From assembly GCA_965195345.1 (NCBI GenBank), contig OZ239628.1:544001-608000 (forward strand): 64,000 bases of DNA, given 5' to 3'. The position numbers and the translations under genes were made by a program. The notes below the pieces were generated by a model. It saw nothing but the letters and a program-made list of their open reading frames with translations, did not search any database and was not told where the DNA came from. The stretch is from an uncultured Thiomicrospira sp. GTDB lineage: Bacteria > Pseudomonadota > Gammaproteobacteria > CAKMZV01. Positions 1-64,000 of this stretch are shown here, in pieces. Position 1 is the stretch's first letter. The number at the start of each line of letters is the position of its first letter.

Positions 1-271
1 TGCAAGGCTTATATTCCTTAGCACGATCACCGCAGAAGCCAATGTATATTCTTACATATATTTGCTGTGTAATCTTGATAAATTACAAATTAGATTTAAA
101 GTCTTATGTATTTTGTGTAGGTAATGCTTCAAAAAGAGAAGTGGCCTAGCGTTTATTTTTTTGCATAATTGCAAAATAAATTAAATTTTCAAAGTCATAT
201 TTTGTATGCTTTAGTGGAAGAGTATACGGTGCTTCGGGTAGAATGGTGCTATACAAAAAAGCAAGTTTTCT

Positions 272-970
272 ATGATCAAAAAAACCAATTGGATAGCACC
301 ATCAATACTCTCTGCTGACTTCTCTTGTTTAGGTGAAGAAGTGAAAAACGTGCTTCAATCAGGGGCGGATGTTGTGCACTTTGATGTTATGGACAATCAT
401 TATGTCCCTAATTTAACAATAGGTCCCTTAGTGTGTGAGTCGTTAAAAAATTATATGTTAAGAGAGGATTTGACGGCTCCAATAGATGTTCATCTAATGG
501 TCAAGCCAGTAGATAGCATGATTAACGATTTTGCTAATGCCGGTGCTGATTTCATTACTTTTCATCCTGAAGCTAGTGAGCACGTTGATCGTTCTTTGGA
601 ACTTATACGCTCACACGGTTGCAAATCAGGACTCGTATTTAATCCCGCTTCTTCCTTACATAGTCTTGATTTTGTTTTAGACAAAATTGATATGATTTTA
701 TTGATGTCGGTTAACCCTGGATTTGGAGGGCAGAGTTTTATATCTTCAACTTTGAAGAAACTAAAGTCTTGTCGTCAGTTAATTGACGCTGGGAAATACG
801 ATATTCGTTTGGAAGTAGATGGAGGCGTCAAGCTTGAAAATTTGGCAGAAGTTCTAGCCGCTGGATGCGACACTTTTGTATCAGGTTCAGGAATATTTTC
901 TAAGGCATCTTCAGCCGATCCAAATCGCTATGACAGCATAATTTCCCAAATGCGCAAAATTTTATCGTAA
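272..970 (+). CDS. rpe: ribulose-phosphate 3-epimerase
   Basis: [43 protein letters not shown] and EVDGGV motifs. Confidence 0.97.
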
Positions 971-979
971 GTTGATTAT

Positions 980-2449
980 ATGAACCTTGATGCTTTTAAT
1001 GAATATATTCAGCAAGGCTTTACACAGATTCCACTAATCAAGTGTTTGCCAGCTGATTTAGATACACCATTATCAGTGTATTTGAAAGTTGCTAATACAC
1101 CCAATTCTTATTTGTTTGAGTCTGTGCACGGTGGTGAAAAATGGGGGCGATATTCAATAATTGGTCTTGAATGCAATGAATGGATCAGCGTGCGTGGAAA
1201 AATAATTGAACATCATTGCAATGATCAAATCGAACGATTAGAGGTTGTCGATCCTCTTGACTATATCAATGAGTGGAAGGATGGCTTTAGAATTCCAAAA
1301 CTTAAGGATTCTCCTCTTTTTTCAGGCGGGTTGGTCGGCTATTTTGGTTATGAAACGATTGCGTTTATTGAAGAGCGGCTTTGTTTTACAGATAAGTTAG
1401 ACTCTATAAACGCGCCAGATATTTTTTTGATGGTATCGCAAGAATTAGTGGTATTCGATAATCTGAAAGGGGAGATGCACCTCATAGTTCATGCGGATGC
1501 AAGCAAAGAAGGTTTTTTTGAAGCTTCTGAAAGACTGGAAGGTTTATCGAAGCAATTAAGAACGCCTTATTCTCAACACTCCGCCAATGATACCAGTGCC
1601 TCTGATTCATTGAATTCTGTTTCAGACGTGGAATTTAGTGAGCGCGATTTTAAAGAAGCCGTCACAAAAATCAGAGAATACATCTATTCAGGGGATGTTA
1701 TGCAGGTTGTGCTTGCACGGCGCTTTAGTATGTCATATCACAACGACCCAGTTAGTTTATACCGTTCTATTCGCAATGTTAATCCTTCCCCATATTTATA
1801 TTTTATGCGTCTATTTGAGTTGGATATTATTGGGGCATCTCCGGAAATACTAGTGCGGCTAGAGGAGGGAGAAGTCACTGTTCGTCCTATTGCCGGCACT
1901 CGCCCTCGAGGGGTAACCGTTGAGGAGGATAAGTCTTTAGAAGAAGATTTATTAAATGACCCCAAAGAATTAGCCGAACACTTAATGCTCATTGACTTAG
2001 GTCGCAATGACGCAGGGAGAGTGAGTAAAGTTGGAAGCGTTCATTTGAATGAGAAGTTTACTGTTGAGCGCTATTCTCATGTTATGCATATAGCTTCAAA
2101 TGTTACAGGACAATTAAGGGACGGTCTAAACGCTATTGATGTTTTGCGAGCCTCCTTTCCTGCCGGCACTGTTTCAGGGGCTCCAAAAGTACGTGCAATG
2201 GAAATAATTAATGAGTTAGAACCTAGTAAGCGGGGAATTTATTCTGGAGCGGTTGGCTATTTGGGTTGGCATAATAATATGGATTTGGCAATAGCAATTC
2301 GCACGACGGTACTAAAAGATAATACGTTATACATACAGGCAGGAGCTGGTATTGTTGCGGATTCAACGCCAGACAGTGAGTGGCAAGAAACAACAAATAA
2401 GGCGCAAGCTATGGTGCAGGCTGTTAAACAGGTGAAACGTTATGAGTAA
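980..2449 (+). CDS. trpE: anthranilate synthase component I
   Basis: DLDTPLS, YLFESV..GEKWGRYS, PIAGTRPRG, ELAEHLMLIDLGRND, FPAGTVSGAPKVRAM; first gene of trp cluster. Confidence 0.96.
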   Translation: MNLDAFNEYIQQGFTQIPLIKCLPADLDTPLSVYLKVANTPNSYLFESVHGGEKWGRYSIIGLECNEWISVRGKIIEHHCNDQIERLEVVDPLDYINEWKDGFRIPKLKDSPLFSGGLVGYFGYETIAFIEERLCFTDKLDSINAPDIFLMVSQELVVFDNLKGEMHLIVHADASKEGFFEASERLEGLSKQLRTPYSQHSANDTSASDSLNSVSDVEFSERDFKEAVTKIREYIYSGDVMQVVLARRFSMSYHNDPVSLYRSIRNVNPSPYLYFMRLFELDIIGASPEILVRLEEGEVTVRPIAGTRPRGVTVEEDKSLEEDLLNDPKELAEHLMLIDLGRNDAGRVSKVGSVHLNEKFTVERYSHVMHIASNVTGQLRDGLNAIDVLRASFPAGTVSGAPKVRAMEIINELEPSKRGIYSGAVGYLGWHNNMDLAIAIRTTVLKDNTLYIQAGAGIVADSTPDSEWQETTNKAQAMVQAVKQVKRYE

Positions 2450-3038
2450 TGTAGTGTATATGATCGATAACTACGATTCTTTCACTTATAATTTGGTTCA
2501 ATATTTAGGTGAACTAGGTGTACAAGTTGAAGTGGGTCGTAATGATAAAATAACATTGTCGGATATTGAAAATACAGCTGCGACGCATTTGATTATTTCA
2601 CCAGGTCCGTGCACGCCTAATGAGGCTGGTATATCAATGGACGCGATTCGTCATTTTTCTGGAAAGATTCCTGTTCTTGGGGTTTGTTTAGGACATCAAG
2701 CCATAGGCCAAGTTTTTGGGGCTAAAGTGGTTAAAGCACAACGAATAATGCACGGTAAAACCTCAATGATTGATCACGATGGGAAAAGTATTTTTCAAGA
2801 TATCCCGTCGCCTTATGAAGCTACACGCTATCATTCTTTAACTTTGCAGGATATTCCTGACTGTTTAGAAATAACTGCTCGAACGATTGCTTGTGCTGAA
2901 GAAGAACCAGAAGTTATGGGTATACGACATAAAAAATTTGCCATTGAGGGTGTGCAGTATCATCCCGAAGCAATATTAACAGAGTATGGCCATAAGTTAT
3001 TACAGAACTTTATCAATCAAACTAAAGGTAAGGAGTAG
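2442..3038 (+). CDS. trpG: anthranilate synthase component II (glutamine amidotransferase)
   Basis: IDNYDSFTYNL, ISPGPCTP, GVCLGHQ, QYHPE; overlaps trpE stop. Confidence 0.95.
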   Translation: MSNVVYMIDNYDSFTYNLVQYLGELGVQVEVGRNDKITLSDIENTAATHLIISPGPCTPNEAGISMDAIRHFSGKIPVLGVCLGHQAIGQVFGAKVVKAQRIMHGKTSMIDHDGKSIFQDIPSPYEATRYHSLTLQDIPDCLEITARTIACAEEEPEVMGIRHKKFAIEGVQYHPEAILTEYGHKLLQNFINQTKGKE

Positions 3039-3040
3039 TT

Positions 3041-4066
3041 ATGACATTTTCTAAAAATCTTGATTTAGTACTTAACAAAATAAATTTAGATGCCGACCAA
3101 ATGGCTGATGTTATGTTTCAAATTATGAGTGGTGACGTTCATGATGCGCAAATAGGTGCATTATTGGCTGGATTACGTTGCAAAGGAGAGTCCGTGACGG
3201 AAATCAGTGCTGCTGCAACGGTGATGAGAAAATTATCTGAGAAAGTGCATATAGAAGATACGGAAAATGCTGTAGATACTTGTGGAACGGGTGGTGATCA
3301 TTCGGGCATTTTTAATGTTTCGACCGCAAGTGCTTTCGTCGCAGCCGCAGCAGGGGTTAAAGTTGCCAAACACGGTAATCGATCGAACACCTCATCGTCT
3401 GGATCATCGGATGTATTAACTGCTGCCGGTGTTAATGTTCAATTAAATGCACAACAGGTAGCTCAATGCGTCGAAACACTTGGAGTGGGTTTTATGTTTG
3501 CCCCTGTGCATCACAGTGCCATGAAAAATGTGATTGGAGTGCGGCAAGCTTTAGGTGTGCGCACATTATTCAATATACTTGGACCACTGACTAATCCTGC
3601 TAATCCCAAAAATCAAGTGCTTGGAGTATATGATAAACAATGGATGAAGCCTATGGCAGAAGTATTACGCGCGCTTGGTAGCAGACAGGTTTTGGTTGTG
3701 CACAGCGATGATGGTATTGATGAAATATCGATTGCTGCAGATACTCAAGTTGCTGAATTGAAAAATCGGGAAATTATTATGCTGACTATCAGCCCTGAAA
3801 ACTATGGTTGTGCGCATTCTGATTTATCAAGTTTGAAAGTAAACAGCCCTGAAGAAAGTTTTAACATGATCAAAGAGGCTTTAAATAATGGTAATGACGC
3901 TGCGACAGATATCATTAAGATGAATGCAGGCGCTGCCATATACGTTTCAGGTGTTAGCCTTACATATGCTGAGGGAATTGAAATTGCCGCAGGCGTTATT
4001 AATGATGGGAGCGCTTGGAAAAAATTGCAAGACTTTGCCTTATTAACACAACAGTTAGCTGGATGA
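3041..4066 (+). CDS. trpD: anthranilate phosphoribosyltransferase
   Basis: DTCGTGGD, FNVST, KHGNRS, RTLFNILGPLTNP. Confidence 0.97.
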   Translation: MTFSKNLDLVLNKINLDADQMADVMFQIMSGDVHDAQIGALLAGLRCKGESVTEISAAATVMRKLSEKVHIEDTENAVDTCGTGGDHSGIFNVSTASAFVAAAAGVKVAKHGNRSNTSSSGSSDVLTAAGVNVQLNAQQVAQCVETLGVGFMFAPVHHSAMKNVIGVRQALGVRTLFNILGPLTNPANPKNQVLGVYDKQWMKPMAEVLRALGSRQVLVVHSDDGIDEISIAADTQVAELKNREIIMLTISPENYGCAHSDLSSLKVNSPEESFNMIKEALNNGNDAATDIIKMNAGAAIYVSGVSLTYAEGIEIAAGVINDGSAWKKLQDFALLTQQLAG

Positions 4067-4073
4067 TTTTATA

Positions 4074-4874
4074 GTGGAAGGCATACTTAGAAAAATAATT
4101 GCACAAAAGTTTTTGGAAGTATCGGAAGGAAAAGCACACGTATCCAAGGAACAACTACTAAAAACTTGTCGTGAAAATGACGTACCTAGGGGGTTTTATA
4201 AAGCTTTGCAAGAGCGAATAAAATCAGGGCAACCTGCGGTAATTGCTGAAATAAAGAAAGCATCTCCTAGCAAAGGGATAATTCGACCAGATTTTCATCC
4301 TGCAGAAATCGCTAAAAGTTATTATTCAGCAGGAGCAAGTGCACTATCTGTATTGACAGACAAGCTGTTTTTTCAAGGAAACGATGCGTTTTTGCAAGAA
4401 GTGCGGGAAAATGTTCCTCTGCCAACTATTCGCAAAGATTTCATGGTAGACGAATGGCAAGTAATACAATCAAGAGCAATTGGTTCAGACTGTGTATTAT
4501 TAATAGCAGCGGCATTAGACAATGTTCTTTTAAAAGATTTATACGCTTGCGCTTGCGCGCTTGATATGGATGTTTTGATCGAAGTGCATAATGCTCATGA
4601 GGTTGAATGCGCTATGCGCTTGGATCCTCAACTATTAGGAATCAATAATCGGAATTTGAATACTTTTGAGGTGGATTTGAAAACAACCATTGAACTGAAA
4701 AATCTGGTAGCCGAAGACGTTTTACTGGTGACAGAAAGTGGCATATGTAATGCACAAGATGTTGCACTGATGCGTCAGCATGGCATAAACACTTTTTTGG
4801 TTGGAGAGGCCTTTATGCGACAGGAAAATCCTGGAAGGGCCTTAAATGATTTGTTTGGAACTATAGAAACGTAA
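4074..4874 (+). CDS. trpC: indole-3-glycerol phosphate synthase
   Basis: IAEIKKASPSKG, LSVLTD, RKDF, GINNRNL, VTESGI, LVGEAFM; GTG start. Confidence 0.96.
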   Translation: MEGILRKIIAQKFLEVSEGKAHVSKEQLLKTCRENDVPRGFYKALQERIKSGQPAVIAEIKKASPSKGIIRPDFHPAEIAKSYYSAGASALSVLTDKLFFQGNDAFLQEVRENVPLPTIRKDFMVDEWQVIQSRAIGSDCVLLIAAALDNVLLKDLYACACALDMDVLIEVHNAHEVECAMRLDPQLLGINNRNLNTFEVDLKTTIELKNLVAEDVLLVTESGICNAQDVALMRQHGINTFLVGEAFMRQENPGRALNDLFGTIET

Positions 4875-4892
4875 ATACTAAGAAGTAAAACT

Positions 4893-5306
4893 ATGAAATC
4901 AGAATTAAATTGGAAAAGTGGTGTCGCTAGTGAAGTTATTATTGATGGCACCCATACAATACATATTGATGGTAGCCCAGATATAGGGGGAGCAGGCGCT
5001 GGTTCAAGACCCATGGATGTGGTTTTGGCAGCATTAATGGGATGTTCGTCTATTGATGTGGCGATGATTCTGCGTAAAATGAAACAACAATTCGACAGTT
5101 TAAAAATCAGTGTTGATGCACAGCGGATCGATGCTGTCCCTTCGACATTTTCTGATATTGTTTTGTATTTTCAAGTAGATGGAAAAGATTTGAACGTAGA
5201 ACGTGTGAATCGAGCTGTTGAATTGTCTGTTGATAAATATTGCTCGGTTGCGACTATGCTACGTAATGGGGGTGTAAATATTACTTGGCAGTGTACAGTG
5301 AGCTAA
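4893..5306 (+). CDS. OsmC/YhfA family protein
   Basis: G..GSRPMD...ALMGCSSIDV and ELSVDKYCSV two-Cys signature. Confidence 0.88.
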   Translation: MKSELNWKSGVASEVIIDGTHTIHIDGSPDIGGAGAGSRPMDVVLAALMGCSSIDVAMILRKMKQQFDSLKISVDAQRIDAVPSTFSDIVLYFQVDGKDLNVERVNRAVELSVDKYCSVATMLRNGGVNITWQCTVS

Positions 5307-5310
5307 GGTA

Positions 5311-6090
5311 GTGGTTTACTTAACAGACTTCATCGGTTTTCTAACCGCTGATTTTCCTGTATTAAGCAATTCACAGTGGATGGCGTGTGCTTTGGTTTTT
5401 ATATGGTCGGGCTTTGTACGCTCAGGGCTTGGATTCGGGGGTGCTGCACTTGGTTTGCCTTTAATGCTTTTTATCATTCCAGATGTGGCATTGTGGCTAC
5501 CTGTTATCGGACAACATTTGCTGTTTTTTTCACTTATAACATTATTTGGAAAAACGCGCCTCATCGATTGGACGGCTATTCGACACTGTATTCGTTGGGC
5601 ATTTGTTCCTAAAATTATCGGAGTGCTCGGATTAGTTAGTTTGCCAGTTATTTGGGTTGCCACTTTTATTTACATTTTATGTGGAGTGTATGCAATTAGT
5701 TGGATATTTAAATTTAAAGTAACATTCGCCACCAAATGGCAAGAACGATTCATGCTCATGATCGGAGGTTATATTTCAGGAGTTGCTCTTAGTAGCGCAC
5801 CACTTTTTGTTCCGATATTCGTCAAGTATGTTTCAAAAGAAAAGATACGAGTGACTTTATTTGCTTTTTGGGCTATAGTTGTTTCAATTAAGTTGATGTC
5901 TTTTATCGTATTGACGGTACCGTTGCATTGGGAAATAGCGCTGCTTACGTTGCCAGCAGCGGCGCTTGGTCATTATTTTGGAAGTATTGCACATAGTGCA
6001 ATGGTTAATAATCAATATTTAATGCAACTGAATATGGGCATTGCATTGCTATTGATTTGTATAATTGGTTTCGCAAGGCTGTTTGGATAA
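5311..6090 (+). CDS. TauE/SafE (TSUP) family membrane exporter
   Basis: FIWSGFVRSGLGFGGAALGLP N-terminal motif; multiple hydrophobic segments. Confidence 0.85.
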   Translation: MVYLTDFIGFLTADFPVLSNSQWMACALVFIWSGFVRSGLGFGGAALGLPLMLFIIPDVALWLPVIGQHLLFFSLITLFGKTRLIDWTAIRHCIRWAFVPKIIGVLGLVSLPVIWVATFIYILCGVYAISWIFKFKVTFATKWQERFMLMIGGYISGVALSSAPLFVPIFVKYVSKEKIRVTLFAFWAIVVSIKLMSFIVLTVPLHWEIALLTLPAAALGHYFGSIAHSAMVNNQYLMQLNMGIALLLICIIGFARLFG

Positions 6091-6112
6091 GTTATTTAAA
6101 ATTAGGAATGTT

Positions 6113-6313
6113 ATGAAAAGATTGAAATATTTGTTGATGAATGGTACATTTTTTCTTATCTTAGCTAGTTTGTGTGCTGCTTGTAGCACATCACCGAGTG
6201 CTACTGAAGTAGCTGCCCAAAAGGAAAAAGAGCGCCAGAGGCAGTTGCAAAGATCCGATGATAGTTACGAAAATTTAGAAGAAGAAACAAAACGCGATAC
6301 AGGGTACGAATAA
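6113..6313 (+). CDS. small lipoprotein, unknown function (66 aa)
   Basis: AGGA RBS at 6104-6107 then ATG 6113; MKRLK, hydrophobic stretch, LCAAC lipobox, charged tail; ORF track starts it further upstream at 6065. Confidence 0.6.
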   Translation: MKRLKYLLMNGTFFLILASLCAACSTSPSATEVAAQKEKERQRQLQRSDDSYENLEEETKRDTGYE

Positions 6314-6358
6314 TAAGTTATCAGATTAACCCAGCATGCAAAAATATTTGCTATGAAA

Positions 6359-6913
6359 TCAAAAAGCCTGTTTGTTTGGTTGGGTGTTGGATTTTTTGAG
6401 GAGAATGTAGACAGCACCAGTTCCACCATATTTAGGAAGGCATGAATAAAAAGCCAAGACAAATTCCACTTGGGGAAGCCAATGGTTGACGTGGTTTTTT
6501 ATGATACTACGTCCATTGCCATGATTCCCTTTGCCATGAATAACCCTTAAATGGAATAAGTTTTGTTGTTGTGCTTGAAGCAAGAAATGTTCGATTTTTG
6601 TACGTGCTTCATTTACTGTGAATCCATGTAAATCAAGCTCTTTTTGGATGATTATTTTACCCTTTTTAAGATTAAGCCAATCGCTTCTACGTGTGCCGGA
6701 TCGGCAATACGACAGTATAGAATCATTTTCAGGAAATTCATCATGAGGGTCACTTAAATGTAAAGGTTTTGAAGAGTTAATTGGCTTAGGTTTAACTGCA
6801 CGTTTCGGTCTCGGCTCCTGTGCTTTCAAGGAAAAGTCTGGTTGAGCACGGTTGTTATCCTTAAGTGGTGTTGTATCTTTTAAGAATTCGATAAAGGGAT
6901 TTTTTTTTGACAC
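6359..6913 (-). CDS. Smr/MutS2 C-terminal domain protein
   Basis: ELDLHGFTV, VIHGKG, GGTGAVYILL Smr motifs. Confidence 0.92.
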   Translation of the reverse strand: MSKKNPFIEFLKDTTPLKDNNRAQPDFSLKAQEPRPKRAVKPKPINSSKPLHLSDPHDEFPENDSILSYCRSGTRRSDWLNLKKGKIIIQKELDLHGFTVNEARTKIEHFLLQAQQQNLFHLRVIHGKGNHGNGRSIIKNHVNHWLPQVEFVLAFYSCLPKYGGTGAVYILLKKSNTQPNKQAF

Positions 6914-7178
6914 ATCTATTTTAATTGGGATTCGTATTTACGCTAAAAGCACTAACGCATGTTTTTTATTTTAAGATAGTTATGACGAAAGCATGACGAT
7001 TTATGGTTTTAAATTTTCATCATTCTTAGAGTTGTTTGAAATAATGGAAAATATTAGTCGAGGAGCTGTTTCCAATAAAGGTAAAATAACGTTTCTTCAG
7101 TACTCTGTTTAAATCGAGAACAATTTCTAAAAAAATATTTTATAGAACCCAAGCATTGCGTTTTATATTGAGGATAAC

Positions 7179-7910
7179 ATGAAAATTCTGCTTACTAATG
7201 ATGACGGCTATCAAGCAAAAGGCATACGCCTACTCTATACTGCATTGGCCGAACAGCATACAGTTAAACTGGTTGCTCCTGGAAGAAATCGCAGTGCAGT
7301 AAGCAGTGCATTGACCCTTGATAGGCCTCTAAGCTCTTGCATTACGGAAGAAGGATTCATTTATATTGAACACGGGACACCTACTGACTGTGTACATTTA
7401 GCGTTGACTGGTTTGCTTGACTTTGTACCAGATATGGTAGTTTCTGGAATCAATGCAGGTGCAAATCTTGGAGATGATACTTTGTATTCGGGTACTGTGG
7501 CAGCAGCAATGGAAGGTCGTTTTTTAGGCAAACCTGCTTTAGCTATTTCTGCTGTGGCACCTTTCAATTACGAAAAGTCTGTCCAAGTTGCTTTAAAAAT
7601 CATTAATAAAATTGAACAGGACCCTTTGCCAGAGGAAATACTATTAAATGTCAATGTGCCGGGTGGATCAGAGAAAATTCGGGGCATGCGCATTGTACGT
7701 TTAGGTCATCGTCATAAAGCGGATGATGTCATCAAAAGCCAAGATCCGCAGGGTCGTGATGTATTTTGGATAGGAGCAAGTGGAGAACCTAATGATGGAG
7801 GGGATGGTACCGACTTTGATGCCATTAAAAAAAGGTTTGTTAGTGTTACACCCTTAACGTCTGATCTAACCCGTTATTCTTCACTAAGTCGATTAGAAAA
7901 ATGGCTGTAG
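7179..7910 (+). CDS. surE: 5'/3'-nucleotidase SurE
   Basis: MKILLTNDDG, GTPTDCV, SGINAGANLGDDTLYSGTVAAA. Confidence 0.97.
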   Translation: MKILLTNDDGYQAKGIRLLYTALAEQHTVKLVAPGRNRSAVSSALTLDRPLSSCITEEGFIYIEHGTPTDCVHLALTGLLDFVPDMVVSGINAGANLGDDTLYSGTVAAAMEGRFLGKPALAISAVAPFNYEKSVQVALKIINKIEQDPLPEEILLNVNVPGGSEKIRGMRIVRLGHRHKADDVIKSQDPQGRDVFWIGASGEPNDGGDGTDFDAIKKRFVSVTPLTSDLTRYSSLSRLEKWL

Positions 7911-8617
7911 ACACGTCTGCTTATTCTTTAAGTTGGGAAGATAGACCTGCTAACGGATTTACGTCTTTGAATGCTCGTGAACGTATGGTCAAGCGTTTGC
8001 AAGAGAGGATACCCTCTTCTCAGGGAATAGAAGAAGCGCTTGCTGTTATGAAAATAATTCCAAGACACTTTTTTATCGAAGAAGTTTGGCATCAATACGC
8101 TTATAAAGTTGAACACATGGTTTCTTTACCTTTGGGGCTGAAGCAAACTATCTCTCAACCTATGACCGTTGCCCGTATGAGTGGCTGGTTATGCGATCAC
8201 GCTAAACGCGAATCGGTTCTCGAAATTGGTACTGGGTCTGGTTACCAATGTTCAATATTGTCTCAGTTATTCAACGAAGTATGTACTATTGAACGATTAC
8301 AGTTTTTACAGATGAAGGCTGAAAAAGTTTTAAATAGCCTTCAAATAAAAAACGTTGAGTATCATTATGGAGATGGATTTCTTGGTTGGCCAATTCAACG
8401 TCAATTCGATGCTATCATCGTAACAGCAGCTCCAGAGAGTTTTCCAAGTTCATTGTTACCATTTCTAAAAACAAATGGTGTTTTGATAACTCCTGTAGGA
8501 GAAAATGGCAATCAGCGGCTTATCGGATACAAGGCACGAACTGGGCAAAGACCTGAAATAGATGATATTTGTTCTGTTAGCTTCGTCCCAATGATTAAGG
8601 GTTGCAAAAGTGCATAA
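7901..8617 (+). CDS. pcm: protein-L-isoaspartate O-methyltransferase
   Basis: QTISQP, VLEIGTGSGYQ, GDGFLGW, FDAIIVTAA, FVPM; follows surE. Confidence 0.94.
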   Translation: MAVDTSAYSLSWEDRPANGFTSLNARERMVKRLQERIPSSQGIEEALAVMKIIPRHFFIEEVWHQYAYKVEHMVSLPLGLKQTISQPMTVARMSGWLCDHAKRESVLEIGTGSGYQCSILSQLFNEVCTIERLQFLQMKAEKVLNSLQIKNVEYHYGDGFLGWPIQRQFDAIIVTAAPESFPSSLLPFLKTNGVLITPVGENGNQRLIGYKARTGQRPEIDDICSVSFVPMIKGCKSA

Positions 8618-8839
8618 GCTCATTAAAGGCTGGTTTGGTGATGCATGTTTAATCTAAGGTTTTTTACTATTCTATAAAAAAATGCAGGCTATAATTGATA
8701 GCGAATTTAACAAATACGTTATTTTGCAACGCGATAAATGTACCGTCTATTGAGCTCTAGCTAAGAAAGTTTGTCGCAAAGTACTATTATAAAATGGCGT
8801 AATTAAATGTAAGTTTTCTTTATTTTAGGAGTTTTATCT

Positions 8840-9136
8840 ATGCAGTTAAATATTACGGGACAGCACATTACAGTTTCTTCGCCATTAAAGGCACACGTTC
8901 AAGAAAAAATGAAGCGACTTGAGAACCATTTTGATGCTGTGACAAATGCACATGTTGTTTTAAAAATCGAAAAGTCTGAACAAATTGCTGAAGCGACAGT
9001 GCACGTTTCTGGTGCAGATTTATTTGCTCAATCACACAATTCAGATATGTACGTCGCCATTGATCAAATGGTATCAAAACTGGATAGTCAAATTATGAAG
9101 CACAAAAGCAGAATGCAATCACATAGAAAAGGATAA
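8840..9136 (+). CDS. hpf: ribosome hibernation promoting factor (short HPF/RaiA family)
   Basis: MQLNITGQHI..., AEATVH, DMYVAIDQMVSKLDSQIMKHK; AGGAG RBS. Confidence 0.92.
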   Translation: MQLNITGQHITVSSPLKAHVQEKMKRLENHFDAVTNAHVVLKIEKSEQIAEATVHVSGADLFAQSHNSDMYVAIDQMVSKLDSQIMKHKSRMQSHRKG

Positions 9137-9143
9137 AGCCATT

Positions 9144-9800
9144 TTGGCAAACGATGCGAATTCAGTTGAAAAAGCCTTGAGAATACTCAAGGCTTTTTGC
9201 ATTGAACAACCTCATTTTCAGTTTACAGAATTAGTAAAGGAAAGTGGGTTTAATAAAACCACTGTACATAGATTGCTTAAAATTTTGGAGAACGAAGGTT
9301 TTGTGGTGCGTGATGTGGGTGGTAAGTATTTGCTTGGTCCACAGATGCATATGTTGAGTTTAGTTAATAAGGTTGAAGAGAGTATCGAAAAAAAAGTCCG
9401 CCCTATATTGTTTGATTTGGTGGAAAAAAGTGGTGAGACTGCTTCTTTTTTAGTAAGGGAAGGGGATATGGAAGTGTGTCAATTTTGTCAAAATTCTCGC
9501 AAAGCCCTCCGCCATCATATGGAAGAGGGTGAGCGTTTTTCTTTGAAAAACGGGCTATCTGCTAATATGCTGTTAGCCTTTACAGGTGATGACGAAGAGA
9601 GTGGATCATTGACGAAACAAAGTTACGGGTTTTCTATGGGGAATAGAGATCCTAATCTTGCCAGTGTGGCGGTTCCAGTTTTGCAGGGATCTTTGTGTCT
9701 TGGGGTGTTGGTAATATCAGGAATTAATGCGCGATTTACTCCTCGGTTTCAGAAAATGTGTGTGCAGTGGTTGCAAACAGCCTCAAAGAAAATTTGGTGA
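9144..9800 (+). CDS. IclR family transcriptional regulator
   Basis: SVEKALRIL, KTTVHRLL HTH, SGETA, ASVAVPV; TTG start. Confidence 0.9.
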   Translation: MANDANSVEKALRILKAFCIEQPHFQFTELVKESGFNKTTVHRLLKILENEGFVVRDVGGKYLLGPQMHMLSLVNKVEESIEKKVRPILFDLVEKSGETASFLVREGDMEVCQFCQNSRKALRHHMEEGERFSLKNGLSANMLLAFTGDDEESGSLTKQSYGFSMGNRDPNLASVAVPVLQGSLCLGVLVISGINARFTPRFQKMCVQWLQTASKKIW

Positions 9801-9848
9801 TTTTTTGATGCTCTCTTCCAATGAAGATGATGCGTTTACAATGTAAGT

Positions 9849-11105
9849 CTACCCTTCCTGTAAAGCGTTCTGCCACCCTCTCCTAATTGGATTAATGAGG
9901 TAGTTTAAAATGGTCTTTTTGCCGGTTAGTATGTCAACTTGAGAAAGCATTCCGGGAATAATGGGATTGCTAGGACCGAAATTGGTTTTATTAACCTTAA
10001 TTTTAGCAGTATAGAAAAACTCCCCCCGATTATCGTTTGAACTATCAGGACTTAGAGCAATAATTATTCCATCAAGGGAGCCAAAAACTGCAAAATCATA
10101 AGCACTAACTTTGGCTTTCACTTCTTGACCAAGCCAGACATCAGCACGATCTTTTGCCTTAATCTTTGCTTCGATGATTAAAGTATCATCAAGAGGGGTT
10201 ATATCTGCCAGTGAATCACCAGGTTTAATAATCCCGCCTTGTGTGTTTATAAATAATTGGTTTACTATCCCATTGACAGGCGAGAGGATTTCTTCTCTTG
10301 ACTGACGTTCAGCTCCAGCTTTTTGCTGCTCAAGAATTTTATCCAAATCAAGTTGATCCGTATTAAGTTCTTCTTGCAGCTTTAGTTGGTAGTTTGAAAT
10401 ATTTTGCGAATAACGGCTTTTAGCCTCGTTAATCTCAGCTTTAGCCGAAGGGATGGTTGCTTGAGACGCTTCTAATCGGGTTCGAATGGCTTGAATCCTC
10501 TGTTTAGTAGATAAAATTTCTCTTTTGGAGACAGCACCACTTTTTTCCAATTGTTTAATGAGCTCATAATCTTCTTGAGCAAATTTCAATTCGCGATTTA
10601 AGTTTTGAACTCGTATACGTTCTTCTTCAAGTTTCAGTTGTTTATGCCCTACAGAGTCTTTTAAAACACGTTGTTGGTTTTCGAAGTTTCTTTGTTGTGA
10701 ATGCATCAATTTAAGTTCGTTTGAAACCATCTCAGGGCTTTTTTCTTCAATGTATTTCGGGAAGTGGATCTCTTTTTTGTTCGCCAACTGAACCTTAATG
10801 CGGACTATTCGAGCTTCCAATGCGATTTTCTCTATATCAAGCGTCTGTAATTGAGCCTTAGCTGAGGAGTTACTGATGCGGAATAGCGGTTGGTTTATAT
10901 TGACAATATCCCCTTCAGCAACAAGAATTTCGGAAACAATGCCTCCTTCAAGATGTTGTATCTGTTTATTTTGCCCACTAGGAATAACGCGTCCTTCTGC
11001 ACGAACCACTTGTTCGATCTCCATAAACGAAGACCATGCAACAAAACTGAAGACAAAAAGTGCTAATAACCAAATAGTGACACTAGGAATTTTATTATTA
11101 ATCAT
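9849..11105 (-). CDS. HlyD family type I secretion membrane fusion protein (LapC-like)
   Basis: GRVIPSG..KQIQHLEGGIV, long coiled coil, SPVNGIV, KVSAYDFAVFGSLDG, PGML..VDILTG. Confidence 0.93.
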   Translation of the reverse strand: MINNKIPSVTIWLLALFVFSFVAWSSFMEIEQVVRAEGRVIPSGQNKQIQHLEGGIVSEILVAEGDIVNINQPLFRISNSSAKAQLQTLDIEKIALEARIVRIKVQLANKKEIHFPKYIEEKSPEMVSNELKLMHSQQRNFENQQRVLKDSVGHKQLKLEEERIRVQNLNRELKFAQEDYELIKQLEKSGAVSKREILSTKQRIQAIRTRLEASQATIPSAKAEINEAKSRYSQNISNYQLKLQEELNTDQLDLDKILEQQKAGAERQSREEILSPVNGIVNQLFINTQGGIIKPGDSLADITPLDDTLIIEAKIKAKDRADVWLGQEVKAKVSAYDFAVFGSLDGIIIALSPDSSNDNRGEFFYTAKIKVNKTNFGPSNPIIPGMLSQVDILTGKKTILNYLINPIRRGWQNALQEG

Positions 11106-11108
11106 AAT

Positions 11109-13319
11109 CTATAGATTATCAGTCCATGTTTGATGTTGTTTGTTTGATTTTTTAAATGCTTTCTTTAAAATTTCATCGCGTGGACCATCAGCAACTATTT
11201 GCCCTTTTTCCAAGATGATCATTCGCTCGGCGAGCGCGAATAAATCAGGGCGATGCGAAACGATAATCATGGTTTGATTCTTCATTCGTTTGCGCAAATA
11301 GTCGATTACACGTGCTTCTAAAATGGAATCCATGCCCGCAGTCGGTTCATCAAGAAGGTATACAGCATGATCATAAGCAAGCGCACGTAATAATGCGACC
11401 ATTTGACGTTGACCACCTGATAACCTTGATCCTTGCTCACCAATTTCAAAGGCAAGTCCTCCTCCTGAAATTTCGTCTAACAGCAACTGATCGAGTCCGA
11501 AATGGGTTAACATTTCGCTCAGATAAGATTCTTTTTGGGCGCGCGTGCCAAGATCAATATTACTATGGACTGTTCCAGAAAAGAAAGCAGGTGATTGAGT
11601 CATGAGCGATACTTGACGATGCAGCTCAAATGGATGCAAGTCAGCAATGTTATAGTTGTCAAGGTAGATGTTGCCCTGTTCTGTTTTTTCAAGATTTGCT
11701 AACAAGCGCAATAAAGTGCTTTTCCCAGCGCCACTTCGACCAGCAATGATGACATGTTCGCCAGGACGGATATGCAAATTAATTTTTTTCAAGCTGTTTT
11801 GAGAATTACCTGAATAGTTAAAATCAACGTCTTTAATAAGGATATTGCCTGTATATTTTCCTTTAGAGACCATCGACCCAACTGTGTCGTAATCGCTACT
11901 TTGACGTAAAGTTTGTCGCCACTGCTTAAGCATTGGCATTGCAGTATAAAACCGCACCACGGCATTACCAAAATTAACCATAGGTAAGATCGCACGTGCA
12001 GATAATATGGAACATGCTATTAGTCCACCTAGGCTAAGTTGTTTTTCAAAGATTTGAAACGCGCCAACTATAATGACTAATACACTCACCGATTGTACAA
12101 GCAGAGGCGTTGCATGCCCTAGGCTGCCATTCCACATTTGAGACTTGCGTGTGATTAAAATGCCTTTTTTAACTTGGGTACTCCAACGATACAAAAATTT
12201 TGCAAAGGCATTGGCAATTTTTATGTTCTCTTTACCTTGTAATGTTTCGATTAAAAAACTCTCTCTTTCTTTTCTTAGGGTATAGTTTTTTTTCCCCAGA
12301 CTGACGATGGGGTAGTGGTGTATCACATTCAAAACAAAAATTCCAAAGCCAACCGCAATAGGAACCAAGACCAAAATAGGGGATATTAGATAAATAACGA
12401 ACAGAAAGAGCAGAACAAATGGTGCCTCTATCAACTCAACGATCATTTTCCCGAAAAAAGCAGCACGAAAATTTTGCATTTCATGGAACATCTCAGTGTT
12501 TACTCCAACGCCTGAAGAAAGCGCACGATTTTGCCCAAGAATTTTTCGTAGAAGTTGTACGTCAATAGACTCACCAATGCGCGCTGACAAATTCTCAAGA
12601 AGGTGTTGTCTGGATATTCGAAATATATAATCAAGCACGAAAATAATACATATGCCAGACGCCAATACCCAGAGTGTTTCTGTCGCCGCATTGGGAACGA
12701 CTTTATCGTATACATTCATACTGAATAATGGCAATGCCAACTGGAATAGACTAATTACCGATGTGGCAACCAGCACTTCAAACAGGGTGCGCAATAATTT
12801 TTTGTCGATTAGTGCGCTTAGTCCAGTGGTGTCGGGGAGCGTTAAAACTTCAACATTAGGCTCAAGGGTGAGTACTTGATTAGCAAACTGAGTTTGCAAC
12901 TCGCTAAGAGTAACGCGCTTGTGTGTTATTTTTTCGTCGTTATCCAGCTCAGAAAGAATGGACTCATTTTCTTCAAATGCTAAAAGTGTTATAGCAGAGC
13001 CATTATTTAAAAATAGAAGTGCTGGTAGAGAAATTTCTTTTAGTCGCTCCCAAGTGCAAGATTGTAAGTCGGTTTTGAATCCTAACTGGGCTGCAACCGA
13101 AATGATATCCTGAATTTCAAAAGGTTCACCACCCTCTGGCTTTTGCGCCATATGATAGATTTCATCCGTTGATATTGAGTAATGATGACTGGCAAATAAG
13201 CAGTGAGCTGATTCAAGAAAGTTCGTTGGATCAATGTTTGACAATGACTCATCCACAACGACTTCGGCAACAATAGAATCTTCAGGTAGTTGATCCGATT
13301 GTTTTTTAATTTGGATCAT
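11109..13319 (-). CDS. type I secretion ABC transporter permease/ATPase (LapB/HlyB-like, N-terminal C39-like domain)
   Basis: PLFSMNVYDKVVPN..TETLWVL, Walker A GRSGAGKST, LSGGQRQ, LLDEPT. Confidence 0.93.
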   Translation of the reverse strand: MIQIKKQSDQLPEDSIVAEVVVDESLSNIDPTNFLESAHCLFASHHYSISTDEIYHMAQKPEGGEPFEIQDIISVAAQLGFKTDLQSCTWERLKEISLPALLFLNNGSAITLLAFEENESILSELDNDEKITHKRVTLSELQTQFANQVLTLEPNVEVLTLPDTTGLSALIDKKLLRTLFEVLVATSVISLFQLALPLFSMNVYDKVVPNAATETLWVLASGICIIFVLDYIFRISRQHLLENLSARIGESIDVQLLRKILGQNRALSSGVGVNTEMFHEMQNFRAAFFGKMIVELIEAPFVLLFLFVIYLISPILVLVPIAVGFGIFVLNVIHHYPIVSLGKKNYTLRKERESFLIETLQGKENIKIANAFAKFLYRWSTQVKKGILITRKSQMWNGSLGHATPLLVQSVSVLVIIVGAFQIFEKQLSLGGLIACSILSARAILPMVNFGNAVVRFYTAMPMLKQWRQTLRQSSDYDTVGSMVSKGKYTGNILIKDVDFNYSGNSQNSLKKINLHIRPGEHVIIAGRSGAGKSTLLRLLANLEKTEQGNIYLDNYNIADLHPFELHRQVSLMTQSPAFFSGTVHSNIDLGTRAQKESYLSEMLTHFGLDQLLLDEISGGGLAFEIGEQGSRLSGGQRQMVALLRALAYDHAVYLLDEPTAGMDSILEARVIDYLRKRMKNQTMIIVSHRPDLFALAERMIILEKGQIVADGPRDEILKKAFKKSNKQHQTWTDNL

Positions 13320-13353
13320 AAGGATTTATACCGTCAGCAATAGTAAGCTCCTC

Positions 13354-13491
13354 TTAGTATGTTTTTTCATACGTATGGCTTTGGTTTTTACTTGATTCTT
13401 CCGACTCTGGCGAGGATTCAAGAGGCGTTTTATGTGCACACGCGCTTAAAATTAGGAGGTGGAAAATGTAAAGTAGCATCAAATGTTTCAT
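13354..13491 (-). CDS. small lipoprotein (45 aa), not in ORF track
   Basis: Manual translation: MKHLMLLYIFHLLILSACAHKTPLESSPESEESSKNQSHTYEKTY*; canonical LSAC lipobox; ends 34 nt before the T1SS ABC start. Confidence 0.6.
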   Translation of the reverse strand: MKHLMLLYIFHLLILSACAHKTPLESSPESEESSKNQSHTYEKTY

Positions 13492-13583
13492 ATTACAGGG
13501 ATTTTGAATCAAGTATAATTGAATGTCTATTTTAATTGATAACCAATTCAGTTTGCTGTATAAAAACTAGACCACTCTTGATT

Positions 13584-14306
13584 ATGCAAAAACCCTACTA
13601 TATTTTCCTTTACATCTTCGGCTTATTGGCTTTGTCTTCATGTACGAAAACGTTTACAAATGAAGAATATCCCTCGTCCTCCACAGAGAGTTATGTTATT
13701 GAGTTCCATAGTCTATGGAATCCGGACAGTGGGCATAATTTTGAAAAATTTCCTTCAAGCGCTCACTTTAGCCCTCCTGTAGTCGTTAGTCATAACAAAG
13801 CCGTTGAATTTTGGAAAGAGGGTGAATTAGCCAGTAAAGGTGTAGAACGAATTGCCGAAATTGGCAGAACCAGAGAGTTTGGGAAGGAAGTAAGAGTGGC
13901 TAATGAGAATGGGATGGTTCTGCAGTTTGAAAGAGAGGGTTCTTTTGACTGGGACGAGACTGAAAGTATGCTTATAAAGGTGAGTGATGAGTTTCATTTT
14001 ATCAGTGTTCTCAGTATGATAGCGCCGAGCCCTGATTGGTTTGTTGGCTTAAATGGGTTGGATATGAAAGACGAGGACGGTCGCTGGAAAGATTATGTGG
14101 AATGCCAGCTCTTGGGCTATGATGCCGGCACAGAAGAAGGAACGAGTTACGATCTTGATAATCTTGAAAGCAATCCTTTGCAAAAAATACATAAGCTTTC
14201 CGATGATGTTTCCCTTAAGGCTCGAGGAATTATTTTACAAGAGCCGTATTTATTATTGAAAATCAAACGGGTCGGCTCTACGGAAGAGGTTCCTTCGGAT
14301 TGTTAA
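13584..14306 (+). CDS. Spondin_N domain lipoprotein
   Basis: LLALSSC lipobox; AHFSPPVVVSHN, WKEGELASKGVERIAEIG, SMIAPSPDWFVGL, YDAGTEEG are Spondin_N motifs; ATG 13584 preferred over TTG 13536. Confidence 0.85.
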   Translation: MQKPYYIFLYIFGLLALSSCTKTFTNEEYPSSSTESYVIEFHSLWNPDSGHNFEKFPSSAHFSPPVVVSHNKAVEFWKEGELASKGVERIAEIGRTREFGKEVRVANENGMVLQFEREGSFDWDETESMLIKVSDEFHFISVLSMIAPSPDWFVGLNGLDMKDEDGRWKDYVECQLLGYDAGTEEGTSYDLDNLESNPLQKIHKLSDDVSLKARGIILQEPYLLLKIKRVGSTEEVPSDC

Positions 14307-14311
14307 AAAAC

Positions 14312-14340
14312 TTGACTATCCAGTGTTTTCTGGTTAGAAT
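14312..14340 (+). promoter_or_regulatory. sigma70 promoter of rplM-rpsI with GC-rich discriminator
   Basis: TTGACT-17 nt-TAGAAT followed by GCCCGCC. Confidence 0.8.
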
Positions 14341-14403
14341 GCCCGCCTTTCTTAATCCTTGGTTTAACGAGGATTATCACTTAATTTAATAGAGATTAGT
14401 AAA

Positions 14404-14841
14404 ATGATTGGAAAACGTTCTTACGTTGCCACAACCGAAACGATTACTCGCGACTGGTATGTCGTTGATGCAACTGGAAAAACCTTAGGAAGGCTGGCTA
14501 CAGAGTTAGCGGCGCGTTTACGCGGAAAGCATCGTCCATATTACACCCCTGGTGTAGATTGTGGGGATTTCCTTGTTGTCATCAATGCCGACAAAGTAGC
14601 TGTAACAGGTAATAAAGCCACCAATAAGATGTATTATCGTTATACGGGTTATGTTGGAAACATGAAGGAAATGAGCTTTGAGAAGATGATGCAAAAAGAC
14701 TCTTGCAAAGTTCTTGAATTGGCGGTTAAAGGTATGTTGCCAAGAGGACCTCTTGGTCGACAACAACTTAGAAACTTGAAAGTATATCCTGAAAGTGCTC
14801 ATCCACACGAAGCGCAGGAACCGATTGAGTTGACGTTATAA
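14404..14841 (+). CDS. rplM: 50S ribosomal protein uL13
   Basis: [44 protein letters not shown]. Confidence 0.98.
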
Positions 14842-14865
14842 AACGAATACAGATAGAGATATTTT

Positions 14866-15252
14866 ATGGAACAAATTTTTGCAACTGGTCGTCGTAAAAG
14901 TGCAGTAGCTCGAGTTAGAGTTAAACTTGGCGAAGGAAAAATCATCATCAATCATCGCGAACAAGCCGTTTATTTTGGTCGTGAAACTGATCGGATGATT
15001 ATTCGTCAGCCCTTAGAGTCAGTTGATTTAATGGGCAAGTTTGACATTCATGTGAATGTGAACGGAGGTGGTAGCACTGGGCAAGCTGGTGCGATTAGAC
15101 ACGGTATAGCCAGAGCATTGCTTGGTTATGACGAAACTCTAAAAAGCTCATTACGCAAAAGTGGTTTTATTACGCGTGATGCGCGTGAAGTAGAACGTAA
15201 AAAAGTAGGATTGCGAAAAGCTAGAAAACGGCCTCAATTCTCGAAACGTTAA
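14866..15252 (+). CDS. rpsI: 30S ribosomal protein uS9
   Basis: [37 protein letters not shown]. Confidence 0.98.
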
Positions 15253-15293
15253 TGCTTTCGAATTAGAGATTGCAAACTACAAATCGATTTCTG

Positions 15294-15320
15294 AAAACGC
15301 GACTTATGGTCGCGTTTTTT
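15294..15320 (+). terminator. intrinsic terminator after rpsI
   Basis: AAAACGCGAC-TTATG-GTCGCGTTTTTT stem-loop with U tract. Confidence 0.85.
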
Positions 15321-15358
15321 GTTAGAGTGACTATAAAATCTCATGGATAATACTGGCA

Positions 15359-16180
15359 ATGATTCAATTTCGTAAGATGCATGGACTTGGTAATGATTTT
15401 ATGGTGGTTGATGCCATCAACCAATCATTTCATCCTGACGTGGCTGTCATAAGAAAATTAGCAGATAGACGTTTAGGTATTGGTTTTGATCAATTGCTTT
15501 TGGTAGAGCGTGCATTAACCTTTGATATTGACTTTCAATTTACGATTTTCAATGCGGATGGTTCAAAAGTAACACAGTGTGGGAATGGTGCGCGTTGTTT
15601 TGCTCGCTTTGTGTTTGAAAAAGGATTGACTGATAAACGGAAAATGCTGGTGAGCACTCAGTCAACAAAAATGACGCTTGACTTAGTGAGAAATGACTAC
15701 GTGAGCGTTGACATGGGGGAACCAATTTTTATTGTTGAAAAAATACCAGTGCAGCAGGGGGTAACGACTTTCTCTTTTGAAGGTGAAGAATACACTTTTT
15801 GTCCAATTGGAATGGGAAACCCTCATGCCATTATTTGGTTACCTCATATCGATGATATAGACATAGAACCTTTAGCAAGAGCCATGCAATCAAGTGAAAT
15901 ATTTCCTGATTCGGTTAATGTTGGTTTTGCACAAAAGGTTAGTGATTCGGTTATTAAATTGCGTGTTTATGAACGAGGAGCAGGCGAAACATACGCTTGC
16001 GGTAGTGGTGCTTGCGCAGCAGTAGTATCAGGAATACAAAAAAAAATATTGAGTGTTAATGTTGCAGTTGAATTAAGAGGAGGAAGACTTGATATTTGTT
16101 GGAATGGAATTGGGCAATCTGTTATTATGAGTGGCGAGGCAACTAACGTATACGATGGCACAATTGATTGTGCTAATTAG
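15359..16180 (+). CDS. dapF: diaminopimelate epimerase
   Basis: KMHGLGNDF, QCGNGARC, MGNPH, ERGAGETYACGSGACA. Confidence 0.97.
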   Translation: MIQFRKMHGLGNDFMVVDAINQSFHPDVAVIRKLADRRLGIGFDQLLLVERALTFDIDFQFTIFNADGSKVTQCGNGARCFARFVFEKGLTDKRKMLVSTQSTKMTLDLVRNDYVSVDMGEPIFIVEKIPVQQGVTTFSFEGEEYTFCPIGMGNPHAIIWLPHIDDIDIEPLARAMQSSEIFPDSVNVGFAQKVSDSVIKLRVYERGAGETYACGSGACAAVVSGIQKKILSVNVAVELRGGRLDICWNGIGQSVIMSGEATNVYDGTIDCAN

Positions 16181-16205
16181 AAAATAATTCTTGAGGAGAA
16201 CTTAA

Positions 16206-18074
<1,869 letters not shown>

Positions 18075-18227
18075 CTCAGAATCGCACTTTTTAGAAAAGA
18101 CATTAAGACTTTTAGGTAGGATGGTTTTTCTAGGATACGCTTTTTAATAGGCGTTTAGACATGCGTGTGTGATGATTCCAATTTGAGCACGGGATAATTA
18201 ATCCAGATTAGAATGCCGAGCTTTGTT

Positions 18228-19574
18228 TTATATACTTGGTCCCACTTTTAGCTTGCTGCCATCGCTAAAGCGTGAAAAGCGGAATCGCTTCATATTGTGT
18301 TCTATGGTTTTTCCAGCTGCCATGTGAGCAATTATTTTACCAAATCCAGGTCCTATACCAAAGCCATGACCACTCATACCAGTGGCTATGATTAGCCCAG
18401 TCAATGTAGGCGCACGGTCCACTATGGGGACTAAGTCAGGCATGGCATCGATCATTCCCGCCCATGCACTCGTTATAGGGATTTTTTCTTTTACGCATAA
18501 GTGAGGAAAGCGTAACCCAAATCGTTTTTGCATGACTTGTGTTTTCTGTGGAGCTGGTGATGGATTTAGTATTCTCATTTTTTCAAAAGGAGATATTTCA
18601 TCTCCTTTCCATTTTCGCACAGTGCTCCAACTATCTGGAAAGCCAGCAGGAGCCTGTCGATTTAAATGCAAGTCAGACCAACTTTTGGCTGCAGAAAATC
18701 TCCATTTCATGGCATTTCGAAGAGCATCGGGGCCCATAAAAAGCTCGATGAAGTCAGGAAGAGCAAGCGTATATCCACCGTCATTGCGTCGTCGAAAAGA
18801 CAATTGTTCATCGGCGGCATTGCCTTGCCAAATTTCAGGCAAGGGAGCGGTTTGTGCCACCGTTGCTCTTACAGCAAGCTGTGGAATGTTAATGTTTAAA
18901 TTTCTTAAGAACAATGACGACCAAGCTCCTGTTGCAAGCACTGCTTGCGTTGTTTTTATAAGACCTTGCTCGGTATGTAAACCGCATAGCGCTCCAGCAT
19001 TCGTCTCAACGCTGCGCACAGCACATTTTTCTATGATAACAACTCCTTCACGTTGCGCTAGTAAAGCGATTTCTTTCACAGCTTGCCATGGCTCTGCTCG
19101 TGCGTCATTTGGAGTGTGAATTGCCCCAAGCCATTGGTGCTGGTTAACTTTCAATAGAGAAGATATTTGCTTACTATTTAGTTCAACGCTATTAATTCCG
19201 TAATGTTGTGCTGTTTTCAGCCAGAGACGGCGTTGAATTAATTTTTTTTCACTGCTTGCTAAATACATCAAGCCACCACGTTTAAAACCTGTTTTTCCGC
19301 CAGTCTCACGTTCTGTTTCTTCCCATAGTTTTAGAGCATCATTCATAATAGGAATTTCGTCCTCATCACGACCTTGTTGACGAATCCACCCCCAGTTGCG
19401 CGATGATTGTTCACAAGCAATTAGCCCTTTCTCTAGCAGGACGACCTTCAGTCCCAATCGATTCATAAAAAGCGCTGAGAATACGCCAATAACACCGCCA
19501 CCAATGACAACGACATCGGCACTATCTGAGAGTTTGCCTGAAAAATGGATTGAATTACTGGATGATGGAATCAT
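18228..19574 (-). CDS. FAD-dependent oxidoreductase, D-amino-acid oxidase/DadA family
   Basis: VVIGGGVIG Rossmann motif, EQSSRNWGWIRQQGRD, WAGMIDAMPD, SGHGFGIGPG. Confidence 0.88.
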   Translation of the reverse strand: MIPSSSNSIHFSGKLSDSADVVVIGGGVIGVFSALFMNRLGLKVVLLEKGLIACEQSSRNWGWIRQQGRDEDEIPIMNDALKLWEETERETGGKTGFKRGGLMYLASSEKKLIQRRLWLKTAQHYGINSVELNSKQISSLLKVNQHQWLGAIHTPNDARAEPWQAVKEIALLAQREGVVIIEKCAVRSVETNAGALCGLHTEQGLIKTTQAVLATGAWSSLFLRNLNINIPQLAVRATVAQTAPLPEIWQGNAADEQLSFRRRNDGGYTLALPDFIELFMGPDALRNAMKWRFSAAKSWSDLHLNRQAPAGFPDSWSTVRKWKGDEISPFEKMRILNPSPAPQKTQVMQKRFGLRFPHLCVKEKIPITSAWAGMIDAMPDLVPIVDRAPTLTGLIIATGMSGHGFGIGPGFGKIIAHMAAGKTIEHNMKRFRFSRFSDGSKLKVGPSI

Positions 19575-19595
19575 TTTTAGCCATTAATTTGGAAA

Positions 19596-20366
19596 TCAGC
19601 AATGGGTAATGTTACCAAATAATATATCTGTGCGGATAATATATTTTTTACCACGCGTTATTTTTTCACTTGAATGAATGCAATGCAGAGGATGCGAGCC
19701 GTGCGGAAAGCAAAGCGCACCGCCACGAGGGGTTTGAACACTGACAACATTAGAATCTTCATTGCTTCGAGCTGGTCTGCTGGGATTATTTTTACTGACC
19801 ATAAATTGCGTTTGTCCACCGTCATAGTCATCGCTGAGGAATAGTAGATATGTATAGAGGCTGCACATACCCTCGTATGCATCAGCAACGAGCACACCAT
19901 CTATTACTCGACTTCCTGGCCAAGAACCATCAGAATGCGGTTTAAAGTAGTCTCCAGAATTATATTTGTAAAATCGGAATCGAGCATTTAATCCGTGTGC
20001 AATTTGCCCATGCCATTGCTCCTGAATAAGTGAGGTAGAACGATTCCATATCGTTGAGTCTATGTTTTCGCTAACAACCCAATTAACGTTTTCATTATGG
20101 CGAATGTCGTGAGGTAATGAAACGGGTGAATCTTCATTGAACCCTAAGTGTTCAGCAATGTTGATAAAACGCTGGCATTCGGTTTCGCTTAAAACGTTCA
20201 AAAGCTGAAAGGCGCCAGGAATTTTTGGTAGATCTTTTCGAATCGTGTTTGGTGTTACAGTATCGAATAGTAAGTTTGCGGGTACTCTATCTGACCAAGT
20301 TGGTAAGTTATTTACATGAAAACCTGCTTCATGTGCGATGACGTAAAAATACTCTGAATTAATCAA
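19596..20366 (-). CDS. 2OG-Fe(II) oxygenase, prolyl-4-hydroxylase-like
   Basis: RFRFYKY..GDYFKPHSDG (HxD), LFLSDDYDGGQT, distal H in IHSS, KYIIRTD. Confidence 0.85.
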   Translation of the reverse strand: MINSEYFYVIAHEAGFHVNNLPTWSDRVPANLLFDTVTPNTIRKDLPKIPGAFQLLNVLSETECQRFINIAEHLGFNEDSPVSLPHDIRHNENVNWVVSENIDSTIWNRSTSLIQEQWHGQIAHGLNARFRFYKYNSGDYFKPHSDGSWPGSRVIDGVLVADAYEGMCSLYTYLLFLSDDYDGGQTQFMVSKNNPSRPARSNEDSNVVSVQTPRGGALCFPHGSHPLHCIHSSEKITRGKKYIIRTDILFGNITHC

Positions 20367-20465
20367 GGGAATTTCCCACCCTTTTTCTTACTCTATAACG
20401 TTTGTTAAGTGTAATCATTAGCTAATAATGGTGTCATTATCGCATATAAAATCTATGCAGACGTT

Positions 20466-21611
20466 CTAGTTGAAATGCACACGAAATTGATCAACAATGT
20501 CCCAGTCTAATTGAATCCCAAGCCCAGAGTCATCAGAAACAGGAAGCATTCCGTTTTTTTGAATTTTGGAGCCATTTCTGATTAGTTTTTGCCGTAGAAG
20601 AGAATTGCTTGTCGAATATTCCATCGGTTCAGAGATTGCATTCGTACACATGAAGTGTATATTTGCCGCAAGCATAATATCTGTGTTGTAACAATGAGGA
20701 GTAATACGTTTGTTGTTTTTCTTTAATATTTTATTAAGCTTAATTGCCTCACTAATTCCCCCAAACAAAGTTAAATCAGGCTGCGCAATGTCAAAGGCAT
20801 CGGCTTGTAAAAACGGCAAGAATTCTTTCGTGGTTATTAAGCCAACATCACCGACAGCAATGGGTAATTGTGTGATTTTCTTTAAACGTGCGTGATCATC
20901 AATATTATCTGCATCGAAAGGTGCTTCGATCCATTTGAAATTAAGATTTTCTAATGTGGGGATAATTTGTTCAATCTGCTCAAAAAGGGTTAATTCCATA
21001 GCAGCATCAAACATCATGTCAATTTCGGGACCTACAAAATTACGAATTTGGTGTAAAACTTCTATTGCTAAAGGAATATCACTCCACCACTCTTCTGCAC
21101 ATACTTTTATGCTTTTGAATCCTTGCTCAAGAATTTTGTCAATGTTTGGAATAAACTCTTTTGAGTCGTTCCCTGTAGGATAGATTGTTGCATAAGCAGG
21201 CAACGCACTGTACTTTTTGTCTCCTAAGTACGAATGAACAGGTCTATTATTGAGTTTTCCTAATAAATCCCATAAAGCAATGTCTATAGCACTGATAGCG
21301 TGCAAAGCAATTCCATAGCGACCATGCCAATTTGTATGGTGGTACATCTTTTGCCACAATCGTTTGATGTCTTCCTCAGTGGTGAGAGACTCACCTTCAA
21401 TAATTGATGCCAGCCCTTGTGAAAGCACGTTGTAAGCAGGACACTCAATAAGCGCTTTAATAATTGTAGGTGGAGAATCCGTTTCTCCAACGCCGTAAGT
21501 GCCATTTTCAGCATGCACCACAATGAGAGCATTCTGATAACTACCCTCGTAACGTACATAGTCGATTTGAGGATCATTAAGGCAGATAATTTCAAGTTTT
21601 TCAATGCGCAT
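20466..21611 (-). CDS. mandelate racemase/muconate lactonizing enzyme (enolase superfamily) protein
   Basis: AISAIDIALWDLLGK, KSIKV (KxK-like), MFDAA, WIEAP, DIAQPDL, PHC; ATG 21611 follows GAGGGG. Confidence 0.88.
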   Translation of the reverse strand: MRIEKLEIICLNDPQIDYVRYEGSYQNALIVVHAENGTYGVGETDSPPTIIKALIECPAYNVLSQGLASIIEGESLTTEEDIKRLWQKMYHHTNWHGRYGIALHAISAIDIALWDLLGKLNNRPVHSYLGDKKYSALPAYATIYPTGNDSKEFIPNIDKILEQGFKSIKVCAEEWWSDIPLAIEVLHQIRNFVGPEIDMMFDAAMELTLFEQIEQIIPTLENLNFKWIEAPFDADNIDDHARLKKITQLPIAVGDVGLITTKEFLPFLQADAFDIAQPDLTLFGGISEAIKLNKILKKNNKRITPHCYNTDIMLAANIHFMCTNAISEPMEYSTSNSLLRQKLIRNGSKIQKNGMLPVSDDSGLGIQLDWDIVDQFRVHFN

Positions 21612-22154
21612 GGAACCCCTCAATTAACAAATTATTTTTACTTCTTGGATACTTTGTGCAAATGTATAGGTGGTTTTCATTATTCATATTGAATTCAACT
21701 TCAAAACCGCTGTTTAGTCGCAGTATTAATGACAGTTAATACTTCACACATAGGCCCAAAAGACAAGCGTGCTGTTTCAACTATTGGAGCAAAAGCATAA
21801 AGTTCTATTTAACCAATATTGATGAGCTCAGCAATATCTTCAATATTGATTTAAATAAGCACAGTTTGTGCTGCCTGTTTTTGTGTATTGTATGTTTTTT
21901 TAGCGGGTAAATCACAGCAGAGTGTTTTTGTTTCCCCATATTCAGGTATTCCATAGGAATCGTATTAGCCAATTAGAGATTGGTTACTACTGTAATGCAA
22001 TTTTTTTAATCATAATATTTGCAAAGTCTTTAATTCAGTAGAGTTTTCAGTAGGGGAATAATATTCCGAATCTTTGATTATTATTTTTTCTTATTGATGT
22101 GCAATAGTATATAATTAAATACTTATGGTTAAGTAAAAACAATGAGGAATTATT

Positions 22155-23342
22155 ATGGCAAATGTTGATGTTTTATTCATATTGATCGGTGCAATATTAG
22201 TGCTTTTCATGCACGCTGGTTTTGCTTTTTTAGAAGTTGGTACAGTACGATATAAAAATCAAGCCAATGCATTGAGCAAAATAATAGTCGATATTTCTGT
22301 TGCAACAATATCTTACTTTTTTATTGGCTATGGCGTCGCATATGGAAGCTTCATTGGTTTGAATCTTGACGGTGATTTAACCCAAGCTATTATTGAAAAG
22401 TCAGGATATGAGTTGGTTAAGTTCTTCTTCTTAATGACCTTTGCCGCAGCTATCCCAGCCATAATATCGGGAGGGATTGCTGAACGCGCTAAATTTTATC
22501 CGCAAATGATTGCATCGATTTTCATCGTCGCTTTACTGTACCCTTTAATTGAAGGTATATTCTGGAACGGTAACTTTGGAATTCAAAGTACTCTTGAATC
22601 AACTTTTGGAGCGCCTTTTCATGATTTTGCTGGTTCGTTGGTAGTGCACGGTGTTGGTGGATGGATTGCACTTGCAGCAATAATGCAACTGGGACCACGT
22701 ATTGGACGAAAAGGTGTCAAGAAAAAAGCATTTCCTCCTTCGAGCATTCCTTTTTTAGCATTGGGGTCTTGGATACTCATTGTGGGCTGGTTTGGTTTTA
22801 ATGTTATGTCGGCTCAGAAAATTGAAGATGTACAAGGGCTCGTTGCTATTAACTCACTTATGGCTATGGCTGGAGGGACTTTAGGCAGTTTAATTGTGGG
22901 AAAGCGGGATCCTGGTTTTTTGCATAATGGTCCATTAGCTGGATTAGTGGCAATCTGTGCGGGTTCCGATGTGGTAAGTCCAATTGCGGCTATTATTATC
23001 GGAATTTTGGCTGGGATATTTTTTGTAAAAGGTTTTGTTTACACGCAAAACAAACTAAATATTGATGATGTTTTGGGCGTATGGCCATTGCATGGACTTT
23101 GTGGATTATGGGGCGTTTTGGCGTGTGGCATATTCGGTTATGAAATTTTTGGAGGCTTAGGTGGAGTAGCCTTTACATCTCAACTAACAGGTGCGTTTAT
23201 TGGAGTTGTATTAAGTTTTTTGGGTGGGCATGTAGTATACGGTCTATTGCGAGTAACCATAGGCATTCGTATTACTCAACAAGAAGAACATGAAGGAAAC
23301 GACTTAGCAGTACATAACGTAACAGCGGATCACCGTGAATAA
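22155..23342 (+). CDS. amt: ammonium transporter (Amt family)
   Basis: MHAGFAFLEVGTVR, SGGIAER, DFAGSLVVH, GWFGFN, IDDVLGVWPLH (twin His); no adjacent glnK. Confidence 0.94.
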   Translation: MANVDVLFILIGAILVLFMHAGFAFLEVGTVRYKNQANALSKIIVDISVATISYFFIGYGVAYGSFIGLNLDGDLTQAIIEKSGYELVKFFFLMTFAAAIPAIISGGIAERAKFYPQMIASIFIVALLYPLIEGIFWNGNFGIQSTLESTFGAPFHDFAGSLVVHGVGGWIALAAIMQLGPRIGRKGVKKKAFPPSSIPFLALGSWILIVGWFGFNVMSAQKIEDVQGLVAINSLMAMAGGTLGSLIVGKRDPGFLHNGPLAGLVAICAGSDVVSPIAAIIIGILAGIFFVKGFVYTQNKLNIDDVLGVWPLHGLCGLWGVLACGIFGYEIFGGLGGVAFTSQLTGAFIGVVLSFLGGHVVYGLLRVTIGIRITQQEEHEGNDLAVHNVTADHRE

Positions 23343-23522
23343 CTACAATTAAGATAGTAATTATATGATCGTGGATGATGTTAAAATAAATTCTTTTGCA
23401 TTTGTATCATTTCCACACTGACGGGTGAAGTGTTTTTGGCAATGCTAATTAGTCGCAAAAACGCGTTTTTAAAATTTGCTGTATGGGCGTGATAATCGTC
23501 CCTACACAATAATTTATAGCCC

Positions 23523-24638
23523 ATGCAATTCTACATATTTTTAATAGTTACCTTTAGTCTATTTTGGTGTATTCACTCGTATGTGCTTATTCATATAGTT
23601 TCATGGTTCGGTGGTTGCTTTAAATGGCGTTATTTGCTATGGATAGCTTTATATGGAGTGTTGTTCATTGCTTTCAAAGGGTATAAGGATTATGCACATA
23701 TTTTAGAATTAGAAATCTTGTCACGCGCATGGTTTATTCCGATTGCTTGGGTGTTACTCGCTATGCCGATAATGTTGCTCTTTGATGCTTTGATTTTGTT
23801 GGTTTTTGTTATTTCTAGATTGAATAGTCGTTGGACGCAAAAATGGAACGCTTTGAACATCAAGAAAATTGGAATTGGTTTGACTGCCCTTATTTCTGTA
23901 CTGTTCTGCGTAGGGCTTTATAATTTTCATCAACCATTAGCAATTGATGTCGTTGATATAAAAAGTGATAAAGTAAGCCGCGATTATTATGTAATTCATT
24001 ACAGTGATTTGCAATTTGGGAGTTCTTCAGAAGAGCATGTCAAAGAAACGGCAAAGACAATTATTGATCTTAGTAAACGCTATCCCATTGATGCAATTTT
24101 CAACACAGGGGATCATGTTGATACAGCCAATTATGTTGCCGAACAAATAGCACCGTTACGTTTTGATGCATTACCAACATTTTTTTCATTGGGCAATCAT
24201 GAGTTCTATCATGGGCATCATAAAATCATACGGATTTTACACAGCTTTGACTACCAAATACTTCGTTCAGCCAATCAAAAACTTGATGATTTGAACATCA
24301 TAGGCATCGATGATAATCCCGACTCTAATCAAGTAAACCGAGTGTTAGAAAGTTCTTCCTTGGTTGATAAAGACAAATTTAATATTTTGCTGTACCATCG
24401 TCCTTTGGGTGCTACAGATGCAGCCAATAAAGGTATTGATTTAATGCTTAGCGGACATACGCACGGCGGGCAGTTCTATCCGTATGTGTGGGCAGTACAA
24501 AATATTTTCCCATTTTCACAAGGCATAAATAAAATTGGGAATATGATACTTTATGTTACCGATGGCGTTGGTTTATGGGGACCTCCATTACGACTCGGTA
24601 GCCGCAATGAATTAGCGTTGATACATATCCATCCCTAG
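23523..24638 (+). CDS. membrane-anchored metallophosphoesterase (YkuE/YaeI-like)
   Basis: N-terminal TM helices; SDLQ, TGDHVD, GNHE, LLYHRP, SGHTHGGQ. Confidence 0.88.
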   Translation: MQFYIFLIVTFSLFWCIHSYVLIHIVSWFGGCFKWRYLLWIALYGVLFIAFKGYKDYAHILELEILSRAWFIPIAWVLLAMPIMLLFDALILLVFVISRLNSRWTQKWNALNIKKIGIGLTALISVLFCVGLYNFHQPLAIDVVDIKSDKVSRDYYVIHYSDLQFGSSSEEHVKETAKTIIDLSKRYPIDAIFNTGDHVDTANYVAEQIAPLRFDALPTFFSLGNHEFYHGHHKIIRILHSFDYQILRSANQKLDDLNIIGIDDNPDSNQVNRVLESSSLVDKDKFNILLYHRPLGATDAANKGIDLMLSGHTHGGQFYPYVWAVQNIFPFSQGINKIGNMILYVTDGVGLWGPPLRLGSRNELALIHIHP

Positions 24639-24691
24639 AATATTCACTGAGAGTATTTTCCGATTTTATAGTGCACCGTCAGATAGAGGGC

Positions 24692-25273
24692 TTATGAGTT
24701 GAGCTCCATTGCTTGCGCTAATTCAATTGAGCCATTTTTTTTCAATTGTAAAATAACTTGTTTTCTATCTTGTATTGAACGATTTTGATTTAACTTGTAC
24801 TTGCATTGAATTTCGCATATGTCAATTTCTAAACCTACAATGGCGCGTAACATTGAGCCTTTGTATTGAGGCTTCCATGGCTTTGGGAACTTGGATTCGA
24901 ATTTTTCGGTAAGATGCTCAACAGCGTTCTTAAGCATTTCTGGTTCGTTGAATAGCCGACAATTTCCGTAAATATGGGTTGTTTGATAATTCCAAGTAGG
25001 TACGCCAGGGTCTGAATACCAAGACGGTGATATATAATCATGATTGCCTTGCAAGGTCACCAAGACTTCTTGTCCTTCAATATCATCAGTTTGAGGGTTT
25101 TGTTTTGCTAAATGAGCAATCAATTTCGTTTTGTCTTCTGATAGATAAAAAGGGACATGTGTTGAAAATAATCTTCCACGTGTTGTTGAAATAAGTTGCC
25201 CAAATGCATTTGCCTCTATGAATGCATAAATTTCTTTTTTGTTTGTTATTTCAAAGTATTGAGGTATATACAT
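24692..25273 (-). CDS. FMN-binding PaiB family protein
   Basis: MYIPQYF, HLAKQNPQ, YISPSWY, VPTWNY, KLNQNR. Confidence 0.9.
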   Translation of the reverse strand: MYIPQYFEITNKKEIYAFIEANAFGQLISTTRGRLFSTHVPFYLSEDKTKLIAHLAKQNPQTDDIEGQEVLVTLQGNHDYISPSWYSDPGVPTWNYQTTHIYGNCRLFNEPEMLKNAVEHLTEKFESKFPKPWKPQYKGSMLRAIVGLEIDICEIQCKYKLNQNRSIQDRKQVILQLKKNGSIELAQAMELNS

Positions 25274-25326
25274 AATTGTTTAAAAGTGCAGTAGTAATAG
25301 AGTGAGTATTGTGCAGAATGTTATAT

Positions 25327-25953
25327 TTAAATGCTTGTGGTGTATGCAGTAATCTGATCTAAAACAGCATTGGGATTGCGGTATTCTATTTGGATCTCTT
25401 GAGCAAACGGATTGCTGTGATTCTCATTTTGTAGAAAAAGAGAAGGGAAGTGATTACCTCCAATACTTCGAGCAAATTGAATTTGTTTAGTTAGTGCGTC
25501 TTGGATTTCTTTAGAGTGAAGTTTTTTTGTAAAAAAAACTAAGTCAAGACCTACTGACTCGGCACACTGTATCAGTGTTTCTGTTTCAGAGGGATTTTGG
25601 GCGTTCAAATAATAGGCGTGCTGAATTGCTTGCATCATAGCGTGCTCTTTGTTTGATAACGCTGCGACTATTACTGCTCTACAAGCTGGGTATGTTGACC
25701 TTTTAGGGGTGTTCTTTATCCAAAAGTCATGGTTAAACTTTGCGCCACTAACTGAAGCTACTTGATGCCATATTGCTGCAATGCTACTGCGCATATCCAA
25801 AGGCATTGGTTCATCTGTATCTGCCGCAAGCCCACCCAACAGGTATTGTAATTCAATGTTTTTTGGAAGCATCTTTTCTACTGCTTCCCAAGTATTAGAA
25901 AATCCCCAGCACCAAGAGCACATGGGGTCATGAACATAGTAGAGTTTTGTCAT
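25327..25953 (-). CDS. DsbA family thioredoxin-fold protein
   Basis: YYVHDPMCSWCWGF CxxC, RSTYPACRAV, FPSL. Confidence 0.9.
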   Translation of the reverse strand: MTKLYYVHDPMCSWCWGFSNTWEAVEKMLPKNIELQYLLGGLAADTDEPMPLDMRSSIAAIWHQVASVSGAKFNHDFWIKNTPKRSTYPACRAVIVAALSNKEHAMMQAIQHAYYLNAQNPSETETLIQCAESVGLDLVFFTKKLHSKEIQDALTKQIQFARSIGGNHFPSLFLQNENHSNPFAQEIQIEYRNPNAVLDQITAYTTSI

Positions 25954-26055
25954 AAGTCAATTTCAGTTACTAATATTAAAGACCCTTATTGTCGGTTATC
26001 AATTATGGTTGTCGTGGAGTAAATTAAATATTTTTGTTGTTTTTTGAATAATGTG

Positions 26056-26083
26056 CTTGAAAATTCACACCCTATCCACATAA
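26056..26083 (+). promoter_or_regulatory. sigma32 (RpoH) heat-shock promoter of groESL
   Basis: CTTGAAA-13 nt-CCACATAA, near the CTTGAAA/CCCCAT consensus, upstream of groES. Confidence 0.7.
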
Positions 26084-26141
26084 AGAGTATAAGTTTTGAT
26101 TTGGATAATTTCATTAACACCATATAAGGAGGGTTTTAATA

Positions 26142-26426
26142 ATGAAAGTTCGCCCATTAAATGATCGTATCGCTGTGAAACGCGCTGCTGAAGAAACAAC
26201 ATCTTCTGGAGGAATTGTTATTCCTGATTCCAGTGCAGAAAAACCTACACGCGGTGAAGTTTTTGCGGTTGGAGACGGTAAAAAATGTGACGACGGAACA
26301 TGCTGTAAACTAACAGTTAAAGTTGGTGATAATGTGTTGTTTGGTCAGTATGCAGGAACCGAAATAACTGTTGATGGAGAGAAATTGTTAATCATGCGAG
26401 AAGACGACGTACTCGCTATTGTTTAA
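26142..26426 (+). CDS. groES: co-chaperonin GroES
   Basis: MKVRPLNDRI, SGGIVIPD, VKVGD.VLF..YAGTE, IMREDDVLA. Confidence 0.97.
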   Translation: MKVRPLNDRIAVKRAAEETTSSGGIVIPDSSAEKPTRGEVFAVGDGKKCDDGTCCKLTVKVGDNVLFGQYAGTEITVDGEKLLIMREDDVLAIV

Positions 26427-26454
26427 CTGCTAAAAAAATAGAATGAGGATTTAA

Positions 26455-28101
<1,647 letters not shown>

Positions 28102-28123
28102 TCATCGCCTTCCTTTGTTCTAG

Positions 28124-28155
28124 AAAAAGCCTCGGGCATTGTCCGAGGCTTTTTT
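28124..28155 (+). terminator. intrinsic terminator after groEL
   Basis: AAAAAGCCTCGGGC-ATT-GTCCGAGGCTTTTTT. Confidence 0.88.
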
Positions 28156-28208
28156 AATTGAACTGTTTGAAAGCATGAATAGTTAATGACAAATACCTTT
28201 ACAATAAA

Positions 28209-29513
28209 ATGATGCAGACACCTGTTTTAATATTAGGTAGTGGTAAGAGCAACCAAGCTGTTGGACGTTTTTTCACCCGTCAAAAAATTCCTTTTGTTGT
28301 TAGCGATACTCGAAATGATACTATCAATAAGCAGCATTGGAATGATCATTACGGCGATTCTATATGGTGGGATTTTGAAACTTGTTTGAATTCCGTCAAC
28401 CATTTTTCTACAATCGTAGTATCTCCAGGAATTTCTTTAGATAACGAATTAGTACAAAGAGCATTTAAGATAGGATTGGAGGTTATTGGCGAACTTGAGA
28501 TATTTGCCCGACATAACGTGCGTCCAGTTATTGCTATCACTGGAACAAATGGTAAAAGTACTGTAACTCGATTGGTAGAATATACTTTACAAAATGCAGG
28601 GTTCAATGCTGTTGCAGGGGGGAATATTGGATTGCCCGGATTGGACTTGTTGCTCCAAGACTACGCTATTGCAGTGTTGGAGATATCCAGTTTTCAGTTA
28701 GAGAGCATACATTCATTGCAACCGCAAGCTTCAGTTTTATTGAATATCGGCAATGATCATTTAGATAGGCATGGAAATAATGAAAATTATTTGTCCGTTA
28801 AAGAACGCTTACTAGCATGGTCAAAAATTTCTATTGTGAATGATTCGTTATCTCTTCAGCAAAAGGCCGACATTACTTTTTCGGCAAAAAGTAATACTAG
28901 CGACTACAGAGTGCAGGATGATTATGGTATTCCTTTTATATATAGAGGGAATGAGAAGTTAATTCGCTTAACGGATTTACAATGTAATGGTGAACATAAT
29001 GTAGAAAATATTATGGCTGCTTGGGCATTGGTACGTGCAATGGGGCTGAACGACACCGTCATAGCTAATGCAATTCGTGGTTTTAAGGGATTAAAACATC
29101 GTTGTGAATTGTTAGGAACCTTAGATGGGGTTCAATGGATTAATGATTCAAAGGGCACCAATGTGGAAGCTCTAGTTGCAGCCTTGTCGAGTTTTTCAAA
29201 AAAGAATGTTTTGCTAATCGCAGGAGGACAAGCTAAAGGTCAACAATTGTATCCTTTAGAAGATGCATTGAAACGTTGTGTGAAAAAGATTTTTGCAATT
29301 GGTGAGGATGGATCATCTTTCTTGGAAATGGGCGTTGAAGGGGAATATTTTACTTTTTTTGAAGAGGCATTGAGTGCAGCTCATAAAGCATCTGTAGAGG
29401 GTGATGTGGTGCTTCTATCGCCAGCGTGTTCTTCGCTCGATATGTTTAAAAACTTTGAACACCGTGGTCAAATATTCACCGAATATTTTCAACAACTTTG
29501 CGCCTGTTCTTAA
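28209..29513 (+). CDS. murD: UDP-N-acetylmuramoyl-L-alanine--D-glutamate ligase
   Basis: VVSPGI, ITGTNGKSTV, GGNIG, LEISSFQL, DHLDRH, INDSKGTNV, LLSPACSSLD. Confidence 0.95.
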   Translation: MMQTPVLILGSGKSNQAVGRFFTRQKIPFVVSDTRNDTINKQHWNDHYGDSIWWDFETCLNSVNHFSTIVVSPGISLDNELVQRAFKIGLEVIGELEIFARHNVRPVIAITGTNGKSTVTRLVEYTLQNAGFNAVAGGNIGLPGLDLLLQDYAIAVLEISSFQLESIHSLQPQASVLLNIGNDHLDRHGNNENYLSVKERLLAWSKISIVNDSLSLQQKADITFSAKSNTSDYRVQDDYGIPFIYRGNEKLIRLTDLQCNGEHNVENIMAAWALVRAMGLNDTVIANAIRGFKGLKHRCELLGTLDGVQWINDSKGTNVEALVAALSSFSKKNVLLIAGGQAKGQQLYPLEDALKRCVKKIFAIGEDGSSFLEMGVEGEYFTFFEEALSAAHKASVEGDVVLLSPACSSLDMFKNFEHRGQIFTEYFQQLCACS

Positions 29514-29946
29514 AAAAATTCCTCAATAAATTTGTACATTCACTTTCCATCAAACCTTGAATTGATTCCACTTTATGATTAAGTTGCGTGTTATTTAACA
29601 ATTGAAAATTACTACAAACCGCGCCAGTTTTCGGTTCAAAGGCAGCAAAAAATAAGCGCCTTATTCGAGCGTGTACCAATGCTCCAGCGCACATAGCACA
29701 TGGTTCGAGTGTAACGTATAAGTCGCAATTAGGTAATCGATAATTGTTTGAGGCAGTTCCTGCTGCGCGCAGTGCCATTATTTCGGCATGAGCACACGGA
29801 TCATTGTTTGTTATTTGTTGATTAAAGCCTTCACCGATAATGCTGCTGTTGAGAACGATGACCGCTCCTACTGGTACTTCGTTTATTTTTTCTGCGTGCT
29901 GTGCTAATTCAAATGCACGCTGCATAAAGGCAATAGATTCAGTCAA
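29476..29946 (-). CDS. tadA: tRNA adenosine(34) deaminase
   Basis: EVPVGAV, DPCAHAE, LEPCAMCAGA; 38-nt convergent overlap with murD. Confidence 0.95.
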   Translation of the reverse strand: MTESIAFMQRAFELAQHAEKINEVPVGAVIVLNSSIIGEGFNQQITNNDPCAHAEIMALRAAGTASNNYRLPNCDLYVTLEPCAMCAGALVHARIRRLFFAAFEPKTGAVCSNFQLLNNTQLNHKVESIQGLMESECTNLLRNFFKNRRKVVENIR

Positions 29947-30734
29947 ACTTCTGTGGCTTTAACGAAATTGAGTAGTGTACGGTGAGCGCTTGAATTAACG
30001 CTGGCACAAGTGCTGCGGGATACATTTTTGTATGCACCATATGGCTTACCTTGCAAGTCAGTGGCATAACCTCCAGCTTCACTCAATATCAAGTGGCCTG
30101 CAGCATAATCCCACAAATGTTTTTTTCCAGTTAGAATAAATTGGCATCGATTAGAAGCAAGCCAACACCATTCAAGTGCTGCTGCCCCAAGGCTTCTATG
30201 AGATTTATAAGGCTGGTGAGCAATTAAACTTTGACGTGTTCCTATATTCAAGCTTTTTAATTCAACCATAGCAATGCTTTTTTTAATGTCAATGGTCTCA
30301 TCTGGTAGTTTTAAAACCTCGCCATTAACCCAAGCACCGTGGTCTTTTAGAGCATAAAAACACTCATCCCTATTAGGGTCGTAAACAAGCCCTGCTATTG
30401 GCTGAGCATTTTCGACCAGTGCTAGGGAAACCGCAAAGAAGGGAAATGTTTTTACGAAGTTTGTTGTGCCGTCTAGAGGATCAAGCACCCATACTAACCC
30501 ATCGGGCAAAACATCATGGCTATTACTTTCTTCACTCATAAAGATAATGTTTGGGAACTGAGCTTTGAGAGCCTCTCCTATGCTTTTTTCAATAGCAATA
30601 TCAGAGCTTGACACCCAACTTTTGTCATTTTTTATCTGCACTTCATGCGATTTTTGCCTAGGCATTTTTAAGCATTCATCGGTAAGGCTTTTAACTGTTT
30701 TTGCTAGTTTTTCAAGTGTCTCAAGATTCATCAT
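29943..30734 (-). CDS. inositol monophosphatase family protein
   Basis: SEE, WVLDPLDGTTNF, LWDYAAG; start uncertain (ATG 30734 or 30731 vs TTG 30749). Confidence 0.9.
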   Translation of the reverse strand: MMNLETLEKLAKTVKSLTDECLKMPRQKSHEVQIKNDKSWVSSSDIAIEKSIGEALKAQFPNIIFMSEESNSHDVLPDGLVWVLDPLDGTTNFVKTFPFFAVSLALVENAQPIAGLVYDPNRDECFYALKDHGAWVNGEVLKLPDETIDIKKSIAMVELKSLNIGTRQSLIAHQPYKSHRSLGAAALEWCWLASNRCQFILTGKKHLWDYAAGHLILSEAGGYATDLQGKPYGAYKNVSRSTCASVNSSAHRTLLNFVKATEV

Positions 30735-32004
30735 CACTGTTTTTTTCAATGTGTTCGGTTGGTGTTATTAGATCAACCATTAGAACGCTATTTTCGTTAT
30801 ACTGTAGGACGGTTACCTTACAGTCTTCAAACGCTATACTAAGCGGTGCTTGAGGTGCTTCACCAAGCAATTCTATAATGAGCCCGTTTAAAGTATTGGC
30901 GTTTTCTGAAGAGAGATTAACGTTGCAATATTCGTTGATTTCTCTGAGAGAGGCACTAGCGTCAATGTGCCAAACTCCTTTTTCCTTTAAAACTATCTCG
31001 TTGTCTACATCGGCAATATCGGATGAGAAATCGCCAACGACCTCTTCAAGGATGTCAACGATAGTAGTCAATCCTCTAATATTACCATACTCATTGATAA
31101 TAAAAGCCATTCTCTTTTGCTGGTTGCGAAAATTCTGTAATTGAGTTAAGAGATTTGTTGATTCAGGAATGAAATAGACTGGTTCACATACTTGAAGAAT
31201 ATTTTCCGCATTCAAAGTATTACTATCGAGTAAACGCAGTGCTTCACGAATGTGTAAAACGCCCTTAACTTCATCAATACTCCCGTCATAAACAGGCAAT
31301 CGAGTGTAAGTTACATTTGTAAGTAGTATGAGCAAATGTTCAATATCATCTTGAATATCAAGTCCAACGATTTCATGACGTTGAATCATTATTTCTTCAA
31401 TATTAACATCGCTAAGCTCTAGCATTCTAAGAATCATATCTTGGTGCTCTTCAGGGATACCATGTCCTGATTGTTCAATAATACTGCGCAATGCTTGGGT
31501 ATCAATAACTTGCTTTTTTTCTTTTTGCGATTGTCCAACGAGCCAAAGGAAACTATTTGCAACAATATTTACTATGTATACTATAGGTCCTAATATTTTG
31601 AGCAGAGGTTGGAGTATTAGTGAAGCATTGAAAGCTATTCTTTCAGGATGTTTTGCTGCTACAGTTTTAGGAGCTACCTCCGCAAATATTAAAATAACGA
31701 AAGTGAGCATTCCTGTAGCCGATGCAATGTATATTTCTCCGCCAAGGCGTAGTGCAATGATGGTGGTGATTGCAGAAGCAAGAATATTTACAAAATTATT
31801 GCCAAGTAGAATAGTGCCAATCAAGCGGTCTATTTTTTTTAACAGCCTCAGTGAACGAATAGCCCCAGGTACTCCTTGCTTACTCAAATGATTCAAGCGA
31901 TGCTTGTCTAGCGCCATCATCGCTGTTTCGGAACTTGAGAAAAAAGCCGATAATAGAATCAGAATAAAAAGAATGATGAATAAAGATGGCGTTGAAATGT
32001 CCAA
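30721..32004 (-). CDS. corB: CNNM/CorB (DUF21-CBS-CorC) Mg2+/Co2+ transporter
   Basis: SAFFSSSETAMM, ILLGNNFVNI, FAEVAPKT, TRLPVY, NEYG..GLTT.DILEEVVG. Confidence 0.9.
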   Translation of the reverse strand: MDISTPSLFIILFILILLSAFFSSSETAMMALDKHRLNHLSKQGVPGAIRSLRLLKKIDRLIGTILLGNNFVNILASAITTIIALRLGGEIYIASATGMLTFVILIFAEVAPKTVAAKHPERIAFNASLILQPLLKILGPIVYIVNIVANSFLWLVGQSQKEKKQVIDTQALRSIIEQSGHGIPEEHQDMILRMLELSDVNIEEIMIQRHEIVGLDIQDDIEHLLILLTNVTYTRLPVYDGSIDEVKGVLHIREALRLLDSNTLNAENILQVCEPVYFIPESTNLLTQLQNFRNQQKRMAFIINEYGNIRGLTTIVDILEEVVGDFSSDIADVDNEIVLKEKGVWHIDASASLREINEYCNVNLSSENANTLNGLIIELLGEAPQAPLSIAFEDCKVTVLQYNENSVLMVDLITPTEHIEKNSDDES

Positions 32005-32079
32005 ATTGAAATATAACGAAGAGTTGTTTAAGGGGTTATTTTATCTTTATTGCGTACTAAAGAAACTTTTTATTAAAGT

Positions 32080-33135
32080 TTATTGATTAAATAAAGAGGA
32101 GGAAAACACGTTATGTGGATCAAAGGCGTTCTTAAGTCTTTCGTTTATTAGTTGTAATTCATCAGAGAGGGGCTGCTGATATATTGGCGAACTCCATCGT
32201 TGAGCATAACCGCCTATGCTAGTCGCGTAGGCAAAAACTTCTTCGGCAGGTGCCTTTGTACGTAGCCAACGAACAGAACCGCCCCAATCAAGTATTAGTT
32301 GTTCATCCAGCTCCATTCGTATTTCTGTGGCAGCAGCGGCAGAAATACGATACAAATTATCATTTTCTTGTTGTTTCATCGAAGGAAGCTCAAAATCACG
32401 TATTTGATAAAATAATTCAGGAGAGGATTCTTCCCAATCTAAAATGTTCATTTTTGTAAGACAATCATCAATTGCACTTTTTCTGCCGTATAAACGTAAA
32501 TGCAGCGCATTATTTACCCAGACTAATCCACTTATTGGGTAAGGCTTCTGTTGCCATTCAAGCATTTGTGCATGCGCTTGCTCAATTGGCATAAGGCATT
32601 GTTTGTATACTTGAGTAGTGGGTATTGGGTTCAAGCGCAAACTCACTTCAGATAGAATTCCAAGTTGTCCCCAAGCTCCAACTTGTAACCTAAAAAGATC
32701 AAAGCCTGCTACATTTTTAAAGACTTGCCCTCCGAACTGCAATATTTCGCCTAAGCCATTAATGAGCTTAATTCCAAGCAAACTATCACTCACACTTCCT
32801 CCCCAAGGACGATTCGGCCCACAAAAACCTGTTGTAATTGAACCACCAATAGTAGCAGTATCAGATAGTATTGGTGGCTCAAAAGACAACATCTGCTTGT
32901 TTTTCTTCAGAGCATCAAGAACTTCTAATAACGGTGTTCCACTGCGAACAGTCATAACCAATTCAGTTGGTTCATAGTTAATAATACCGGTGTGTTCAGT
33001 GGTACTTAATACCGTGTGCGAAGAATTAATCTGACGGAGATGGTTTTTACTGCCACCGCCTTGAATTAGTAATGTTGCTTTGCTTTCAGAAGCAGTTTTA
33101 ACGGCATCTGAAAAAATAAAGTCTCTGTTTTTCAT
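32080..33135 (-). CDS. glcE: glycolate oxidase FAD-binding subunit
   Basis: GIINYEPTELV, FEPP, GPNRPWGG, FGGQVFKNVAGFD, DWGG, LKNAFDP. Confidence 0.92.
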   Translation of the reverse strand: MKNRDFIFSDAVKTASESKATLLIQGGGSKNHLRQINSSHTVLSTTEHTGIINYEPTELVMTVRSGTPLLEVLDALKKNKQMLSFEPPILSDTATIGGSITTGFCGPNRPWGGSVSDSLLGIKLINGLGEILQFGGQVFKNVAGFDLFRLQVGAWGQLGILSEVSLRLNPIPTTQVYKQCLMPIEQAHAQMLEWQQKPYPISGLVWVNNALHLRLYGRKSAIDDCLTKMNILDWEESSPELFYQIRDFELPSMKQQENDNLYRISAAAATEIRMELDEQLILDWGGSVRWLRTKAPAEEVFAYATSIGGYAQRWSSPIYQQPLSDELQLINERLKNAFDPHNVFSSSLFNQ

Positions 33136-33136
33136 T

Positions 33137-34636
33137 TTAAAATCTGGGGATTTCAGGGTGAGGTATTTGATTGTTTTTTACGTGCATATGCCCAAATTCT
33201 GAACAGCGATGTAATGTCGGAATGGCTTTCTCAGGATTGAAAATAATAAATGGATCAATAGCTTTTTTGACTTTGTGGAATTGCTTTAATTCATGCGCGT
33301 TAAATTGCCCACACATTTGACCAATTTTTTCAATTCCAATGCCGTGTTCTCCTGAAATTGTGCCACCACAGTCAATACATAACTGGAGGATTTTACCCCC
33401 AAGCTCTTCGACCCTTTCAAGTGAACCTTCAATGCCACTATCAAACAATATAAGAGGGTGTAAATTACCATCACCGGCATGAAAGACATTGGCAACTGGT
33501 AGTTCATAATCTTCGGAGAGTTTTTGGATTTTTTCGAGTACCGTTGACAAATGTCTCCTAGGAATAGTTCCATCCATACAATAGTAATCAGGTGCAAGTT
33601 TGCCAATGGCTGGAAAGGCGGATTTTCTTCCTAACCAAAGTTTTTGCCGTTCTTCATCAGAATTTGATTGTTTCAAAAAAGTAGCATTATTTGCTTGTGC
33701 TATTTTTTCCACCTGTATCATTTGCTCTACTACTTCTTCGCGAACCCCATCAACCTCACATAAGAGAATGGCTTTGCAATGTTTGGGATAACCGCAATGA
33801 GCATAGTCTTCAGCCGCTTGCAAGGTAAATTGGTCCATCATTTCCAACCCAGCTGGCAAAATGCCTGCGGAGATAATGTCAGAAACACACATTGCTGCAT
33901 CTGAAACCTTATCAAATCCAGCGAGGAGTACTTTTTCTTCCGTTGGTACAGGAAGTAATTTGACAGTGATTTCAACAGTGATGCCCAAAAGCCCTTCTGA
34001 TCCAATAAATAAGCTTAGAAGGTTAAATCCGTTGTTATCAAGTGACTTCCCACCTATTTCTACTAATTTACCATTCGATAGGATAACTTTTAATCCTAAA
34101 ATATTGTTTACAGTTAATCCGTATTTTAAGCAATGTAGACCTCCTGCATTTTCGGCGACATTGCCACCAATACTGCAAGCGATTTGAGATGATGGATCGG
34201 GCGCAAAATACAATCCGAATGGACGAGTTTGATCGGATACATGCAAGTTTCGCACACCGGGTTGAACGGTTGCACATCGATTTTTTAAGTCAATATCAAG
34301 GATTTTATCCATTTTCCCAAAACTCAAGACAAGCCCATCTGGGTGTGGGACTGCTCCTCCAGATAATCCGGTTCCTGCTCCGCGGGGAACGATAGGAACA
34401 TTCAGTTTTTGGGCAATGCAAACAATGCGTTGTACTTGATCTGTATTTTCAGGGAGCGCTACTGCCAATGGTAACTGAGTATAGGCAGCCAGTCCGTCGC
34501 ATTCATAAGGTTTGAGTTCTGCAATCTCATGAAGAATATTTTTAGCAGGAAGAATTTGTAATAAAGCATCAATCAACAGTGCTTTTCTATCTGCCGTATT
34601 TGCTAAAGAAGAAGTCGGTATGTCATTCAAAGCCAT
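33137..34636 (-). CDS. glcD: glycolate oxidase subunit
   Basis: YECDGL, PRGAGTGLSGG, APDPSSQIACSIGGN, FHAGDGNLHP, SGEHGIG, PTLHRCSEFG. Confidence 0.95.
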   Translation of the reverse strand: MALNDIPTSSLANTADRKALLIDALLQILPAKNILHEIAELKPYECDGLAAYTQLPLAVALPENTDQVQRIVCIAQKLNVPIVPRGAGTGLSGGAVPHPDGLVLSFGKMDKILDIDLKNRCATVQPGVRNLHVSDQTRPFGLYFAPDPSSQIACSIGGNVAENAGGLHCLKYGLTVNNILGLKVILSNGKLVEIGGKSLDNNGFNLLSLFIGSEGLLGITVEITVKLLPVPTEEKVLLAGFDKVSDAAMCVSDIISAGILPAGLEMMDQFTLQAAEDYAHCGYPKHCKAILLCEVDGVREEVVEQMIQVEKIAQANNATFLKQSNSDEERQKLWLGRKSAFPAIGKLAPDYYCMDGTIPRRHLSTVLEKIQKLSEDYELPVANVFHAGDGNLHPLILFDSGIEGSLERVEELGGKILQLCIDCGGTISGEHGIGIEKIGQMCGQFNAHELKQFHKVKKAIDPFIIFNPEKAIPTLHRCSEFGHMHVKNNQIPHPEIPRF

Positions 34637-34656
34637 AGTAGATCAATAATCCGTTT

Positions 34657-35018
34657 TTAAAAACATTTTGAGTCATACGCTCGTGATATCAGAATAACTA
34701 TCCAAAATAGAATCGCAATTATTGAAACCAATACAACGGCGACACCCTGATTTTTGGTATTATTATCTGCTAACTCATGGTGTTTGTGGTTATAAAGGTC
34801 AACCGTCGACTCTATTGATGATTGTTACCGCAGGCACTAACAGATAAACTGCGAACAGTAATTAAGTGTTTTTTACATCGGTAACTAAGAATAATACCAA
34901 AGGAACAATGAGCAAAAATAACCATATCCCTAACAAATGATGCTTCTTTTCTCCAAATACTACGTAATCCTAATAGAGAATATTCTAATGCTTTTTTGAG
35001 TCGTACAATTGGTTGCAA
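34657..35018 (-). pseudogene. dgkA: frameshifted diacylglycerol kinase (DgkA family)
   Basis: 5' frame RLKKALEYSLLGLRSIWRKEASF matches the DgkA N-terminus; a different frame gives SSIESTVDL...HHELA..TKNQGVAVVLVSII..FW, resembling NSAIEAVVD...HELS..AKDMGSAAV. Confidence 0.75.
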
Positions 35019-35045
35019 AAATCACTCATAAAGCAAATTTGCACT

Positions 35046-35711
35046 TTATTGAAATTGACTGAAAAGATAGCTTGACTGGCGTCGGTTATCATCTAATAGG
35101 ACTTTTTCATAATCATCTATCACTGCTTTCTTGCTTTCTGGTAGGTTGATTAATGCTTGTGCCCATGATTTTATTTTTGGCACATGTGCATATAAATTCA
35201 TATGCGCATGTTTTTCAAAAAACTGTTGACGCCAGAAAAAAGTCGTGAATGCTATATCGGGCATCGTTAATTGATCGCCAGCGAAATAAGGACCTTGCAC
35301 ATAAGACTCAATAAAAGCAAGGCGAGCTTTTAAAACTTCCAGGTTTTTAGCATACACATCAGCGTCTGTTGTCATACTAAATTGATAATGAGTACCCAAT
35401 AAATCAGAAGCGAATTCGCACCAGCCCCGTTGATGTGCTTTGACAAGTGAATCTGTGCTATAAAGATTCAATTCACTCTTATCAGCTAGCCAGTCTGCGA
35501 TAACTTGTGATTCAAAGAGGATCGTTTCTTCGTTATTTTGTTCAACAATAAGCAATGGTACTTTGCCCAATGGTGAAATATCCAGAAACCATTGAGGAGG
35601 GCTTGATAAGTCGATAAACTTAATATCATAATCTTTTTTTGCGAGCTCAAGCACCATCGCCGCGCGTTGGACGAAAGGGCATAGATTAAAGCTGACAAGT
35701 GTTAGCTTCAT
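35046..35711 (-). CDS. glutathione S-transferase family protein
   Basis: [24 protein letters not shown]. Confidence 0.92.
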
Positions 35712-36118
35712 TGCCAGTTACCTATATCAGCGTTAACGCCGTCTCCACCAGGTGTGCCATCAGCTCCATAAGAGAGAATGTCATAGGAGCCGTTAGTACC
35801 GGGGCTGAGGTATTGATAATCAGAACCCCAAGGATCTTTGGGGAGACGCTCCAGATACTTTCCTTGGAGAATTTGCAGACCTTGTCCTGTATCTGGATAT
35901 TTAAAATTATCAAGCTTATAAAGACTAATAGCACTGTCAAAAATTCTTATGTCTTGTTTGGCTTTTTCGACTCGAGCTTGATCAGGGCGATCCAGTAATT
36001 TAGGTACGACAATGGTTGCCAAAATCCCAAGAATCACCACTACCACCATTATTTCAATAAGGGTGAATCCCTGTTGTTTTTTTTTGCAATTTCTTTTCGA
36101 AAATGTTTTTTTCATCAT
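35708..36118 (-). CDS. gspG: type II secretion major pseudopilin
   Basis: [19 protein letters not shown] prepilin site, [22 protein letters not shown]. Confidence 0.93.
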
Positions 36119-37284
36119 GATTTAGATTCCTCATAAATGCGCTTATGGTTACTTATACGTGCAAGGCGAAAATGTCCTGTTGTATAGTAGTCAATATTAC
36201 ATTCGCTACCATCTTCAGGCAATTGATAGTTATAAAATTCAATGTACTGTTTGTAATCCAACTCTTTACGATCTTCAAACATTTTTTTATGTTGTTGTGA
36301 CTTTAAATGATCCTTATACCCTTTAACGAGCGTACCCGAAAAAAACTCTGCACTGAAACCAGAACCATAGCTAAATAAGCCGATCTGCTGTTCGCTTAAA
36401 TCGGCATCATGATTATCAAGCAATGAACACAGTGCAATATAAAGCGAAGCGGTGTATGAATTACCAACTAATCGATTGTACACCAAGCTTGATTTTGCCT
36501 TATTAATACGCTCAGCCAATTCACCCGGTTGATGACGGAACAATAATTTTAGCGCTTTTTCTGCAATGCGCGTAAATGGAAGATGAAAGAGCAAGTGTGA
36601 AATATCTTGTAAGGTGCATGAAAACTTTTGGTGATAACGTTTAGAACACTCTTGTAATGCATTTAAATACACTTTGGTTGAGTATTTGCCATCAACTATG
36701 GCCTCATTACGGTAGTTGGGACGCCAAAAGTCCATAACGTCTCCCGTATAAGTGGCGGACTTTCCACTTAACTCTAATATTCGAGGGTTTGCGCTAATAA
36801 GCATTGCGATTGCACCACACCCCTGTGTCGCCTCGCCTGGAGAATTAGCCTCGTAGCGGGCATTATCCGAGCTAATAATTAATACTTTTTGACTGGGGGT
36901 TTCTTGAGCAATCATGCGTGCCATTTGTACTGCAAAAGTGCTACTATAACAGGCTTGTTTAAGCTCAATAATACGGCAATCATCTTTTAAACCAAGAAGG
37001 CGATGCGCAAAAATACCAGCGGATTTTGATTGATCTACCCCTGTCTCAGTTGCAAACAGAACTGTTTTTATATTATCAATGTTTTCATTTTCTAAAATAA
37101 TTTTAGCCGCGTTTGCTCCAAGAGTAACTACGTCTTCGTCAGGAGGCATGATGCTCATTTTTTCCTGACCAATTCCTTCATAATATTTAGTTCTATCTTG
37201 CCCTTGGGCAACCGCTAATTCAGCTAAATCAAGATAGAATGGTGAAGTGTAGAATGCGAGTGCATCGATACCAACGGAAGTCAT
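36115..37284 (-). CDS. mvaS: hydroxymethylglutaryl-CoA synthase
   Basis: [17 protein letters not shown] (catalytic Cys), [34 protein letters not shown]. Confidence 0.96.
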
Positions 37285-37342
37285 ATTTTATTTATTGTTT
37301 TGGGAAGATATTTTCTGCCAATTATACCAACGGCAACACCTA

Positions 37343-38359
37343 TTAAGATAGTAATAAATTCGAATTATTGCGTGCTTGCTCAATTGTTTGTACTGAGCAT
37401 AAAAACATTGCTGTTTTGAGTTGCAATTGAAACTGCTCTAAGGAGTTTATTACAGCATCGCTGCTTTCGGTGGCTGGCTGTAAAAGAGGGGCAGCCGAAG
37501 CACAAAGTCGTGCACCTAAAATGATTGCTTTTAGCATGTCAATTCCATTACGAATTCCACCACTCGCGATCAAATTAAAATTAGGGAAAAGCTCATTAGC
37601 CATACGGAGTACATGGGGTGTTGGGATACCCCAATCCTGAAAAATTAACCCTAGATCATCTTCATGACGGCGATGATTCTCAACACGACTCCAAGATGTG
37701 CCACCTTTTCCTGCCACATCCAACCAACGAACGCCAGCTTGTTGCAAAAGTTGCATGTCTTTTTCGCTAAAACCGCATCCTATTTCTTTAACTAACACAG
37801 GCACATCTAAGTAATCACATACTTCAGCAATGCGATCTGCAAGGTGAAGAAAATTGCGATTTCCTTCAGGTTGTATGCATTCTTGTAAAGGGTTAAGGTG
37901 TAGATATAAAGCGTCGGCATCAATTGAAGATATTATGGATTTCAAAGTATTCTTATCTACGCCATTATTGAGTTGGATTGCACCTATATTAGCAATAATA
38001 GGCACATTTGGTGCGTACTTTCTTAGCTGAAAACTTTGTACTGCATCTTCATTTTTTAGCATGACACGTTGCGATCCAACGGCCATGGCAACTCCTACAT
38101 GCTCTGCTGCCATCGCTAAGTTTTGATTTATTTTGGATAATTCTGCACTACTGCCACCAGTCATTGAAGAAATAATAAAAGGAAAACTGATGGATTTTCT
38201 TAAAAAGAGTACATTAGTATCGACGCTGTCGAAGTCTATTTCTGGCAGCGCATGATGCTTTAGATGCATTTGGGTAAAATAATTACCATTCCTATCGATG
38301 TCATGATCAAAGGAAAAGGCTTTTATATGGTCTTTTTTTCGCTCGTTAACTTTACTCAT
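37343..38359 (-). CDS. fni: type 2 isopentenyl-diphosphate delta-isomerase (FMN-dependent)
   Basis: RKKDHI, SSMTGG, VGSQR, HLNPLQE.IQPEG, KEIGCG, GGTSWSRVE, DWGIPT, ASGGIR. Confidence 0.96.
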   Translation of the reverse strand: MSKVNERKKDHIKAFSFDHDIDRNGNYFTQMHLKHHALPEIDFDSVDTNVLFLRKSISFPFIISSMTGGSSAELSKINQNLAMAAEHVGVAMAVGSQRVMLKNEDAVQSFQLRKYAPNVPIIANIGAIQLNNGVDKNTLKSIISSIDADALYLHLNPLQECIQPEGNRNFLHLADRIAEVCDYLDVPVLVKEIGCGFSEKDMQLLQQAGVRWLDVAGKGGTSWSRVENHRRHEDDLGLIFQDWGIPTPHVLRMANELFPNFNLIASGGIRNGIDMLKAIILGARLCASAAPLLQPATESSDAVINSLEQFQLQLKTAMFLCSVQTIEQARNNSNLLLS

Positions 38360-38366
38360 TTGTACT

Positions 38367-39407
38367 TTAGCGCTCTAACCGTAAATGTGATTCAACAAGC
38401 TCTCCTTCATTTGTTTGCGCCGCCAGCAATGAGAGTTCCCCACATGCGACTGCAGCGGCAGCAATAACCGCCAATCTTCTAGCGTTATCACCTGCATTTC
38501 TTTGTGCTCTACAACCTAAAATTTCAAGGTGTTCGATAATGGCAGTGTTATTTTTTCCATTACCTACTGAACCAACAATAAGATTAGGGATGGTGACAGA
38601 AAAATACAAATCTTCATCGCGTGCCTCAAGGTGAGTCATACCTTGCGACCCTTCAACTATATTGGCTGCGTCTTGACCAGTAGCAAGGTAGAAAGCCAGC
38701 AACATATTGGCAAAGTGGGCATTAGCAGACCGTAGAGAACCAGCAAGAATTGAGCCATTGAGATTTTTACATATATGCAGCTTAACCATGCGATCAGCCG
38801 TTGTTCGTAAGTAGCGAGTCAGAATCCTTTTGGGAATGACACACTCGGCAATCATCTCACGACCGCGCCCAAGTAAACCATTGATAGCGGATGCTTTTTT
38901 ATCGGTGCACATGTTAGCAGAAATTGATCCGTATCGTAATTGAGGATGCTTTTTCAATAACCATTTTTGAATGATTTCACTTGCTTGCGTGGACATATTA
39001 TGGCCACTGGCATCTCCTGTGGTGAAACTCAATCTCAAATATAAATTATTGCCTAAAAAATGAGGCGTTATTTTTTTCAGTCGCGTGAAACGACTTTTTT
39101 TCCGTATTTCAGCATCAAGTTCTTCAAATTGTGAGCTAAGAGAAGTTGCTACTTTATGCGCTTCAACAGCACTGTTTAAATTAAATGCAATGGATCGGGT
39201 CATTTGCTCCGACGTCATGGTAACATTTAATCCACCGCTTTGAGTAAGCACTCGTGCTCCTCTATTGACTGAGGGCCACAGAGGGATTTCAAAAGTTGCT
39301 AGAGGAATTTGAATCTGTTCTTTATCAGTCCATTCGCTATTAATAAGAACGGGTCCAACCCACTTGGTCGGTATAGGTGTAAAACTGATTTTTTGCTTGT
39401 CTTGCAT
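38367..39407 (-). CDS. hmgR: HMG-CoA reductase, class I (Streptomyces/Paracoccus type)
   Basis: PLATFEIPLWPSVNRGA, TGDASGHNM, SANMCTDKK, NAHFANML, TGQDAANIVEGS, GELSLL; start ATG 39407 or GTG 39428. Confidence 0.93.
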   Translation of the reverse strand: MQDKQKISFTPIPTKWVGPVLINSEWTDKEQIQIPLATFEIPLWPSVNRGARVLTQSGGLNVTMTSEQMTRSIAFNLNSAVEAHKVATSLSSQFEELDAEIRKKSRFTRLKKITPHFLGNNLYLRLSFTTGDASGHNMSTQASEIIQKWLLKKHPQLRYGSISANMCTDKKASAINGLLGRGREMIAECVIPKRILTRYLRTTADRMVKLHICKNLNGSILAGSLRSANAHFANMLLAFYLATGQDAANIVEGSQGMTHLEARDEDLYFSVTIPNLIVGSVGNGKNNTAIIEHLEILGCRAQRNAGDNARRLAVIAAAAVACGELSLLAAQTNEGELVESHLRLER

Positions 39408-39522
39408 AGAGAGGGCGGATTCTACCACTGAGTAAGGTTGTCTGCTAAGGTGAAAATAAACTGTTGATACAGAGATTTCTTCCCAATGCTAAGGTAGGGT
39501 ATTATCATCTGCATTTAACAGA

Positions 39523-40923
39523 TTAATTTAACAAATCAAGTTTCCCAGGCAACCAAAGCACAATTGTTGGTGCTGCTATAAGTGTTGCAATAGTTATCAA
39601 ATCTGCAAAGAAGAAAGGCATACAACCTTTAAATACATCGTCAACAGTGCATTCAGGTCGTATGCTTGCTACCACAAAGCAATTTAACCCAATTGGCGGG
39701 GTGATTAGACATAATTCAACCATCTTTACTACGATTATGCCAAACCAAATAGCACAACCAGTAGCGTCTACACCAAATGCCGAATCTGCAGCACTGACTG
39801 TTTCTCCCCCGTTAAGAGCAATAATAGCAGGGAATATCACGGGTAAAGTCAAGATAAGCATGCCGATGGCATCCATAAACATACCCAGTATGGCATAGGC
39901 GCATAGGATCAAAATCAATGTAATGTAGGGGCTGTGTTCAAGTGACTGAATCCAGATTGAAAAAGCTTCTGGAAGGTTAGCGAATCCTAAAAAACGGACG
40001 TAAATCAACACACCCCAGATGATAGCGAATATCATGGCTGTGAGTTTTGCTGTTTCAAGCAGGGTGTTGAGGATGGTTTGATAACGCATGCCCCTATAAA
40101 TGGCGTAACAAAAGATGACAAAAGCACCCAATGCACCCGCTTCGGTTGGAGTTCCTATGCCCGTATATATGCATACAAATATCGTGCCAATAACGAAAAA
40201 TATCGGCATAGTTGCAGGAAGAGCACTGAAGCGCTCAGTCCAAGAATAGCCTCGTACGGGAGGTCCAAAATCTTTGATAAACCAAGCAAGAAGTACTACG
40301 ATGGCAGCGTAAATAATTGCCGATACCGACCCGGGAAGAAATCCTGCAACGAGCAATGCACCAACATCTTGTTCAACGATGATGGCATAGATCACCAATA
40401 TGGCTGATGGAGGGATTAAAGTCGCCAGCGTTCCTCCAGCGGCAACAACACCTGCTGCAAAGCGTTTGTTATAACCTAATGCCAACATCTCTGGGATGGC
40501 TACACGTGCAAAAACAGCGGAAGTTGCAATTGATGCACCAGAAACGGCAGCAAATCCAGCGGTAGAAAATACTGTTGCAACGCCTATTCCACCTGGAAGC
40601 CAACCAACCCAACGTTTGGCTGCCGTAAAAATTGCTTTAGTTAGCCCCGCGTGGAAAGCAAGAAAGCCCACTAAAATGAAAGTTGGAATGAGCGACAATG
40701 CAAGCGTAGAAACCTTTGAATGCGGAATAATTCCTACTGTTTTTATAGCAACTAAAAATCCTTTTTCAAAACCAAATCGCAAAGAAAATATCCATAATAA
40801 TCCGATAAATCCTGCCAATGCTGCAGCGAAAGCAACACGCATACCGAAGACAATGAGCAAAAGCATAAAGCCACTAACCCATAGGCTGATATGCAATGTA
40901 TCGATGTTGAAAAAATCAAACAA
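39523..40923 (-). CDS. dctM: TRAP transporter large permease
   Basis: IPTFIL, AAVSGASIAT, GGTLATLIPPSAIL, GTPTEAGA, LITPPIGLN. Confidence 0.94.
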   Translation of the reverse strand: MFDFFNIDTLHISLWVSGFMLLLIVFGMRVAFAAALAGFIGLLWIFSLRFGFEKGFLVAIKTVGIIPHSKVSTLALSLIPTFILVGFLAFHAGLTKAIFTAAKRWVGWLPGGIGVATVFSTAGFAAVSGASIATSAVFARVAIPEMLALGYNKRFAAGVVAAGGTLATLIPPSAILVIYAIIVEQDVGALLVAGFLPGSVSAIIYAAIVVLLAWFIKDFGPPVRGYSWTERFSALPATMPIFFVIGTIFVCIYTGIGTPTEAGALGAFVIFCYAIYRGMRYQTILNTLLETAKLTAMIFAIIWGVLIYVRFLGFANLPEAFSIWIQSLEHSPYITLILILCAYAILGMFMDAIGMLILTLPVIFPAIIALNGGETVSAADSAFGVDATGCAIWFGIIVVKMVELCLITPPIGLNCFVVASIRPECTVDDVFKGCMPFFFADLITIATLIAAPTIVLWLPGKLDLLN

Positions 40924-40925
40924 AA

Positions 40926-41525
40926 CTATTTGTCCATACTATCTTGAGGAACGATATCTTCAATCAACGGTACAGCAACAGGGTAATCTTGACGATTAAT
41001 AAATGCACGAGAGTATCCCCATATTTGTAAAAAAAGGCGCACAGCTACTGCGCTTAACATGATGGGCACAATCAATTTTGCTGGCCATATTGGCAGATCA
41101 ATATCAAGCGACGAGTCCCCAAGTTGCCAAGCACGTAGAAAGTGTAACCACGTGCCGTAAATAAGGATACAGGTTAATAAGAACATAACCGATGTGGTAA
41201 TAGCCTCAATCAACCAAAGCATTCGTTTATTGATTTTCCTTAGAATGATATCCATGCGGATATGCCCTCCAAGACGCTGTGTGTAAGCAATTGCCAGAAA
41301 AGCTAAAAAAGCCATGGCTTGTTCCGTCCAGTCTATATACCCACTTATAGGCAGATTAAATATCCAACGACCAAGAACGTTTATAGTAGTCAAAAGAATC
41401 ACTAAAAATATAACGATTCCGCCAGCAATCGCACTAAGCTTTTCAAGCTTGTGAAGTTTTTGGTCAATACGACTAAGTAAAGAGTCGTCTTGACCTATTG
41501 AAGAGGGTGAAGGCACAATAAGCAA
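40926..41525 (-). CDS. dctQ: TRAP transporter small permease
   Basis: NVLGRWIFN.PI, YTQRLGGHIRMD, LPIWPAK; about 4 TM helices; start uncertain. Confidence 0.9.
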   Translation of the reverse strand: MLIVPSPSSIGQDDSLLSRIDQKLHKLEKLSAIAGGIVIFLVILLTTINVLGRWIFNLPISGYIDWTEQAMAFLAFLAIAYTQRLGGHIRMDIILRKINKRMLWLIEAITTSVMFLLTCILIYGTWLHFLRAWQLGDSSLDIDLPIWPAKLIVPIMLSAVAVRLFLQIWGYSRAFINRQDYPVAVPLIEDIVPQDSMDK

Positions 41526-41554
41526 ACTATCTGGTTTATAAAAACCAGATAGTT
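41525..41554 (-). terminator. stem-loop between dctP and dctQ (mRNA stabiliser or attenuator)
   Basis: perfect 13-bp inverted repeat AACTATCTGGTTT-ATAA-AAACCAGATAGTT just after the dctP stop. Confidence 0.65.
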
Positions 41555-41559
41555 AAGAA

Positions 41560-42555
41560 CTATTCTTTGAACAGTTTTTCTGTGTAATCAAAGAGTGCTT
41601 GTGCGTCAAAGTTCTTTTTGTTATTCTTTACCCACTCTTGACGAACGTCTTCAGCCAAAGCATTCAATTTTTTTGTCTGTTCAGGTGTAAAAGTAACTAA
41701 CTCAAGACCTTGCTTTTTAATGGTTTCTTCGTATTGCTTGGTCGCATTGTTTTCGTAATTTTCCACATAGAATTGAGTGGCATCATCAGCCGAACTCAAT
41801 AAAATGTCGCGATTCTTTTTGCTTAAATCGTTTAGAGCTTCGGTATTGACGACGACTGGACAATTGGCTGTTCCAAGATTAAGGTTTGTGGTTGCCCATT
41901 TACCTACCCTATATGATTTGGTTGCTAGATGAGCATGTGGCGCAAAAGAGGCGGCATCAATGACACCCGAATCCATTGCTTGGCGTACTTCAGGAAAAGG
42001 AACGCTTGTTTTAGTTGCTCCAACTTTGCTAAGCACACCGAGTATTCCACCTGGTCCTCTAATTCTTAGCCCATCGAAATCGTTCAGTGATTTCAATGGA
42101 TCGCTTTTTGAAATGATGCTGTATTGAGGCATTGGAGTAGGCATTAACAATTGGGCATTCCAGCGAGCCAAGTCTTTGACAACTATAGGGTGTTTATAAA
42201 CAGTGACATAAATAGAAGCTAATTCGCTTAAAGAAACATCCTGTGAAAAAGGCAGTTCAGTTACAGTAATTGAAGGATTTTTATCTTTATGATAAAAAGA
42301 ACAAAACTGAGCCATTTGAAAGGCACCTATATAAATGCCATCTAAATTTTCTTTGGGTTTTGATAATCCACCGTAAGATATGCGTAACTTAAATTCGCCA
42401 TTACTACGTTTGTCTACTAATTCAGCCAGTTTTTCAACGTTTTCAGTAAAAGCACGACGTTTTCCCCATAGGGATACATCCCAAACGGTTGCGGCAATTG
42501 CGTTTCCTGCCAAAGATAAGAGCACACTGGTTATTAAAAATCGAAGTATTAACAC
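41560..42555 (-). CDS. dctP: TRAP transporter periplasmic binding protein
   Basis: signal peptide; WDVSLWGKRRAFTE, ELPF, GLRIR; AGAGGAG RBS with GTG start. Confidence 0.92.
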   Translation of the reverse strand: MLILRFLITSVLLSLAGNAIAATVWDVSLWGKRRAFTENVEKLAELVDKRSNGEFKLRISYGGLSKPKENLDGIYIGAFQMAQFCSFYHKDKNPSITVTELPFSQDVSLSELASIYVTVYKHPIVVKDLARWNAQLLMPTPMPQYSIISKSDPLKSLNDFDGLRIRGPGGILGVLSKVGATKTSVPFPEVRQAMDSGVIDAASFAPHAHLATKSYRVGKWATTNLNLGTANCPVVVNTEALNDLSKKNRDILLSSADDATQFYVENYENNATKQYEETIKKQGLELVTFTPEQTKKLNALAEDVRQEWVKNNKKNFDAQALFDYTEKLFKE

Positions 42556-42809
42556 AATTTTCTCCTCTGATATATGTGATTAAAGTGAATAATAAATTTA
42601 GCTTTTTTTGCATTCATTTCGTAGAGTGTAAACATTAAAATGACACTTGTTAGAAGCTGCCCAACGCTAAAACCCAACAATGATAACATAATTTAAACCT
42701 GAATATTTCAAGTTATCAATAATGCAAGTGGATGCTGTCAGGTGAGAAATCAAGGTACAATAAATACGATCTAATTTTTAAAAATAAGCAGACTATTTAG
42801 GGTAAATTA

Positions 42810-44153
42810 ATGTTTTCATCACTAAGTGAAAGACTACAAGCAAGCATAAAAAAAATTCGTGGACAAGGACGCCTGAGCGAAGAGAATATTCAAGAAACCC
42901 TTCGTGACATACGACGCGCGTTGCTCGAAGCCGACGTTGCAGTACCTGTTGTTAAGCGATTTATTGATTCAATTCGTGAAAAGTATCTGGGGCAAGATGT
43001 TGCGCAGAGCCTAACGCCTGGGCAAGAGCTTATAAAAATTGTACAAGAAGAGCTAACCAGCTTATTGGGGCGTGAATCAATACCACTAAACTTTCGCACG
43101 CAACCGCCAGCTATTATTTTAATTGCGGGGTTACAAGGTGTCGGTAAAACAACAACCGTGGGCAAACTTGCCAAAGAACTTGCAGTGCAACAGAAGAAGA
43201 AAGTTATGGTGGTCAGCGCCGACATTTACCGTCCAGCTGCACGTGATCAGTTAGAAATTTTAGCAGAGCAAGTTGGAGTACGTTATTGCAAAGCAGAGAA
43301 TGCTAGTACACCAGTTGCTATTGCTGAATCAGCTGTGGCAGAAGCGAAGAGGGGTTTGTTTGATGTGCTATTGGTAGATACAGCAGGGCGATTGCATGTA
43401 GATAGTGAAATGATGGATGAGATAAAGTCTATTCATTCTGCGATTCAACCAATAGAAGTTCTATTGGCTACCGATTCACAAGCAGGTCAAGATGCGGTAA
43501 ATAGCGCTGAAGCATTTAATAACGCCTTGCCTTTGACGGGTTTAGTGATGACTAAGGTGGATGGTGATGCCAGAGGCGGTGCTATTTTATCTGTACGCGA
43601 AGTGACTGGCTGCCCAATAAAGTATTTGACTACAGGAGAGCAGCTCGACAAAATTGAAGTCTTTCATCCTAATCGTGTGGCATCACGCATTTTAGGTATG
43701 GGAGACATGATGTCTTTGATCGAAGAAATTGAACGCAAAGTTGAAAAGAAACCAACTGAAAAATTACATAAGGGATTTGGGTTAGTTGAAATGCGCACTC
43801 AATTAAAGCAAATGCTTGACATGGGTGGAGCAAGTTCGTTGATGGGCAAAATTCCTGGAATGGGGAACATGTTAGAGAAGGTTAAGAATCAGGTGGATGA
43901 TCGCAACGTAAAGAGGCAAATTGCCATGATAGATTCAATGACACCTCTTGAGAGACGCGATCCAACAGTCATTCGCCGAACACGTAAAATTCGAATCGCC
44001 ACAGGCTCAGGAACAACTGTACAAATGATTAATCAATTATTAAAGCAATATCAACAGATGAATGGCATGATGAAAAAAATGAAAAACCCTAAGCAAGCAA
44101 AACGCATGCTTGACGGGTTGGGTGGCATGGGTGGAGGTATGCCACGCTTTTAG
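42810..44153 (+). CDS. ffh: signal recognition particle protein
   Basis: ALLEADV, GLQGVGKTTT, DTAGR, TKVDGDARGG, RILGMGD, Met-rich M domain. Confidence 0.98.
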   Translation: MFSSLSERLQASIKKIRGQGRLSEENIQETLRDIRRALLEADVAVPVVKRFIDSIREKYLGQDVAQSLTPGQELIKIVQEELTSLLGRESIPLNFRTQPPAIILIAGLQGVGKTTTVGKLAKELAVQQKKKVMVVSADIYRPAARDQLEILAEQVGVRYCKAENASTPVAIAESAVAEAKRGLFDVLLVDTAGRLHVDSEMMDEIKSIHSAIQPIEVLLATDSQAGQDAVNSAEAFNNALPLTGLVMTKVDGDARGGAILSVREVTGCPIKYLTTGEQLDKIEVFHPNRVASRILGMGDMMSLIEEIERKVEKKPTEKLHKGFGLVEMRTQLKQMLDMGGASSLMGKIPGMGNMLEKVKNQVDDRNVKRQIAMIDSMTPLERRDPTVIRRTRKIRIATGSGTTVQMINQLLKQYQQMNGMMKKMKNPKQAKRMLDGLGGMGGGMPRF

Positions 44154-44197
44154 TCTTTGGCGGTGCCCGTGCAAAAAACACAAGAAAAGGAACACAT

Positions 44198-45283
44198 TTG
44201 AGTGCTAAAAATATTGCGGTTGTTGGAGGAGGTATCAATGGCATTATGATTGCATGGCAACTGTTAAAAGCAGGATGCCATGTTACTATTTATGAACAAG
44301 GTTCCGTCATGCAACAGACCTCCAGCGCATCTTCAAAATTGCTACATGGTGGATTAAGATACATTGAACATTGTCAATTTTCAATGGTGAAAGAGGCGCT
44401 TGCAGAACGTAATTGGTGGATTGAGCAAGCGCCCCATATTGCCCATCCACTTCAATTTTTCATTCCGGTTTATAAATCTTATAAACGCCCTTCATTTTTA
44501 TATTGGTTAGGACTTTTTATCTACGATGCACTTGCAGGCAAACATCGAATCAAACGTTTCAAAAAAATTAATAAAACGATGATGAAAAAACATTGTTCAG
44601 AACTAAAAGAAAACGGATTATGTGGAGGGTTTTCTTATTTTGATGGGCAGATGGACGACTATACATTGGGCATGTGGGCAGTGGATAAAGTCCGCAGTTT
44701 TAAAAACTGCACGATTAAAGAAAACACCGAAGTTAAGAAGATCGAGCTCGATGGACGAGTATGTGGGAGTTATTTTGACAGCTATTTCGATCACATTGTG
44801 AATGCAAGCGGATGCTACGTTGAACATTTATTGACTAAAAGTGGTTTAGACTCCAAGCATTCCATTGATTTAGTGCGTGGTTCGCACATTGTTATTGATC
44901 GTTGTATTACTCAAGCCTATTTTCTCGAGGTTCCAGGTGAAAAACGTATGTTTTTTGTTCTGCCTTATCAAAATAAAACAATGATTGGAACAACCGAAAT
45001 GCGTGTAAAAATAGATGATGCAGTTGTTGCCAGTGAAGAGGAGGTTGACTATCTAATAAAGGCTTTTAACCATTACTTCAAAAAGTCGATAGATCGAGGG
45101 GCAATAAGCGCAATTTTTGCAGGAGTTCGTCCATTGATTAAAAGTACTAAAGATTCAAGTTTAGCAAGCAGAGAATACGCAATTGAACAGCAGGGAAAAA
45201 TCATTAGTGTTTTTGGTGGAAAGTGGACGACTTCTAGGAAATTAGCGCAATTAGTCGCTGATAAAATCGTAACTGGAATTTAA
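44198..45283 (+). CDS. short glycerol-3-phosphate dehydrogenase/oxidase family FAD enzyme
   Basis: VVGGGING, TSSASSKLLHGGLRY, RGSHIV, IGTTE, AGVRPL, GGKWTT; ends without the long GlpD C-terminal domain. Confidence 0.8.
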   Translation: MSAKNIAVVGGGINGIMIAWQLLKAGCHVTIYEQGSVMQQTSSASSKLLHGGLRYIEHCQFSMVKEALAERNWWIEQAPHIAHPLQFFIPVYKSYKRPSFLYWLGLFIYDALAGKHRIKRFKKINKTMMKKHCSELKENGLCGGFSYFDGQMDDYTLGMWAVDKVRSFKNCTIKENTEVKKIELDGRVCGSYFDSYFDHIVNASGCYVEHLLTKSGLDSKHSIDLVRGSHIVIDRCITQAYFLEVPGEKRMFFVLPYQNKTMIGTTEMRVKIDDAVVASEEEVDYLIKAFNHYFKKSIDRGAISAIFAGVRPLIKSTKDSSLASREYAIEQQGKIISVFGGKWTTSRKLAQLVADKIVTGI

Positions 45284-45456
45284 TTATTTAAGAATTCTTA
45301 CGGTTAAAGCCCGCATGATTGGAGAATGATTAGAAACAACTCAATGCGTGATTATCCGTTAAAAAGTAACTATCTATGGTGCATAATAGTAGGGTAACAT
45401 TGCTGTTTAATCAACCGCTTTAATCGATTTTTTTGCTCAACGTAATTAGGAAAGAC

Positions 45457-46629
45457 ATGCATCCAAAATTAGAAAGGACTATTGCAATACTGGGTGACTT
45501 GATTGCATTCCCAACGATATCTTCTGACAGTAATTTGGCGCTAATCACTTATATTGAGAAATTGGTTAAGCCGTTAAATCCAAAAATAAATTTCACCTAC
45601 GATACCAGTCAAGGAAAGGCAAATATTTTGATCAGCTTGCCTGATGAATCAGGGAGTACTCAAGGTGGTATTTTGCTATCTGGGCATACCGATGTGGTGC
45701 CTGTTGATGGGCAAGAATGGAAGCATGAACCTTTTAAAATGACCCAACGCGATGGAAAATTATTTGGGCGAGGCAGTTGCGACATGAAAGGATTTATTGC
45801 CGCATGTTTGGCGATGTTTCCTGATTTTGCCGTATTGATCCGCAAGCAACCGTTGCACATGGCGTTTAGTTTTGATGAAGAAGTGGGCTGTTTGGGTGCT
45901 GGGTTATTAGTGGAAGAAATGCGTCGTCTTGACATTGTGCCTAAAATTGCCATTATTGGTGAACCTACTGATATGCAAGTGATAGAAGGGCATAAAGGGT
46001 GCTATGACTATACAACCTATCTGCATGGATTGGCTGGGCATGGATCGTTACCCCATTTAGGCGTTAGTGCGGTTGAGTACGGAGTGTGTTATGCACATAA
46101 ATTGTTGGCTATGCAGGCTTATTTGGAATCTGCAGCACCCAAAGAAAGTTGTTTTGATCCAGCGCATACCACGTTAATTATTGGTGGAATACGTGGTGGC
46201 GTTGCCCATAATGTCATCGCTGATCATTGCGAAATTGATTGGCAAATGCGCCCCGTTCGTTCAGGGGATGATACTTATGTGCATGAACACATAGATTCGT
46301 ATGCCAAAGAAGAGCTATTGCCCAAAATGCAAGCTGTTTATAAAGACGCATCGATTGAGAAAAAAACATTGAGTGAGGTCGGCGGTTTAGAGCCTATGCC
46401 TGATTCTCAGGCGCGTGAAGTTGTTTGCCAATTAGTTGGTAATGATAAAACAGGTTTTGTATCGTACGGTACTGAAGCAGGGTTGTTTCAAGGGTTGGGT
46501 ACATCCTGCGTGGTTTGCGGTCCGGGATCAATTCGACAAGCACACAAAGCGGATGAGTTTGTCAGTGTTTCTCAGATGGAGCAATGTTTGCAGATGTTGA
46601 GTGCTTTAAAAAATCACCTGAATGCCTGA
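45457..46629 (+). CDS. argE: acetylornithine deacetylase (M20 family)
   Basis: LSGHTDVVP, GRGSCDMKGF, FDEEVGC, IGEPT, YGTEAG, GPGSIRQAHKADE; AGGAAAG RBS before ATG 45457. Confidence 0.88.
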   Translation: MHPKLERTIAILGDLIAFPTISSDSNLALITYIEKLVKPLNPKINFTYDTSQGKANILISLPDESGSTQGGILLSGHTDVVPVDGQEWKHEPFKMTQRDGKLFGRGSCDMKGFIAACLAMFPDFAVLIRKQPLHMAFSFDEEVGCLGAGLLVEEMRRLDIVPKIAIIGEPTDMQVIEGHKGCYDYTTYLHGLAGHGSLPHLGVSAVEYGVCYAHKLLAMQAYLESAAPKESCFDPAHTTLIIGGIRGGVAHNVIADHCEIDWQMRPVRSGDDTYVHEHIDSYAKEELLPKMQAVYKDASIEKKTLSEVGGLEPMPDSQAREVVCQLVGNDKTGFVSYGTEAGLFQGLGTSCVVCGPGSIRQAHKADEFVSVSQMEQCLQMLSALKNHLNA

Positions 46630-47701
46630 ATACGCGCTTTGTTTTGTTGGCGGTGGACCAGCGACGCTTCACTATTTGTCGATGACCCCTCATCTTCACA
46701 AATGGCTCAATTTGGGGCTGGCAATTGTTTGTCCCGAACAACTTGGCTATGGACAAAGCCTCAACTACAACATCCATTCTAATGATCAAGCAAAGACGTT
46801 TATCGAAGGTGTGCAACCTGATTTTATCAAGGTGCTTGATTTCCCTTGGGATACCGATTTGGAATCATCACCTATGTTAGGTGCAGTGGCTTGGCCGATG
46901 TTTCGCAGTATCGGAGAGGAGGTTGCTAAACGTGTTAGCGCATCACCTAAAAGTAAAAAAATTGATGACTCAGTGGAAAGAATCATCATGAATAAGCAAG
47001 GTTTTACATTGCAGTTGGCAACAGGGTCTGAGATTAGGAGTAAAGTGGTTTGTGTGAATACAGGGGCTGGATTGGCTGATTCAATCTTTTCCAACGAGCA
47101 GCTACAAATATTGAATGGGTTGGCTATCAATGTAATCCACAGTGATGTGTTTCAGCGAAATGCTTACGCTGACTACATAATTAAGCAACACAACTTTGCT
47201 ATTATCGGAGCATCGCACAGCGCGATGTCTGCGAGTAAGATGATTAAACGTTTGAATTCTAAAGCGCGTATTGATTTTTTCTATCGGAGTGAACCTAATA
47301 GAAAGAATATTGCGAATCCGTACAAGGCTTGGTTTGATGAAATATTTGCTGGTAAGGTTGAAGGTGTTAGCAATCATTTAATTGAAGATATATCAGCGCT
47401 ATTTCCCCACCTAACACAATTTGATACGGTGGTGGAAGCTGTCGGGTATAAGCGGAATATAATTCCTTTGTACGATGAGAAAAATCAAAAAATAAACAGC
47501 ACTCAAAAGCCCGATATGTACGGTAGGATTCAAGACGATATTGATAATGAATTGAAGGGTTTTTTCGGTTTTGGGTTAATGAGACCTGTGCATGGATTAA
47601 ATCCCAAAACAATTGCACATCATCAGCGAATTGTTGAAGGATTTGGTTTGCTTGCAGAAACCAAAATTATGGATGGATGCTTTTCGGCTATTTTGCGATA
47701 G
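46622..47701 (+). CDS. FAD/NAD(P)-binding oxidoreductase-like protein, unknown function
   Basis: two Rossmann-like motifs FVGGGPA and IIGASHSA, plus VVCVNTGA and VVEAVGY; overlaps argE stop. Confidence 0.65.
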   Translation: MPEYALCFVGGGPATLHYLSMTPHLHKWLNLGLAIVCPEQLGYGQSLNYNIHSNDQAKTFIEGVQPDFIKVLDFPWDTDLESSPMLGAVAWPMFRSIGEEVAKRVSASPKSKKIDDSVERIIMNKQGFTLQLATGSEIRSKVVCVNTGAGLADSIFSNEQLQILNGLAINVIHSDVFQRNAYADYIIKQHNFAIIGASHSAMSASKMIKRLNSKARIDFFYRSEPNRKNIANPYKAWFDEIFAGKVEGVSNHLIEDISALFPHLTQFDTVVEAVGYKRNIIPLYDEKNQKINSTQKPDMYGRIQDDIDNELKGFFGFGLMRPVHGLNPKTIAHHQRIVEGFGLLAETKIMDGCFSAILR

Positions 47702-47716
47702 CATTAGAGCAACGAA

Positions 47717-48364
47717 TCAGACTTCTGCTATTTCAATGATTTCGCTTTCAGCTTTTGCAAGTCGTATCCATTCGCAAACATCATCATCTTTTTGTGTTTT
47801 TTGTATGTAATCATTGACGACATCGCTTACAGGCACATTGTAGGTAACAAAGCGCGTCATTAAAGGGATGAACATGGCATCAGCGATGCTGAACGTTCCA
47901 TATAACCATTCATCCTTATGAGAAAATTGTTGTCTGCATTCAGTGACAATCCACTCGACACGAGCGATTTCTTTTGCGATTTTCTCCGTAATTTCCGCTG
48001 AACGATTTACAGCGCGTAAATTCATAGGCAAATTTTTGCGAATATGGATAAAGCCTGAATGCATTTCGGCGGCTATAGAGCGCGAGTGCGCTCTATAGCG
48101 ACACTCTTTTGGCCAAATATTTGGGTTCTTTTCAGCGATGTGCTCTGCTATGGCAAGAGAGTCCCAGACGGTCACTTCTCCGTCTTTCAATATAGGCACG
48201 TTGCCTGCTTTTGAATAATGGCTTATGTCTTTTTCAAATCCCTCAACAAACAGTGGAATACGCACCTCTTCAAAGAGGATGTTTGATTTGCGCATAACCA
48301 GCCACGCACGCATCGACCAGCTTGAATAATTGCGGTTTCCTATTATGAGTATTGGTTTATTCAT
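47717..48364 (-). CDS. glutathione S-transferase family protein
   Basis: IGNRNYSSWSMRAW, VWDSLAIAE, AEMHSGF, FSIADAMF. Confidence 0.92.
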   Translation of the reverse strand: MNKPILIIGNRNYSSWSMRAWLVMRKSNILFEEVRIPLFVEGFEKDISHYSKAGNVPILKDGEVTVWDSLAIAEHIAEKNPNIWPKECRYRAHSRSIAAEMHSGFIHIRKNLPMNLRAVNRSAEITEKIAKEIARVEWIVTECRQQFSHKDEWLYGTFSIADAMFIPLMTRFVTYNVPVSDVVNDYIQKTQKDDDVCEWIRLAKAESEIIEIAEV

Positions 48365-48932
48365 TATTTTCAATGTCGTTAAAAATTGCTTCTGATAAAA
48401 CTTCGTCTGTGCTTGCTATTTGACAAAATTCATCATTAAGGCTAAGTAAATGGATACGATGAATTTCTTCTGCACTAAATTGATTGCCTTCACTGTCTTT
48501 TCGGTCGAAAGTTGCGGTTGCATCCTCTACCAATACAACGACAAAGCCTAGATTACTCGCCATGCGCACGCTGGTGGAAACACAGTGATCTGTTGTTAAA
48601 CCAACGATGACCAAACGATGAATATTCTGGGTAAGCAAGTATTTCTCTAAATCGGTACCTATAAATGCACTATTGACGTTTTTGCGAAATACCATTTCAC
48701 CTGCCAAGGGTAATGCTTCATTTTTACAGGCATTGCCTGAATGATTTGGGTGTAAAGGTGAATTTTCCAACGTGGAATCGTGGTGGACGTGTATAACCTC
48801 ATTACCATTGCTGCGCCAGAATGCCAATAAACGCGCAATATTTATTTCAGCATCGAGGTTATTGCGCCGACCGAAGGTCTCTTTGGAAAACCCTTGCTGA
48901 ACATCAATAACTAATAGTGCTGCAGAGTACAT
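48357..48932 (-). CDS. isochorismatase-like cysteine hydrolase
   Basis: LLVIDVQQGF, KNVNSAFIGT, GLTTDHCVSTS, DATATF. Confidence 0.92.
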   Translation of the reverse strand: MYSAALLVIDVQQGFSKETFGRRNNLDAEINIARLLAFWRSNGNEVIHVHHDSTLENSPLHPNHSGNACKNEALPLAGEMVFRKNVNSAFIGTDLEKYLLTQNIHRLVIVGLTTDHCVSTSVRMASNLGFVVVLVEDATATFDRKDSEGNQFSAEEIHRIHLLSLNDEFCQIASTDEVLSEAIFNDIENNE

Positions 48933-49322
48933 AATTCGCTTAATTTATATGCTTGTAATTAGTGGATTTAAGAGATCAGAATCTTAAAGTTTGAACTTTA
49001 TAATTTGCCCTTATCAGAGCTTTGGGTGATTATCAGAATAACCAAAATCCTCGTTGACGCATTATAGACTACTTTGTGTATACGTACGTTGAGGTCATTT
49101 AAGAAGTTTATCAACGATCGATTGCTGATTGATAACCCCCATTCTACTTAAATAATGCGTGTTGTCTGCTTCCACTCTTGATGCTGCTTTAAAGGCTATG
49201 AGTGCTCGTATTCCCTTATAGTCCACAGGCTATGTTACCCTAGTGGCTTTTGTCAAACAATAGTGTAAAATGATTAAATCTCATCCAAATGATGGTGCTC
49301 ATTTTGGGGGAAGGTCAATATC

Positions 49323-49445
49323 AATGACCGTGTTGATGAAGAGAGGAGTTTGGAAGGCGCGATTGAAGGTTGGCAACAATCTTGAATCGCATTAAAACAA
49401 TAAACCAAGAAACTACTCGAGAGCTTGGAGGAATTGGGATATTAA
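49323..49445 (+). pseudogene. hsdM: decayed 3' end of type I R-M methyltransferase (HsdM-like)
   Basis: Manual translation NDRVDEERSLEGAIEGWQQS*IALKQ*TKKLLESLEELGY* resembles the HsdM C-terminal helix; both stops are one C>T change from CGA/CAA; ends 15 nt before the CD-NTase. Confidence 0.55.
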
Positions 49446-49460
49446 ATGGAGATATAAATT

Positions 49461-50411
49461 ATGAATTATCAAGAAAAACTCACGCAACTCTACAGAAGGA
49501 AAAATAATATTACAACTTCTACCTTTTCAGAATCAGTTGACTCTCTAACGCAAAGCAACATAAATGAAAATAAAGCACTGAAATATATTCGTAAAGCAAT
49601 GGAAGAAGTAGAAGATAACTATAGAAGAAAAACAATCGAAGCTGCAGTTAAAGTTGGTAATCACTTAAAAGAATTTAACTGCGAATTTAGATTACAGGGT
49701 TCTGTTACTACTCAAACAGAAATAACGCAAAGCAGTGATGTTGACCTAGTGGTTATTACAGATAAAGCTGTAACTATAGCGAAAGGATTAAGAAACGATA
49801 ATCCATATCAAGGCAACTTAACTGAAGATTTAAGAGTACTTAGATGTCAATGTGAGGAAAAACTCCGTAATATATATCAAGACGTTAAAATCAATGGCTC
49901 CAAATCCATTGAAGTCTACTTAACTAACCCTAAGAGGAAGGTAGATGTTGTAGTTGCAAACTGGTACAAAACGTATCATTTCAATCAAACTTCTATCGAA
50001 CATGACAAAGGAATCTATCTGTATGATAAAAAACAAGACGAACGTATTGGACCAGATTTTCCATTTTTAAGATCATACAAAATTAAGTATCACCAAAACA
50101 GAGAGAAAATCAGAAAGATGGTTCGATTTATGAAAAATTTTCGAGCAGATTTTGAAATACAAAATCTTACCAGTTTTCAAATTAATTGCATTGCATACGA
50201 CTTACCTTATGCTTTGTATTATTCCAATGAGGAAATTGAGTGGCTCAAAGAACTACTGGACTATTTGCCAGAGCAAGGTTATCACCAGGAAATTGATTCT
50301 CCGTGTAAAAAGGAAAAAGTACGAATTAATCATAACCCAACACTAGAGAAAGTATTAAGTAAACTCATCGAAGATGCGAGTTACATAGCATATGAAGACG
50401 CTATTTTTTAA
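49461..50411 (+). CDS. CBASS cyclic dinucleotide synthase (CD-NTase, CdnE-like)
   Basis: FRLQGSV..QTEI...SDVDLVV (GS + DxD), GSKSIEV, RKVDVVVA (third Asp), KGIYLYDK, KMVRFMKN, LTSFQI..IAY; GGAGA RBS; adjacent TIR-STING gene. Confidence 0.9.
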   Translation: MNYQEKLTQLYRRKNNITTSTFSESVDSLTQSNINENKALKYIRKAMEEVEDNYRRKTIEAAVKVGNHLKEFNCEFRLQGSVTTQTEITQSSDVDLVVITDKAVTIAKGLRNDNPYQGNLTEDLRVLRCQCEEKLRNIYQDVKINGSKSIEVYLTNPKRKVDVVVANWYKTYHFNQTSIEHDKGIYLYDKKQDERIGPDFPFLRSYKIKYHQNREKIRKMVRFMKNFRADFEIQNLTSFQINCIAYDLPYALYYSNEEIEWLKELLDYLPEQGYHQEIDSPCKKEKVRINHNPTLEKVLSKLIEDASYIAYEDAIF

Positions 50412-51321
50412 TGAAAAAATAATGAACACAAAAAATGAAAAAATAATGAATACAAAAAATGAAAAAATAATGAATACAAAAAATGAAAAAATAATGAATA
50501 CAAAAAATGAAAAAAAGAAAATTTTTATTGGCTCTTCAAGTGAGGCCTTACAACACTTACAAGATATTAGAAAAAAACTTGAAAATGACTTTGAAGTAAT
50601 AGCATGGAATGATCCAGGAGTATATTCACTAAACAATCAATCCTTTCTTGATTCATTGATTAAACAGTCATATTTAGTTGATTTTGCCATATTTATAGCG
50701 GCTTCCGACGATATAACTCAAAGTAGAGGAAAAGAACAAAAATCAACTAGAGATAATGTGATTTTTGAGTTTGGTATGTTTTTACAATCTCTTGGTAAAG
50801 ACAGGTGTTTTATGTTAGTAGAGAGTGACAGCAGGGTTCTTTCAGATATGACTGGTATCACAATTAAAAAATTTTCAGACCCAATATCGCTTGACCACAC
50901 AATACATGAACTAAAAAATAATTTATTGCAAAGGAAGAAACATATACCGTCTCTGGTGACTACAGGATTAGCCTACGGTTACTATAAGAACTTTATTAAA
51001 AAACTTGCTGAGTGCGAAAAGTGTACAGCATTAACTATCCATTTAGGAAGAATATCTTTTAATCCGAAAGAATATAAAAAATATCAATCTGATGATTTTC
51101 CTGTCAGGCAAGCATTTCACAAATCAAATGATTGCGGCAGTTTTGTTGATTACCCAACTACATTAGAAGTAATAGATGATATTATTAATGATAAAAGTGA
51201 ATTGAGTGAAGATGAAAAAGAGCGCTATAGAAAAAGGGAGATAGGAAATTTTCAATTAGTGATTGAACGTAGAATGGAAAACGAAAGTTTTAAAAGCAAA
51301 GTTAACTTTTTATGCAGTTAA
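50392..51321 (+). CDS. cap12: CBASS effector Cap12-type TIR-STING
   Basis: TIR: KIFIGSSSE, LDSLIKQ..VDFAI, DDITQSRG, RDNVIFEFGMF (catalytic Glu), SDMTGIT; STING-like: TGLAYGYYKNFIK, VDYPTTL, KREIGNF; true start may be ATG 50422/50446/50470/50494. Confidence 0.88.
   Translation: MKTLFFNEKIMNTKNEKIMNTKNEKIMNTKNEKIMNTKNEKKKIFIGSSSEALQHLQDIRKKLENDFEVIAWNDPGVYSLNNQSFLDSLIKQSYLVDFAIFIAASDDITQSRGKEQKSTRDNVIFEFGMFLQSLGKDRCFMLVESDSRVLSDMTGITIKKFSDPISLDHTIHELKNNLLQRKKHIPSLVTTGLAYGYYKNFIKKLAECEKCTALTIHLGRISFNPKEYKKYQSDDFPVRQAFHKSNDCGSFVDYPTTLEVIDDIINDKSELSEDEKERYRKREIGNFQLVIERRMENESFKSKVNFLCS
50410..50515 (+). repeat. 24-bp tandem repeat, 4 full copies plus 10-bp partial
   Basis: unit AATGAAAAAATAATGAA(C/T)ACAAAA at 50410, 50434, 50458, 50482 and partial at 50506; encodes (NEKIMNTK)n in the effector frame. 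Confidence 0.95.
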
Positions 51322-51331
51322 CAGAGAAATA

Positions 51332-51472
51332 AAAAGGTCGCGCATCGTGAAATTTGATGAGGTAGTAGCACAGCAAATATCAAAAAGAAGTAGTTCAACA
51401 GCAGATGATAGCTTCCGTCACATTGGGTTAGAGCATTTGGATTTAGGCAGCATTAATCGTCAAATAATCTAA
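51332..51472 (+). pseudogene. hsdS: truncated 5' end of type I R-M specificity subunit (HsdS-like)
   Basis: RIVKFDEVVAQQISKR......FRHIGLEHLDLGS resembles the HsdS TRD start (W..VKFGDVV.....YIGLEHLD.GS); terminates after about 45 codons. Confidence 0.6.
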
Positions 51473-51528
51473 TACGGACTGCGTAGAGCAATCTATAAAA
51501 GATTGCCGGACGTTCGGTGTGTATGCTT

Positions 51529-52638
51529 TTAACTGATGACTTTTATAGGGTCATGATAGGGATAACCTAAAGCCTCACTGACCGCTTTATAAGTGACTTT
51601 CCCTGCGTGCACATTGAGTCCGTTTAATAAGTGCTTATCGGACTTGAGTGCTTTTAATCCATTACGCGCAAGGGCAAGTGTAAATGGTAATGTAACGTTA
51701 TTCAATGCATAGGTTGATGTACGCGGAACACTACCTGGCATATTAGCAACGCAGTAATGTACCACACCATCCACTACGTAAGTTGGTTCTTGATGCGTGG
51801 TTGCTCGAGATGTTTCAAAACACCCACCCTGATCAATGGCAACATCAACGACTACAGAGCCTTTTTTCATTCTGCTGATAAGATCTCTGCTCAATAATTT
51901 TGGTGCTGCTGCACCGGGTAATAGTACTGCGCCAATCACTAAGTCAGAATCAAGGGCAAAATTTTCAATCATTTCCATCGTTGAATATACGCACCGTAAA
52001 TTGCTGTAGGTGCGGTCTAAATCGCGCAATCGTTCAACGGAACGATCCATTATAGTAACATCAGCACCCATGCCAATCGCCATTTGAGCAGCGTTTTCAC
52101 CAACAACACCACCGCCTATAATGAGAACTTTGGCGGGTTCAACTCCTGGAACGCCGCCGAGTAGGGTGCCACTGCCACCGTGTGCCTTTTCGAGACAGTG
52201 TGCTCCTGCTTGGATGGAGAGGCGACCTGCAACTTCGCTCATAGGTGCAAGCAGGGGTAGGCGATTACTGTTATCAGTAACCGTTTCATAAGCGATAGCG
52301 GTAACACCGCTTTCCACTAACAAGCGTGTTTGTTCGGGGTCGGGGGCAAGATGTAGGTAAGTGAAAAGAATTTGTCCAGAGCGCAGCATCCGACATTCAT
52401 CGGGTTGAGGCTCTTTCACTTTGACAATCATATCAGCTTGACGATAGATGATCTCTGCGTTGTCAACGATAGTTGCTCCAATTTTTTGGTAGTCGTTATC
52501 ACTGATTCCTATTCCTTCGCCTGCTCCAGACTGGATATGTACTTGGTGATTGTTTCTAATAAGTTCAGCAACACTGGTGGGTGTTAAGCCGACACGATAT
52601 TCATGATTTTTAATTTCTTTTGGAGTGCCTATAATCAT
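51529..52638 (-). CDS. ald: alanine dehydrogenase
   Basis: [59 protein letters not shown]. Confidence 0.97.
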
Positions 52639-52778
52639 TTTTTTAACCTTCAACAACGTTTTAAATTCAAGTGGATATGATAGATGGAAATATTTGATAA
52701 CACTTACTGAAATTGATGCTATTTTTGATTCTTTTCAGTAAAATATATTGTGAAATAAGATTTATAAGGTAAATTATT

Positions 52779-53234
52779 ATGTTAGATGACATTGACAAAA
52801 GACTCTTGTCTATATTACAGGGAAATGGAAGACTTACTTACTCGGCACTTGCTGAGCAAATCGGATTGACAACCAGTCCATGCATTGAGCGTGTCAAGCG
52901 TTTAGAGAGGGAAGGTTATATTCAAGGTTATTCTACATTGCTCAAGGCGGATAAAATGGGCTTGGGATTGGTGGTGTTCGTTCAGATTCAGTTGGACCGC
53001 ACGTCTACTGAAAACTTCTCAGAATTCAGGGAAAGTGTGAAACGGTTGGAATCCGTTCAAGAATGTTATTTGGTGGCGGGCAGCTTTGACTTTTTGATTA
53101 AGGTGCGATTGAACGATATGGAAGCATATAGACGCTTTCTCGAGGATCAATTGCTTACTATTTCAGGGGTGCGCGCGTCAACCACCATTGCGGTTATGGA
53201 AACCATTAAAGAGTCGCTTGCCTTACCGCTTTGA
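52779..53234 (+). CDS. Lrp/AsnC family regulator (probable AldR)
   Basis: LDDIDKRLL..LQ..GRL, PCIERVKRLEREGYI, ECYLVAGSFDFL; divergent from ald. Confidence 0.92.
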   Translation: MLDDIDKRLLSILQGNGRLTYSALAEQIGLTTSPCIERVKRLEREGYIQGYSTLLKADKMGLGLVVFVQIQLDRTSTENFSEFRESVKRLESVQECYLVAGSFDFLIKVRLNDMEAYRRFLEDQLLTISGVRASTTIAVMETIKESLALPL

Positions 53235-53281
53235 GCATGTCCACGCTTGCAGGCGTTTTTCTCTTGATTTTTTTGGAAAGA

Positions 53282-54406
53282 TTAGGGCTTTGCTAAGCGG
53301 CTTTTCAGTACACGTATGCGACTTTTCAAATCACCACGATCAATGTAGCATCCGCGCAGATGGCGTGCTCCAGTTTGTGGGTCAAATTCTGTGCGCCCGT
53401 GCAACACTCTACGGTTATCAAAGACAACCATTTCTTTGCTGCTAAGCTTAAATTTGATGAGGAAAGTAGGGTCACGCATGATTGACATAAACAAACGATA
53501 AGCACGATAAAACGGACGCATCATTTCTTTGGACAGTCTGAATGTGGTTGCTATGTGTGCGTTGTAGTTTATTTCATCAATCGCTCCTTTGTTCAATGAA
53601 ATAACCGACTTGCGTTCAAAGAGATCCCAATTATCATCGTGAAAACGAAAAGGAATAGTGCATTCGCTCAAAATTTTAAATTCTTCAGGATGATGTTGAC
53701 GGATATGTTCGGCAACGGCAAAACCATCAACAAAAATAGACTCACCACCCGTTGACTGATTATTCAAACAATGTAAGAATTGAAATCCGGGGGGCAATTC
53801 TTGATTGGGTAAGTCGGTGTGCAGGGGTAAAGCCTCCGAGGTATATGCTTGATTGTTAGGGTTCGGTTTGGAGCGCACATTGAAAGTGATCCCAAAATTT
53901 GTCTCGCGCATATGAGCAATGCGAAGGGCAATTTTTTCTAATCCATCTTCAGCCATATTGCGTACAAGCACCAGCCCTACGTTATGTAGTTTGATGAGCC
54001 ACTCAGACAGCGCAGCGTCATCATTGAGCAATTGTTCGTACTGTATTTCTATTATATTTTCACCATAGTCGCTTAACCAGCTTTTGCTTTTGAACTTGTT
54101 TTCTGAAACCTCTGCTTGCAGATTGGTGTAATCGTTTTGCAGCAACCACTCAATAGAATACACAGAAGTGTGATTGTCGTTTTGCCAAGTAATGGATAAG
54201 GTTTCGTTTGTTACATCAATTGAAGCGGGGGCAATATCGTCTGAAATACTCAATAAATCAAAATTGCGTTCTTTAGTGCTTGGATGAAAAGCCGATGCGC
54301 AGTTATCACGCAACCAAAGATAGTCAAAATGTGAGATCTGTTGGTTGTCCCAATGTACTTCTAAGTGGTTTTGGAGTTGTTTAGTTTTGGTAATATGTGA
54401 ATTCAT
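53282..54406 (-). CDS. gamma-butyrobetaine dioxygenase-like (TauD/TfdA family)
   Basis: N-terminal WLRDNC...HTSVY GBBH-like domain; NQAYT..LPLHTDLP, QFLHC, FVDGF, FDNRRVLHGR, LRGCY. Confidence 0.88.
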   Translation of the reverse strand: MNSHITKTKQLQNHLEVHWDNQQISHFDYLWLRDNCASAFHPSTKERNFDLLSISDDIAPASIDVTNETLSITWQNDNHTSVYSIEWLLQNDYTNLQAEVSENKFKSKSWLSDYGENIIEIQYEQLLNDDAALSEWLIKLHNVGLVLVRNMAEDGLEKIALRIAHMRETNFGITFNVRSKPNPNNQAYTSEALPLHTDLPNQELPPGFQFLHCLNNQSTGGESIFVDGFAVAEHIRQHHPEEFKILSECTIPFRFHDDNWDLFERKSVISLNKGAIDEINYNAHIATTFRLSKEMMRPFYRAYRLFMSIMRDPTFLIKFKLSSKEMVVFDNRRVLHGRTEFDPQTGARHLRGCYIDRGDLKSRIRVLKSRLAKP

Positions 54407-54587
54407 TTTGATATTATCGTGATCTTTCTATGCTTTAAACAGTGCGACATTATGCAAGACATGGAAAGCATTTTATCTTCATTTTTTGAAAATCGTATGG
54501 AAATTTAATAATCGCAATCATAGTACAATCAATTCTCTTTTTTTCAGAGTTATCTTTATCTTTCAACGCATTCGTTTTTAAGGTTCT

Positions 54588-55322
54588 ATGCAAGCAGGTT
54601 CATCACAGTCTAGGCTATCAATGTTTATGAGTGGTGTCAAATCGCTTCCACCGATATTGCTTGGGGTATTTCCTTTCGGTTTGGTCGTTGGTGTTACTGC
54701 AGGTGAAGCTGGTTATGATGTGTGGCAGATTGCTTTGCAATCAGCAACGATGTTTTCAGGGACAGCACAAATTACTTTTATTCATTTGCGTGAATTGGGT
54801 TCTCCAGCATGGGTTGCTGTAGTCAGCACAGTGATTGTTAATGTTCGCTTGTTGCTTTATGGGTTTTCAATCGCGCCTTATTGGCAAGAGTTACCCAAAG
54901 GATGGCGTTTGGCTATGGGTTTTTTTCTGACCGATCAAGCGTATGCAATTTCCCTGAAAGAATATCGTCAAGAGACTTTTAGTGTGGCTAAGAAAATATG
55001 GTGCTTTTTCGGATTTTCTCTCATTTTTTATATGCTTTGGATTATCAGCACGATGCTTGGTAATTTGTTGGGGGTATTCATTCCTTTGTCTTGGGAAATC
55101 AACTTTGCTTTACCGTTAGTATTCTTAACACTTCTTATTGCAATTTTGCGTAAGCGATCGCAAATTATTTCAGCAATGGTTGCTGGGCTATGTGCACTAT
55201 TGCTGCACGACTTGCCGCATAATCTTGGATTTTTGATGGCGGTATTTTTGGGGATAGTGGTTGGTGTATTGTTGGACGTTAAAAATGGTGACGTGCAGGC
55301 TGATAAAGAGGGGAGAACATGA
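54588..55322 (+). CDS. azlC: AzlC family exporter permease
   Basis: PILLGVFPFGLVVG, FSGTAQ, VNVRLLLY, FFLTDQAYA. Confidence 0.9.
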   Translation: MQAGSSQSRLSMFMSGVKSLPPILLGVFPFGLVVGVTAGEAGYDVWQIALQSATMFSGTAQITFIHLRELGSPAWVAVVSTVIVNVRLLLYGFSIAPYWQELPKGWRLAMGFFLTDQAYAISLKEYRQETFSVAKKIWCFFGFSLIFYMLWIISTMLGNLLGVFIPLSWEINFALPLVFLTLLIAILRKRSQIISAMVAGLCALLLHDLPHNLGFLMAVFLGIVVGVLLDVKNGDVQADKEGRT

Positions 55323-55636
55323 GTTTATTGGACTTGATTCTCATTTTATTGGTCTCGATTATTACTTACGGCATTCGCATACTATTTATTGCTTCAGATC
55401 GGCCGATTCGTCTGAATCCTTATTTGAAAGCAACATTGGACCATATTCCCGTCGCTTGTTTTAGTGCTTTGATTTTCCCATGGGTATGGGTTATTAATGG
55501 CGAATTTGAAGTAGATATTGCCCGCACGATTGCCATTACTATTGCTGCAATTACTGGTTTTTATATTCGCAGTCTGTACACTGCCATTATTACCGGCTTG
55601 ATAGCGTTATGGCTTTCTCGTTATTTGCTTTCTTGA
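55319..55636 (+). CDS. azlD: AzlD domain protein
   Basis: TYGIR, LDHIPVA.FSALI.P; ATGA overlap with azlC. Confidence 0.85.
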   Translation: MSLLDLILILLVSIITYGIRILFIASDRPIRLNPYLKATLDHIPVACFSALIFPWVWVINGEFEVDIARTIAITIAAITGFYIRSLYTAIITGLIALWLSRYLLS

Positions 55637-55664
55637 GAAATAGTACCTTGACTCATTAGGAAAT

Positions 55665-55696
55665 GTTTTAGCCACATTTGATAATGTGGCTAAAAC
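55665..55696. terminator. bidirectional terminator between convergent azlD and rne
   Basis: 14-bp perfect stem GTTTTAGCCACATT-TGAT-AATGTGGCTAAAAC. Confidence 0.8.
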
Positions 55697-55713
55697 TTGT
55701 AAGAAGCTAATTT

Positions 55714-57546
55714 TTAGCTGGCTTTTTCTTTCTCAGGTTGCTTAGGGCGTCTTGGTCGATTGTGATAACGACGGTTGGAATTATTTCTATTCTCACCGTT
55801 TCTGTTGTTATTGTTTCTGCGATTGTTGTTTCTGTTATTCCTATAGTTATTGGCTTTCTTAGGAGGTGCTTTTTTGGGCATCACTAAATCTAATAACCGC
55901 TGTATAAGACTTATTTTCTTTTTTGGTGCTTGGGTATCAGGACTGACATGGGCAATTGCTGGTTTTTCCTTATGAGTAGGTGGGCGTGCCATGCGATTTA
56001 ATAAATCTTTTGTAGAATCTTTGGATTTTGTTTTGTTCTCAAAACTGGCAGAGTACTTTCCAAGTCGTTTGTCACCCAATTCAATTATTTCTAAATCAAA
56101 ATGCGAATAGTGAATGTTTTCGTTGGGTATGATAACGATAGAAACGCTTTGGCGCTCTTCAATGCGTAAAATATCACTGCGCTTTTCATTGATAATGAAG
56201 GTTGCTAAGTCGGTTGGTAATTGCAGATATATGCGCACTGCCCCTTTGCTGGTTGCTGCTTCTTCTAAAGAGCGAATGATGCCAGCAGCTGAGGATTCTA
56301 TGCTACGGGTAATGCCTGATCCACCACAGCTTGGGCAGAGCATCTGGTTTTTGTCAACCAGAGAAGAACCTATTCGTTGGCGCGACATCTCCATCAAACC
56401 AAAACGAGATATACGTGATGTTTTAATACGTGCACGATCGAATTGCAAAGCTTGTTCAAAGTGCTCTTCAACTTTATGGCGGTTACCATTGCTAGACATG
56501 TCGATGTAATCAATAACCATCAAACCGCCGAGATCACGCAAACGTAGCTGGCGAGCAACTTCTGTTGCCGCTTCAAGGTTTGTTTGTAGAGCAGTTTCTT
56601 CAATACCTTTGCCCTGAGTAGCACGGCCTGAGTTGACATCAATTGAAATCAATGCTTCAGTGGCATCAATGACAATAGCACCTCCCGAAGGTAAGATGAC
56701 TTCTCTTGCGAAAGCGCCTTCTATTTGCGTTTCTATATCGAAATGATTGAACAACGGTAATGGATTAGAATATTTCTTCAAATTTGGAGCGAAGTCAGGA
56801 ATGGCTTCACGGATAAAATTGAATGCCCGTTGATAGGTATCATCGTCATCAATGATTATTTCTTCAACATCGGAACGGAGATGGTCACGTATTGTGCGTT
56901 CAATTAATCCGTCTTCTTGATAGATTAGGAAAGGTCCTTTTTTCTTTGCAGCAGCCGATTGAATCAATCCCCATAATTTGAGCATATACTGTAAGTTCCA
57001 CTGCAGTTCCTCAATGCTTCTGCCTGCCGCGGATGTGCGCAAAATAAGACGCATTCCTTCAGGGACAACTAATTTTTCTAAAGATTCACGTGTTTCGCGA
57101 CGCTGAGTGTCATCGAGGGATCGAGAAACACCTCTTGCATTGTTACCTGCGCTCTCGCTTGTTGGCATAAGTACAAGAAAAGCCCCTGCAATGGAAATGA
57201 AAGTAGTTAAAGAAGCGCCTTTAGTACCTCGTTCTTCTTTGTCGACTTGAATAATTAACTCTTGTCCTGATTTAATCTGTTGATCAACAGTTAAGTCTTC
57301 GCTGGGTTGTTGGAAACAACCGCTGTGTATTTCTTTGAAGGGAAGAAAGCCATGACGCTCTTGCCCGAAATTGACAAAAGCAGCCTCAAGGCTTGGTTCA
57401 ACACGAGTGATAACACCTTTATAAATGTTAGAACGTTTATTGTTACTTGCAGCTGTTTCGATACTTAAATCAAACAACTGAGTCTCTTCCACCAGTGCCA
57501 CTCGCAACTCTGCTGGATTATTAGCATTTATTAGAATCCTTTTCAT
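55714..57546 (-). CDS. rne: ribonuclease E (short C-terminal scaffold)
   Basis: MKRILINA..ELRVALV, NIYKG..RVEPSLEAAFV, IDVNSGRAT, DYIDM, CPSCGGSG Zn-link, amphipathic SLIQRLLDLV, R/N-rich tail. Confidence 0.95.
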   Translation of the reverse strand: MKRILINANNPAELRVALVEETQLFDLSIETAASNNKRSNIYKGVITRVEPSLEAAFVNFGQERHGFLPFKEIHSGCFQQPSEDLTVDQQIKSGQELIIQVDKEERGTKGASLTTFISIAGAFLVLMPTSESAGNNARGVSRSLDDTQRRETRESLEKLVVPEGMRLILRTSAAGRSIEELQWNLQYMLKLWGLIQSAAAKKKGPFLIYQEDGLIERTIRDHLRSDVEEIIIDDDDTYQRAFNFIREAIPDFAPNLKKYSNPLPLFNHFDIETQIEGAFAREVILPSGGAIVIDATEALISIDVNSGRATQGKGIEETALQTNLEAATEVARQLRLRDLGGLMVIDYIDMSSNGNRHKVEEHFEQALQFDRARIKTSRISRFGLMEMSRQRIGSSLVDKNQMLCPSCGGSGITRSIESSAAGIIRSLEEAATSKGAVRIYLQLPTDLATFIINEKRSDILRIEERQSVSIVIIPNENIHYSHFDLEIIELGDKRLGKYSASFENKTKSKDSTKDLLNRMARPPTHKEKPAIAHVSPDTQAPKKKISLIQRLLDLVMPKKAPPKKANNYRNNRNNNRRNNNNRNGENRNNSNRRYHNRPRRPKQPEKEKAS

Positions 57547-58008
57547 CTGTCCACCTTTTGTGTTGTAATTTGAGTAATAAAGTTACTTAATCACTCAAAT
57601 TTTTTCTAGCAAGGTTGTTGGCTTATTTTTTTTATTTTTCACCACAGCATAACCGTTATTTACGGAAATCTTGCCATACGGGTGTAGATATGAAAAGCAA
57701 AACGTCTGATTAGTTGATCAACCAATCAGGTACAGTAACTCCTACCCATTTTCTGGGTGGTGGTATTAGTAAAAATGGTATCTAAATTTAACAATTCCAT
57801 TGTGAACAAAATTCTGTATCTCTTTATAAAAACGCTGGCATTTTAAGGGCTTTTTCAATCATCAACCTTTTCAACATCGCCGAATATTCGGTCTTACTTC
57901 TGTGTTGTACAAAGTTGGAGCGCGTTTTAGCTTTTACACTACACATTAATGAATTGCATAGTTTTAACCGGGCAATTCTCCAGTTCTTTTAGAAATGGGA
58001 TTGTATCA
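57547..58008 (-). promoter_or_regulatory. long structured rne 5' leader with candidate extended -10 promoter
   Basis: 600-nt gap upstream of rne; TGATACAAT on the minus strand at 58000-58008; hairpins such as CTGATTAGTTGATCAACCAATCAG; long autoregulatory UTRs are known for rne. Confidence 0.5.
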
Positions 58009-58146
58009 TGAAAGGGATGTGGAAAACTTTTATTGCAATAATACTTTTGATTGATTGTTGCGTGATGAGGGTAATGGGCAGAACGGGAGAATTAGTTAGC
58101 TTTTGGATTAAAAAAGATGCAAGGTAATGGAAAAGATGATGTGTTT

Positions 58147-58890
58147 TTATTCAACATAAGATAATTTACCCAATTGAAAAGTTTTTTCTTTTTGGGATAG
58201 TTTTAGCATGTGCCATGCCATTGCTGAATTGCTACTAATTACTGGTATTTGAATTGATTCTTCCGCGCGTTCAATGATGTTTACCGCTTTTAAATTAGTG
58301 CAGGATATAAATATCGCATCACACGATTTTTGCATGGCGACGTTACAAATAGCATCATATATGGATTCTTCACTAATAAAGCCAACGTTCCGATCAATGA
58401 TTTCATTAAAGGATGCATGAACAGTGATTTCAAAACTTGCATCTTCAAGCGTATTTTGTAAAGATTTTGAAACTGCAGGAATATAAGGTGAGATGAAACC
58501 AATTTTTTTTGCATTGAGTCCATTCAATGCGGCTTTAACTGCACGAACAGGATTGGTGACTTGTGTTCTTGGATGCACTTTATGGATGATTGAAGCAATT
58601 TTTTCTTCACCAATAACTGAGGAAGCAGAAGTGCATCCATAACCGATAACATCCATATCATCACCAGTCGGAAATAGCGATACGCTGTTCAATAAATTTT
58701 CTTCCATTGCTGAAAGCGATTGAACGGTAACCTCCTCGTCGTTAAATATTCGACTGTGATATAGAGTGATGTCTTTGTCGTTTATGAGTTTTTTGAAATC
58801 ATCTTCAATGGTTATGTCGGTTTTTAAAACAACCACGCCAAAGCGTTTTAACGTGCTCCGATTGTCTAGAGAGTAGGATAGGTCATGCAT
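58147..58890 (-). CDS. Asp/Glu racemase / maleate isomerase family (EutA-like)
   Basis: GVVVLKTDITIEDD, YGCTSAS and FISCTNL catalytic Cys pair, PVISSN. Confidence 0.88.
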   Translation of the reverse strand: MHDLSYSLDNRSTLKRFGVVVLKTDITIEDDFKKLINDKDITLYHSRIFNDEEVTVQSLSAMEENLLNSVSLFPTGDDMDVIGYGCTSASSVIGEEKIASIIHKVHPRTQVTNPVRAVKAALNGLNAKKIGFISPYIPAVSKSLQNTLEDASFEITVHASFNEIIDRNVGFISEESIYDAICNVAMQKSCDAIFISCTNLKAVNIIERAEESIQIPVISSNSAMAWHMLKLSQKEKTFQLGKLSYVE

Positions 58891-58892
58891 AA

Positions 58893-60053
58893 TCAATTTC
58901 CAATTATAGGTAGTTCGCAAGGCGCACGGCGAGAAAGTAATTCTGCTCCTTCTGGACGAATAACTATGTTCTCTTCATGAACCATCATTTTTCCTGGTGA
59001 GATTTCTATGCTTGGTTCGATTGTTAGAACCATGTTTTCTTCGATTACAGTTGTATCAGTGCTGGTATGTGAGGGCCATTCAGTGAGTTGCATTCCCAAT
59101 CCATGACCCAAGCGACCTATGACTTTACAGTCGCCACCGTGTTTTTCGATAATTTTTGCCATAGCGGTAAAAACATCACAACAACGATTGCCAACTTTGG
59201 CAGCGGCAATGCCTGCTTCGGTAGCATTGTATAGAACTTGATACATGTGATGCGCCTTTTTATTTGCTGAAAGTAGGGCGTAGTTTCTATCAAAATCGCA
59301 AAAATAACCATGCCTTGTCGATCCTGTATCAAGCATGAGTACGTCGCCTTTTTCCAAAGGTCTATTGTTAGGAGGCGAAATTACATCGCTATAACCACCT
59401 TGGTTGGCTGATCCAACCAGATATGGAACATCCTCAGCGCCTTTTTCAAGTAAAGTGATTTTGAAAGAACGAAACACTTCATCAAGCGGTTGCCCTACTT
59501 GAAAGTTGATTGCATCGAATGCATCGTTGGCGATCGTACAGATTGTTTTTATTTTTTCAATTTCTGCTTCAGATTTGATCATGCGCAATGTTCGGATTAA
59601 TTGAGTGCAATCCACCCATTCTGAAGAAGGTAATAAATTTTGTAATTTTTTTAAATCGTTTAGCGGCATTCTTAGTTGTGTTTCGTGCCCACACATGATA
59701 CCGATACGAGCATGTTGGTTAGTTAATTCTTCAATGGTGGCATGCAGTAGAGAAATTCCTTCATCTTCTGGATTAGGCGAGAACCAAGTACGAATATCAT
59801 CAATCCAAGTGGATTGCATTAGTTGCTCCCCGATACTTGGAATGACAGACACTGGTTTACCAATTTGAGGTAACAACAAAAACCATGGTCGCGTTGGGGA
59901 TTGCCAAAATAATGTGCGAAACCCTGAAAAATAACGTACTTCTGGTTCAGAATTTAATAACAATAAATCAATTTTTTGCTGTGCCATCAAATCTTGTGCT
60001 TTCAATAAGCGGCTTTCAAACTCAGCGGTGGAGAAATCTCCAATATGAGGCAT
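58893..60053 (-). CDS. M24 family (creatinase/Xaa-Pro peptidase/EutD-like) hydrolase
   Basis: YFSGF.TLFWQSPTRPW, RMIKSEAEI, LDTGS...YFCDFDR, GHGLGMQLTEWP, TIEP, VHEEN. Confidence 0.9.
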   Translation of the reverse strand: MPHIGDFSTAEFESRLLKAQDLMAQQKIDLLLLNSEPEVRYFSGFRTLFWQSPTRPWFLLLPQIGKPVSVIPSIGEQLMQSTWIDDIRTWFSPNPEDEGISLLHATIEELTNQHARIGIMCGHETQLRMPLNDLKKLQNLLPSSEWVDCTQLIRTLRMIKSEAEIEKIKTICTIANDAFDAINFQVGQPLDEVFRSFKITLLEKGAEDVPYLVGSANQGGYSDVISPPNNRPLEKGDVLMLDTGSTRHGYFCDFDRNYALLSANKKAHHMYQVLYNATEAGIAAAKVGNRCCDVFTAMAKIIEKHGGDCKVIGRLGHGLGMQLTEWPSHTSTDTTVIEENMVLTIEPSIEISPGKMMVHEENIVIRPEGAELLSRRAPCELPIIGN

Positions 60054-61159
60054 TAACTTTGCTCAGTTAGTATAACAAGTGCACGCGAAGACGCATCAAG
60101 CCCTAATTGATCACGCACCTTTTTGTCACGCGCATATTGGTGTAGCACAGACAAACCAGCACAGCCAGAAGAGGTGGTTTCTATTGAGTGTGTACGCAGC
60201 CATGAAACAGTGTCGAGAACTTGGCTATCGCTCAAAGTTATAAACCAATCGGCATCACGGGATAGGCAATTGAGTGCCACGTGAGATGGCTCTTTACAAT
60301 CTAACCTGCCCATGTCAGAAGTAGGTCCTTGAGTGACTACTACCTTGCCCGCACGAATGCTTTCTATTACTGCTGGTGCTGCTGTTGGTTCAACAATGGT
60401 AATGATAGGAGCATCGCCCCAGCAGTGCCTAAACCAAGCAGTAGCGGCGGCGGCGATACCACCAACTCCAGCTTGTAAAAAAATGTGTGTTGGCGGTTTT
60501 TCCATTTGCGAACTTGTCTCGTGCGTAACAGCGAGATAGCCCTCCATCAATCTGGTTGGTACCTCGGTATAACCCGGCCAAGAAGTATCCGAGATTAGGT
60601 GCCAACCGTTTAATTCAATTTGTTGTATGGCGGCGTCAAGACTTTCAGAGTAATCATTGCCAGCACGAACAACTTTCGCGCCGTATTCGCGTAGACGTTT
60701 AGCGAAGGATTCAGGAACACTTTGGCTTAGAAAAATAACTGCTTGCGCTCCAAAAATACGGGAACCAGCAGCGATAGAAAGCCCATGGTTTCCAGCACTG
60801 GCACAAGAGAAAGTAAAGCCCTCAAGTGTTTTTTTTAATTGTTCTTTAGAAATGTTTTCAAGGCTGACATTAGGGGTTTCAGCAATTATTTCAGCAGCCT
60901 TACGGGCAATCACATAGGCCGCTCCAGTTGCTTTGAAACTACCAAGTCCCATACGTGCGCGTTCGTCTTTCAAATACACTTGACTCACGGCTAATTCTGT
61001 AGCCATTTCTTTGATTTGTATCAAAGGTGTTTCTTGAGTAGCAGGGCAATGTTTGAGTAAATCTAACACAGCTTGAACGTCAGTGCTAACCTGTTTGTCT
61101 TTCATTGCCTCACTTGGAGTAATGCCTTGATGCCTCCACGGGTTTTTTAATATTTCCAT
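60053..61159 (-). CDS. PLP-dependent beta-family lyase (diaminopropionate ammonia-lyase-like)
   Basis: ETPL, KDERARMGLGSFK (PLP Lys), ASAGNHG, ISDTSWPGY, FLQAGVGG, MGRLDCKEPS. Confidence 0.85.
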   Translation of the reverse strand: MEILKNPWRHQGITPSEAMKDKQVSTDVQAVLDLLKHCPATQETPLIQIKEMATELAVSQVYLKDERARMGLGSFKATGAAYVIARKAAEIIAETPNVSLENISKEQLKKTLEGFTFSCASAGNHGLSIAAGSRIFGAQAVIFLSQSVPESFAKRLREYGAKVVRAGNDYSESLDAAIQQIELNGWHLISDTSWPGYTEVPTRLMEGYLAVTHETSSQMEKPPTHIFLQAGVGGIAAAATAWFRHCWGDAPIITIVEPTAAPAVIESIRAGKVVVTQGPTSDMGRLDCKEPSHVALNCLSRDADWFITLSDSQVLDTVSWLRTHSIETTSSGCAGLSVLHQYARDKKVRDQLGLDASSRALVILTEQS

Positions 61160-61173
61160 TTTTATGATCAGTC

Positions 61174-62052
61174 TTAGTAGTTAAAATTTGGTGTGCGTTT
61201 AAAGCGCTTATAGTTCCATTGGTAACTGGAAGGAAATTTGCGAACAATGCGCTCTAAATATGTGTTTGTCTGGTCGACAAATTGCTGTGTGTTCCAGTTT
61301 TTTTCATAGTGAAAAGGTTCAATGTATAAATCAAAACCAGCATCTTTATGGCGTATAACGTAGGTTATGATGATATTAGGAAAGTATTTTAAAGCAAGTT
61401 TAGATGTTAATGTCATGGTGTTGGTTGGAATGCCAAAAAATGGAGATAGCACGCCACCACTGTTGCCTGGATCTTGGTCTGGAAGGATTCCTAAATATTG
61501 ATTATTTTTCAGAATATTCATCAAAGTACGTATGCTTGAAGCTTCTGCTGTAACCATTTTTAAATTAAGATTGGTCTCTCTTGCATTCCGCATGATGCGA
61601 TTGATTGATTCAAAGCGGGAAGGTTTATAAATTGCGTGCATTTTATGGAGATTATCCGCAAAAAAGAAGCCTGCTAATTCCCAGCATCCGATGTGCGGTG
61701 TCATTATCAGCATAGATTTGTTTTCTGATTTGTACTTTTCAAAATGCTCTAGACCATGTATAGTATGTATGTAATTATTTAATGTATCGGCTGATTTTCC
61801 CCATATGACTGGAATTTCTAACGCTGAGCATCCGAAGTTAATCAAACTTTTGCGCGTTAATTCTTCGCGTTCGTCTTCTTCAATATCCTTGAAACAAGCA
61901 GAAATGTTGGTTTTTGTAGTGCGATAGTCTCTCCCTTTGATAAGGAAGAGGATTGTGCCTATTTTTGTTCCTAATTTATGCGCCATAGACAACGGTAAGA
62001 GTCTAATAAGGAAATTAAGAGGATATACCCAGTAGGCTTTTTTTATTTTCAT
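61174..62052 (-). CDS. lpxL: lipid A lauroyl/myristoyl acyltransferase (LpxL/HtrB family)
   Basis: PHIGCWE, ILPDQDP, PFFG, YQWNYKRFK. Confidence 0.85.
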   Translation of the reverse strand: MKIKKAYWVYPLNFLIRLLPLSMAHKLGTKIGTILFLIKGRDYRTTKTNISACFKDIEEDEREELTRKSLINFGCSALEIPVIWGKSADTLNNYIHTIHGLEHFEKYKSENKSMLIMTPHIGCWELAGFFFADNLHKMHAIYKPSRFESINRIMRNARETNLNLKMVTAEASSIRTLMNILKNNQYLGILPDQDPGNSGGVLSPFFGIPTNTMTLTSKLALKYFPNIIITYVIRHKDAGFDLYIEPFHYEKNWNTQQFVDQTNTYLERIVRKFPSSYQWNYKRFKRTPNFNY

Positions 62053-62136
62053 TAGGGCATTATCACGCAAATTTGAATTGTCGGTGTACTTGAATTTTAA
62101 GGACTTCTAATTCAATGGTTTTATGCTAAATGATTT

Positions 62137-63204
62137 TTAATACAGTGGCAATTGGTCAGAAGAATCGTCAAGAGAAGAAAGGTTCGACACACTTAGACCA
62201 AGAAGGCGTACCTTTAATTTTTCACAAGAGGTTCTTTCTAATAAAATTTTCAACCAAGGACGGATGCTGGCAGAGTCGTTAAATGGTGACGGGTAACTGT
62301 GAGAGCGGGTAACGATTTTGAAGTTTGGATATTTGACTTTGAGCGTTAATGTTTTGGCGTAGAGTTGTTTTTTTTTGAGTGAGATGGATAACTTATCCGA
62401 CATTTGATACAACTTTTCAAGCATTTGTTCAATGTTGAATAAGTCTTGCTGAAATGTCGACTCTATACCGATGGAGCGTCTTTTTGCCCGACCACCTACT
62501 GAACGGTTATCGATGCCACGTACAATATCGTAGTACCATGCACCGCTTTTACCAAAATGTTTAATTAATTCAATTCTACTTTGTTGTCCAAGTTCCATTC
62601 CTGTTTTTATTCCTAGGGCTTTCATGCGCTTTTCTGTTACTTTGCCGATGCCATAAAAACGTCCAATAGGCAATTGATGTAGCCAGTTCTGAGCGTCTTT
62701 TGGCAAGATTACTTTTTGTCCATTGGGTTTGTTTTCATCGGATGCCACTTTTGCAAGAAATTTGTTGTAAGAAATGCCTGCGGAAGCAGTTAAGTTCAAC
62801 TCAGTAAAGATTTGCCTGCGGATTGCTTGAGCAATCAAGGTTGCTGAACCATGGTGTTCTGTGCAAAAGCTTACATCAAGGTAAGCTTCATCGAGTGATA
62901 AAGGCTCTATTATTTCTGTATATTGTTTAAATATGTTGAGGATGTTAGCTGAGACTTGTCGATAAACCTCAAAACGAGGAGCAACAAAAATCGCTTGAGG
63001 GCAGCGTTTATACGCAACAGAAGAGGACATCGCTGAGTGGATGCCAAATGTTCTTGCTTCATAACTACAAGCAGCAACGACTCCTCTTGAGTTGGGTTGT
63101 CCACCGACAACCAATGGTTTTCCCCTATATTCTGGAAAATCACGTTGTTCTACTGAAGCAAAGAAAGCATCCATGTCAACATGGATAATCTTTCTTTTCT
63201 GCAT
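62137..63204 (-). CDS. dinB: DNA polymerase IV
   Basis: KIIHVDMDAFFASVE, CSYEAR, SLDEAYLD, KFLAKVASD, GIGKVT. Confidence 0.97.
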   Translation of the reverse strand: MQKRKIIHVDMDAFFASVEQRDFPEYRGKPLVVGGQPNSRGVVAACSYEARTFGIHSAMSSSVAYKRCPQAIFVAPRFEVYRQVSANILNIFKQYTEIIEPLSLDEAYLDVSFCTEHHGSATLIAQAIRRQIFTELNLTASAGISYNKFLAKVASDENKPNGQKVILPKDAQNWLHQLPIGRFYGIGKVTEKRMKALGIKTGMELGQQSRIELIKHFGKSGAWYYDIVRGIDNRSVGGRAKRRSIGIESTFQQDLFNIEQMLEKLYQMSDKLSISLKKKQLYAKTLTLKVKYPNFKIVTRSHSYPSPFNDSASIRPWLKILLERTSCEKLKVRLLGLSVSNLSSLDDSSDQLPLY

Positions 63205-63239
63205 TGCGTAGTAACTCAATAAATAAAATTTATGCTATT

Positions 63240-64000
63240 TTAATTGCTCAGAGTATCAAAGGCAATCTTGACTTTATCGCCCAATTCGGCAGGAGTAGGC
63301 GATATTATGCAACCAGCTAACTCAAGTGCTGCAAATTTTTCAGCAGCAGTGCCTTTCCCCCCAGCAATAATAGCTCCTGCATGTCCCATTCGTTTGCCTT
63401 TTGGAGCAGTGGAACCAGCTATATAGGCAACGACGGGTTTGCTGACGTTATCTTTTATGTATTCAGCTGCTTCTTCTTCAGATGTGCCGCCGATTTCTCC
63501 AACCATTAAGATTACTTCGGTTTGATCGTCTTTTTCAAAGAGTTCAAGGCAGTCAATGAAGTTCATTCCAGGAATTGGATCGCCTCCTATACCAATGCAA
63601 GTACTTTGCCCACGTCCAATATCGGTGGTTTGTTTCACCGCTTCATAGGTGAGAGTGCCAGAGCGTGAGACGATTCCAACTTTACCAGGCAAGTGAATGT
63701 GACCTGGCATAATGCCGATTTTACATTCACCTGGAGTTATGATGCCCGGACAATTGGCGCCGAGTAAGCGTACTCCATGATAGTCAGCTAACATTTTGGC
63801 TTCCAGCATGTCGATTGTTGGAATACCTTCGGTAATACACACAATCAATGATACACCAGAAAAAATTGCTTCGCAGATACTATCTTTGCAAAAAGCCGCT
63901 GGGACATAAATAACACTAGCATCAGCGCCAGTAGCAGAAACAGCTTCTTTGGCAGTGTTGAATACTGGTAGTCCAAGATGCGTGTTGCCGCCTTTGCCAG
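63240..64000 (-). CDS. sucD: succinyl-CoA synthetase alpha subunit (5' end beyond window)
   Basis: frame open to the window edge ([13 protein letters not shown]...); [33 protein letters not shown] (phospho-His). Confidence 0.97.

Follow-up and report, generated by a model that had tools for sequence, protein, structure and literature searches.

The locus lies in a 64,000-nucleotide stretch of DNA, here called the window, and consists of two adjoining genes on the forward strand, a cyclase ORF (49461..50411, 316 aa) and an effector ORF (50392..51321, 309 aa), both open in frame and of full length. The cyclase is a CD-NTase of clade E and of the STING-associated CdnE type, assigned by profile, PDB match and predicted fold, and a Shine-Dalgarno-like GGAG (49448..49451, + strand) stands 9 nt upstream of its ATG. 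The effector, counted from M35 (50494..51321, + strand, 275 aa), is a Cap12 TIR-STING protein by Pfam, PADLOC, NCBIfam, PDB and AF2, and comprises a TIR NADase domain of the CAP12/Pycsar type (ORF residues 43-162, 50518..50877) followed by a compact STING domain for the binding of cyclic dinucleotides (about residues 186-309 of the ORF, 50947..51318). The original prediction, made from the DNA, was of an apparently intact two-gene CBASS system consisting of a CdnE-like cyclase and a TIR-STING effector. Its ORF coordinates and all quoted motifs of both genes are present in the translations, and the HMM and PADLOC searches it proposed match both genes, the cyclase to the PADLOC model Cyclase PDLC00807 (E 3.9e-66) and the effector to the TIR effector model PDLC00729 (E 9.7e-63). 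Profiles, solved-structure matches and predicted folds agree on this identification.

The gene pair is situated in a low-GC, A-rich islet with approximate limits 49250..51500, where GC is 0.29-0.34 and AT skew is +0.11 to +0.28, compared with a GC of about 0.40 (about 0.38-0.45) and a skew of about 0 in the flanks; the greater A-richness of the two genes had been noticed at the outset. The 1861-bp interval 49461-51321 has a GC content of 0.3095 against a genome mean of 0.398 (z -3.5), as low a value being found in 58 of 19,189 genome segments of the same size, and its |AT skew| of 0.197 belongs to the top 1.2% genome-wide. The pair is absent from the two same-genus and two same-family genomes searched. 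This foreign composition and this absence support the predicted horizontal acquisition of 49461-51321 as a pair within an islet of about 2 kb. No direct repeats bounding the islet were found in a repeat scan, and no tRNA or integrase was seen beside it. DNA-level similarity to the same-genus and same-family genomes is confined to ald (about 70% identity), and a tblastn search of 15 window proteins against the 15-20 kb around the ald genes of the relatives returned ald only; the insertion borders are not definable, since the relatives share only this gene. A match in G020, considered as a TIR-STING, was rejected, as it covers the TIR only (residues 40-163).

The flanks contain isochorismatase-like, GST-like and other housekeeping-type genes. 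None of the eight flanking proteins (44198-54406) matched a CBASS accessory model of PADLOC, and Cap2/Cap3 (E1/E2, JAB) or HORMA/TRIP13 genes do not adjoin the pair in this set; three marginal matches (E 2e-4 to 9e-4) were to unrelated models. A CD-NTase with an intact site next to an effector gene on the same strand, with accessory models unmatched, is the layout of type I CBASS. Promoter-like sites at the locus are at or below chance (8 versus 12.0 expected). A weak terminator-like hairpin with a T-rich tail (51504..51529, + strand) is a possible operon end, though not a significant one, the consensus scan having found one such site versus 1.2 expected from shuffles. The sole match to RNA families in 48000-52500 was a nematode snoRNA (E 0.5). 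An HsdS remnant, suspected at 51323-51469, was dropped, having no Pfam match at E up to 10, and a 43-aa frame upstream has no Pfam match either.

The closest PDB sequences to the cyclase are 6wt9 and 6wt8 (E about 4e-30), c-di-GMP synthases of Capnocytophaga granulosa and Flavobacteriaceae sp., respectively, with the next CdnE at 1.2e-6. The same two are its best matches by fold: the AF2 model (pLDDT 79) has Z 24.7 to 6wt8 (281 residues aligned, 3.5 A) and 22.8 to 6wt9, versus 17-19 to other CdnE and about 14-15 to CdnB, CdnD, CdnG and DncV. The similarity includes the N-terminal helical extension, model residues 1..310 being aligned, whereas other CdnE align from about residue 37. The catalytic residues G80-S81, D93-x-D95 and D162 are aligned with the same residues in 6wt8 and 6wt9, where the GS, DxD and D motifs are likewise intact, and all five are invariant in nine of nine members of the cyclase clade. 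The expectation of a CdnE-like cyclase with an intact active site is thereby borne out, and its nearest solved relatives prove to be two STING-associated CdnE enzymes. Identity to these is 31-32%; the present protein is 35-49 residues shorter (316 versus 351 and 365 aa) and lacks an internal stretch of about 20 residues past the DxD strand. It scores below the NCBIfam equivalog cut-offs of CBASS_cyclase_b (26.2 versus 200 bits) and DS2_2_antiphage (49.3 versus 350 bits), models built for other subgroups. The product is most likely a 3'3' cyclic dinucleotide, with c-di-GMP suggested by the nearest relatives and by a host without GGDEF proteins.

The effector matches PDB 7un8 by sequence (3.2e-36) and canonical Cap12 by hhalign (probability 100, E 1.1e-57), and its AF2 model (pLDDT 86.1, pTM 0.73) is similar to SfSTING (7un8_E) with Z 22.2 over 252 residues at 2.6 A. 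The TIR domain scores 96.7 bits against Pfam CAP12-PCTIR_TIR (PF10137, cut-off 24.7) and contains the anticipated catalytic glutamate, Glu126 of the RDNVIFE motif (codon 50767-50769). The pocket and catalytic residues of SfSTING listed in the consulted part of PMC9402430, F6, S10, W33, F37, L47, R78, N80, E84, and D110, correspond to F45, S49, W72, Y78, L89, R120, N122, E126, and D152; thus all nine positions are kept, eight of them identical and one changed from F37 to Y78. As a whole, the protein is far under the curated Cap12 equivalog cut-off of 450 (158.3 bits with NF050172 and 134.8 bits with NF050171), so that pipelines relying on such cut-offs may leave copies of this kind unnamed. Judging from its sequence, we regard it as a divergent branch of Cap12.

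The C-terminus was predicted to be STING-like, and it both matches and folds as STING: it scores 35.0 bits against Pfam prok_STING (PF20300, cut-off 27.1; 41.1 bits summed in the own-genome search), and the last 122 residues of the model (152-275) have Z 12.5-12.9 to the STING domains of 7ebd, 8hy9 and 6wt4. Its landmarks are helix alpha1 with LAYGYYKNF (F201), DYPTTL and REIGNF, and its alpha1-to-anchor distance is the shortest among the 111 proteins compared. A homodimer of this domain with c-di-GMP is predicted with a median score of 0.75 (best of three controls, 0.01), which, since similar complexes have been solved, speaks for likeness only; of proteins solved as one-chain pairs, 20 of 30 reach the mark, and of those solved as single chains, one of 23. 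The prediction runs share at least 80% of contacts, with a partner pLDDT of 81-82, and may echo solved STING dimers. The predicted interface is formed by the canonical alpha1/alpha3 surface and the R239/Q240 lid.

The two proteins fall into a tight, metagenome-only clade that is rare, forming at 50% identity a single cluster out of 1.84 billion representatives. For seven of eight cyclase homologues, the longest contig equals in size that of a compact-effector cluster or member, and these equal sizes of the source contigs suggest that the operon unit may be conserved in the clade. Alignment-based scans for compact-clade relatives gave 63 pattern matches in genome contigs, 271 in metagenome contigs and 20 in viral contigs, and none was confirmed.

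We propose that the pair is probably a horizontally acquired, intact and minimal type I CBASS abortive-infection system, with c-di-GMP as its most likely signal; the nucleotide, the filaments, the NADase activity and the protection are what we infer. Upon phage infection, the CdnE-type cyclase would synthesise a 3'3' cyclic dinucleotide, c-di-GMP being the likeliest one, and the compact STING dimer would clamp it beneath a two-stranded lid carrying R239. Closed STING dimers could then polymerise, placing TIR domains side by side so that E126 and, from the partner, D152 form a composite NADase site. The resulting destruction of NAD+ would halt the infected cell ahead of phage maturation. TIR-STING is toxic to cells that contain c-di-GMP.

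The choice of c-di-GMP is relevant to the host, a deep-branching uncultured gammaproteobacterium with a single-contig genome that is 99.71% complete. A profile search of this genome gave no matches to GGDEF, EAL or PilZ, while the control searches were positive in eight, six and five of 14 named genomes, respectively. An independent tblastn search had a best E of 2.6, and no GG[DE]EF motif occurs in host open frames of at least 100 aa. The three domains are also absent from all four other genomes of the host family searched. With GGDEF occurring in 250 of the 300 class genomes sampled, and lacking in the other 50, its absence lends only moderate support. In the consulted parts of PMC13375341 and bioRxiv 10.1101/2023.11.15.567273 it is proposed that the use of c-di-GMP as a phage alarm is restricted to hosts without housekeeping c-di-GMP, and ElCdnE is described in section 5 of PMC12421889 as producing 3'3'-c-di-GMP only. 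The present host fits this exclusivity rule, and since its lineage is without housekeeping c-di-GMP machinery, the nucleotide would be free to act as a dedicated alarm signal. The host was also foreseen to be atypical, characterised examples being mostly from Bacteroidota. Indeed, prok_STING was found in one of 400 class genomes sampled and in two of 401 from the phylum, with G000 contributing to each count, and the four characterised hosts looked up are all Bacteroidota. The other STING-positive genome of the phylum sample, G422, has five GGDEF matches, and therefore the rule is not general for every STING-domain protein; its STING protein has a different architecture, with no cyclase within the 3.3 kb read.

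The lid of the STING domain also bears on the signal. According to PMC8748872, as far as consulted, ligand specificity is dictated by the lid motif, and bacterial STING lids are divided into class I, RX(Y/F), specific for c-di-GMP, and class II, RXR. The effector lid reads P237-V238-R239-Q-A241-F242 (R239 codon 51106-51108). Here, R239 is tentatively assigned as the lid arginine from hhalign, a local resemblance between RQAFHK and RGYPFHFK, and a predicted lid-lid contact, in preference to the MAFFT register, which placed SfSTING R234 opposite a gap and was set aside. In the compact clade the lid is R-x-A-[F/Y/S], with R239 and A241 invariant in ten of ten members, and it fits neither published class in 13 of 14 compact sequences, the remaining one being scored as class I by a spurious upstream RKF. 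Since the lid R239-Q-A241-F242 is outside both classes, the Arg/aromatic/guanine/Phe stack of solved complexes cannot form exactly alike. The same system could thus use another signal, the R-x-A-[F/Y] lid and the shortened pocket reading, for instance, 3'3'-cGAMP or c-di-AMP from a co-evolved CdnE; the identity of the cyclase to c-di-GMP synthases is, after all, just 31-32%, and the products of CdnE enzymes vary, according to the portion of PMC13375341 consulted. However, among solved cyclases the c-di-GMP synthases are clearly the nearest, F201 (F169 of ElSTING) and the invariant lid arginine are retained, and the absence of GGDEF, EAL and PilZ from the host and its family is expected with a c-di-GMP alarm and otherwise unexplained. 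Moreover, among 97 other TIR-STINGs, 17 are likewise outside both lid classes, which indicates that the two-class scheme is incomplete. We therefore consider a different nucleotide possible but rather unlikely. Similarly doubtful is the idea that the compact clade forms a third ligand-recognition class of bacterial STING, a minimal sensor of about 122 residues with a binding mode other than the four-layer stack of class I, possibly a ligand other than c-di-GMP, and a different filament interface.

The preferred reading, an intact system, also has to accommodate the junction between the two genes. A stop/start cascade (50409..50424, + strand) is found there: the cyclase TAA (50409-50411) overlaps the ATG (50411) of a three-codon mini-ORF, MKK*, and the TAA of the latter (50420-50422) overlaps the effector ATG at 50422 (M11), the first in-frame one past the cyclase stop. 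This arrangement suggests translational coupling. Further in-frame ATGs of the effector are at 50392, 50446, 50470 and 50494 (M35). The start at 50392, with its 20-nt overlap with the cyclase, is probably not real, and since the clade relatives start 2-8 residues ahead of KIFIGSS, M35 is the probable ancestral start. The effector start region is duplicated by a 24-bp tandem repeat (50410..50515, + strand, 4.4 copies, 98% matches, TRF score 205; family D1 in the repeat scan), which, if translated, gives four copies of NEKIMNTK. The repeat is found in none of the clade relatives, being unique to the present copy, and its unit was not found elsewhere in the host genome. It may add 24 residues to the N-terminus of the TIR or weaken the coupling.

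One could accordingly view the pair as a decaying or silenced remnant, in which the effector was uncoupled or crippled when the repeat expanded, with protection lost. The repeat, unique within the clade, lies exactly at the cyclase-effector junction, and no Shine-Dalgarno-like site precedes any effector ATG. In addition, one sample contains frame-breaking differences of the cyclase in two low-depth contigs, a 44-nt skip 49624->49669 at depth 4.5 and, behind 50027, one additional A at depth 5.0, but differences confined to one contig below depth 5 may be errors. The open, full-length frames and the intact state of all catalytic and pocket residues checked also argue against decay, and so does the unit length of the repeat: 24 bp is a multiple of three, so the frame is kept and every in-frame ATG yields a complete TIR-STING. 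Loss of function is thus improbable in our judgement. Least probable, and distinctly unlikely, is that the repeat is a contingency element, in which gain or loss of units shifts the stop-start distance or the length of an N-terminal tail, thereby adjusting how much of a dangerous effector is made: although each unit copies the TAATG...TAATG cascade and the 98% identity of the units implies a recent expansion, the repeat is missing from the relatives, neutral slippage in A-rich DNA would be enough to explain it, and copy-number variation is unreadable because every k-mer contig from the four public sequencing runs with the locus, all of a single study, breaks within the repeat (in run X1, the repeat-internal pieces have depths of 60 and 40.9, and the flanks 20.2 and 22.5).

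The intact type I CBASS system proposed here has its closest known counterpart in SfSTING/Cap12 and CdnE of Sphingobacterium faecium (7un8, 7un9, 7una; PMC9402430), also a type I CBASS. Both have the same two-gene layout and the same order of domains in the effector, with a CAP12-type TIR at the N-terminus and STING at the C-terminus, and have in common the alpha1 aromatic residue, the lid arginine, and the D-x-P-T-T-L and RE..NF blocks. The effectors are 34% identical over aligned residues. The present STING domain is about 40 residues shorter, lacks the extra beta-hairpin past alpha1, and has a shorter lid turn and alpha1-beta1 region; its lid has R-Q-A-F in place of R-G-Y. The filament-interface residues of SfSTING are changed (V280 to E270, E290 to R280, and R307 to N297), and filament packing may therefore differ. 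Finally, the host is a gammaproteobacterium, whereas that of SfSTING belongs to the Bacteroidota.

In the ElCdnE-ElSTING system of Epilithonimonas lactis (9lmq, 9lmr; PMC12421889), the cyclase is likewise upstream and the TIR-STING downstream, and the effector model has Z 19.9-20.0 to ElSTING. F169 and R230 of ElSTING correspond to F201 and R239, whereas F232, two positions past the arginine, is replaced by the invariant A241 in the compact clade, which also lacks the extra beta-hairpin that ElSTING has between CBD-alpha1 and CBD-beta1. PcSTING, MySTING and FsSTING (Ko et al. 2022, PMC8748872, as far as consulted) share the fold and a two-stranded beta lid with a conserved arginine; compared with the class I and II STINGs described there, the aromatic residue of the compact lid comes one position later, and there is one residue fewer between the arginine and the next histidine.

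The system type is already known, and the gene pair leaves the picture of how CBASS works unchanged; what is new is that it occurs here in a rare, shortened version and in an unusual host. The idea that c-di-GMP can act as an alarm only in hosts not using it for housekeeping has so far rested on Bacteroidota, and the present locus offers a test of this host rule in an independent lineage that has lost GGDEF, EAL and PilZ. The compact clade also helps to define the minimal STING core, and its lid variant could be useful for tests of ligand choice.

The two adjoining plus-strand ORFs, a CD-NTase of 316 aa (49461..50411) and a Cap12 TIR-STING effector of 309 aa (50392..51321), lie where the original prediction placed them, and every motif quoted there is present in the sequence. 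The analysis supports its overall interpretation, that is, a genuine and apparently intact type I CBASS consisting of CdnE and TIR-STING. None of the eight neighbouring proteins matches a CBASS accessory model, and the pair is a minimal type I system; the c-di-GMP/TIR-STING form is named 'Type I-D' in the accessible text of a preprint (bioRxiv 10.1101/2023.11.15.567273). The neighbours are isochorismatase-like, GST-like, alanine dehydrogenase, and Lrp-type genes. Directly upstream, in divergent orientation, is an isochorismatase-family hydrolase gene with host-like GC (PF00857, 6.6e-29; 48357-48932, minus strand). This family includes nicotinamidases of NAD salvage, and the location of the gene near that of an NADase effector is probably a coincidence. 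Further along the window, an RNase E/G-like protein (55714-57546, minus strand) has a long, low-complexity C-terminal tail rich in Asn and Arg (NNYRNNRNNNRRNNNNRNGENRNNSNRRYHNRPRR).

The cyclase matches the PADLOC oligonucleotide-cyclase models with E 3.9e-66, and its closest solved relatives by sequence are 6wt9 and 6wt8 (E ~4e-30; next CdnE 1.2e-6), described as 'STING-associated CdnE c-di-GMP synthases'. The structural ranking agrees: an AlphaFold2 model built from a 9-sequence clade alignment (pLDDT 79, pTM 0.76) matches 6wt8 with Z 24.7 (281 residues aligned, 3.5 A) and 6wt9 with Z 22.8, compared with Z 17-19 for other CdnE and ~14-15 for CdnB, CdnD, CdnG, and DncV. The assignment as CdnE-like thus holds both by sequence and by modelled fold. 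The predicted intact GS/DxD/D motifs are confirmed as well, since the catalytic residues of 6wt8 and 6wt9 have their counterparts in G80-S81, D93-x-D95, and D162, which are invariant in 9/9 clade members. The N-terminal 36 residues align with these two enzymes only. The protein as a whole is 35-49 residues shorter than their 351 and 365 aa, and the cut-offs of the NCBIfam cyclase equivalogs are not attained. In the public sequencing runs X3 and X4, which come from one sample, one contig skips 44 nt of the cyclase gene (49624-49669, depth 4.5), and in a second contig one additional A follows 50027 (depth 5.0). Each difference would break the frame and, given the low depth, may be an error; the two could also represent cyclase-null variants in the population.

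The effector is recognized by the PADLOC TIR effector model (E 9.7e-63), by Pfam CAP12-PCTIR_TIR (96.7 bits, cut-off 24.7; residues 43-162), and by Pfam prok_STING (35.0 bits, cut-off 27.1), while both NCBIfam Cap12 equivalog models score 158.3 and 134.8 bits, far under their cut-off of 450. Among solved structures, the sequence is closest to the Cap12 chains 7un8 (SfSTING of Sphingobacterium faecium, 3.2e-36) and 9lmq (ElSTING of Epilithonimonas lactis, 3.6e-31). A model built from the probable native start with a 43-sequence alignment (pLDDT 86.1, pTM 0.73) resembles full-length TIR-STING structures (Foldseek TMq 0.71-0.78), with Z 22.2 over 252 residues at 2.6 A for 7un8_E, 20.0 for 9lmr, and 19.9 for 9lmq. 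The C-terminal 122 residues match the isolated bacterial STING domains 7ebd, 8hy9, and 6wt4 with Z 12.5-12.9, so that the proposed STING domain is upheld by profile and fold alike. Two alignments served to transfer the functional residues of SfSTING given in the accessible text of PMC9402430. Those of the NAD+ pocket and catalysis correspond to F45, S49, W72, Y78, L89, R120, N122, E126, and D152, each of which the clade conserves, whereas the filament-interface residues V280, E290, and R307 of SfSTING are not conserved in the effector.

The effector belongs to a compact clade. A word-indexed search yielded 109 proteins at E <=0.001 among 2867 candidates. They include nine clusters of 267-290 aa (P0002-P0010) that share 49-68% identity with the effector over its full length; the matches to canonical Cap12 proteins (314-325 aa) lie mostly in the TIR half. 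The clade is rare: among the 85 proteins found at E <=1e-30 by an exhaustive profile search of 1.84 billion representatives, it forms a single 50% cluster (P0010, 467.7 bits), the next match having 168.1 bits. Compact and canonical forms are alignable by hhalign (probability 100, E 1.1e-57, 263 columns). According to the alignments and hhalign, the compact proteins, unlike canonical Cap12, lack the segment after alpha1, which in ElSTING is an extra beta-hairpin between CBD-alpha1 and CBD-beta1 (PMC12421889, accessible text); their alpha1-beta1 region and lid turn are also shorter. The distance from alpha1 to DxPTTL is 59-70 residues in 14 compact sequences versus 68-134 (median 90) in the 97 other TIR-STINGs with both anchors. 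As an intermediate group of 286-300 aa exists, the compact form is one end of a continuum rather than a separate architecture.

Of 684 candidates in the word-indexed search, only eight are homologues of the cyclase (282-314 aa, 52-66% identity). For seven of them the longest contig is exactly as long as the longest contig of one of the compact-effector clusters or their members (22191, 4347421, 16423, 2226, 17756, 2478, and 1894), which indirectly suggests that the pair is conserved in relatives. Within the eight-homologue list, the cyclase P0122 has no size-matched effector, and no cyclase pairs in this way with the effectors P0007 and P0010.

Bacterial STINGs of class I, with an RX(Y/F) lid, are specific for c-di-GMP through a four-layer stack, and those of class II, with an RXR lid, prefer 3'3'-cGAMP (Ko et al., PMC8748872, accessible text). 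ElSTING uses R230, F232, and F169 (PMC12421889, accessible text), the last corresponding to F201 of the effector. The invariant R239 of the effector occupies the place expected for the lid arginine; this register is our reading, and MAFFT did not align it with R234, the lid arginine of SfSTING. Position R239+2 is an invariant Ala241, followed by F/Y/S, and 13 of the 14 compact sequences fall outside both classes; the single class I call is spurious, arising from an upstream RKF. In the 97 other TIR-STINGs the lid fits class I in 54, class II in 17, both in 9, and neither in 17, therefore the two-class scheme is not exhaustive. The compact clade has its own uniform lid variant. The loop directly before the lid arginine carries a short internal duplication in P0009 (SSPPVLPASLPALPVR) and seems to tolerate length changes.

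When the STING domain was modelled as a pair in the presence of c-di-GMP, a dimer was predicted with a median score of 0.75 (runs 0.75, 0.78, 0.67; best of three controls 0.01), at least 80% of contacts common to the runs, and partner pLDDT 81-82; the dimer mark is attained by 20/30 proteins solved as one-chain pairs and 1/23 solved as single chains. The predicted interface is made up of alpha1, alpha3, and the lid, the same elements that pair in solved STING dimers, and R239 would contact its symmetry mate. Because similar complexes have already been solved, the prediction indicates likeness to them, not binding by this copy.

A tandem repeat (50410-50515; 24-bp unit x4.4, 98% matches) separates the cyclase stop from the conserved KKIFIGSS. 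The cyclase TAA overlaps the ATG of a 3-codon mini-ORF, whose TAA in turn overlaps the first in-frame effector ATG (50422); every unit carries the same stop/start arrangement, the last in-frame ATG being at 50494. The repeat preserves the reading frame. It is present in none of the compact-clade relatives, whose effectors start 2-8 residues before KIFIGSS, and its unit has no other occurrence in the genome. In run X1, contig pieces from inside the repeat are covered 2-3 times as deeply as the flanks, therefore the repeat is not an assembly artefact. It might extend the N-terminus by a tail of 24 residues, weaken coupling, or have no effect. A 93-aa antisense ORF spanning the repeat (50355-50636, minus strand) encodes a repeated FFVFIIFS peptide and seems to be a side effect of the repeat rather than a gene.

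Both genes had been described as more A-rich than their flanks and horizontally acquired by an atypical host, and the genomic comparisons agree on each point. The pair has GC 0.31 versus a genome mean of 0.398 (z -3.5), as low as in only 58 of 19,189 same-size genome windows, and its |AT skew| is in the top 1.2% genome-wide. The effector was matched in 2/41 genomes of the relatives set, the host itself and G020, where the match is TIR only; it was not found in two same-genus and two same-family genomes. No mobility gene or border repeat was found at the locus. The host, a single 1.92-Mb contig (99.71% complete), has an Ffh with 66% identity to that of a Gammaproteobacteria bacterium MAG (L016) and <=59% to all other matches, nearly all gammaproteobacterial. 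Counting the host itself, prok_STING occurs in 1/400 sampled class and 2/401 phylum genomes, and all four characterised hosts looked up are Bacteroidota. This distribution and the deviant composition jointly support horizontal acquisition into an unusual host.

A suicide enzyme triggered by c-di-GMP should be incompatible with housekeeping c-di-GMP. Bacteroidota are nearly devoid of c-di-GMP signalling, and the hypothesis is that its antiphage and housekeeping uses exclude each other (review, PMC13375341, accessible text); the preprint bioRxiv 10.1101/2023.11.15.567273 states the same for Bacteroides. Profile searches of the host genome for GGDEF, EAL, and PilZ gave no matches, the same searches detecting them in 8, 6, and 5 of 14 named control genomes. 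The GGDEF domain of a class relative gave a best tblastn E of 2.6 on the host, and no host open frame of >=100 aa contains GG[DE]EF. GGDEF is present in 250/300 sampled class genomes and 212/257 high-quality ones, a tally that includes the unpublished genomes G298, G144, and G043, with G251 not scored. It is missing in all four other genomes of the family, therefore its loss is a lineage trait predating acquisition of the pair. G422, the only genome of the phylum sample besides the host to carry prok_STING, has five GGDEF matches and counts against a general exclusivity rule. Its STING protein has a different architecture, with prok_STING (32 bits) behind a weak nucleoside-deoxyribosyltransferase-like N-domain; the gene follows one for an 8xMP octameric membrane protein, with no cyclase within the 3.3 kb read. 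At this locus (L096, C1:3094274-3097609), the STING protein is 353 aa, and ORFs 1300-2361 and 2371-2769 are on the minus strand.

The kind of system is already known. The texts covered by the literature searches contain no description of the compact clade or of a gammaproteobacterial TIR-STING; members may already appear in supplementary lists or trees published with Morehouse 2020 and Ko 2022. New compared with the known systems are the rare compact clade with a lid falling outside both published classes, the gammaproteobacterial host without c-di-GMP signalling, and the repeat in the effector start region.
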